DNA of 33,058 nucleotides from an uncultured Mollicutes bacterium (GCA_900547045.1 URFB01000001.1:1-33058); one strand, 5' to 3'; numbered from the stretch's first letter, positions 1 through 33,058 are shown. Made by a program: numbers and translations. The notes: generated from the sequence alone by a model not told the origin.

Positions 1-249
1 TCTTTTCGGCAGTTTATCATGATTAATGAAAGGTAATGAACTACTTAGAATTAAGTTTGAATTGTTTGAATGGATTATGCCATAATGCAAATTAAGATAA
101 TCACCAGAATTATAGTTTAATTCGTCCCAGCTTAATGAATTTGTACTAAAATAAGTAAAATGATTATAAAAATTTACTTCTATCCAATCTTCTTCAAATC
201 CTTTGAACCTTAATTTTGGTACCTTATTGTTTTTATTTGAGGATTAAGT
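1..249 (-). pseudogene. hsdS: Type I restriction-modification specificity subunit (HsdS) fragment: conserved N-terminal motif plus the beginning of a target-recognition domain. It has no canonical start codon and continues past the left edge.
   Basis: My own translation of the minus-strand frame ending at nt 1 gives LNPQIKNNKVPKLRFKGFEEDWIEVNFYNHFTYFSTNSLSWDELNYNSGDYLNLHYGIIHSNNSNLILSSSLPFINHDKLPKR. PKLRFKGF..W and HYG.IH are hallmark HsdS motifs. There is an in-frame stop at 250-252 and no ATG/GTG/TTG before the motif. The frame overlaps the integrase 3' end by 17 nt. Confidence 0.6.
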
Positions 250-1144
250 TATCTAAGGTTTTAACAGCTTTTCTCTTAGTATTAAATTCACTATGTACAT
301 ATATGGAAATGGTTATATTTACTGATGCATGTCCTAATAGTTCCGATACAGTTTTAATATCAACTTTGTTTTCAATAAGCCTTGTAGCAAAAGTATGTCT
401 TAATGCATGAAAAGATGTTTTATTTATTTTTAATTTTTTCAAAAGTGTTAAATAAATTTTTCTGTAATTTCTTGGTTCGGTAGGAACAGAAGTAGAAGTT
501 AAGAAATAAATATCTCGCTTTGCTGGTTTTAATTTAATTAGAAAATCATATAGCGTATTTGATATAGGTATTTCTCTAAGACTATTGCTTGTTTTAGGTG
601 TAGTTATTGTTATTTTGGATTTTTTCCCTTTTTCACATATTCTTTGTAGAGTTTTATTAACAACGATAATTCGCTTTTTTAGGTCGATATCAGACCATTT
701 AAGAGCACATAACTCACCAATACGTAAACCTGTCATTAACGAAAGGATAATCCCACAATACTTTTGATTATCGTTACTAAGAATATAATTCATAATGGAT
801 TTTTGATCAGTTCTACTTAAAATTGCCACTTTCTTTTTCTTACTAGTGGCAGGTAAATCTAAATCAATAAACAAAGGCTGGTAACTATTTATTTTTGCAT
901 CACGTTTTAATGAAAGCTTAATAAGCAAAACCATTTCATGAATAACTGTTGTGGAAACTTTATTTTGTAGTAAAGAATCGCAATATTCTTGAATAATTTT
1001 ATTTGTTAAATCAGATATGGGGATTTTTCCTTTATCTTCATCTAAATGATTTTGAATAAGATTTGAATATCTTACGTATGTTGACTCCTTAAGGTAAGCC
1101 TTTTTTGCTTGAACATACGAAATCAAGCATTCTTTTAATGTCAT
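233..1144 (-). CDS. int: Tyrosine recombinase / phage integrase (303 aa)
   Basis: Catalytic signature is intact: LMTGLRIGEL (Arg), HALRHTFATRL (His-x-x-Arg), LGHASVNITISIYVH (His...Tyr). N-terminal SAM-like core-binding domain. AAGGAGG precedes the ATG. Confidence 0.9.
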   Translation of the reverse strand: MTLKECLISYVQAKKAYLKESTYVRYSNLIQNHLDEDKGKIPISDLTNKIIQEYCDSLLQNKVSTTVIHEMVLLIKLSLKRDAKINSYQPLFIDLDLPATSKKKKVAILSRTDQKSIMNYILSNDNQKYCGIILSLMTGLRIGELCALKWSDIDLKKRIIVVNKTLQRICEKGKKSKITITTPKTSNSLREIPISNTLYDFLIKLKPAKRDIYFLTSTSVPTEPRNYRKIYLTLLKKLKINKTSFHALRHTFATRLIENKVDIKTVSELLGHASVNITISIYVHSEFNTKRKAVKTLDNLILK

Positions 1145-1217
1145 AAGTTTTTTCCTCCTTAGGCTTTGAAGCAGGAAAAAGAAGAACTGACTTCGAAGCC
1201 TTATGTCAGAAGAAAAA

Positions 1218-1260
1218 CAAAATAAGAAAAAACGACTTAACTCAATCGAGATAGGTCGTT
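1218..1260 (-). terminator. Candidate intrinsic terminator after the repressor gene
   Basis: On the minus strand, AACGAC (1260-1255) pairs with GTCGTT (1236-1231) around an 18-nt loop, followed by TTTTTCTTATTTT. The long loop lowers confidence. Confidence 0.45.
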
Positions 1261-1270
1261 ATTTTAAATT

Positions 1271-1780
1271 TTAGAAAGGTAAATCTCCATCTGTGGAACT
1301 TGCAAATTTTTCTTCAATTAGAGCTCTTGTATAAGTTTTAATTAGATCTAATAAGACTTCGTCCAATTTACTATACTTTGAATTAATAAATCTTAAAATA
1401 TCTTCTGCAAATTGATGAATCGAATTATATTGACTACTAAACCACCATTGGCCACTTTGTTCATCGTAATTTAAAACTTTAGCTTTAATTAAAACCGCAA
1501 TTGCATATAGAATGTCATTTTCATTTGTTGGTATATTTTCTATATTGTTTGCTTTTGAAAAATCACCATTAAAAAAACTATTAAGGTCAATTTCTAATAC
1601 ACTGCAAATAGAAATTAAAACATCCATTTTAGGTACTCTTTCACCACTTACATAATGTGAAATTGCTGTTTTATCACATCCAACTTTTTTTGCAAGCTCA
1701 GTTTGAGACATATTTTTACTATCTAATGCTATCTTTATAACTTTACCAATATTTTCTTTTGCTTGGTCTAAATTTATCAT
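1271..1780 (-). CDS. XRE-family HTH repressor (cI-like, no S24 peptidase domain)
   Basis: N-terminal HTH MSQTELAKKVGCDKTAISHYVSGERVPKMDVLISICSVLEIDLNSFF. Same strand as int and divergent from the early genes. Confidence 0.85.
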   Translation of the reverse strand: MINLDQAKENIGKVIKIALDSKNMSQTELAKKVGCDKTAISHYVSGERVPKMDVLISICSVLEIDLNSFFNGDFSKANNIENIPTNENDILYAIAVLIKAKVLNYDEQSGQWWFSSQYNSIHQFAEDILRFINSKYSKLDEVLLDLIKTYTRALIEEKFASSTDGDLPF

Positions 1781-1811
1781 AAAACGTCCTCCGTCAACTA
1801 TTGTTGTTATT

Positions 1812-1880
1812 TTGTAAACTTTATATTTATATTGTAAACTGTTGCCATAATTGTGTCAATATCTATTGTTTATCTTTACA
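1812..1880. promoter_or_regulatory. Candidate operator set in the divergent switch region
   Basis: Exact 9-mers TTGTAAACT at 1812-1820 and 1832-1840 (20-bp spacing), plus the inverted half-site TTTACA at 1875-1880. Confidence 0.4.
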
Positions 1881-2234
1881 TTTTTTTATTGTATAAGGCA
1901 ATAAATATTAAATTTCTTCATTATTCAAGACATATACACATTAAGGTAAAATTAAAGTAGGAAAAAAAGAGTGTAAGTTATTAGCGTTTAATATCTTATA
2001 TGAATAAAACCATAGTAATTTTATTTATCTTTTTTCTTGTCACTTATATTCTTGACTTTTGAATTCTTGCTATTGCAGCTGATCACTGCAGGCCCACATA
2101 ACAAGTAATCATAAAAATGAATAGCTAAATGCAGAAAGCTGTGGGAGTGGACTGCACATAAACGAAATGGAGTGTTTTTGACACCATTCTTTTAGTGCGT
2201 CCTAAATCCATGTTGGCCATAAGCAGGTAATTAA

Positions 2235-2267
2235 CCTCCGTTTCGTAAAGAAATTTACATTCGGAGG
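2235..2267 (+). promoter_or_regulatory. Hairpin that would sequester the Shine-Dalgarno of the first early gene
   Basis: CCTCCG (2235-2240) is the exact reverse complement of CGGAGG (2262-2267), which is the SD 9 nt upstream of the TTG start at 2277. Confidence 0.4.
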
Positions 2268-2276
2268 ATTTTTATT

Positions 2277-2891
2277 TTGAAAACACGTAAAACATCAAGT
2301 AACCAAAGGCAAACTTACACTTATCATTTTGATAACGGAGACAAGGTAATCATTGAGCCAGGTAAGTCAACAACAATTTATGCATCAGGAGGTAGTGCGG
2401 TAGTAATCGATGAAACTATCACTGATGTAACAATCAAAAAGCTTCATTTATGTGACGATGCAGAAGTAAGGTCAAACCTTAAATACATCAATTGTGAAGA
2501 TGAAAAAAACAGAAAGAAACGAATTGGAAACAAAAAGCAATGGGCTAAGGACCATCCTGAACAACCACAGGAGTTAAATCCATACAATCATCCAGAAAGA
2601 ATTTTAAGTTTGGATTTCTTTGGCTCAAATGGTGATGAAGATTCGGATAAATCACGCTTGCAATATCAAATAGCCAAAGAAGCTGATAGCGATAATTGGT
2701 TAGAAGAAAAAATAGTAGAAGTTAGGGATTTTGTAGCTACATTACCTGAAACAATGCAACAAACATATGACCTTATATTTGTTAAAGGATATAAACAATG
2801 TGAAATGTGTAAGATGCTTGGCTTAACAAAAGGTACTGTATCGGAGCGAGTAAAAACTTTAGAGAAAAAGATCAAAGAAAAATTTTGCTAA
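2277..2891 (+). CDS. Early protein with a C-terminal sigma-70 region-4-like HTH (TTG start)
   Basis: C-terminus QQTYDLIFVKGYKQCEMCKMLGLTKGTVSERVKTLEKKIKEKF resembles sigma region 4 / LuxR-type HTH. The N-terminal two-thirds have no recognisable family. Confidence 0.6.
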   Translation: MKTRKTSSNQRQTYTYHFDNGDKVIIEPGKSTTIYASGGSAVVIDETITDVTIKKLHLCDDAEVRSNLKYINCEDEKNRKKRIGNKKQWAKDHPEQPQELNPYNHPERILSLDFFGSNGDEDSDKSRLQYQIAKEADSDNWLEEKIVEVRDFVATLPETMQQTYDLIFVKGYKQCEMCKMLGLTKGTVSERVKTLEKKIKEKFC

Positions 2892-2971
2892 CCCTAACTT
2901 TTTATTGGTTGTTCGGCCTTAGACCCAGAAGGATAAAGTACATAAGCCTTCTAGAAAGTTTGAGGCAATTT

Positions 2972-3193
2972 ATGAGAACAAAAAATCATAACATCCGCAT
3001 TAATGTAGCGGAACAATCTGGTGGAAACACTAATGTGCTTGAGAGCGTGACTGAGTCTATTCCTAAAAAGCTATTTAACAAATTATTTAATAGTAAAAGA
3101 AAAGTCTTGATCATTGCTCCTAGCGATTCTGTAACAGGAATTGAAATTTTTGAAAAGGGAGGTAATCAAAATGCCAGCACCAACAGGTCATAG
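2972..3193 (+). CDS. Hypothetical small protein (73 aa, from the internal ATG of the 2885..3193 ORF)
   Basis: GAGG lies 6 nt upstream of the ATG at 2972. No family recognised. It overlaps the next gene start by 23 nt. Confidence 0.3.
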   Translation: MRTKNHNIRINVAEQSGGNTNVLESVTESIPKKLFNKLFNSKRKVLIIAPSDSVTGIEIFEKGGNQNASTNRS

Positions 3194-4319
3194 CAAATAC
3201 TCACCTAGTAAAAGTAAAACTTGGCTTCAATGCTACTTATCTCTCAAATTCAATGAAGTAGGAACTGATGAACCAAATGAAAGAGCTATTTATGGAACTG
3301 AATGCCATAACATAGGAGCGGCTCTTATATGTAAGTCCTTAAAATTAACTGATTATGAAGATACCAGAACAATTGATGACATTATTAAAGAATCAACCAT
3401 GTTTGATGATGAAATGATGTCTATTGCTAATGGTTATGCTGATTATGTCGTTAACATTTATGAATTTGAAAAGAAAAGAATCGGACGTGATCCATTTGTA
3501 GTTGTAGAACAACACCTAGATATGGATTTTGATTCTGATGCTGGTGGAACTTTGGATTGTGGAATCGTTGCAGGTGATACCTTAACCGTAGTTGATTTAA
3601 AAACTGGAAGAGGGCCTGTTTATGCTTACGATTTCCAAATGAATTTATTTAATCCACAGCTTGGGTTGTATGCTTTATATTTTTACAAAACGTTCAAGGA
3701 TATTTATCCTGAGGTTAATAAGATAAGGCTTTGTATTTATCAGCCAGTTATTAATAACACTAATGAATTCGAGATGTCTCTTGAAGAATTATTAAATTTT
3801 GAAAAAGACATTTTAATTCCAGCAGTAGCTAAAACAAAAGAACCTAATCCTGAAGCTCATCCAGGAGATTATTGTAAATATTGTGCTGGTGCAGCCTTAT
3901 GCAATAAAAGGTCAGAATTATTAAATCAAATAGATACTTCAAAAGAAAAATTAACTGATGAAGAAATAGAAAAGCTACTACCTAATTTGGATTTGATTAT
4001 TCAATATTGTACTGATTTAAAGGATTTTGCACTTAAAAAAGCTCTTAATGGTCATAAATGGTCAGGTTTAAAACTTGTTAGAGGTAAAGGCTCAAGAAAG
4101 ATAATTAATGAAGCTGCAGTTATTAAGGTTTGTGAAGAAGTTGGTGTTGATCCTTATGCTAATAAAAAGTTGGCAGGAATTACCGAGTTAAATAAAAGAC
4201 TTGGTAAGGAAAAGAATAAGATTACATCTTATTTAGAAATGCAAGAAGGAGCTATTTCATTAGTTCCTGATAATGATCCAAGAGAAGAAATTAATGTAAC
4301 TAAGGAGGAAGAAAAATAA
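3171..4319 (+). CDS. PD-(D/E)XK Cas4-like nuclease (DUF2800-type)
   Basis: VVDLKTG (D-x-K core). Four-cysteine set LQC ... CKYCAGAALC (C-x2-C-x5-C), as in Cas4/AddB Fe-S nucleases. Start moved to the ATG at 3171, behind GGAGG. Confidence 0.75.
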   Translation: MPAPTGHSKYSPSKSKTWLQCYLSLKFNEVGTDEPNERAIYGTECHNIGAALICKSLKLTDYEDTRTIDDIIKESTMFDDEMMSIANGYADYVVNIYEFEKKRIGRDPFVVVEQHLDMDFDSDAGGTLDCGIVAGDTLTVVDLKTGRGPVYAYDFQMNLFNPQLGLYALYFYKTFKDIYPEVNKIRLCIYQPVINNTNEFEMSLEELLNFEKDILIPAVAKTKEPNPEAHPGDYCKYCAGAALCNKRSELLNQIDTSKEKLTDEEIEKLLPNLDLIIQYCTDLKDFALKKALNGHKWSGLKLVRGKGSRKIINEAAVIKVCEEVGVDPYANKKLAGITELNKRLGKEKNKITSYLEMQEGAISLVPDNDPREEINVTKEEEK

Positions 4320-5281
4320 TGTTGAATATTGTTACAGGTGTTGAAAAGACACCATTAAAAATTTGTATTTATGGTGCTGAGGGAGTTGGTAAATCTTCCT
4401 TAGCATCAAAGATGCCAAATCCACTATTTTTAGATACTGAAGGTGGAACAACAAGGCTTAATGTTCGTCGTATCAAAATAAAAAATTGGGACGAATTACT
4501 AAACACAGTTAAGGAAGTTATAGCTCAACCTGAGGTTTGTAAAACTTTAGTTATTGATACAGCAGACTGGGCAGAAAGTATGTGTATTGATTTCATTTGT
4601 AATAAATATAGAAAGGCCAATATTGAAGATTTTGGTTTTGGTAAAGGTTACACATATGTTGGTGAGGAATATGGTAATTTTCTAATTTTACTAAATAGTT
4701 TAATTGATGTTGGAATTAATCCAGTAATCATTGCTCATGGAAAACCTCGTAAATATGAATTACCAGAAGAACAAGGACAATTCGATAGATGGGAAATGAA
4801 ACTATCTAAACAAGTAGCACCTTTAATAAAAGAATGGTGCGATATGCTCTTATTCTGTAACTATAAAACTTTCGTAATAACAACTGAAAATAATTCTAAA
4901 AAAGCAAGTGGTGGTAAACGAGTAATGTACACAACTCATAATCCTTGTTGGGACGCTAAAAACCGCTTTAATTTGCCTGAAGAGTTAGATTTGGATTATT
5001 CTTCGATTTCACATTTATTCGACGACGTTGGGCCAACAAATCCTGTTGTTGAAGCGGTAAAAGAAGAACCAAAAGAAAGATTACTAGTAAGTAAAATCAA
5101 TGGAATGATTACTGAAGCAAAAGTAAGTGTTGAGGATGTTGTTAAAGTGGTTGCTTCAAGAGGTCATTATCCAGAAGTTAAATCAATTGATGAATATCCT
5201 GATGATTTCTTATCTCGTTGGGTTGTTCCTAATTTTAAGAAAATTGTAGAAATGATTAATGCAAATAAGGAGGCCAAATAA
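4319..5281 (+). CDS. AAA_24 / Sak4-like RecA-fold ATPase
   Basis: Walker A in KICIYGAEGVGKSSLA followed by LFLDTEGG; hhhD motif LVIDTADW. Typical partner of a DUF669 gene. Confidence 0.75.
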   Translation: MLNIVTGVEKTPLKICIYGAEGVGKSSLASKMPNPLFLDTEGGTTRLNVRRIKIKNWDELLNTVKEVIAQPEVCKTLVIDTADWAESMCIDFICNKYRKANIEDFGFGKGYTYVGEEYGNFLILLNSLIDVGINPVIIAHGKPRKYELPEEQGQFDRWEMKLSKQVAPLIKEWCDMLLFCNYKTFVITTENNSKKASGGKRVMYTTHNPCWDAKNRFNLPEELDLDYSSISHLFDDVGPTNPVVEAVKEEPKERLLVSKINGMITEAKVSVEDVVKVVASRGHYPEVKSIDEYPDDFLSRWVVPNFKKIVEMINANKEAK

Positions 5282-5283
5282 TT

Positions 5284-5748
5284 ATGCCAGTAGATCAAAA
5301 TTTAATGGACTGGAATGATTCAATCGAATCTGATGGTCAAGAATTTATATTACTTGAAGAAGGTGACTACAACTATGTAGTTACTAACTTTGAAAGAGGT
5401 CGCTTTCCAGGAGGTCAAAAGATACCTGCCTGTAATAAAGCTACTATAACCGTTCAAGTAGATACTGCAGATGGTGTAGCAAGTATCAAATTTGATTTAT
5501 TACTTTATCGTTCAGTTGAATGGAAGATATCAGCATTTTTTAGATCTATCGGTCAAAAGAAGCATGGCGAAAAACTTGTTATGAATTGGAATAAGGTTAT
5601 TGGCTCTGTTGGTCGTGCTCACTTCAAACAAAGAAAATATACCAATCAAGCTGGTGAAGAAAAGGTAATAAATGATTTAGATAAGTTCATCGATTATGAT
5701 CCTAAGTATTTCTCTGTTGATATTGATGACAAGGATCTCCCATTTTAA
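5284..5748 (+). CDS. DUF669-like phage protein (possible ssDNA-binding accessory)
   Basis: Size, position directly after the AAA_24 gene, and the pattern EGDYNYVVTNFERG...ATITVQV. Weak motif-level call. Confidence 0.5.
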   Translation: MPVDQNLMDWNDSIESDGQEFILLEEGDYNYVVTNFERGRFPGGQKIPACNKATITVQVDTADGVASIKFDLLLYRSVEWKISAFFRSIGQKKHGEKLVMNWNKVIGSVGRAHFKQRKYTNQAGEEKVINDLDKFIDYDPKYFSVDIDDKDLPF

Positions 5749-5762
5749 AGAGGTGATGCCTG

Positions 5763-7343
5763 ATGTTAAGACCATATCAACAAGAAGCAGTTAAGGCTAT
5801 TCATAAGGAATGGGACGATGGAAGAAAGAATGTTTTATTGGTTCTTCCAACAGGTACAGGAAAGACTGTGTGTTTTTCTCAAGTAATAAAAGATCAAATT
5901 AGTGATGGTTCAAGAGCTTTAATTATTGCTCATCGTGGTGAATTGTTAGAACAGGCAGCGGATAAGTTGAAAAGAAATAATTGCGTTGACTCGGCTTTAG
6001 AAAAGGCTGAGTCTTCATCACTAAATTCAATATTCCCTGTAACAGTTGCCTCAGTTCAATCTCTTTCACAAGTCAGTAGATTAAACAAGTTTCCTAAAGA
6101 TTATTTTAAAACAATTGTCATTGATGAAGCCCATCATGCAATGTCAGATTCTTATCAAAGAGTTTTACAACATTTTGATAGTGCTAAAGTACTAGGAGTA
6201 ACAGCGACGCCTGATAGAGCTGATCAAAGAAATTTAGGTCAGTTCTTTGAGTGTAAGGCTTATGAATACACAATGAGACAAGCAATAAAGGATGGGTATC
6301 TTAGTCCTATAAAAGCTCAGATGATTCCACTTGAATTAAATATTTCTAATGTTGGCTTATCAAATGGTGATTATGCAGTGGGTGAAATTGGTGATGCACT
6401 TGAACCTTATTTAAATCAAATCGTTTTAGAAATGCTTAATTATTGTAAGGGTAGAAAGACAGTTGTTTTCTTACCTTTAGTTAAAACTTCACAAAAATTC
6501 TGTGAATTACTTAATTTGCATGGCTTAAGAGCAGCTGAAGTAAATGGGAAGAGTAATGACAGGAAAGAAGTATTAGAAGACTTTGAAAAAGGTGAATATG
6601 ACGTTTTATGTAATTCAATGCTTTTAACAGAAGGTTGGGATTGTCCAGCGGTTGATTGCGTTATTGTTTTAAGGCCTACTCGTGTTCGTTCCTTATATCA
6701 ACAAATGGTAGGACGAGGTATGAGGCTTAGTCCAGAAACAGGTAAAAAAGAATTATTACTTTTAGATTTTCTATGGATGACTGAACGCCATGACCTTTGT
6801 AAGCCTTCTGCTTTAATTGCAAAAGATGAAGAAGTGGCGGCTAGAATCGATAAGAAAATGCAAGATAAAGAATCTGGTATTGATTTAATCGAAGCTGAAA
6901 CTGAGTCCGAATCAGAAATTGTAAAAGAAAGAGAAGAGGCACTTGCTCGTGAACTTGAATCAATGCGTAAAAAGAAACAAAAGCTAGTGGACCCTATTCA
7001 ATATGCTTTTTCAATTGCTGCTGACGATTTAGCGGATTATGAACCTACATTTACTTGGGAAATGGCTCCTGCTTCTGATAAACAATTAGAATATTTAGAA
7101 AAGCATGGTATTTATCCTGAAAGCGTAACTTGTGCTGGAATGGCTAGTTTATTAATTGAAAAACTTAAAAATAGACAAATTGAAGGATTAGCTACGCCAA
7201 AACAAATAAGATTTTTAGAAAGATATGGATTCCTTCATGTTGGACTATGGACCTTTGAAGCTGCAAGTAAGATGATTACTAGAATTTCAAATAATAACTG
7301 GTATTTACCAAGAGGAATAGATCCTAAATCTTATCAACCATAG
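5763..7343 (+). CDS. SF2 DEAD/DEAH-box helicase
   Basis: PTGTGKT (motif I), VIDEAHH (motif II), GVTATP (III), QQMVGRGMR (VI). Confidence 0.9.
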   Translation: MLRPYQQEAVKAIHKEWDDGRKNVLLVLPTGTGKTVCFSQVIKDQISDGSRALIIAHRGELLEQAADKLKRNNCVDSALEKAESSSLNSIFPVTVASVQSLSQVSRLNKFPKDYFKTIVIDEAHHAMSDSYQRVLQHFDSAKVLGVTATPDRADQRNLGQFFECKAYEYTMRQAIKDGYLSPIKAQMIPLELNISNVGLSNGDYAVGEIGDALEPYLNQIVLEMLNYCKGRKTVVFLPLVKTSQKFCELLNLHGLRAAEVNGKSNDRKEVLEDFEKGEYDVLCNSMLLTEGWDCPAVDCVIVLRPTRVRSLYQQMVGRGMRLSPETGKKELLLLDFLWMTERHDLCKPSALIAKDEEVAARIDKKMQDKESGIDLIEAETESESEIVKEREEALARELESMRKKKQKLVDPIQYAFSIAADDLADYEPTFTWEMAPASDKQLEYLEKHGIYPESVTCAGMASLLIEKLKNRQIEGLATPKQIRFLERYGFLHVGLWTFEAASKMITRISNNNWYLPRGIDPKSYQP

Positions 7344-7353
7344 GAGGATTTTC

Positions 7354-9387
7354 ATGGATAAACAAAATATTTTAGATGCACTTAATTATTTAAACCCTTC
7401 ATCCTTAGATTACACAACTTGGATACAGGTTGGAATGGCTCTCAAGGATGAGGGCTTTTCTTGTAATGTGTGGGACAATTGGTCACGTGCTGATTCAAGA
7501 TATAGAGATGGGGAATGTGAAAGGAAATGGCAGTCTTTTAATGGTTCATCAACACCAATTACTGGAGCTACTATTATTCAACTTGCTAAAGATAATGGGT
7601 ATTTATCTCCTCATTTTAATGGTAAGAATATGTGCTTAGATTGGAATGATGAAATTGAATATGATGGGTTAGATAGCCCTAAAAAGAATGAACTTAAACC
7701 TTCAGAACAGCTGATAAAGTACTTAGAAACATTATTTGATCCTAGTGATTTTGTTGGTTATGTAACTGATGATGTTTGGAGTGATGGTACTAAATACTAT
7801 CCTTCAAAAGGGGTTTATGATAGAACCGCTGGCGAACTAATTGAACTTTTGAAAAAGCATCCTGATGATATTGGTGCTGTTTTAGGTGATTGGAAAGAAG
7901 AATGTGGTGCTTGGATTAGATTTAATCCTGTTGATGGTGGAGTTAAAAACGAAAACGTCACTAGGTTTAATTATGCCTTAGTTGAATGTGATGAATGTTC
8001 ACTAGAAGAACAAGAAGCTGCTTATAAGAAGTTCGAACTTCCTATCGCTTGCTTAGTTTATAGTGGTGGTAAATCTCTTCATGCCATAGTTCATGTTGAT
8101 GCTCCTGATTTAATTGAATACAGGAAAAGAGTCGAAACTTTATATGGCTTTTTAGAATCTCATGGACTAAAAATTGATAAGCAAAATAAAAATCCTTCAC
8201 GCCTTTCAAGAATGCCAGGAGTGACTAGAAATGGGAAAGAGCAAACATTACTGGCTACTAATATTGGTCGTACTTCTTGGAATGATTGGCTTGATTATTT
8301 AGAGGGTGAAGAAGATGAGCTTGCTGGCATTGAATATCCTGCTGATTTGATTAATGATAGGCCACCTTTAGCACCTGAATTGATTGGTGGTTTACTTCGT
8401 AAAGGTCATAAAATGATTATTTCTGGTGCTTCAAAATCAGGTAAATCATTTTTGCTTATTGAGCTTGCTATAGCTATATCAGAAGGCTTAGATTTCTTAA
8501 ATTTTAAATGCCAGAAAAGCAATGTTTTATATGTAAATTTGGAAATTGATAGACCTTCATGCTTTGATAGAATTTTTAAGATTTATGATGCTTTAGGAAT
8601 TAAAAATCCTACTAAAGGTGCTTTGTCTGTTTGGAATTTACGTGGACATGCTATGCCTCTTGATAAATTAGTACCAAAACTTGTAAGAAGGACTAAAGGT
8701 AAGGAATTTGACTGCATTATCATAGATCCGATTTATAAGGTTATTACTGGTGATGAAAACAATGCCTCAGAAATGGGATACTTTTGTAATCAGTTTGACC
8801 GAATAGCGGATGAAACTGGAGCAAGTGTAATTTATGCACATCACCATAGTAAAGGTGCTCAAGGAGGAAAGTCAGCTCAAGATAGAGCCTCAGGTTCTGG
8901 TGTGTTTGCTCGTGATCCTGACGCTATTGTTGACCTTATTGAAGTAGAAATACCAGAAGAACAAAAGCCTGAAATATGTGATTCATATACCGATTCTGCT
9001 TGGCGTATGCAGTTTGTTACTCGTGATTTTGCTGAACCGCCAACGAGGAATATTTGGTTTAAATATCCGCTTCATTCGATAGATCATACCGATGCAGTAA
9101 AGAAGATGTTATCTCGAGGTGATCCTAGGGCTAATTTAAAACAATATAAAGATGGTGCTGTAAAAACAAGCGATGAGAAATTGGACATTATTGAAGATGC
9201 TTTTAATATCGTAGCAATGGGCCAAAACGAATGTAAAGTGATGGATGTTGCTGAATATTTAGCTGAAGATAAGGATAAGGTTCAATCAAAACGCAAATGG
9301 ATTTATAGAGCTGTAAAGGAAATTCCTGACGATTTTATTATCGAAGATGGAGTTATAAAACGTGTCAAAATTGAGGAGGTGAAATAG
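7354..9387 (+). CDS. Primase-helicase fusion: PriCT-2-like N-terminus, AEP primase-polymerase core, RepA/AAA_25-like ATPase
   Basis: WIQVGMALKDEGF...WSRAD (PriCT-like). ALVECDE and SGGKSLHAIVHVD (AEP motifs I/II). Walker A ISGASKSGKSFLL. Walker B CIIIDPIYK. Confidence 0.8.
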   Translation: MDKQNILDALNYLNPSSLDYTTWIQVGMALKDEGFSCNVWDNWSRADSRYRDGECERKWQSFNGSSTPITGATIIQLAKDNGYLSPHFNGKNMCLDWNDEIEYDGLDSPKKNELKPSEQLIKYLETLFDPSDFVGYVTDDVWSDGTKYYPSKGVYDRTAGELIELLKKHPDDIGAVLGDWKEECGAWIRFNPVDGGVKNENVTRFNYALVECDECSLEEQEAAYKKFELPIACLVYSGGKSLHAIVHVDAPDLIEYRKRVETLYGFLESHGLKIDKQNKNPSRLSRMPGVTRNGKEQTLLATNIGRTSWNDWLDYLEGEEDELAGIEYPADLINDRPPLAPELIGGLLRKGHKMIISGASKSGKSFLLIELAIAISEGLDFLNFKCQKSNVLYVNLEIDRPSCFDRIFKIYDALGIKNPTKGALSVWNLRGHAMPLDKLVPKLVRRTKGKEFDCIIIDPIYKVITGDENNASEMGYFCNQFDRIADETGASVIYAHHHSKGAQGGKSAQDRASGSGVFARDPDAIVDLIEVEIPEEQKPEICDSYTDSAWRMQFVTRDFAEPPTRNIWFKYPLHSIDHTDAVKKMLSRGDPRANLKQYKDGAVKTSDEKLDIIEDAFNIVAMGQNECKVMDVAEYLAEDKDKVQSKRKWIYRAVKEIPDDFIIEDGVIKRVKIEEVK

Positions 9388-9585
9388 CCTTCTGGGACAC
9401 TGGGACATCCGCTTATATATATATGTAACAAATGTCACAAGGAAAAATGAACAAAAAAATAAGGACAGAGACGTTTGAAAGAAGAGCACATAACACTGGC
9501 TTTAAAATTGCCAGTGCCATGTGTAACTCTTCTTCCAAACTCAAACTAAGCGGAGAGAAAAAAGAAAAAAAGAAGGTGGGACAAC

Positions 9586-9999
9586 ATGAAAATGTTTTTA
9601 CTACTAGATCCGCCAACAACGACGGCTCAAATGAAAAAGATAGGTATCATACATGGTAAGCCTTACGTGTATACACCTGAAAATGTAAAAAAGGCAAAAG
9701 ATGAAATAATTAAACACTTAAGCCCATTTAAACCTGATGCTCCTTTAGATGGACCTCTTGAATTAAAAGTCAGCTGGTACTTTCCAAAAGGATCAAGGCA
9801 TAAGCATTTTGAATGGCGAGTAACAAAACCTGATACCGATAATTTAGAGAAGATGCTAAAGGATTGTATGACTGAGCTTAATTTCTGGAACGATGATGCT
9901 CAAGTGGTATGCGAGTTCGTTGAGAAGGTTTGGTCAGATGAACCTACAGGCATTTCAATTGAAATTAATCAGTTAAATAAATTTAAGGAGGCCAGTTGA
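9586..9999 (+). CDS. rusA: RusA-family Holliday junction resolvase
   Basis: KPDTDNLEKMLKDCM...WNDDAQV matches the RusA catalytic Asp pattern. 137 aa. AAGGTGGG lies upstream of the ATG. Confidence 0.8.
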   Translation: MKMFLLLDPPTTTAQMKKIGIIHGKPYVYTPENVKKAKDEIIKHLSPFKPDAPLDGPLELKVSWYFPKGSRHKHFEWRVTKPDTDNLEKMLKDCMTELNFWNDDAQVVCEFVEKVWSDEPTGISIEINQLNKFKEAS

Positions 10000-10000
10000 T

Positions 10001-10435
10001 ATGGATGCTAAAGAATATTTGATGCAGATAAAAAAACTTGAACACAAAATTTATTGTATGAAGTTACGTTCAGAAGAATATGACAGAATGAGTCTTTCAA
10101 TTCCAGGACCTTCTTATGGTGAAAAGATAGGATCTAATCCGAATAGAAATACAGATGCACCTTTCGTTAAATGGATTTATAAGAAAATTGAAATTGATGA
10201 GAAAATTAAAACCTTAGAAGAAAAGCTCAAAAATATTAAAAGCCAAGCACTATTAATAATTGAAGAATTAGAAAATGAGGATTTTAAAACTATTCTTGTT
10301 AAACGCTATATCGAAGGTGAAAATTGGGATGTAATTGCCTCAGCAATATTTGTTTCAAAAAGAACCGCTATTAGATGGCATGATACAGCTTTAGAATTAT
10401 TGAAACTAGATAGCCATAATATAGAAAATAATTGA
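10001..10435 (+). CDS. Sigma-70 region-4-like phage regulator (ArpU/RinA/DUF1492-type), candidate late-gene activator
   Basis: C-terminal ILVKRYIEGENWDVIASAIFVSKRTAIRWHDTALELL. It is the last gene before the repeat-rich region and the late genes. Confidence 0.6.
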   Translation: MDAKEYLMQIKKLEHKIYCMKLRSEEYDRMSLSIPGPSYGEKIGSNPNRNTDAPFVKWIYKKIEIDEKIKTLEEKLKNIKSQALLIIEELENEDFKTILVKRYIEGENWDVIASAIFVSKRTAIRWHDTALELLKLDSHNIENN

Positions 10436-10440
10436 TGTCT

Positions 10441-10700
10441 ATACACTGGTCTTTCTTAAAAGTATTGTGTATAAGACTTCAAAAGACGTGCTTGTCTTCC
10501 TCTTAGATTTTTGAGTGAGACATGCCGAGACTTTGAATAAGACAACAAGACTTTGCAAATATTGGCCAGATTCTTGCAGTCTTATGGAAAATACCGCCAG
10601 ATTCTTCGTGTCTAAAAGGTCTTAGACAACTGTCTTTTAGTGAAGTCTTGTGGAAAAGACATGGTGGTCTTAGGATGTCTTCCTCAAATTTATACACAAA
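10441..10700. repeat. Iteron-like cluster of GTCTT/AAGAC pentamers and longer duplicated words
   Basis: About 16 GTCTT/AAGAC copies. Exact duplicates: GCCAGATTCTT (10565, 10596), GGTCTTAG (10618, 10666), TGTCTTCCTC (10493, 10676). TATACAC/GTGTATA inverted repeat at 10440/10468. Confidence 0.6.
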
Positions 10701-10730
10701 AACGATGAAATCTAATAATAATTAAAATGT

Positions 10731-10795
10731 TGACACGCTCTGTCACTCAATGTCACTCTCTGTCACATTGTGCCTTTCTTAAAGTGTGCTATAAT
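10731..10795 (+). promoter_or_regulatory. Four helically phased TG(A/T)CAC hexamers followed by an extended -10 promoter
   Basis: TGACAC at 10731 and TGTCAC at 10741, 10751 and 10761 (exact 10-bp spacing). TTGTGC at 10768-10773, then a 16-nt spacer, then TGcTATAAT at 10787-10795. Confidence 0.55.
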
Positions 10796-10823
10796 TATAA
10801 TAGGCAAAAGCTATAGAAATAGA

Positions 10824-10855
10824 GGTCAACAGAATAATATCTGCTGGCCTTTTTT
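10824..10855 (+). terminator. Intrinsic-terminator-like hairpin in the leader of the 10884 gene
   Basis: GGTCAACAGA (10824-10833), loop ATAATA, TCTGCTGGCC (10840-10849): 8 Watson-Crick pairs, one G-U and one mismatch. Followed by T6 (10850-10855). Confidence 0.55.
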
Positions 10856-10883
10856 CGTGCTTAGAAGGAAGAAGGTGATTTCA

Positions 10884-11390
10884 ATGAAACGCAAAGATAT
10901 TTATGAAACTTGGGAACAAAATGGTGAACTAAATAAAGTGTTAGCTTTCATCAAAGAGTGTGCTTCAAATTTAGTAACTCAAAGAGAAATGTGTGAATAT
11001 CTTGGTATCACTGAAGTTTGCTTCTCAAATTTAAAGAAGAAACATCCTGAACTACAAAAGATGATGGATGATGCAAAACTGGATTTAAAAAATAAGTTAG
11101 TAAATGCAATGGTTAAAAAAGCATTAGGCTTTGAAATTGTTGAAGAAGAACAATTTATTGAAGATGCTGGTAAAGGTGAAAAACAAAAGAGGAAAATCCA
11201 TAGAACTAAAAAGCAAGTTCCACCAGATTATAAATCTATTGTTTATTTGTTAACTAAGAAATTCGGTAAAGAGTTTAGTGAGCGATATGAAGAAATAATG
11301 CTCGCTGAAAAGAAATTAGAACAAGCTAAGGAGGTCTGGGAAAATGAACAAAATAAACAACAAGCTGAATTTGATTCAGATGAATATTGA
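10884..11390 (+). CDS. HTH protein resembling GP3-type small terminase / DNA-packaging proteins
   Basis: MCEYLGITEVCFSNLKKKHPELQ (HTH followed by a 'kkhPef' motif) and a later VPPDYKSIVYLL, as in gp3-like TerS. Start set at the ATG at 10884, behind GAAGGTGAT. Confidence 0.45.
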   Translation: MKRKDIYETWEQNGELNKVLAFIKECASNLVTQREMCEYLGITEVCFSNLKKKHPELQKMMDDAKLDLKNKLVNAMVKKALGFEIVEEEQFIEDAGKGEKQKRKIHRTKKQVPPDYKSIVYLLTKKFGKEFSERYEEIMLAEKKLEQAKEVWENEQNKQQAEFDSDEY

Positions 11391-12600
11391 TGATTTAGTA
11401 CTTTATGAAAATAATCCTAGAAACAACGATGGAGCAGTAGATGCTGTTGCTGCTTCAATTAATTCATTTGGATTTAAGGTTCCAATCATCATTGATAAAA
11501 ACAATGTGGTCGTATGTGGCCACACAAGAGTTAAAGCAAGTAAGAAATTAGGAATGACTGAAGTTCCTTGTATTGTAGCTGATGATTTAAATGAAGAACA
11601 AATAAAAGCATTTCGTTTAGCTGATAACAAGGTTAGTGAATTAGCTGAATGGAATATGGATAAACTTGCTGAAGAATTAAAGCAAATTGATATGGACATG
11701 CTTCAATTTGGATTTGAAGATTTAGAAAACTCACTTGAAAGAGATGTACTTGAAGATGAATTTGATGAAGAGGAAGAATTACCTGTTAATCCCTATTCTA
11801 AAAAGGGTGATGTTTTTATCTTAGGTAAACACAGATTAATGTGTGGTGATTCAACAATCAAAGAAGATGTTGATAAATTAACTGATGGAAAGTTAGCAGA
11901 TATGGTTTTCACTGATCCTCCTTATAACGTTGATTATGAAGGTGGAGTTGATGACAATGGTTCAAAAATGAAAATTCAAAACGATAAACAATCAGATGCT
12001 GATTTTAAAGAATTCTTACAAAAGGCATTTGATAACATGGCACTTCATTGTAAAAACGGGGGAGCTATCTATTGTTGCCATGCTGATACTGAAGGTTTGA
12101 ATTTTAGAACTGCTTTTATTAATGCAGGTTTCAAATTAGCTGAATGTTTGATATGGGTTAAAAATTCTTTAGTTCTTGGTCGTCAAGATTATCATTGGCG
12201 TCATGAGCCGATCCTCTATGGATGGAAAGAAGGAGCTGGTCATTATTTTATCGATGACCGTTCACAAGATACAATTTGGGAATACAACAAACCGAAGGTT
12301 AATGATTTACATCCAACAATGAAGCCACTTGAACTTGTTGGTAGAGCAATTAAGAACTCTAGTAAAAAAGGTGAATTAGTCCTTGACCTATTTGGTGGTT
12401 CAGGTTCAACAATGATAACTTCTGAACAAATTGATAGAAGTGCAATGCTTATGGAATTAGATGAAAAATATGTCGATGTGATAGTTAAGAGATACTTAAG
12501 ATTCGTTCAAAGTTACGATAACTGCTACCTTTTAAGAAATGGTGAAACTATAGCTCTTAAAGATATCCCTGATTATCACATCGATTTTGAAACAATTTAA
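11344..12600 (+). CDS. ParB-like N-terminal domain fused to a beta-class DNA methyltransferase (probably N6-adenine)
   Basis: LVLYENNPRNND...CGHTRVKA (ParB/Srx-like). Motif IV FTDPPYNV lies upstream of motif I DLFGGSGST. Confidence 0.85.
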   Translation: MNKINNKLNLIQMNIDDLVLYENNPRNNDGAVDAVAASINSFGFKVPIIIDKNNVVVCGHTRVKASKKLGMTEVPCIVADDLNEEQIKAFRLADNKVSELAEWNMDKLAEELKQIDMDMLQFGFEDLENSLERDVLEDEFDEEEELPVNPYSKKGDVFILGKHRLMCGDSTIKEDVDKLTDGKLADMVFTDPPYNVDYEGGVDDNGSKMKIQNDKQSDADFKEFLQKAFDNMALHCKNGGAIYCCHADTEGLNFRTAFINAGFKLAECLIWVKNSLVLGRQDYHWRHEPILYGWKEGAGHYFIDDRSQDTIWEYNKPKVNDLHPTMKPLELVGRAIKNSSKKGELVLDLFGGSGSTMITSEQIDRSAMLMELDEKYVDVIVKRYLRFVQSYDNCYLLRNGETIALKDIPDYHIDFETI

Positions 12601-12643
12601 ATGTATTAAAATTTGAAAATTTAAGTAAAAAATGGAGGAAATT

Positions 12644-13783
12644 ATGAAAATAATTACAAGCGAATGCGTATTTAGGGGACATCCTGATAAAATAGCTGAT
12701 CAGATTAGTGATCGTATTTTAGATGAGTGTTTGGCTCAAGATAAAAATAGTAGAGTTGCAGTTGAAACATTAATTAAAAATAATCTAATTGTTTTAGCTG
12801 GTGAAGTCACTACAAATGCTAATATTTCTTATAAGAACGTTGCTTTGTCAGTTCTTAAAGATTTAGGATATGAAAATCTTGATAATTTTGAATTTATTAT
12901 TGAAATTTCAAAACAAAGTCCTGATATTGCTTTAGGTGTAGATAAGGACGGAGCTGGTGATCAAGGAATTATGTATGGCTTTGCAACTTCTGAATCAAAA
13001 GAGCTTATGCCTCTTCCAATAGTTATAGCTAGAAAAATAGCAATTAAAATGGATGAATTAACAAAGGAAATTCCTGAATTATTTGGTAAGGATGGTAAAT
13101 GCCAAGTATCAATTGCTTATGATGAAGATGATAATCCAGTAAAAGTAATAACTATTATAGTTTCTCAACAAACGCAGCCAAATGTTGATAGAGAATTTTA
13201 CACTTCCTTTATCATAGAAGAATGTTTAAAGAAGGTCATTCCTAGCTGGTTAATTACAGGAGAAACAAAAGTCTTGATTAATCCTACAGGTGAATTTGTA
13301 AAAGGTGGAGCTTATGCTGATTCAGGCTTAACTGGAAGAAAAATTATCTGTGATACTTATGGTGGAGTAGGCAGACATGGTGGTGGAGCTTTTTCTGGTA
13401 AAGATCCAACGAAGGTTGATAGATGTGCTGCATACTATGCTAGGTATGTTGCAAAGAATGTAGTTGCTGCTGGGCTTGCAAGAAAATGTGAAGTTCAAGT
13501 TGCTTATGCAATTGGTGTAGCTAAACCAGTAGCGGTTAACATTGAAACCTTTGGAACAAGCAAATATACCAATGACCAAATCAAAGAAGCTGTACTTAAA
13601 TTCTTTAACTTCACACCAAAAGCAATCAGAACTGAAATTTTAAATGATGATATAAGCTATTATGATTTAGCTAAATATGGTCATGTTGGAAGAAGTGATA
13701 TTCGTGTTCCTTGGGAAAGAACGAATAAGGCTTATATTTTAAAAGCCTATTTCATACAAAAATATGCCAAGCGAGTACGATAA
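12644..13783 (+). CDS. metK: S-adenosylmethionine synthetase (MetK), full length
   Basis: GHPDKIADQISD, GAGDQGIMYGFA, GGGAFSGKDPTKVDR. Start moved to the ATG at 12644, 7 nt after GGAGG. Confidence 0.9.
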   Translation: MKIITSECVFRGHPDKIADQISDRILDECLAQDKNSRVAVETLIKNNLIVLAGEVTTNANISYKNVALSVLKDLGYENLDNFEFIIEISKQSPDIALGVDKDGAGDQGIMYGFATSESKELMPLPIVIARKIAIKMDELTKEIPELFGKDGKCQVSIAYDEDDNPVKVITIIVSQQTQPNVDREFYTSFIIEECLKKVIPSWLITGETKVLINPTGEFVKGGAYADSGLTGRKIICDTYGGVGRHGGGAFSGKDPTKVDRCAAYYARYVAKNVVAAGLARKCEVQVAYAIGVAKPVAVNIETFGTSKYTNDQIKEAVLKFFNFTPKAIRTEILNDDISYYDLAKYGHVGRSDIRVPWERTNKAYILKAYFIQKYAKRVR

Positions 13784-14057
13784 AATAAGGAAGTTCTACA
13801 AAAGTGATAATTGGAAAATTGCTAGAGCTATGAAGATAGCTTCAGCTGGTGGAAGATGTGAAAAGTGTGGTGATGTTGGTACTGAAGTGCACCACATCAT
13901 TCACTTGACTCCTGAAAATGTAAATAATCCTGAAATCAGTATCAACCAAAATAATCTTTTATTGCTTTGTAAAGAATGTCACAACAAGGAACACGAACGC
14001 TTTACAGATAAAAAAGAATATAAGTTTGATGAAGATGGTAATATGGTAAAAAAGTAG
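13764..14057 (+). CDS. HNH endonuclease (packaging-associated type)
   Basis: CEKCG...EVHHIIHL...NLLLLCKECHNKEH. 97 aa. Confidence 0.85.
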   Translation: MPSEYDKIRKFYKSDNWKIARAMKIASAGGRCEKCGDVGTEVHHIIHLTPENVNNPEISINQNNLLLLCKECHNKEHERFTDKKEYKFDEDGNMVKK

Positions 14058-14097
14058 ATTTCATGGTATAATTTTCAAAAAGAAAGTTGGTGAAAAC

Positions 14098-14277
14098 ATG
14101 AAATATAAATATCAAACAGATACTATTTCTTATGGTCTTAGCAAGAAAAATTTAACAAATAAATTGCAGGAACTTTTAGAACAACGTTCTAAAGATGGGT
14201 GGCGTCTTGTTAAATATGATTTTAGCGACTGGCTTGGTGCATGTGTAGTTGTCTTTGAAAAAGAAGTACAAGATTAA
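14098..14277 (+). CDS. DUF4177-like mini-protein (59 aa, below the ORF-track cutoff)
   Basis: My own translation gives MKYKYQTDTISYGLSKKNLTNKLQELLEQRSKDGWRLVKYDFSDWLGACVVVFEKEVQD. L..L...GW.LV...vvFek matches the DUF4177 pattern. GGTGA lies upstream. Confidence 0.55.
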   Translation: MKYKYQTDTISYGLSKKNLTNKLQELLEQRSKDGWRLVKYDFSDWLGACVVVFEKEVQD

Positions 14278-14411
14278 TCCCCCCAGTCAAAAAATCGAGC
14301 AGTTGCTAAAGTACCGTTCGGCCCCACCTCAGATATGCGTGGCCCAGAATTTTTGAAATTCTGAAATTTTGAAAAACTGAATAATAATCAAAGTATGTCT
14401 TGGATTATGTG

Positions 14412-14443
14412 AAGAGTAGTGTAAAAAGCTGCTCTTTTATTTT
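14412..14443 (+). terminator. Intrinsic terminator upstream of the accessory cassette
   Basis: AAGAGTAG (14412-14419) pairs with CTGCTCTT (14429-14436): 8 bp including one G-U, 9-nt loop, then TTATTTT. Confidence 0.55.
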
Positions 14444-14445
14444 AC

Positions 14446-14489
14446 TTTCAAGTTGATATTTATTGCTTTTAGAGTGATTAATATAACAC
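14446..14489 (+). promoter_or_regulatory. Copy 1 of the triplicated promoter-like element
   Basis: TTGATA-N10-TTAGAGTGAT-TAATATAACAC. Same 16-nt offset between TTGATA and TTAGAGTGAT as in copies 2 and 3. Confidence 0.5.
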
Positions 14490-14508
14490 GAATAAGGAGG
14501 ATGTAAAC

Positions 14509-14874
14509 ATGGCCGAATTAAAAGCTGGATGTTATATCAAAATAAAAAATATGAAAAGTGAGCCTGATTATTCAGGTAAAGTTGGTAAAGTAATCTTAAT
14601 TGATGATGCAAATCAAATTCATGGAACTTGGGGTGGATGTGCTTTGATACCTGAAGTTGATGAATTTGAAGTTTTACCTGATGAGAGAATTCCTTTATTT
14701 GAGATGTGTGAAAAAAATAGAACAGGTCTAAGAGGAATGAATCACCTTGTAGATTATTATGTTAGCTCAGTTGGAATGTCAGAAAAAGAAGCTGTCGATT
14801 ATGCTATTGGATTGTTTCACAATGGTACAATTCAAGAAATTCAGTTCATCGGAAAAGACGGAAAAGAGATATAA
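14509..14874 (+). CDS. DUF4314-like domain protein
   Basis: N-terminus AGCYIKIKNMKSEPDYSGKVGKVILIDDANQIHGTWGGCALIPEVDEFEVL fits the DUF4314 pattern known from Firmicutes conjugative elements. The C-terminal half is unassigned. Confidence 0.55.
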   Translation: MAELKAGCYIKIKNMKSEPDYSGKVGKVILIDDANQIHGTWGGCALIPEVDEFEVLPDERIPLFEMCEKNRTGLRGMNHLVDYYVSSVGMSEKEAVDYAIGLFHNGTIQEIQFIGKDGKEI

Positions 14875-14885
14875 AAAAGTATCAT

Positions 14886-14928
14886 AATTAACTTGATATA
14901 AGTTCTTCTTAGAGTGATATATATACAC
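14886..14928 (+). promoter_or_regulatory. Copy 2 of the triplicated promoter-like element
   Basis: AATTAACTTGATATAAGTTCTTCTTAGAGTGATATATATACAC. Followed by leader hairpin GGAAAGG (14931-14937) / CCTTTCC (14947-14953) abutting AAGGAGG. Confidence 0.5.
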
Positions 14929-14967
14929 AAGGAAAGGGAAAAAGAACCTTTCCAAGGAGGAACAAAA

Positions 14968-15186
14968 ATGTCATTACAAAAATTAAACAAAATCTTAAAT
15001 AACCTTAAGAAGAAAACAACAAAACTTTATAACGAGTTAAGCCAAAAAACTGATGGAAGATACAAGATTGGAGTTAATGGACTTGGGGTTATTGTATTAG
15101 CGGATTTAACAAATATGGAAACCTTGGCTAAGGGTGAAAAAGAATGCCAAGAAGCTATGGAAAAGTTACTTGAAGGAGCTAAATAA
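14968..15186 (+). CDS. Hypothetical 72-aa protein
   Basis: ATG at 14968, 7 nt after AAGGAGG. The upstream part of the 14914 ORF is the repeated promoter/leader, so it was trimmed. No family recognised. Confidence 0.55.
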   Translation: MSLQKLNKILNNLKKKTTKLYNELSQKTDGRYKIGVNGLGVIVLADLTNMETLAKGEKECQEAMEKLLEGAK

Positions 15187-15241
15187 AAGGCTCCTTTTTA
15201 GGTGATAAAATCCTCAAAAAAATAGTTAAAAAAAGATACAC

Positions 15242-15284
15242 AATTAACTTGCTATAGTGTCCGTTTAGAGTGATATATATACAC
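15242..15284 (+). promoter_or_regulatory. Copy 3 of the triplicated promoter-like element
   Basis: AATTAACTTGCTATAGTGTCCGTTTAGAGTGATATATATACAC. Followed by leader hairpin GAAGG (15288-15292) / CCTTC (15303-15307) abutting AAGGAGG. Confidence 0.5.
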
Positions 15285-15322
15285 GACGAAGGGAAGAAAC
15301 AACCTTCAAGGAGGACACGAAG

Positions 15323-16285
15323 ATGAAAGAAAAAATTGAAAAGCAAATTGAAGAAATGAAGAAGCAAACAATCGGTGTTGAAATTGAAATGAACAACATC
15401 ACAAGAATGGATGCAGCAAAGGTGGTCGCAGCATACTTTGGAACAAGACCATGGTACGCAGCAAGAGATTATGGTTACGATGCTTGTGCTTGCAAGGATA
15501 GAAAAGATAGAGTTTGGAAGTTCCAAAAGGATGTATCAATTGCAGGACCTGATAGTGAAAAATGCGAAATGGTTACACCAATCTTAACCTACGATGACAT
15601 TGAGGACTTACAAGAGATTGTTAGAACATTAAGAAAAGCTGGAGCAAAAAGCGATGCTTCAAGAGGATGCGGAGTTCACATCCATGTAGGTGCTAACGGA
15701 CACACACCTAAAACCTTAAGAAACCTAACAAACATTATGGCTTCACACGAAAGCTTAATTATTGAAGCCTTAGGAATTGACAATTTTAGAATTGATAGAT
15801 ACTGCCAAACAGTAGACCCTAGATTCTTAAAAGCAGTCAACAAAAAGAAACCTCAAACAATGAGCCAATTTGCAGATGTTTGGTACGAAAGTCAAAATTG
15901 CGACTCAGGAAGAACAATGCATTACAATAGCAGCCGCTACCACATCCTAAACTTCCATGCAACATTCACAAAAGGAACAATTGAATTTAGATGCTTTGAA
16001 TTCAAGAGTCCAAAAGATGGAAAACAAAATGGACTTCACGCAGGACAATTAAAAAGCTACATTCAATTCTGCTTAGCCTTAAGCCAAATGGCAAAAGAGG
16101 TAAGCGGAGCTTCATCAAAACCTCAACAAAATGAAAACCCTAAATACGCAATGAGAACTTGGTTATTAAGACTAGGCTTCATTGGCGAGGAATTCAAAAC
16201 AGCAAGAGAAATATTAACGAAAAATTTAAGAGGAGATGCAAGCTTCAGAAGTGGGTTAAGACCTGCTCATCAAGCTGCAATCTAG
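15323..16285 (+). CDS. Amidoligase_2-type (glutamine-synthetase/GCS2-like fold) COOH-NH2 ligase
   Basis: Motif series GVEIEM, CEMVTP, GVHIHVG, YHILNFH, IEFRCFE matches the acidic/His/Arg active-site strands of the putative amidoligase family. 320 aa. Confidence 0.7.
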   Translation: MKEKIEKQIEEMKKQTIGVEIEMNNITRMDAAKVVAAYFGTRPWYAARDYGYDACACKDRKDRVWKFQKDVSIAGPDSEKCEMVTPILTYDDIEDLQEIVRTLRKAGAKSDASRGCGVHIHVGANGHTPKTLRNLTNIMASHESLIIEALGIDNFRIDRYCQTVDPRFLKAVNKKKPQTMSQFADVWYESQNCDSGRTMHYNSSRYHILNFHATFTKGTIEFRCFEFKSPKDGKQNGLHAGQLKSYIQFCLALSQMAKEVSGASSKPQQNENPKYAMRTWLLRLGFIGEEFKTAREILTKNLRGDASFRSGLRPAHQAAI

Positions 16286-16297
16286 GAGGTCAAAACA

Positions 16298-16774
16298 ATG
16301 GGAAAAATGTATTACTTAGCTTATGGTTCAAACCTTAATGTTGAACAAATGAAAAAGAGATGCCCTGATGCAGTGGTAGTAGGAACATCAGTTCTCGATG
16401 GCTACCGATTAATGTTTAAAGGAAGTAAAACAGGTTCATACCTTACTATTGAGAAAGCAAAAGGGCATCAAGTTCCTTTAGGAGTATGGGAGGTAAGCGA
16501 GCGTGACTTGGCAAGACTCGACGTTTACGAGGGCTACCCTGCGTTTTATTATCGAAAGCGAGTAAATGTGCCACTCAAAGATAAAAGCGGCACACAGGCC
16601 AACGTCGAAGGAATTATCTACATCATGCATGAAGATAGAAAGCTTGGATGTCCAACCAATTATTATTTTGATACTTGCCTTAAAGGTTATAACGACTTTG
16701 GTTTTGATATTGAAATTTTAATGGAAGCATTTATTTATAGTGTAGGAGTGGAGGTATTTAAAAATGGAAACTAG
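16298..16774 (+). CDS. Gamma-glutamylcyclotransferase-fold (AIG2/GGACT-like) protein
   Basis: N-terminal YLAYGSNL...RCP, GYRLMF, and LDVYEGYPAFYYRK containing the conserved catalytic Glu context. Confidence 0.75.
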   Translation: MGKMYYLAYGSNLNVEQMKKRCPDAVVVGTSVLDGYRLMFKGSKTGSYLTIEKAKGHQVPLGVWEVSERDLARLDVYEGYPAFYYRKRVNVPLKDKSGTQANVEGIIYIMHEDRKLGCPTNYYFDTCLKGYNDFGFDIEILMEAFIYSVGVEVFKNGN

Positions 16775-16967
16775 AGAGAACTTGATTAAAACTTGTCCTT
16801 TGTGTGAAAAGACTTATAAAGGGCATCCAGCAATTTCAAGGAAGGATAATGTTACACCGATATGTCCTACTTGTGGAACAAGAGAAGCCCTTGAAAGCAT
16901 GGGAATTTCTAAAGAGGAACAAGATAAAATTATTAATGTAATTCCAATTATGGATGAAGATAAATAA
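16764..16967 (+). CDS. Small 4-Cys zinc-ribbon protein
   Basis: CPLC...(22 aa)...CPTC. GGAGG lies upstream. It overlaps the GGCT gene end by 11 nt. Confidence 0.6.
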   Translation: METRENLIKTCPLCEKTYKGHPAISRKDNVTPICPTCGTREALESMGISKEEQDKIINVIPIMDEDK

Positions 16968-16993
16968 AAACGATTGCCAACAAAAGCCTCACA

Positions 16994-17014
16994 AACGGCC
17001 ACGTTGGCTTTTTT
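16994..17014 (+). terminator. Short terminator-like hairpin after the cassette
   Basis: GGCCA (16997-17001), loop CGT, TGGCT (17005-17009), then a T-run to 17014. The stem is short, hence modest confidence. Confidence 0.4.
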
Positions 17015-17093
17015 AGTCCTTGTTGGTTAATTGTTCGAAGAAGTAATAAAAAGCCAACACAGGCCAAACGTTCGAAGAAAGGATGAATACTAA

Positions 17094-17432
17094 ATGGATA
17101 AGAAAGAGTTAGCAATAAAAGAATACGAAAGATTAAAAAGTTTATTTGCAAATGCAGATGAAGCAAAGGTTAATCTAGTTGATGAGCTTTTAAAGAAAGC
17201 TGCTTTTTTAAAAATTGAACTTGACTCACTTGAAAATGGAATAAGAAGAAATGGTGTCATGCAGTTATCAAATAAAGGTAATGCAAGAATCACATTGTCC
17301 TATAAAGCATACCTTCAATCAATTTCTATTTACTCAAATATCATAAAAACACTAAATACCATACTTGGTGGAACTGAAGATGATGGTGATGATTCATTTG
17401 ATGAGTTCTTAAAGAAAGTGGAGGAAAGATAA
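17094..17432 (+). CDS. terS: Terminase small subunit (P27-family-like)
   Basis: 112 aa, helical. Sits in the HNH ... TerS ... Terminase_1 TerL ... HK97 portal arrangement. The pattern ...GIRRNGVMQLSNKGNARITLSYKAYLQS... resembles P27-type TerS. Confidence 0.6.
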   Translation: MDKKELAIKEYERLKSLFANADEAKVNLVDELLKKAAFLKIELDSLENGIRRNGVMQLSNKGNARITLSYKAYLQSISIYSNIIKTLNTILGGTEDDGDDSFDEFLKKVEER

Positions 17433-18595
17433 TGTATACAATTTACTGCAAAATAAATAATGATGGTACGATGACTTCAAAATCTATCTTACCACTTCAT
17501 GTTGGAACAAAAGGTGATAGAAATTGCACTAAAATTAAATGTGAAATTGGAAACTTGATCGAAGGAAGATATCAATATTTAAAATTCTATCATCCTAAAT
17601 CAACTGTCCTATTGAGGCTTTCAAATAATGAAGTTGTTATTCCTTCTAATGTTACTTCCATAGCTGGTAAGTGGCTTATTTCATTTATCTCATCAACAAA
17701 TTCAGTCAACTATTCCAGAGATACATTTGATTATTTGTTTTCAACGATTCCAATTGAAGCTGAAATAAGTAATGGCTTAATGGAAATTAATATTTTAAGT
17801 GAAAATGAGAAAAAGATTGAAGAACAACAATCACAAATTCAAAGTATGGAAATTTTAGAGAAAGATTTAATTTCAATGAATTTAAAAAAACTTGTTATTC
17901 CTGATTATATTGAATCAGTAGGTGACTATTTCCTCTATAACGGAAAAATGGTTGATGGTGAGATAACGATTGGAAAAAATGTCAAGAAGATTGGCTCCTA
18001 CACGTTCTACAACTGCGGGATAAAGAAGATAACGTTCGAAAGAGAATCAGGCCTTGAGATGCTCGACATCTATGCATTTAGCAGGATAGAGGCACCAACA
18101 CTGGATTTGCTGTTTCCAGCATCGTTGTCGGACTTTGGACATTACTGCTTCAAGGGTGCGAATGTTAGGGTGATACGTTTTGATGTGAATTCCAAAATCA
18201 CGACAATGTATGCGAACTCATTCAACACGGTAAATGCTACTGAGGTTTACCTTCCGGATCATTTGGAGAGATTTGCTGGAAACGGCTATGTCTTCAGGGA
18301 TTGCACAATAAAGTATCTTTGGATTCCAAACACTATCAAAACGATAATCCCACAAACGGCATTCTATAGTATGAAGAATCTATGGACGATCGAACTCCAA
18401 AATGGCTTTGACGTATCCGCAAACTTCGTGGCTTGCGTTGACTTGACTAAGCAGGCACTCGTTAACATGTTAACTGCACTAAGTGATAGGACTGGCAAGG
18501 ATAGCAGAGTACTTGCTATTGGTGAAACAAATTTAAAGAAACTATCCGATTCCGAGAAGGCTATTGCACTCAACAAGAATTGGACTTTGTCATAG
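17432..18595 (+). CDS. Two-part protein: BppU_N-like N-terminal region, short coiled coil, BspA-type leucine-rich repeats (LRR_5)
   Basis: Repeats of the type IPDYIESVGDYFLYN..., IGKNVKKIGSYTFYNCGIKKITF, LEMLDIYAFSR... are typical BspA-like LRRs. The N-terminus HVGTKGDRNCTKIKCEI...YQYLKFYHPKST weakly recalls BppU_N. Confidence 0.65.
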   Translation: MYTIYCKINNDGTMTSKSILPLHVGTKGDRNCTKIKCEIGNLIEGRYQYLKFYHPKSTVLLRLSNNEVVIPSNVTSIAGKWLISFISSTNSVNYSRDTFDYLFSTIPIEAEISNGLMEINILSENEKKIEEQQSQIQSMEILEKDLISMNLKKLVIPDYIESVGDYFLYNGKMVDGEITIGKNVKKIGSYTFYNCGIKKITFERESGLEMLDIYAFSRIEAPTLDLLFPASLSDFGHYCFKGANVRVIRFDVNSKITTMYANSFNTVNATEVYLPDHLERFAGNGYVFRDCTIKYLWIPNTIKTIIPQTAFYSMKNLWTIELQNGFDVSANFVACVDLTKQALVNMLTALSDRTGKDSRVLAIGETNLKKLSDSEKAIALNKNWTLS

Positions 18596-18604
18596 GAGGA
18601 CATT

Positions 18605-18760
18605 ATGGGAAATAAAGAACACAAAGCAAGTAAAGGTAAAGTATGGAAATCGAAAATTGATGGAGCGTACTTATCGGATTTGTTAATTTTAGGTAAAGAA
18701 GATTCAATCAATAACTACGAAGAGGTTGATCCACCAGTAATAGAAGATGATGAATCATGA
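18605..18760 (+). CDS. Hypothetical 51-aa protein (basic N-terminus, acidic C-terminus), below the ORF-track cutoff
   Basis: My own translation gives MGNKEHKASKGKVWKSKIDGAYLSDLLILGKEDSINNYEEVDPPVIEDDES. GGAGGA lies 5 nt upstream. Its stop overlaps the terL ATG (ATGA). Confidence 0.45.
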   Translation: MGNKEHKASKGKVWKSKIDGAYLSDLLILGKEDSINNYEEVDPPVIEDDES

Positions 18761-20397
18761 ATTATTTAAAAGAGTATTATTCTGAAATTCAAAAAGGAAA
18801 TATCATCATAGGAAATGAACTAAGGGTTATCTTAGATAGGTTAATAGCAGATTTAGATAATCCTAGATACACCTATGATGAAAAGCCTGGACAAATAAGA
18901 ATTGATTTCATTGAGACATTTTGTAAACATACTAAGTCACCATTCAATGGCCAACCTTTTATTCTTGAACTATGGGAAAAAGCAATGCTTCAAACTGCCT
19001 ATGGATTTAAGTTTAAAGATACAGGATTAAGAAGATTTAATGAGGTTATATTACTGATTGCTAGAAAGAATGGTAAGACAACGTTTGTTGCAGGTATTGA
19101 CCTTGCTGAATTTTTCTTATCTAAAGGTGGAGTTGATATTGTGTGTGCTTCGAACACAAATGATCAGGCTTCGATCCTTTTTGAAGAAATCAATAATATG
19201 AGAGAGCAGTCAAAGGCTCTTTCAAAAGCTAATCGAAGCAAGAAAAATATATTCTATATTTATTCACCAAGAAACAAAAATAAGATTAAAAAATTATCTG
19301 GTCAATCACGTAACTTGGATGGATATAACATAGAGGTTGGCTGTATTGATGAGGTGCATCAAATGACTGATTCAAAAGTATATGATGCAATTAAACAATC
19401 ACAATCAACTAAAGAAGAACCGCTGATTTTCATTATTACAACAGAAGGTAATGTAGTCGGTGGTTTTTTAGACAAAAAGCTCGAATATTGTAGAAAGATG
19501 ATAAAGAGTGAAATTACTGATGAGCGTGTGCTTCCTTGGCTTTATACTCAGGATAGTGAAAATGAAATCTATTCAGATAAATCATCATGGCAAAAATCAA
19601 ATCCATCCCTTGGTAAAGTAAAGACAGTACATTACCTTGAAGATATTATGAACAAAGCTAAAAATGATTTATCGACTAGACTTACAATGCTATGTAAAGA
19701 TTTCAATATTAAACAGCTTGAATCAGGTACTTGGTTAACCTTTGATGAGCTTAATAATGAAACTAAATTTGATATCGAAGAAATAAGAGATACCTACGCA
19801 GTTGCAGGTGTTGATTTATCTGCGACAACCGATTTAACAGCTGCAGTTATTGTAGTAGTTAAAAATGGTAAGAAGTATGTCCTTCCTCATTTCTTTATGC
19901 CAAGTGAAGTTTTACAGAAGCGAATTGAAGAAGATAGCGTTCCTTATGATATCTGGGTTAGAAAAGGATTTATAACACTAACTGAAGGAAGTAAAAATGA
20001 CTTTTCAAAGGTCACAGAATGGTTTTTACACCTTGTTAGAGATTATAAAATAAGACCTTTGTGGGTTGGTTATGATCCATGGAATTCACAATATTGGGTT
20101 GATGAAATGGAAGAAGCTGGCTTTACTTTAGAGAAGATAAGACAAGGTGTTTATACATTATCAGAACCAATGAAACAGCTAGAGGCTGACATCAAAAATA
20201 AGGATGTTATTTATGATAATAATCCAGTCTTAAAATGGTGCTTAGCTAATACTCAAGCAAAAGTAGATATCAATGGAAACATACAGCCAAGTAAGGTTAA
20301 TTCAAGGTTTAAACGAATAGATGGTGCAGTTGCATTAATCATCGCTTATGCAGTTTTGAATAGATACATAAAAGAGTATGAAAATATGCAAAGTTAG
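18757..20397 (+). CDS. terL: Terminase large subunit (Terminase_1 type)
   Basis: Walker A-like LIARKNGKTTF, Walker B VGCIDEVH, C-terminal RNaseH-like nuclease region. 546 aa. Followed by the portal gene. Confidence 0.9.
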   Translation: MNYLKEYYSEIQKGNIIIGNELRVILDRLIADLDNPRYTYDEKPGQIRIDFIETFCKHTKSPFNGQPFILELWEKAMLQTAYGFKFKDTGLRRFNEVILLIARKNGKTTFVAGIDLAEFFLSKGGVDIVCASNTNDQASILFEEINNMREQSKALSKANRSKKNIFYIYSPRNKNKIKKLSGQSRNLDGYNIEVGCIDEVHQMTDSKVYDAIKQSQSTKEEPLIFIITTEGNVVGGFLDKKLEYCRKMIKSEITDERVLPWLYTQDSENEIYSDKSSWQKSNPSLGKVKTVHYLEDIMNKAKNDLSTRLTMLCKDFNIKQLESGTWLTFDELNNETKFDIEEIRDTYAVAGVDLSATTDLTAAVIVVVKNGKKYVLPHFFMPSEVLQKRIEEDSVPYDIWVRKGFITLTEGSKNDFSKVTEWFLHLVRDYKIRPLWVGYDPWNSQYWVDEMEEAGFTLEKIRQGVYTLSEPMKQLEADIKNKDVIYDNNPVLKWCLANTQAKVDINGNIQPSKVNSRFKRIDGAVALIIAYAVLNRYIKEYENMQS

Positions 20398-20408
20398 GAG
20401 GAATAGTT

Positions 20409-21635
20409 GTGGGAATATTCAAAAGAAAAAATAAATCTAATAATCCTGTTACAGGTTTTAAGATGGTTCATGGAATAGAAGTTCCACTTATTCCTTTTGG
20501 TGATAATGTCCTCAAAAGTGATGTAGTCATGATTTGTATTGATAGGATAGCTTCACAATGTGCAAAGCTAAGAGGTAGATATATTAAAGTTGATGAAAAT
20601 GGAATTCAAACTGAGAAGAATGGACCTATTACCTTTTGCCTTAAAAGGAAACCTAATGAGCTTATGACTCCTTACCAGTTTTTGTACAAGGTGGTCTCGT
20701 TATTGCTACTTAATGATAATGCATTTGTGTATCCGCTTTACGATAAAAGTGATCTAACACTCAAAGGCTTGTATCCGATTAATCCGATAATCATTGAGCC
20801 AATTGAGTACGATGATGGAAGCCATACTTACAAGTTTTACTTTGAAGATGGCAGTAATTATGAAATACCTACTGAGAATGTAATTCATTTAAGAAGGTTC
20901 TATTATAAAAATGATTTTTTTGGTGGATCTAATTCTAGTGGTGACCATGAAGCATTGCTTAAGACAGTTAAAACTAATGATGCCTTGCTTCAAGGAGTAA
21001 ATGCTGCAATTCAAACATCATTTAAAATCAAAGGTATCTTGAAGATAAATGGAATGCTAAAAGAAGCAGATAAAATGAAGCAACTTGATGAATTTCAAAG
21101 AGCAATTTTAAAAGCTACTGAAGGTGATAGTTCAATTGTTCCTATGGATACAAAAGCTGAATATGTACCTTTAACAGCTGATCCAAAAGTGGTTGAATCA
21201 ACTACACTAGATTTCGTTCAAAGTAAGATACTTGATTATTATGGTGTTAGCAAAGCGGTGTTTTCAAATAATTATGATGAAAATGAATATAACTCATTTT
21301 ATGAGTCAACAATTGAGCCTTTAGCTATTCAACTTAGCGAGGCTTTTTCTTTGGGTTTACTTACCAATAACCAGCTTGAAAGAGGGGAAGAAATTATCTT
21401 TTTCTCTGAAAGATTACAGTACGCTTCTTGGAATACCAAAGTAGGAGCAATTGAAAAATTAATGGGATTAGGAATTATGAGTCTAAATGAATCGAGAGCT
21501 TTACTTGGACTTGAGCCAATTGAAGGTGGGGATAAGAGACTTCAATCTTTAAATTATGTCGATGCTTCAAAAGCTAATGTTTACCAAGTAGGCGAGAATG
21601 AAGGAGGAAATGAAAATGGACAAAACGAAAATTGA
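20409..21635 (+). CDS. Portal protein (HK97 family), GTG start
   Basis: 408 aa, position after terL, characteristic portal core with an acidic Gly/Asn/Glu-rich C-terminal tail. Confidence 0.85.
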   Translation: MGIFKRKNKSNNPVTGFKMVHGIEVPLIPFGDNVLKSDVVMICIDRIASQCAKLRGRYIKVDENGIQTEKNGPITFCLKRKPNELMTPYQFLYKVVSLLLLNDNAFVYPLYDKSDLTLKGLYPINPIIIEPIEYDDGSHTYKFYFEDGSNYEIPTENVIHLRRFYYKNDFFGGSNSSGDHEALLKTVKTNDALLQGVNAAIQTSFKIKGILKINGMLKEADKMKQLDEFQRAILKATEGDSSIVPMDTKAEYVPLTADPKVVESTTLDFVQSKILDYYGVSKAVFSNNYDENEYNSFYESTIEPLAIQLSEAFSLGLLTNNQLERGEEIIFFSERLQYASWNTKVGAIEKLMGLGIMSLNESRALLGLEPIEGGDKRLQSLNYVDASKANVYQVGENEGGNENGQNEN

Positions 21636-22221
21636 AAACAGACTAGCGGATGTCGAGTTCAAGGAATCAGAAGATAACAAAATGGTCCTTGAAGGATATG
21701 CAATGGTGTTTAATCAGGAGACACTTATTGGTGATGAAGAAAACGGATTTATTGAGTCAATCGATAGAAACGCATTAGCAAATGCCAATTTAAAAGATGT
21801 CCCTATGAAATATAACCATAATGATTCGTTTTTGATTATTGCAAGAACACGTAATAATTCTTTACAGCTTATGGTTGATGAAATTGGTTTAAAGGTTCGA
21901 GCAGAACTCATTGATACAGAATCTAACAAGGATATCTATAAGATGGTTCGAGCAGGACTTTTAGATAAAATGAGCTTCGCATTTACCGTTAGCTCTCAGA
22001 AGATTGATCGAAGTGGCAGCATTCCAAAAAGGACTATCACAGGTATTGATAGACTTTATGATGTGAGTGTTGTCGATTTACCTGCTTATGATCAAACTTC
22101 AATAGTTGTCGGTCGCTCCTTAGCTTTGGTGGATACTGAGCTTAAGGCCATGGATATGGAAAAGGCAAAGAAGGAAGCAGAAATCTTAAAATTAAAAATT
22201 CATATTAAAACAAATTATTAG
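21616..22221 (+). CDS. Prohead maturation protease (HK97 / S78 family)
   Basis: Lies between the portal and capsid genes. VPMKYNHN (catalytic His context). Start set at the ATG at 21616, 8 nt after AAGGAGG. Confidence 0.8.
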   Translation: MDKTKIENRLADVEFKESEDNKMVLEGYAMVFNQETLIGDEENGFIESIDRNALANANLKDVPMKYNHNDSFLIIARTRNNSLQLMVDEIGLKVRAELIDTESNKDIYKMVRAGLLDKMSFAFTVSSQKIDRSGSIPKRTITGIDRLYDVSVVDLPAYDQTSIVVGRSLALVDTELKAMDMEKAKKEAEILKLKIHIKTNY

Positions 22222-22234
22222 GAGGATTAAAAAG

Positions 22235-23386
22235 ATGAATTTAATGGCAAGAATGAGTGAAATTAACTCAAGATTAAATGAAATTAGAAGTGCATCAGAA
22301 AAAGAAACTGATGTTGAAAAATTGGCTTCAATGAGTAAGGAATGTGACTCACTTCAAGAAGAAAGAAAACAGCTTGAATCAAAGATGAACATTATGAACA
22401 AAACTGAAATGAAGCCTTTTAAAATGGAGGAAAATTCAATGAATAAAGAAATGCTAGAAAAGCGTGGTGTTGATTTAAAGGAAAAGAGAACTATCACTGT
22501 ATCTAGTGATGAGATTTTACTTCCTAACCATGTCGATAATAACTTAGCACCAGTTCCTTATGCTGAAGTTTCAACTTTAGTAGATAAAGTACATGTTGTT
22601 AATTTAGTCGGTGGTGAAACTTATACAAAGAGCTTTGTAAAATCTCATGGTGAAGCAGGCCTTACTGGTGAAGGTGAAGCCTACAATGAAACTGAACCTA
22701 AATTTGGTTATTGCACTATCACTAAGGTTAAGGTTACAGCTTATACTGAAATCACTGAAGAACTTGAAAAATTACCTGCAATTCCATACCAAGCAGAAGT
22801 TTTAAAGAATATCAATGTTTCTTTAAGAAAGAAGATCTCTCAACAAATCTTACATGGCCTTGGAACATCAAATACTTTTACAGGTATTTTCTCTGATAAG
22901 GCAGTCGCTTTGGCTGATTCAAAACCACTTGAAATTACTGAAATCACAGATTCGACTCTTGATGACATTGTATTTGCTTATGGTGGTGATGAAGAAGTTG
23001 AAGGTGGAGCAGTCTTAATTTTAAACAAAAATGATTTAAGAGCATTTGCTAAATTAAGAACTCCTGAAGGAAGAAAGGTACACACAATTGATTACAAGGC
23101 AGGAACTATTGATGGTATTCCTTATATCATTAATTCAAACTGTAAGGCAATTAGTGATCCAAATACTTCAGCAGGAGATTATTGCTTAGCTTATGGAGCA
23201 TTAACTAATTATGAAGTACCAGTATTCTCAGCAGTTGAGATTGCTAAATCAAGTGATTACAAATTTAAAGATGGCATCATTTGCTATAAATCATCTGTAT
23301 TCACTGGTGGTAATGTTGTAGGTTTCAATGGCTTCTTAAGAATTAAAAAGAAAGCTGCTGAAGTTAAATCTACATCATCAAAGTAG
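22235..23386 (+). CDS. Major capsid protein (HK97 fold) with an N-terminal coiled-coil delta domain
   Basis: 383 aa, coiled-coil N-terminus, position after the protease, typical HK97-family length and pattern. Confidence 0.85.
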   Translation: MNLMARMSEINSRLNEIRSASEKETDVEKLASMSKECDSLQEERKQLESKMNIMNKTEMKPFKMEENSMNKEMLEKRGVDLKEKRTITVSSDEILLPNHVDNNLAPVPYAEVSTLVDKVHVVNLVGGETYTKSFVKSHGEAGLTGEGEAYNETEPKFGYCTITKVKVTAYTEITEELEKLPAIPYQAEVLKNINVSLRKKISQQILHGLGTSNTFTGIFSDKAVALADSKPLEITEITDSTLDDIVFAYGGDEEVEGGAVLILNKNDLRAFAKLRTPEGRKVHTIDYKAGTIDGIPYIINSNCKAISDPNTSAGDYCLAYGALTNYEVPVFSAVEIAKSSDYKFKDGIICYKSSVFTGGNVVGFNGFLRIKKKAAEVKSTSSK

Positions 23387-23446
23387 GTTAAACAGATGGT
23401 CGTTTAAAGGTTGATGGAGTTTTCTGAAGCTTAACTAAGTAAGAAA

Positions 23447-23838
23447 GCACAATGAACAGAAATGAGTATAAGTAAAAAGGTACAATGAAATGAAAAGAGT
23501 ATGAGTATGATGGAACAATGAAAGGAAATTGAGTAAAAGAGTACAATGAAAGAAAAGCGAGTAAAAAAGTACAATGAAATGAAAGTGGAGAAAAGGTACA
23601 AGGAAACGACTAGGGGTTGACCGCAAGGCTTCCCCGAAAGGAGTACGAAGGAACAATCAAAGCAAGTAAAAGTAAGAAGGAATACTGAAAGTGAGTACGA
23701 GTAAAAAGGAATACTGAAAGAAAGTACAAGTAAAATGGTACAAAGAAAAGAAATGAGTAAAAGTAAAATGGAACAATGAACAGAAAAGAGTATAAGTAAA
23801 ACGGAATAATGAACAGGGATGCGGAATGTATGTAAAGA
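23447..23838 (+). repeat. Purine-rich degenerate tandem array (12 units of 27-33 bp) interrupted by a GC-rich GNRA-capped hairpin. Non-coding.
   Basis: The unit anchor ACAATGAA (or variants) occurs at 23449, 23482, 23515, 23543, 23571, 23598, 23653, 23682, 23711, 23740, 23773 and 23806. Hairpin: GGGG (23613-16)...CC-GCAA-GG (23621-28)...CCCC (23632-35). The plus strand is full of stops. Confidence 0.8.
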
Positions 23839-23851
23839 AAGGACGTTGTGT

Positions 23852-24151
23852 ATGAACATAAGAAATGATGACGATTTCTTAATTGAAATCAAGAAGGCTT
23901 TAATGATTCCAGCAATGGAGACATATGCAGATAGCGAGATAAAACTACATATTGAATCGTGTTGTCAATTGCTTATTTCGATAGGCGTTGATAAATCCAC
24001 AGTACGTAGCGATAATCCTCTTGTTAAAGGATTAATCTTGATATATGTAAAGACATTCTTTGGCTTCAAAAGTGATGGAAGTGTTAAGGAATTACCTTCT
24101 AATTTTGAGCTATTGGTCCGCCAACTTGCTCTTAATTCGGAGGAGTCCTAA
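23852..24151 (+). CDS. Head-tail connector (gp6-like) protein
   Basis: ~100 aa, first gene after the capsid gene, pattern typical of Phage_connect_1. Start trimmed to the ATG at 23852, outside the repeat array. Confidence 0.6.
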   Translation: MNIRNDDDFLIEIKKALMIPAMETYADSEIKLHIESCCQLLISIGVDKSTVRSDNPLVKGLILIYVKTFFGFKSDGSVKELPSNFELLVRQLALNSEES

Positions 24152-24495
24152 TGTTTCCTAATTCTGCCAATGTAACTCTCTATCTCCTTGCCATCGTTAA
24201 CAAGTCGGATGCTTTAGGAATAAGGTGTCCGACTATAAATTTTAAAAAAGAAGTAATAGGATGTATGAAATCTATTACTGCTACTGAGTATCAAACAAGC
24301 GTTGCCTTGAATGTGAAAAGTGAAATAAAAATAAGCCTACAATGCTTTTTGTATTCTGGTGAAAAGTTTGTTTTATTGAAGGGTGAAATCTATAAAGTAG
24401 ATAGAACTTATCAAAATGGACAATTTACCGAATTATATTTATCTTTAAGTGATTACAAGAAGGAGGAAATTGAAGATGCCACTATCAATAGATAA
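24151..24495 (+). CDS. Head closure / head-tail adaptor protein
   Basis: 114 aa, position, TAATG coupling. The motif ...GEIYKVDRTYQNGQFTELYL resembles head-closure proteins. Confidence 0.55.
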   Translation: MFPNSANVTLYLLAIVNKSDALGIRCPTINFKKEVIGCMKSITATEYQTSVALNVKSEIKISLQCFLYSGEKFVLLKGEIYKVDRTYQNGQFTELYLSLSDYKKEEIEDATINR

Positions 24496-24856
24496 AAGTG
24501 TTTTAAAGATCTTAGAGCTTGTAAATGAATACACTAAAGAGGTTCAAGAAGAAATTGTAGAAAGGCTTAATCATACAGCTGATGAAATATTAGCTTATAT
24601 TAAAACAAATGCTCCAAAAGGAAATAGCACTAATCACTTAGCTGATTCATTTGTTAAAACCAAAGTTGGAACAGGAGTTAATCAAGTTATTTATATTTCA
24701 TCGAAAACTAAAAGTAGATTGGTTCATTTAATTGAACTTGGATTCAAACATAGAAGTGGACGTCACGTTGCAGCACAACCTTTTATGAGGCCAGCTTACA
24801 GTGAATTTACACCTGAAATGCTTGAAGATATTAAAAAGATTATAAATGGAGGATAG
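24476..24856 (+). CDS. HK97 gp10-family tail-completion protein
   Basis: ELGFKHRSGRHVAAQPFMRPAY matches the gp10-family 'PF(l/m)rPA' motif. Start set at the ATG at 24476, after AGGAGG. Confidence 0.65.
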   Translation: MPLSIDKSVLKILELVNEYTKEVQEEIVERLNHTADEILAYIKTNAPKGNSTNHLADSFVKTKVGTGVNQVIYISSKTKSRLVHLIELGFKHRSGRHVAAQPFMRPAYSEFTPEMLEDIKKIINGG

Positions 24857-24859
24857 CCT

Positions 24860-25198
24860 ATGACATTAGAAACTATTTATTCCATTCTAGATAAAGTTTT
24901 AAAAGACAAAGTATTCTATGCAGTAAATGTTTATGACAATGAAGAAAATGCTCCAATGCCATATATCGTTTACCAAGAAATAACTAAAAAGCCAAAGGGA
25001 TATCATGACGATGTTCCTATTTTTTATGTTTCAAGCGTTCAGATTACTCTTGTCACAAAGAAAAAAGACCTTACTCTTGAGGGAACTTTAGAGAAGGCGT
25101 TATTAAAAAACGGATTAAGTTTCTCGGTTTTAAGTGAAACGCATAATAGCGATAAATCAATAAATCGAGTTTATGAAATTGAAATGGAGGATTTTTAA
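24860..25198 (+). CDS. Tail terminator / head-tail joining protein (DUF3168-like)
   Basis: 112 aa, immediately upstream of the major tail gene. GGAGG upstream. Confidence 0.45.
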   Translation: MTLETIYSILDKVLKDKVFYAVNVYDNEENAPMPYIVYQEITKKPKGYHDDVPIFYVSSVQITLVTKKKDLTLEGTLEKALLKNGLSFSVLSETHNSDKSINRVYEIEMEDF

Positions 25199-25774
25199 AT
25201 GGCAAATAATATTGTAACTTTTGGCCTTAAGAATGTTCATTATTCTAAGGCTACATTTAATCCTGTTGATGGAACTTGGTTGTTTGCTACACCAGTTGCA
25301 CTTCCAGGAGCACAAGAGTTTTCAAGTGATTTAATTGGTAGCTCAACACAGGTTTATGCCGATGATCAAGTAGTGGCTACATTAATTCAAAATGCAGGTA
25401 GAACTCTAACCTTAAAACTCACTGAATTAATTGATGAATTCAAAACTGATATTTTAGGTTATAAGAAACTTGATAATGGAAATCTTGTAGAAATTGTAAA
25501 TGCTGAAGTAGTTACTTTTGCATTAGGTTTTGAATTACAAGGTGATGCTAAGGCAAGAAGAACATGGTTTTATTTATGTACTGCCTCACCAATTAATGAA
25601 GCAACTAAGAGTAAAGCTGATTCAGTTGAAGCAAACTCAATCTCTTTAACAATTACAGCTAGACCTATTGCTATTGATGCAGATAATTACACAACACATA
25701 TTACAGCTTCGAAAGGAGACGCAAATTATGCGACATTCTTAAGTGTTGCACCAGTTTTGCCTGTGCTTAAATAA
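25199..25774 (+). CDS. Major tail protein (phi13/TP901-1-like)
   Basis: 191 aa. N-terminus NIVTFGLKNVHYSKATF is typical of phi13-family major tail proteins. Lies upstream of the chaperone pair and the tape measure. Confidence 0.75.
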   Translation: MANNIVTFGLKNVHYSKATFNPVDGTWLFATPVALPGAQEFSSDLIGSSTQVYADDQVVATLIQNAGRTLTLKLTELIDEFKTDILGYKKLDNGNLVEIVNAEVVTFALGFELQGDAKARRTWFYLCTASPINEATKSKADSVEANSISLTITARPIAIDADNYTTHITASKGDANYATFLSVAPVLPVLK

Positions 25775-26145
25775 TGGATAGTATTATTAAGATTGGAGGC
25801 CGTGAATTACCAGTTCATGCCTCATTAAAAACCTTAATCGATTACAAGTCTACCTTTGGTACTGATTTGTTTGAAGATTTAGATAAGATACAAAATATTA
25901 AAAGCGATTCTATTGGTAGCTTGTCAGGAGTTATTAATACATCGTTCCAAATTATTTATATCTTACATAAGCCTTATGCAAAAGAGAAAACATTTGTAGA
26001 GTTTATGGATACTTTTGAGTTTGGAGTGTTCCAAAGCACTGAAGCTATGAATGAATTAACTGGTGTATTTGGCTTACTCTTTCCAGGGACAAAAGAGCAA
26101 AGCAAAAGTCCCAGAGAAAGTAAAACGGAAGCATCAAGCGACTAG
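25774..26145 (+). CDS. Tail assembly chaperone (gpG-like)
   Basis: 123 aa, between the major tail and tape measure genes, TAATG coupling. Confidence 0.65.
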   Translation: MDSIIKIGGRELPVHASLKTLIDYKSTFGTDLFEDLDKIQNIKSDSIGSLSGVINTSFQIIYILHKPYAKEKTFVEFMDTFEFGVFQSTEAMNELTGVFGLLFPGTKEQSKSPRESKTEASSD

Positions 26146-26314
26146 TAATATCATATTTAATTTATCTCAAATGGGCATCTCACTAACGGATGCCTTTTTG
26201 ATTGAGATTGATACTTATTTTGAGCTTGTTGATTTGTTTATGGAGTCAATGGGAAGAAGTGAAAACTCATCAAGAGAGGCGACACAATCTGACATTGACA
26301 ATTTTTTACTATAG
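26063..26314 (+). CDS. Overlapping ORF in the +1 frame: probable gpT-like extension of the chaperone reached by programmed frameshifting
   Basis: The frame is open from 26063 and extends 169 nt past the gpG stop. There is no good independent SD. CAAAAG runs occur at 26090-26095 and 26103-26108. Confidence 0.5.
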   Translation: MYLAYSFQGQKSKAKVPEKVKRKHQATSNIIFNLSQMGISLTDAFLIEIDTYFELVDLFMESMGRSENSSREATQSDIDNFLL

Positions 26315-26326
26315 GAGGTTAAGCGA

Positions 26327-28897
26327 ATGGCTGAAACAATAAAAGGTTTAAACATTAAATTAGGACTTGATGCTACTGAACTTAACGAGTCCTTAGGAAA
26401 AGTAAGAGCAGAATTAAAAGAACAACAAGCTGACTTAAAAGCTATTAATCAAAGACTTAAATATGACTCTTCAAATATTGATTTATGGAAGAATAAACAA
26501 ACTAAATTAAATGAGGTTTTAGATTCAACTAAAAAGAAATTAGAACTTCAAAAACAAAAATTAGAAGAAGCTAAGGAAGCAGTCAAAGTTGGTGCAATAA
26601 GTGAATCCGAATTTAAGAAACTTGAAAGAGCAGTAGAGTATGCTGAAGCTGATGTTTCAAAGCTAAATACCGAGCTTAAAAATACTAGTACGAAGATACT
26701 AGAACTTGGTAATGCTAAATGGGATAAGCTGGCAGGAGTTGGTAATAAACTTACAAAGTATGTAACAGCTCCTATTGTAGCTGCAGGTACTGCTTTATCC
26801 GCTCTTTCTTATAAATCACTTGTTGCATCAGATGACTTAGCTGATACAGCCTCTAAAGTGTATCTATCTGCTGAGGCTTTCCAGGAATGGAGCTATGCTG
26901 CAGAGATTTTAGCAGTAGATCAAAACCAATTACAAAAAGCATTTGTTAAGGTTAATGCTCTTTTAGGAGATATAGCAAATGGAAGTGCTGATAGTGTTAA
27001 TGAGAAACTAAAACTTATTGGATTAACTAGTGAGGATTTAGCTGGTCTTAATACTGATGAGGCTTTCATGAAAATTAGAGATGCTCTATCTTCAGTAGGA
27101 GATGAAGCCTCAAGAACAGCAGTCGCTAATGAAATATTTGGAGATAAGCTAGGTGCTGAACTTACTCAAGTAATATCTGCTTCAACAAGTCAAGTAGAAG
27201 ATTTAAGAAATGAATGTAGAGAACTAGGAATTGTATCAAATGAAGATGCCAAAAAAGCAGGAGAATTTACTGATGCCATTTCAAGATTAAAACAAGCATT
27301 GACAGGTCTTAAAAATGAGCTTGCTCAAGCCCTACTTCCGGTAATGAATAGTCTTGTTTTAATGATCACAAATAAGATCGTACCAGCCCTTAAAAGCACA
27401 CTTGATTGGTGGAATAATCTATCAAAAGGTATGAAGGTGTTTATTGGGACGCTACTTGGAATTGTAACGGCAGCAGGGCCAGTCTTAGTAATCATTGGTA
27501 AACTGATACCTTTGATTTCAAAAATTAAGGTAGGACTCACTGCTTTAAAAGGAGCAATTACACTAGCTGGTGGAGCAATTAAGGCTTCGATACTTGGTAT
27601 TGTAGGTCTTATTGCAGTTTTAGCAGTTATCTTACTTCAAAATGAGAAGTTTAGAGAGTTGCTTGGAAAGATAATAAATATTATTTCAAAACTACTTAAT
27701 AAAATAATGGACTTTATTCAAGAAATAGTTAATTCTTTAATGCCAATTATTAAGACGATAATGGATTTAATAAATAAAGTAATTGATATGTTGGTTGAGG
27801 TTATAGATAAAATATTACCTCCACTTGAATCAATTATTAATGTGGTTATTGGTTTACTTGAAAAATTAATGCCTTTAATTAAGAGAATTCTTGAAGTTAT
27901 AACTTCATTAATTGGCAAAGTAGTAGATTTAATTACGACAATATTAGAACCAATCATGGAGGTTCTAGGTGTAGTTATTGACTTAATTGCTGATCTTGTT
28001 GATGTAGTTTTAGAATTAATAAATGCTGTTTTAGATCCTATCATGGATGTTTTAAATGCCCTAGTTGATATTATCGAAGTAGGGGTTTCTCTAGTTGGTT
28101 ATGTAGTTAAGATTTTATCTTCAATTTTAAAATCAATCTTAAAAGTTATCGTTACTTTGTTACAACCAATTATTAAGGTTTTGAAAACTGTTATTGAGCT
28201 TGTTTCAAGTATCATTAAATTACTAGAACCTTTAATTAAAGTATTACTTACACCTTTAGAATTGCAGCTTCAACTAATTAGTTCAGTTTTATCAGCCTTT
28301 GAACCAATTTTAGAGACAATAGGAAATGTCATTGAAACAGTTATATCTCCTGCATTAGAACTTTTAAATACACTATTAAAACCTATTTTAGATATTTTAA
28401 ATTGGATAATTGATGCAATTAAGTGGCTTGCAGATAATCTATCAAATATCTTTGAAGGAATAAGTGATGGAGTTTCTAATTTTGCTGGTGGAATAGTTGA
28501 TAAGGTATCTGGTGTAGTTGGAAGTATAACTGAAAAATTTAGAGGTATGTTTGGTTGGCTTAAAGATAAATTTAAAGGCTTTACAGGCTTTCTTGGAGAG
28601 GTTGGAGAGAACATTGGAAACTTCTTTAAAGGAGCAGTTGATGGTGTAAAAGGAACAATTGAGAAAGCAACTGATGCAGTATCAGGTTGGGCTAAAAAAG
28701 CATGGGATAATGTAAAAGGATGGTTTAGTTCAGTTGGAGATTGGTTTAGTGATACTTTTAATCTTAATGGAAATAAAACATCTAATTATTCAACTACAAA
28801 TAACAACCAAACAACAAACAATGTAACAGTAAATACTTCATCATCAGAATTTGATGTTGATTCAATTAATAAAGCGTTAGGAGGTGCCTATTTATAA
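26327..28897 (+). CDS. Tape measure protein
   Basis: 856 aa. N-terminal coiled coil, central hydrophobic segments, long helical L..I..-type repeats, Gly/Trp-rich C-terminus. Confidence 0.9.
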   Translation: MAETIKGLNIKLGLDATELNESLGKVRAELKEQQADLKAINQRLKYDSSNIDLWKNKQTKLNEVLDSTKKKLELQKQKLEEAKEAVKVGAISESEFKKLERAVEYAEADVSKLNTELKNTSTKILELGNAKWDKLAGVGNKLTKYVTAPIVAAGTALSALSYKSLVASDDLADTASKVYLSAEAFQEWSYAAEILAVDQNQLQKAFVKVNALLGDIANGSADSVNEKLKLIGLTSEDLAGLNTDEAFMKIRDALSSVGDEASRTAVANEIFGDKLGAELTQVISASTSQVEDLRNECRELGIVSNEDAKKAGEFTDAISRLKQALTGLKNELAQALLPVMNSLVLMITNKIVPALKSTLDWWNNLSKGMKVFIGTLLGIVTAAGPVLVIIGKLIPLISKIKVGLTALKGAITLAGGAIKASILGIVGLIAVLAVILLQNEKFRELLGKIINIISKLLNKIMDFIQEIVNSLMPIIKTIMDLINKVIDMLVEVIDKILPPLESIINVVIGLLEKLMPLIKRILEVITSLIGKVVDLITTILEPIMEVLGVVIDLIADLVDVVLELINAVLDPIMDVLNALVDIIEVGVSLVGYVVKILSSILKSILKVIVTLLQPIIKVLKTVIELVSSIIKLLEPLIKVLLTPLELQLQLISSVLSAFEPILETIGNVIETVISPALELLNTLLKPILDILNWIIDAIKWLADNLSNIFEGISDGVSNFAGGIVDKVSGVVGSITEKFRGMFGWLKDKFKGFTGFLGEVGENIGNFFKGAVDGVKGTIEKATDAVSGWAKKAWDNVKGWFSSVGDWFSDTFNLNGNKTSNYSTTNNNQTTNNVTVNTSSSEFDVDSINKALGGAYL

Positions 28898-29721
28898 TGA
28901 GAAAGTTATATCTTGTAAATGAAATAGGCACTACCTATTTTTTTGATTATAGGACTTCAACATTGATTTCAAGTATTGGTAATTTAGGAGTTGAAAAGCA
29001 AAATACTTATGTAGCTTATTCAAATAGATATACCTGTGTTGAAATTAAAAATCCTCAAACATCACTTGATTTTGAAGTTGTATTTTTAAATGGCTATAAT
29101 GGCTATTCAAAGTTCCTTGATTTTATTAGATCTTCTAATGAATTAAGGCTTTTTTATAGTAATGGCAAAGATACAAAATATACTTATGTTTCATTTAAAT
29201 CAATAACCAAAACGGAGCTTCAAAGTAATACAATTCAAAGTTCATTATCTTTGGATAAATTGTCTTTGTGGCTTAATAAGGTTAATTATCAAATATCTGT
29301 TAATGAAGATGTAAAAGGTAAAACATTTCCATTTGGTTATCCTCATATTTATAGTTCATCATACAATGGCGAAATTTATGTGAAGAATAATGGAGAAGTA
29401 AAAGCACCTTTAAATATCATTATTGCTGGTGCAGTCAATAATCCTAGAGTTGATATTCTTGATGGAGATACGATTATATCTTCATTAAAGATTATGGTTA
29501 AATCTGATGATTGTATTATAACTGTTAATTCAGATGAATCAGATCAATTTATAACTATTACTGAAAATGGAATAACCAAAAATGCTTATCAAATGCAAGA
29601 CTTCTCATGTGATAATTTTTTATTCATTGATAAGGGTGAAAAGAAGATAAGATTTAGTCCTGGAGTCAATGCTAAAACGACATGTAATATTCAGATTCTT
29701 GAAGGGTATGGTGGTAACTAA
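28897..29721 (+). CDS. Distal tail protein (Dit)
   Basis: 274 aa directly after the tape measure gene with TAATG coupling. Position-based call with a compatible pattern. Confidence 0.55.
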   Translation: MRKLYLVNEIGTTYFFDYRTSTLISSIGNLGVEKQNTYVAYSNRYTCVEIKNPQTSLDFEVVFLNGYNGYSKFLDFIRSSNELRLFYSNGKDTKYTYVSFKSITKTELQSNTIQSSLSLDKLSLWLNKVNYQISVNEDVKGKTFPFGYPHIYSSSYNGEIYVKNNGEVKAPLNIIIAGAVNNPRVDILDGDTIISSLKIMVKSDDCIITVNSDESDQFITITENGITKNAYQMQDFSCDNFLFIDKGEKKIRFSPGVNAKTTCNIQILEGYGGN

Positions 29722-30776
29722 TGGAAGTTATATTTTTAGATTATTTAACTTTATCTGTACTTGATTATGGATACGCTAATGATAATTTCACGATTATTAT
29801 TGATAATGTCATACCTCAAAGTTCATCTTTTGAAATTAATAAAGAAGCGGTTAATGCGAATGTAGGCGATTACCTTATCGTCAAAGATAAGAAGATAAAC
29901 TACATAGGAATTGTCACTTCAATTGATTTAAAAAATCATGTTACAGAGGTTAAAACAAAGGATTTTATATCGATTTTAGATTATAAGATGAAGTTAACAT
30001 CATATTCTGGTAATCTATCAATTTATCTTTTGAATTTAATAAAAAAGGCTTTTATTTCTAATTCTGATTCACTTCAAAATATGAGCTATTTAACAATCAG
30101 TAGAGATGCTGAAGTAGTAAATGGAGCATTAACATTTGAAGAAGATACAGTAGATTCTATTTCAAGTGTTGTTTCAACTCTAAATAAAGCCTACTCAATT
30201 GGTTTAGTTTATAGCCTTGTTTATGATAATGGAAAGATATCAGGAATTGACCTTCATATTACAAAATGTAAAAAAGGAGTGATCTTAAAATCCAGTATTG
30301 CTTGTATCAGTAATTTAGTGATTACTGATAATAACACGCAAGCGGTAAATAAGGTCACTTTTTATCCTAAAGATTCAAATGTTACATATAAAAATACAAT
30401 CGATTATTATCTTTTCACTGATGGCATAATTTCAAATCAAAATGATAATACAAAACGTTATAAATCAATTAATTCACTAGCTAAAACTTATTCAGATAGT
30501 GACTATAATTCTTTATACACAACTGCTCAAAAAGAGATGTTAACATCATCACTTGAGCATTCAATTACATTCGATTATTTGGTAAATAATAAAATCGCAC
30601 CTTTGTTTGATGTCTTAAATGTGGGTGATTTTATTGAGTTTATTACACCAAATAAAACATATCAAACAATGATTACAAAGATCACATTTAAAGGAAACAT
30701 ACACACTGCGAATGTGACTCTTGGTGAATATCGAGTCAGTTTGACAGAAAAAATTAAGCTACTTAGCAAAAAATAA
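29721..30776 (+). CDS. Tail-associated (Tal-like) baseplate hub protein, short form
   Basis: 351 aa, follows Dit with TAATG coupling. No enzymatic motif seen. Confidence 0.4.
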   Translation: MEVIFLDYLTLSVLDYGYANDNFTIIIDNVIPQSSSFEINKEAVNANVGDYLIVKDKKINYIGIVTSIDLKNHVTEVKTKDFISILDYKMKLTSYSGNLSIYLLNLIKKAFISNSDSLQNMSYLTISRDAEVVNGALTFEEDTVDSISSVVSTLNKAYSIGLVYSLVYDNGKISGIDLHITKCKKGVILKSSIACISNLVITDNNTQAVNKVTFYPKDSNVTYKNTIDYYLFTDGIISNQNDNTKRYKSINSLAKTYSDSDYNSLYTTAQKEMLTSSLEHSITFDYLVNNKIAPLFDVLNVGDFIEFITPNKTYQTMITKITFKGNIHTANVTLGEYRVSLTEKIKLLSKK

Positions 30777-30788
30777 GGAGGTTTTAAG

Positions 30789-31580
30789 ATGGCTTTAGTA
30801 AAAATAACGTTCGATGGTAGTAGCGTGTCTTCAAAGCAAGATGCTGATATCAATTATCATTTAACTGGTCTAAAAGCTGATGGAGTAATTAGAGGCTTAG
30901 GTGGAGAGCTTGCTGTATCAGCTTCTAATAATTACATAACATTTAAAAGTGGCTATGTTCAAATTTATGGAAGAAGATTATATGTTGAAGAAGGTAGTCA
31001 AGTTTATATTTCTTTAGATTCAACTAAGAATGGATATGTAATTATTCAGATAAATTTATCCAATAATACGGCAACATTAACAAAGGTCGAAAGTACATCA
31101 TTTCCAACACTTACACAGCAAAACCTCCATAATAATGGTACGATTTACCAAATGGCGATAGCAAAATACTCAAAAACAACCACATCCTTGACTCTTGATT
31201 TAACCTTCAAACCTAACTATATTGAAACACCTTTATCAGTCGCCAATAGTGGCTATCAAGAGGCAGTAAAGTATGTTGATAGTCGTTATGGTTTTTATAC
31301 AAAGAAGAACTATGGCACTTCAAATAAATGCACAATTTATCTTTATGAGGATGAATATAACACCTATAATTCGACAATTTTCTTTGTGAAACTAAGTGTA
31401 GGTATAATGGTTGCAATTCCAGGAAATGGATCGAGTGGAATGTCAAATGTCACAGTTGATTATGTTTATGGTGGTGCAAATCATACTCTTGTACTTGGTG
31501 CTTCATCAAGTGAAAAAGCATTGATTTTTACCTGCAATACAACATCTCATTATGTCAAAATGGTTTACGCATATAGATAG
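30789..31580 (+). CDS. Putative tail fibre / receptor-binding protein
   Basis: Last structural gene. The N-terminus VKITFDGSSVSSKQDADINYHLTG...GYVQIYGRRLYV resembles conserved N-termini of Firmicutes phage fibre proteins. Confidence 0.45.
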   Translation: MALVKITFDGSSVSSKQDADINYHLTGLKADGVIRGLGGELAVSASNNYITFKSGYVQIYGRRLYVEEGSQVYISLDSTKNGYVIIQINLSNNTATLTKVESTSFPTLTQQNLHNNGTIYQMAIAKYSKTTTSLTLDLTFKPNYIETPLSVANSGYQEAVKYVDSRYGFYTKKNYGTSNKCTIYLYEDEYNTYNSTIFFVKLSVGIMVAIPGNGSSGMSNVTVDYVYGGANHTLVLGASSSEKALIFTCNTTSHYVKMVYAYR

Positions 31581-31592
31581 GAGGATTTAGAA

Positions 31593-32186
31593 ATGGAGTT
31601 TATAAAAAATGAATTTATAGATGATGAAGTGCTCTTAATGTATAGATGTGGTTCATACGCTTTTGGAACTTCAAATGAAAATAGCGATGAAGATTACATC
31701 GTTGTTTTAAAGGACTTCAAAGGAATGACTCATAGGAATAATGGAAAGAAGGAATATTTCATTTATGGCCTTAGAGCTTGGAAAAGTAAGATGGAATTTA
31801 ATGATTCTTACGACGAATATAATGAAATCTTTAATGATGAAATTATGGCATTTCCAGATAATCTTGTGTATATGTCTGAAACTATAAGACCAGATGTAGA
31901 AAAGTATATAAGTGTATTTCCTTCGAAAATAAAGATCTGGTGCAATAAAATATATTCTTACTATGATTTCTTTTACTCTAATAATTTTATTGAAAAGAAC
32001 ATGTATCACTTAATTAGAATCAGAAGCATTGTTGAAAGATACAAGGCGACTGGTTCTTTTTCTTTAGAACTTTCAAGCGAGGTAAAAGAATGGATAGTAA
32101 AGTTTAAAGCTGCTCCAGATAAAAAAAATTATAAAAATGAATTAAAAGCAGCACTAGATTATTTTAAAAAGGAGGCCGAGGCTTAA
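31593..32186 (+). CDS. Pol-beta superfamily nucleotidyltransferase (RlaP / PF10127-like)
   Basis: CGSYAFGTSNENSDEDYIVV matches the G-S...D-x-D NTase signature. The later NMYHLIRIRSIVERYKATG resembles the RlaP-type helical region. Confidence 0.6.
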   Translation: MEFIKNEFIDDEVLLMYRCGSYAFGTSNENSDEDYIVVLKDFKGMTHRNNGKKEYFIYGLRAWKSKMEFNDSYDEYNEIFNDEIMAFPDNLVYMSETIRPDVEKYISVFPSKIKIWCNKIYSYYDFFYSNNFIEKNMYHLIRIRSIVERYKATGSFSLELSSEVKEWIVKFKAAPDKKNYKNELKAALDYFKKEAEA

Positions 32187-32485
32187 TGGATGCAACAAAT
32201 ATCGTTTTATCAATTATAGGCATTGTAGGAACAATGTCATCTATTCTTTTTGCTTTCCTAGCTTTCCATAGAAACAACAAAGGAGACCATAAACAAGAAG
32301 GAAAGAATGAAGGTGTCCTTATTTCTGATGTTGGATATATCAAATCATCAATTGATCGAATTGAAAAAACATTAGACAAGCTAGAAGAAAAATATGACGA
32401 CTTACATTCAAGAATTATTAAGATTGAACAAAAGGTCGATGACCACATTAAAAATGATTCAATTCATGTGAAAGGAGATAAATAA
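32186..32485 (+). CDS. Membrane-anchored coiled-coil protein (holin-associated, BhlA/XhlA-like architecture)
   Basis: One N-terminal transmembrane helix (IVLSIIGIVGTMSSILFAFLAF) followed by a coiled coil. Immediately upstream of the holin. Confidence 0.5.
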   Translation: MDATNIVLSIIGIVGTMSSILFAFLAFHRNNKGDHKQEGKNEGVLISDVGYIKSSIDRIEKTLDKLEEKYDDLHSRIIKIEQKVDDHIKNDSIHVKGDK

Positions 32486-32487
32486 CC

Positions 32488-32868
32488 ATGAACGAAATTT
32501 TAATTAATATTATAAGTGTAGTAGTAACATCAATTGTGCTTCCTTTACTTTCAATAGCAGGAGCAAAATTAGTACAATTAATCAATTCTAAAATCAACAA
32601 TAACAAAGCCGCTAATTTCTTATCTACAGCGACTACGATAATCATTAATGCTGTTAGAACAGTATTTCAAACTTATGTAGAGGCCTTGAAGAAAGAAGAT
32701 AAGTTTGATGAAGCAAGTCAAAAGCTCGCTTTACTTAAAGCTAGAGATATTGCACTTAATCAAATGACTGACGATGTTAAGAATTACATCACTTCAACTT
32801 ATGGTGATTTGGATACTTGGATAAACACCAATATTGAAGCAACAATTAATATTTTAAAAAATAAATAA
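32488..32868 (+). CDS. Holin (LL-H family-like)
   Basis: N-terminal transmembrane helix and a helical soluble part of ~126 aa (…AVRTVFQTYVEALKKEDKFDEASQK…), as in Holin_LLH proteins. Confidence 0.6.
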   Translation: MNEILINIISVVVTSIVLPLLSIAGAKLVQLINSKINNNKAANFLSTATTIIINAVRTVFQTYVEALKKEDKFDEASQKLALLKARDIALNQMTDDVKNYITSTYGDLDTWINTNIEATINILKNK

Positions 32869-32939
32869 TTTAGTCAATGTCAAGACTTGTTATAAACTTT
32901 TTTAATGGTAGAATTTTATCTTGTTAAGAGGTGCTTAAG

Positions 32940-33058
32940 ATGTATGATGTTAATGTTTTTGTTTATGGACCTGAAGGTGAAGACCTTAGCTTCAGCAGGA
33001 TCTGTAACAAGGAAGAGTTAAATGAATTATTGAAGTGTTATGATAAGAACGATTTAAA
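32940..33058 (+). CDS. Partial hypothetical CDS running off the right edge
   Basis: AAGAGGTG SD, then an ATG at 32940. Translation: MYDVNVFVYGPEGEDLSFSRICNKEELNELLKCYDKNDL... No family recognised and no lysin motif. Confidence 0.35.
   Translation, partial: MYDVNVFVYGPEGEDLSFSRICNKEELNELLKCYDKNDL

What the first reader, a model, noticed from the sequence alone, without database searches (positions are those of the whole stretch)
23430..23851. ~0.4-kb purine-rich tandem-repeat array with a central GNRA hairpin, non-coding, inside the head operon
Structural genes are normally tightly packed, yet ~465 bp between the capsid stop (23386) and the connector start (23852) lack any plus-strand ORF. 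They consist of 12 direct degenerate units with the consensus G(T/A)ACAATGAA-N-GAGTA-N-AGTAAAAG. The successive periods are 33, 33, 28, 28, 27, [55 with insert], 29, 29, 29, 33, 33 bp, which is roughly symmetric in length around the centre. The first and eleventh units differ at 2 of 32 positions. The sense strand is almost free of C apart from the AC in the anchor. It contains 13 GGA trinucleotides by my count, mostly at unit junctions, and many AAGGA/AGGAG SD-like words. The one GC-rich element is an imperfect hairpin, GGGGttgaCC-GCAA-GGcttCCCC (23613-23635), capped by a GNRA tetraloop. It will be transcribed at very high level with the late operon. Ideas to test: an RNA sponge or decoy for GGA- or A-rich-binding post-transcriptional regulators (CsrA-, Hfq- or S1-like), or for ribosomes; a protein-binding RNA or DNA scaffold; or a processing or stability element separating capsid mRNA from downstream genes. 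I know of no described phage element of this form.
Basis: partly seen in the sequence, partly recalled or inferred. Interest (0 to 1): 0.75.

Follow-up and report, generated by a model that had tools for sequence, protein, structure and literature searches.

The report
Conserved non-coding repeat array in phage
Between the capsid gene and the next head gene of a temperate gut-type phage lies a 465-base non-coding stretch of twelve purine-rich repeats around a small hairpin; it is conserved and under selection in two lineages of related phages, matches no known RNA or DNA element, and most likely acts as an unfolded RNA leader controlling the genes after the capsid gene.

Summary
Window 23387-23851 has no ORF on the + strand and holds 12 degenerate units (anchors ACAATGAA; periods 33,33,28,28,27,55,29,29,29,33,33) around a GNRA-capped hairpin (23613-23635). 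The same element, with 4-12 units, sits at the same capsid/connector junction in two clades of related uncultured phages and nowhere else in IMG/VR, GTDB genomes or JGI metagenomes. Other relatives have only a 10-25 nt spacer there. Thirteen versions of the 465-nt form, up to 4.1% divergent, never change unit number. Its diversity is about one third of neighbouring fourfold-degenerate sites. Units stay about 80% identical between lineages whose connector genes are 55-66% identical. As RNA it is the least structured 400 nt of the phage. The antisense ORF is a composition artefact. GGA is not enriched, so the CsrA-sponge idea fails. Type III antitoxin, CRISPR, minisatellite and Rfam memberships fail. 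Best guess (about 0.35): a cis-acting, structure-free RNA leader that offers repeated binding sites and a hairpin plus SD-like stabiliser, uncoupling downstream genes from the capsid gene. A trans-acting sponge RNA and a DNA-level protein-binding array are not excluded. The function is untested.

The parts
22235..23386 (+). Major capsid gene (context). Its stop codon is the upstream boundary of the element and also a recombination boundary.
   Evidence: Pfam PF05065, E = 7e-31. Diversity among the 465-nt group drops from 0.07-0.22 to 0.015 exactly at 23386/23387.
23387..23448 (+). 5' leader of the element, with a local predicted stem (AGUUUUCU...AGAAAGC). In lineages L021 and L099 the equivalent leader holds an intrinsic-terminator-like hairpin with a T-run.
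   Evidence: MFE and centroid structure. Terminator scans of L021 and L099. None predicted in the window.
23449..23612 (+). Left half of the array: units 1-6 (anchors at 23449, 23482, 23515, 23543, 23571, 23598). Unit grammar: ACAAUGAA-(A/C)N-(GAAAN)-GAGUA-(NNAGUA)-AAANGG(A/U).
   Evidence: TRF; register listing; unit profile from 67 distinct units.
23613..23635 (+). Central hairpin: GGGG/CCCC lower stem, internal loop, CC/GG upper stem, GCAA tetraloop.
   Evidence: Among the 465-nt versions the loop reads GCAA, GAAA or GUAA, always GNRA. In other lineages the homologous position holds a hairpin with a covarying upper stem and UUCG or GCAA loops.
23636..23643 (+). GAAAGGAG: the strongest anti-SD-complementary site of the region, immediately 3' of the hairpin, with no start codon at initiating distance.
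   Evidence: Duplex energy -12.4 kcal/mol with CACCUCCUUUCU; sequence read.
23653..23836 (+). Right half of the array: units 7-12 (anchors at 23653, 23682, 23711, 23740, 23773, 23806), including the recurrent variant GGAAUACUGAA.
23837..23854 (+). SD (GAAAGGA, 23837-23843), an 8-nt spacer and the ATG of the connector gene. There is no terminator between the array and the gene.
   Evidence: In 11 of the 12 other array-positive lineages listed the SD region reads AAGGAGTGTT (L011 and L028 have TAGGAGGTT instead), and it is absent from array-negative relatives.
23852..24151 (+). Head-tail connector gene (context): the first gene after the element, whose lineage the array follows.
   Evidence: Pfam PF24829, E = 3e-11; connector tree.
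23431..23892 (-). Antisense 153-aa ORF: not a gene but a by-product of the purine-rich sense strand.
   Evidence: 20% of dinucleotide shuffles give an equally long stop-free run. The antisense frame is interrupted in most other arrays, e.g. L021 81 of 123 codons and L174 82 of 147.

Best explanation
The element is a transcribed, non-coding intercistronic RNA: a long 5' leader of the connector, head-completion and tail part of the late mRNA. Its tandem 22-34-nt purine-rich units keep about 400 nt of RNA single-stranded and display 4-12 copies of one conserved motif (ACAAUGAA ... GAGUA ... AGUAAAA(N)GG) on both sides of a small tetraloop-capped hairpin. I propose that it works in cis. It replaces the ordinary 10-25-nt capsid/connector spacer, and so uncouples the very highly expressed capsid gene from the downstream genes. 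In some lineages a terminator sits in front of it. The repeated single-stranded motifs recruit a sequence-specific factor, either the 30S subunit through the weak AAAGG sites or an unidentified RNA-binding protein. The hairpin plus the adjacent strong SD-like GAAAGGAG would act as a 5' stabiliser of the downstream segment after endonucleolytic cleavage, as polypurine/STAB-SD stabilisers do in Gram-positive bacteria.

Shown: position, conservation, selection, lack of coding capacity and lack of structure. Inferred: transcription, factor binding, processing, and the effect on expression.
For: Position and orientation are constant. All true arrays found in IMG/VR, GTDB genomes and JGI metagenomes lie between the capsid stop and the connector SD, on the sense strand. 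No terminator separates the array from the connector. L021 and L099 have a terminator between the capsid gene and the array. Array-negative relatives have only a 10-25-nt spacer. The connector SD region AAGGAGTGTT is shared by both array-positive clades, in 11 of the 12 other lineages listed, and is absent from array-negative relatives.

Selection: pi is 0.022 in the array against 0.062 at fourfold sites of the co-inherited 2.3 kb downstream, and the bootstrap CI excludes 0. Unit number never changes in 13 versions up to 4.1% apart. Units are about 80% identical between lineages whose connector genes are 55-66% identical (shuffle control 64 +/- 2%).

RNA-level hints: the sense RNA is the least structured 400 nt of the phage (-30.8 vs -83.2 +/- 9.8 kcal/mol). 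The GNRA loop varies only at N. The central hairpin shows an upper stem that covaries (CCC/GGG, CUC/GAG, GG/CC) and UUCG/GCAA loop swaps between lineages. Mean anti-SD complementarity is stronger than in shuffles (at most 4% of shuffles as strong) in 10 of 13 arrays and peaks at the conserved AAAGG. GAAAGGAG follows the hairpin directly. Polypurine SD-like 5' stabilisers are documented (PMC2358910; references in PMC3997798).
Against: There are no expression data, so transcription, processing and any effect on stability or translation are inferred. A simple stabiliser or unstructured leader needs neither 4-12 copies nor such a conserved motif. The best-conserved part, ACAAUGAA, is not explained by SD-likeness. 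Strong SD-like sites are not enriched over shuffles. Individual central hairpins are not more stable than shuffles (z from -1.4 to +1.1). The covariation rests on very few sequences and is absent in the automatic alignment of another subfamily. L099 and L251 lack the central hairpin altogether. No partner gene tracks the array within +/-4 kb. Many related phages do without the element.
Confidence: 0.35

Rival explanations
1. Trans-acting sponge or decoy RNA. The late transcript, or a processed fragment of it, presents 4-12 single-stranded copies of one motif that titrate a host RNA-binding protein, such as a global regulator, a ribonuclease or a defence nuclease, during late infection.
For: It is multivalent, structure-free, sequence-conserved and strand-specific. 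No phage partner is encoded nearby, which fits a host target. There is a precedent for phage non-coding repeat RNAs that neutralise a host protein: pseudo-ToxI (PMC3475682).
Against: The specific CsrA/GGA version fails. No own promoter or terminator delimits a separate RNA. The element is strictly tied to the connector SD, which is what a cis element would show.
Confidence: 0.2
2. A double-stranded DNA array of protein-binding sites, like a centromere, iteron set, regulatory array or packaging accessory site (compare sopC 12 x 43 bp, or parC 5 + 5 repeats around a core), bound by a phage or host DNA-binding protein.
For: The layout is direct repeats of a conserved 8-11-bp core at 27-34-bp spacing, on both sides of a distinct centre. 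Unit number does not change.
Against: The whole unit is conserved, not only a core. The motif occurs nowhere else in the phage. The phage has an integrase and no partition operon, and its ParB-like domain is fused to a methyltransferase. The array follows the connector module, not the terminase/capsid module; whether it follows the replication module was not tested. There is no A-tract phasing near 10-11 bp. The tetraloop behaviour of the central hairpin points to RNA.
Confidence: 0.12
3. No function of its own. It is a tolerated repeat expansion at a permissive junction, perhaps derived from the connector's ribosome-binding region, that persists by linkage and serves at most as a stretch of homology where head and tail modules recombine.
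For: Many relatives lack it. The same junction holds an unrelated moron-like ORF in L051. A recombination boundary lies at its 5' edge. Array segments are exchanged between clades: the L011 and L012 central units differ at 2 of 64 nt while their connector genes are 61% identical. A unit resembles the connector start (ATGAACAGAAATGA vs ATGAACATAAGAAATGA).
Against: Diversity is one third of synonymous diversity, and there is no unit gain or loss in 13 versions. The array is uniformly retained in two deep clades. The motif is conserved well above the composition control. Recent exchange could inflate some of this apparent conservation.
Confidence: 0.1
4. A relay of mini-ORFs. The anchor CAAUGAA is an AUGA stop/start overlap preceded by AAAGG, so ribosomes leaving the capsid gene would terminate and reinitiate step by step across the array. 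This would deliver an attenuated flux to the connector gene, or stall on two-codon minigenes such as AUG AAA UGA.
For: The window array can be read as 15 consecutive short ORFs with six 4-nt overlaps and no gap above 17 nt. 76% of anchors contain ATGA and 87% contain TGAA.
Against: This is not beyond composition: steps 15 vs 11.8 +/- 2.3, overlaps 6 vs 3.2 +/- 1.7, untranslated bases 78 vs 106 +/- 36. Only the first AUGA of a unit is conserved. The AAAGG-to-AUG distance of 4 nt is too short for normal initiation (my knowledge of SD spacing). Unit lengths show only a slight excess of multiples of three (39 of 77).
Confidence: 0.07
5. The antisense strand encodes a 153-aa hydrophobic protein (23431-23892, minus strand).
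For: An ORF with a TTG start is listed.
Against: 20% of dinucleotide shuffles are equally open. The frame is broken in most other arrays. Its start would lie inside the connector gene, and the product is low-complexity L/F/S-rich sequence.
Confidence: 0.01

Closest known systems
Type III toxin-antitoxin antitoxin arrays (ToxI, AntiQ, CptI, TenpI) and the phage mimic pseudo-ToxI of PhiTE (PMC3401426, PMC3475682)
   Same: Non-coding tandem direct repeats of about 30-45 nt lying directly upstream of a gene. There is a phage-borne precedent that acts as RNA, and arrays can become mosaic by recombination.
   Different: ToxI-type repeats are nearly identical and fold into pseudoknots. They are followed by a terminator and a ToxN-family endoribonuclease gene, and they change copy number readily. 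Here the units are degenerate, of unequal length and unstructured. They are followed by a connector gene with no terminator, have a constant unit number, and have no cognate host array.
Polypurine / STAB-SD 5' mRNA stabilisers of Gram-positive bacteria and phage SP82 (Hue et al. 1995 and Agaisse & Lereclus 1996, cited in PMC3997798; katG example in PMC2358910)
   Same: A purine-rich, SD-like sequence in an untranslated region, not used for initiation, placed next to a processing site or hairpin. It is thought to bind 30S subunits and block 5'-to-3' decay. In the window, GAAAGGAG directly follows the hairpin.
   Different: Known stabilisers are single short sequences of 8-10 nt near a 5' end. 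This is a 220-465-nt array whose best-conserved motif (ACAAUGAA) is not SD-like. Strong SD-like sites are not enriched.
CsrB/RsmZ-type protein-sponge sRNAs
   Same: Multiple repeated short motifs in one RNA, and the general idea of titrating an RNA-binding protein.
   Different: Those are independent genes with their own promoter and terminator, and they display GGA in hairpin loops. Here GGA is neither enriched nor conserved, the RNA is unstructured, and it is embedded in an operon.
Plasmid and phage DNA repeat arrays (F sopC, R1 parC, iterons, P1 pac)
   Same: Several direct repeats with a conserved core, sometimes arranged in two sets around a central region.
   Different: Those are bound by a partner encoded next to them (ParB, ParR, Rep, terminase) and co-evolve with it. 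No such partner is nearby, the motif is unique to this junction, and the strand asymmetry and tetraloop behaviour suggest RNA.
Unstructured viral translational leaders such as the TMV Omega leader (my own knowledge, not checked here)
   Same: A leader made structure-free by near-absence of one base (G in Omega, C here). It contains short direct repeats; Omega has ACAAUUAC, similar to the anchor ACAAUGAA.
   Different: Omega is 68 nt long, sits at a 5' end and belongs to a eukaryotic virus. This element is 220-465 nt, internal to a bacterial operon, and has a central hairpin.

Membership tests
Type III TA antitoxin array / pseudo-ToxI mimic | Tandem array followed by a terminator and then a ToxN/AbiQ/CptN/TenpN-family toxin gene (criteria in PMC3401426) | tested here: not met
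   The next gene is a 99-aa head-tail connector (PF24829). No terminator lies between the array and the gene.
Type III TA antitoxin array / pseudo-ToxI mimic | Each repeat folds into a pseudoknot or otherwise structured antitoxin unit | tested here: not met
   The array is no more structured than shuffles (z = -0.67) and is the least structured part of the phage. MFE folding does not model pseudoknots, but the units have almost no pyrimidines to pair with.
Type III TA antitoxin array / pseudo-ToxI mimic | For a phage mimic: sequence similarity to a host antitoxin array | tested here: not met
CsrB/RsmZ-type GGA sponge | Many GGA motifs, enriched and conserved, presented in hairpin loops | tested here: not met
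   GGA 13 vs 13.5 or 9.7 expected. 45% of units have GGA. No hairpins. No Rfam match.
CRISPR array or solitary repeat units | Conserved repeats separated by unique spacers of similar length | tested here: not met
   Units abut each other without spacers.
Hypervariable minisatellite (VNTR) | Copy number varies among close relatives, with neutral or faster sequence change | tested here: not met
   13 versions: 12 of 465 nt and 1 of 466 nt, all with the same 12 units. pi is one third of the fourfold-site value.
Polypurine / STAB-SD 5' stabiliser | SD-complementary polypurine sequence not followed by a start codon at initiating distance | tested here: met
   GAAAGGAG at 23636-23643, -12.4 kcal/mol, with no ATG, GTG or TTG within 5-12 nt downstream. 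The weaker AAAGG of each unit lies 4 nt from the anchor AUG.
Polypurine / STAB-SD 5' stabiliser | Located at or near the 5' end of a primary or processed transcript and increasing its half-life | not testable with these tools
   Needs 5'-end mapping and half-life measurements.
Partition-site, iteron or pac DNA array | Cognate binding protein encoded next to the array and co-varying with it | tested here: not met
   No gene within +/-4 kb tracks the array. The array is unlinked from the capsid/terminase side. The window has an integrase and no ParA/ParB operon.
Partition-site, iteron or pac DNA array | Sequence-specific protein binding to the duplex repeats | not testable with these tools
   Needs EMSA or ChIP.
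Any Rfam family | Score at or above the family's gathering threshold | tested here: not met
   No hits in the window or in 12 other array loci. Only chance-level hits at E above 2.
Protein-coding gene, either strand | ORF conserved across homologous arrays | tested here: not met
   no + strand ORF under code 11 or code 4. The antisense open frame is explained by composition and is not conserved.

The most novel reading that the evidence does not exclude
The array is a new class of phage RNA: a structure-free, multivalent single-stranded platform of 4-12 tandem sites that is made in bulk with the late mRNA. It would capture a specific host RNA-binding protein, for example a ribonuclease, a translational regulator or an RNA-sensing defence factor. 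In doing so it would either protect the late transcripts or disarm the host. It would be a sponge embedded in an operon rather than a free-standing sRNA.
Probability: 0.2. Interest if true: 0.8.

Novelty: new variant of a known kind. Interest (0 to 1): 0.6.

Why it matters
Phage structural operons are usually read as tightly packed protein-coding DNA. Here 220-465 nt of non-coding sequence is kept under purifying selection at one precise gene junction in two deep lineages. Its repeat grammar matches no catalogued RNA family, antitoxin array, CRISPR repeat or DNA binding-site array. If it is a cis-acting leader, it shows a new way for phages to set the ratio of capsid protein to the proteins encoded downstream of the capsid gene: a modular, tunable intercistronic RNA in place of gene overlap. 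If it is a sponge or decoy, it would add a new type of RNA-based host manipulation. Either way it is a compact test object: a short deletable element with natural 4-12-unit variants and natural array-free relatives.

Tried and rejected
- Antisense ORF: explained by composition and not conserved.
- Alternative genetic code (TGA sense): still no ORF.
- CsrA/GGA sponge: GGA is neither enriched nor conserved.
- Strong ribosome sponge: only weak AAAGG complementarity, and strong sites are at shuffle level.
- Mini-ORF relay: the chain exists but is within the shuffle range.
- Shared promoter or operator motif, including the idea that GGAAC is the -35 box of the phage's sigma-like factor: the unit occurs nowhere else in the window, and there is no excess of sigma-70-like promoters.
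- Global RNA structure: z = -0.67 on the sense strand and -0.12 on the antisense strand.
- Rfam: nothing. tRNA or tmRNA: none.
- INPHARED: no DNA match. The best capsid relative is 42.6% identical (MT835660) and unannotated.
- Phage-encoded partner by gene-content association within +/-4 kb: only clade effects.
- Other genomic contexts for the unit: the single 18-mer hits in GTDB genomes are at chance level, and the two-anchor metagenome hits outside the family are unrelated coding sequence. Three-anchor hits in IMG/VR are coding acidic repeats of giant viruses.
- DNA bending: no 10-11-bp periodicity of A.
- Automatic alignment of the short central hairpins across subfamilies failed, so that comparison is by eye only.
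- Literature searches found no description of such an element.

Full report
**Context**

The window is a 33-kb temperate siphophage-like genome with 32.6% G+C. It carries an integrase (233-1144, minus strand) and a CI-like repressor, a sigma-factor-like gene, recombination and replication genes, and an HNH endonuclease. The late operon then runs TerL (18757-20397), portal, S78 prohead protease, HK97-type capsid (22235-23386) and, from 23852, a head-tail connector (PF24829) followed by head-completion and tail genes. All other junctions in this operon are -38 to +13 nt. The capsid/connector junction is 465 nt.

**1.

- TRF reports arrays of period 33/28/29/33 with scores of 114-136 at 23436-23816. 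Nothing else in the window scores above 57.
- The 12 anchors (ACAATGAA and variants) lie at 23449, 23482, 23515, 23543, 23571, 23598, 23653, 23682, 23711, 23740, 23773 and 23806.
- The hairpin GGGGTTGACC-GCAA-GGCTTCCCC is at 23613-23635.
- Purines make up 74.5% against 55.6 +/- 4.4% for the window, and C is 8.5%.
- No + strand ORF exists under code 11 or code 4.
- Two details need correcting. The 13 GGA are what composition predicts (13.5 from base composition; 9.7 +/- 1.9 in dinucleotide shuffles, p = 0.08). The hairpin is not more stable than shuffled sequence (z = -0.99).

**2. Distribution**

A capsid-based scan of IMG/VR returned 80 related loci. In most of them the capsid stop and the connector start are separated only by a 10-25-nt spacer with an SD. 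A subset carries a purine-rich insert of 221-465 nt at exactly this junction. One locus, L051, instead carries an unrelated small membrane-protein ORF with its own terminator.

True arrays were found only at this junction in this phage family. They include a prophage in an uncultured Bacilli MAG from rabbit gut (L174), human-gut contigs and an activated-sludge contig. All other hits were single chance matches or unrelated coding repeats. The unit occurs nowhere else in the window.

On a connector tree the array-positive phages form two clades, each uniformly positive, although their connector proteins are only 52-68% identical.

**3. Anatomy**

All arrays share one plan:
- a leader, which in L021 and L099 contains a terminator-like hairpin with a T-run directly after the capsid stop;
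- 2-6 units;
- usually a GC-rich central element;
- 2-6 further units;
- the connector SD, which reads AAGGAGTGTT in 11 of the 12 other array-positive lineages listed (L011 and L028 have TAGGAGGTT) and differs in array-negative phages.

From 67 distinct units, the unit is ACAAUGAA-(A/C)N-(GAAAN)-GAGUA-(NNAGUA)-AAANGG(A/U). It is a string of 5-6-nt modules. The 22-nt, 27-29-nt and 33-34-nt units differ by whole modules. Variable positions accept C and U freely, so the purine richness comes from the conserved motif rather than from a general composition constraint.

The central element differs between lineages but is usually a hairpin with a stable tetraloop:
- window: lower stem GGGG/CCCC, upper stem CC/GG, loop GCAA;
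- L011 and L012: GUUA-U-GG-UUCG-CC-C-UGGC;
- L087: GUUA-U-CCC-UUCG-GGG-CUC-UGGC;
- L242: CUC-UUCG-GAG;
- L094: CCC-GCAA-GGG.

RNAalifold on the last three counts two pairs changed on both sides. The comparison with L011 and L012 is by eye, because MAFFT misaligns such short stems. Among the 465-nt versions the loop reads GCAA, GAAA or GUAA, which is always GNRA. L099 and L251 have no central element.

**4. Selection**

- The 465-nt form exists in 13 distinct versions up to 4.1% apart. Twelve are 465 nt and one is 466 nt. No unit has been gained or lost.
- Array diversity (pi = 0.022, 6.7% segregating sites) is about a third of that at fourfold-degenerate sites in the co-inherited 2.3 kb downstream (0.062, 19.8%). 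It is closer to codon positions 1 and 2 (0.013, 0.010). The bootstrap interval excludes zero.
- Between lineages the connector genes are 55-66% identical in DNA, with third-position identity of 33-58%. Units still find an 80% identical counterpart, against 64 +/- 2% for composition-matched shuffles.

Recombination also plays a part. In the 465-nt group the capsid module switches between two types that are 72% identical, exactly at the capsid stop, while the array and everything downstream stay about 98% identical. The central 64-nt unit of L011 and L012 differs at 2 positions although their connector genes are 61% identical. The element is therefore maintained and exchanged. It is not a hypervariable minisatellite.

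**5. Physical and coding properties**

As sense RNA the array is the least structured 400 nt in the phage: -30.8 kcal/mol against -83.2 +/- 9.8 for 307 sliding windows. It is not more or less structured than its own composition predicts (z = -0.67; antisense strand -0.12).

The antisense 153-aa ORF is what a pyrimidine-rich strand gives by chance. 20% of shuffles are equally open, and the frame is broken in most other arrays.

Rfam has no match in the window or in 12 other array loci. There are no tRNA or tmRNA genes.

**6. Mechanism**

The conserved, strand-specific, multi-copy motif implies recognition by some factor. The structure-free sense RNA, the tetraloop behaviour of the hairpin, the fixed orientation, the tie to the connector SD, and the terminator that precedes the array in some lineages all make an RNA-level role in cis the best-supported reading. 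On this reading the element is a modular leader that replaces the normal short spacer. It uncouples the genes downstream of the capsid gene from the capsid gene. It probably stabilises or loads the downstream mRNA. In the window the strongest anti-SD-complementary site, GAAAGGAG (-12.4 kcal/mol), directly follows the hairpin and has no start codon at initiating distance. This resembles polypurine/STAB-SD stabilisers (PMC2358910; references in PMC3997798).

I put this at about 0.35. Nothing about expression is shown. The best-conserved motif, ACAAUGAA, is not explained. Per-unit SD-likeness is weak, about -4.5 to -5 kcal/mol, with no excess of strong sites.

**7. Rivals**

- A trans-acting sponge or decoy for a host RNA-binding protein (0.2) fits the multivalency and the lack of a nearby phage partner. 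Its CsrA version fails: GGA is present in 45% of units and is not enriched.
- A DNA-level binding array (0.12) fits the layout of repeats on both sides of a centre. It lacks a partner gene, lacks other copies of the motif, and does not explain the RNA-type hairpin features.
- A functionless expansion or recombination linker (0.1) fits the patchy distribution and the mosaicism. It does not fit the reduced diversity and the constant unit number.
- A termination-reinitiation relay of mini-ORFs is suggested by the AUGA in each anchor. It is not beyond composition.
- The antisense protein is rejected.

**8. Comparison with known systems**

The closest known phage element in form is pseudo-ToxI, and type III antitoxin arrays in general (PMC3475682, PMC3401426). 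The defining features of that family are a downstream terminator plus a ToxN-family toxin gene, structured repeats, and similarity to a host array. Each was tested and not met. Memberships of CRISPR arrays, CsrB-type sponges, VNTRs, partition-site or iteron arrays and Rfam families also fail. The only feature shared with a known functional class is the non-initiating SD-like polypurine site next to a hairpin.

I therefore file the element as a new variant of non-coding intercistronic leader or stabiliser elements. A real possibility of about 0.2 remains that it represents a new kind of operon-embedded protein-sponge RNA.

Noticed in passing
L051:1725-2181: At the same capsid/connector junction this relative has a 455-bp insert. 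It encodes a small protein with predicted hydrophobic segments (MPETDNKKPDIF...) and ends in a clear terminator (aaaggtgcaaccgcacctttttt). This moron-like cargo shows that the junction is a permissive insertion point.
   Followed up: partly
window 23380-23390 (capsid stop): There is a sharp recombination boundary. Among phages with near-identical arrays and downstream genes, the capsid module is either about 99% or about 72% identical to the window's, and the switch falls exactly at the capsid stop.
   Followed up: yes
L011:2239-2555 vs L012:5158-5380: The central 64-nt unit, hairpin included, differs at only 2 positions between phages from the two different connector clades, whose connector genes are 61% identical in DNA. 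Pieces of the array are exchanged horizontally.
   Followed up: partly
window 23449-23465 vs 23852-23871: Unit 1 (ATGAACAGAAATGA) resembles the first codons of the connector gene (ATGAACATAAGAAATGA). In L174 the connector starts ATGAGCAAAAG, against ATGAGTAAAAG in a unit. The units may derive from, or mimic, the connector's translation-initiation region. Significance was not tested.
   Followed up: no
window 10436-10769: This 334-bp intergenic region upstream of a TerS-like gene is full of short repeats (AGACTT/GTCTT words, and three 10-bp direct repeats TGTCACTC.. at 10741-10766). It may be a packaging or regulatory site.
   Followed up: no
window 2277-2891: An early gene has weak similarity to RNA polymerase sigma factors (PHROG 1740 and 351). 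The array unit was checked as a possible promoter motif for it and occurs nowhere else in the window.
   Followed up: partly
window 15323-16774: An amidoligase and a gamma-glutamyl cyclotransferase are encoded as adjacent genes between the HNH/terminase region and the structural genes.
   Followed up: no
window 11344-12600: A ParB-like N-terminal domain is fused to a DNA methyltransferase. It is not a partition protein, and the phage has an integrase.
   Followed up: no
window 25774-26314: Overlapping ORFs (25774-26145 and 26063-26314) lie just upstream of the 856-aa tape-measure-sized gene. This is the usual position of the frameshifted pair of tail assembly chaperones. Not examined.
   Followed up: no
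window 23560-23570 and other units: Several units contain the heptamer AAAAAAG, a classic -1 slippery sequence. It lies outside any ORF and is probably incidental.
   Followed up: no
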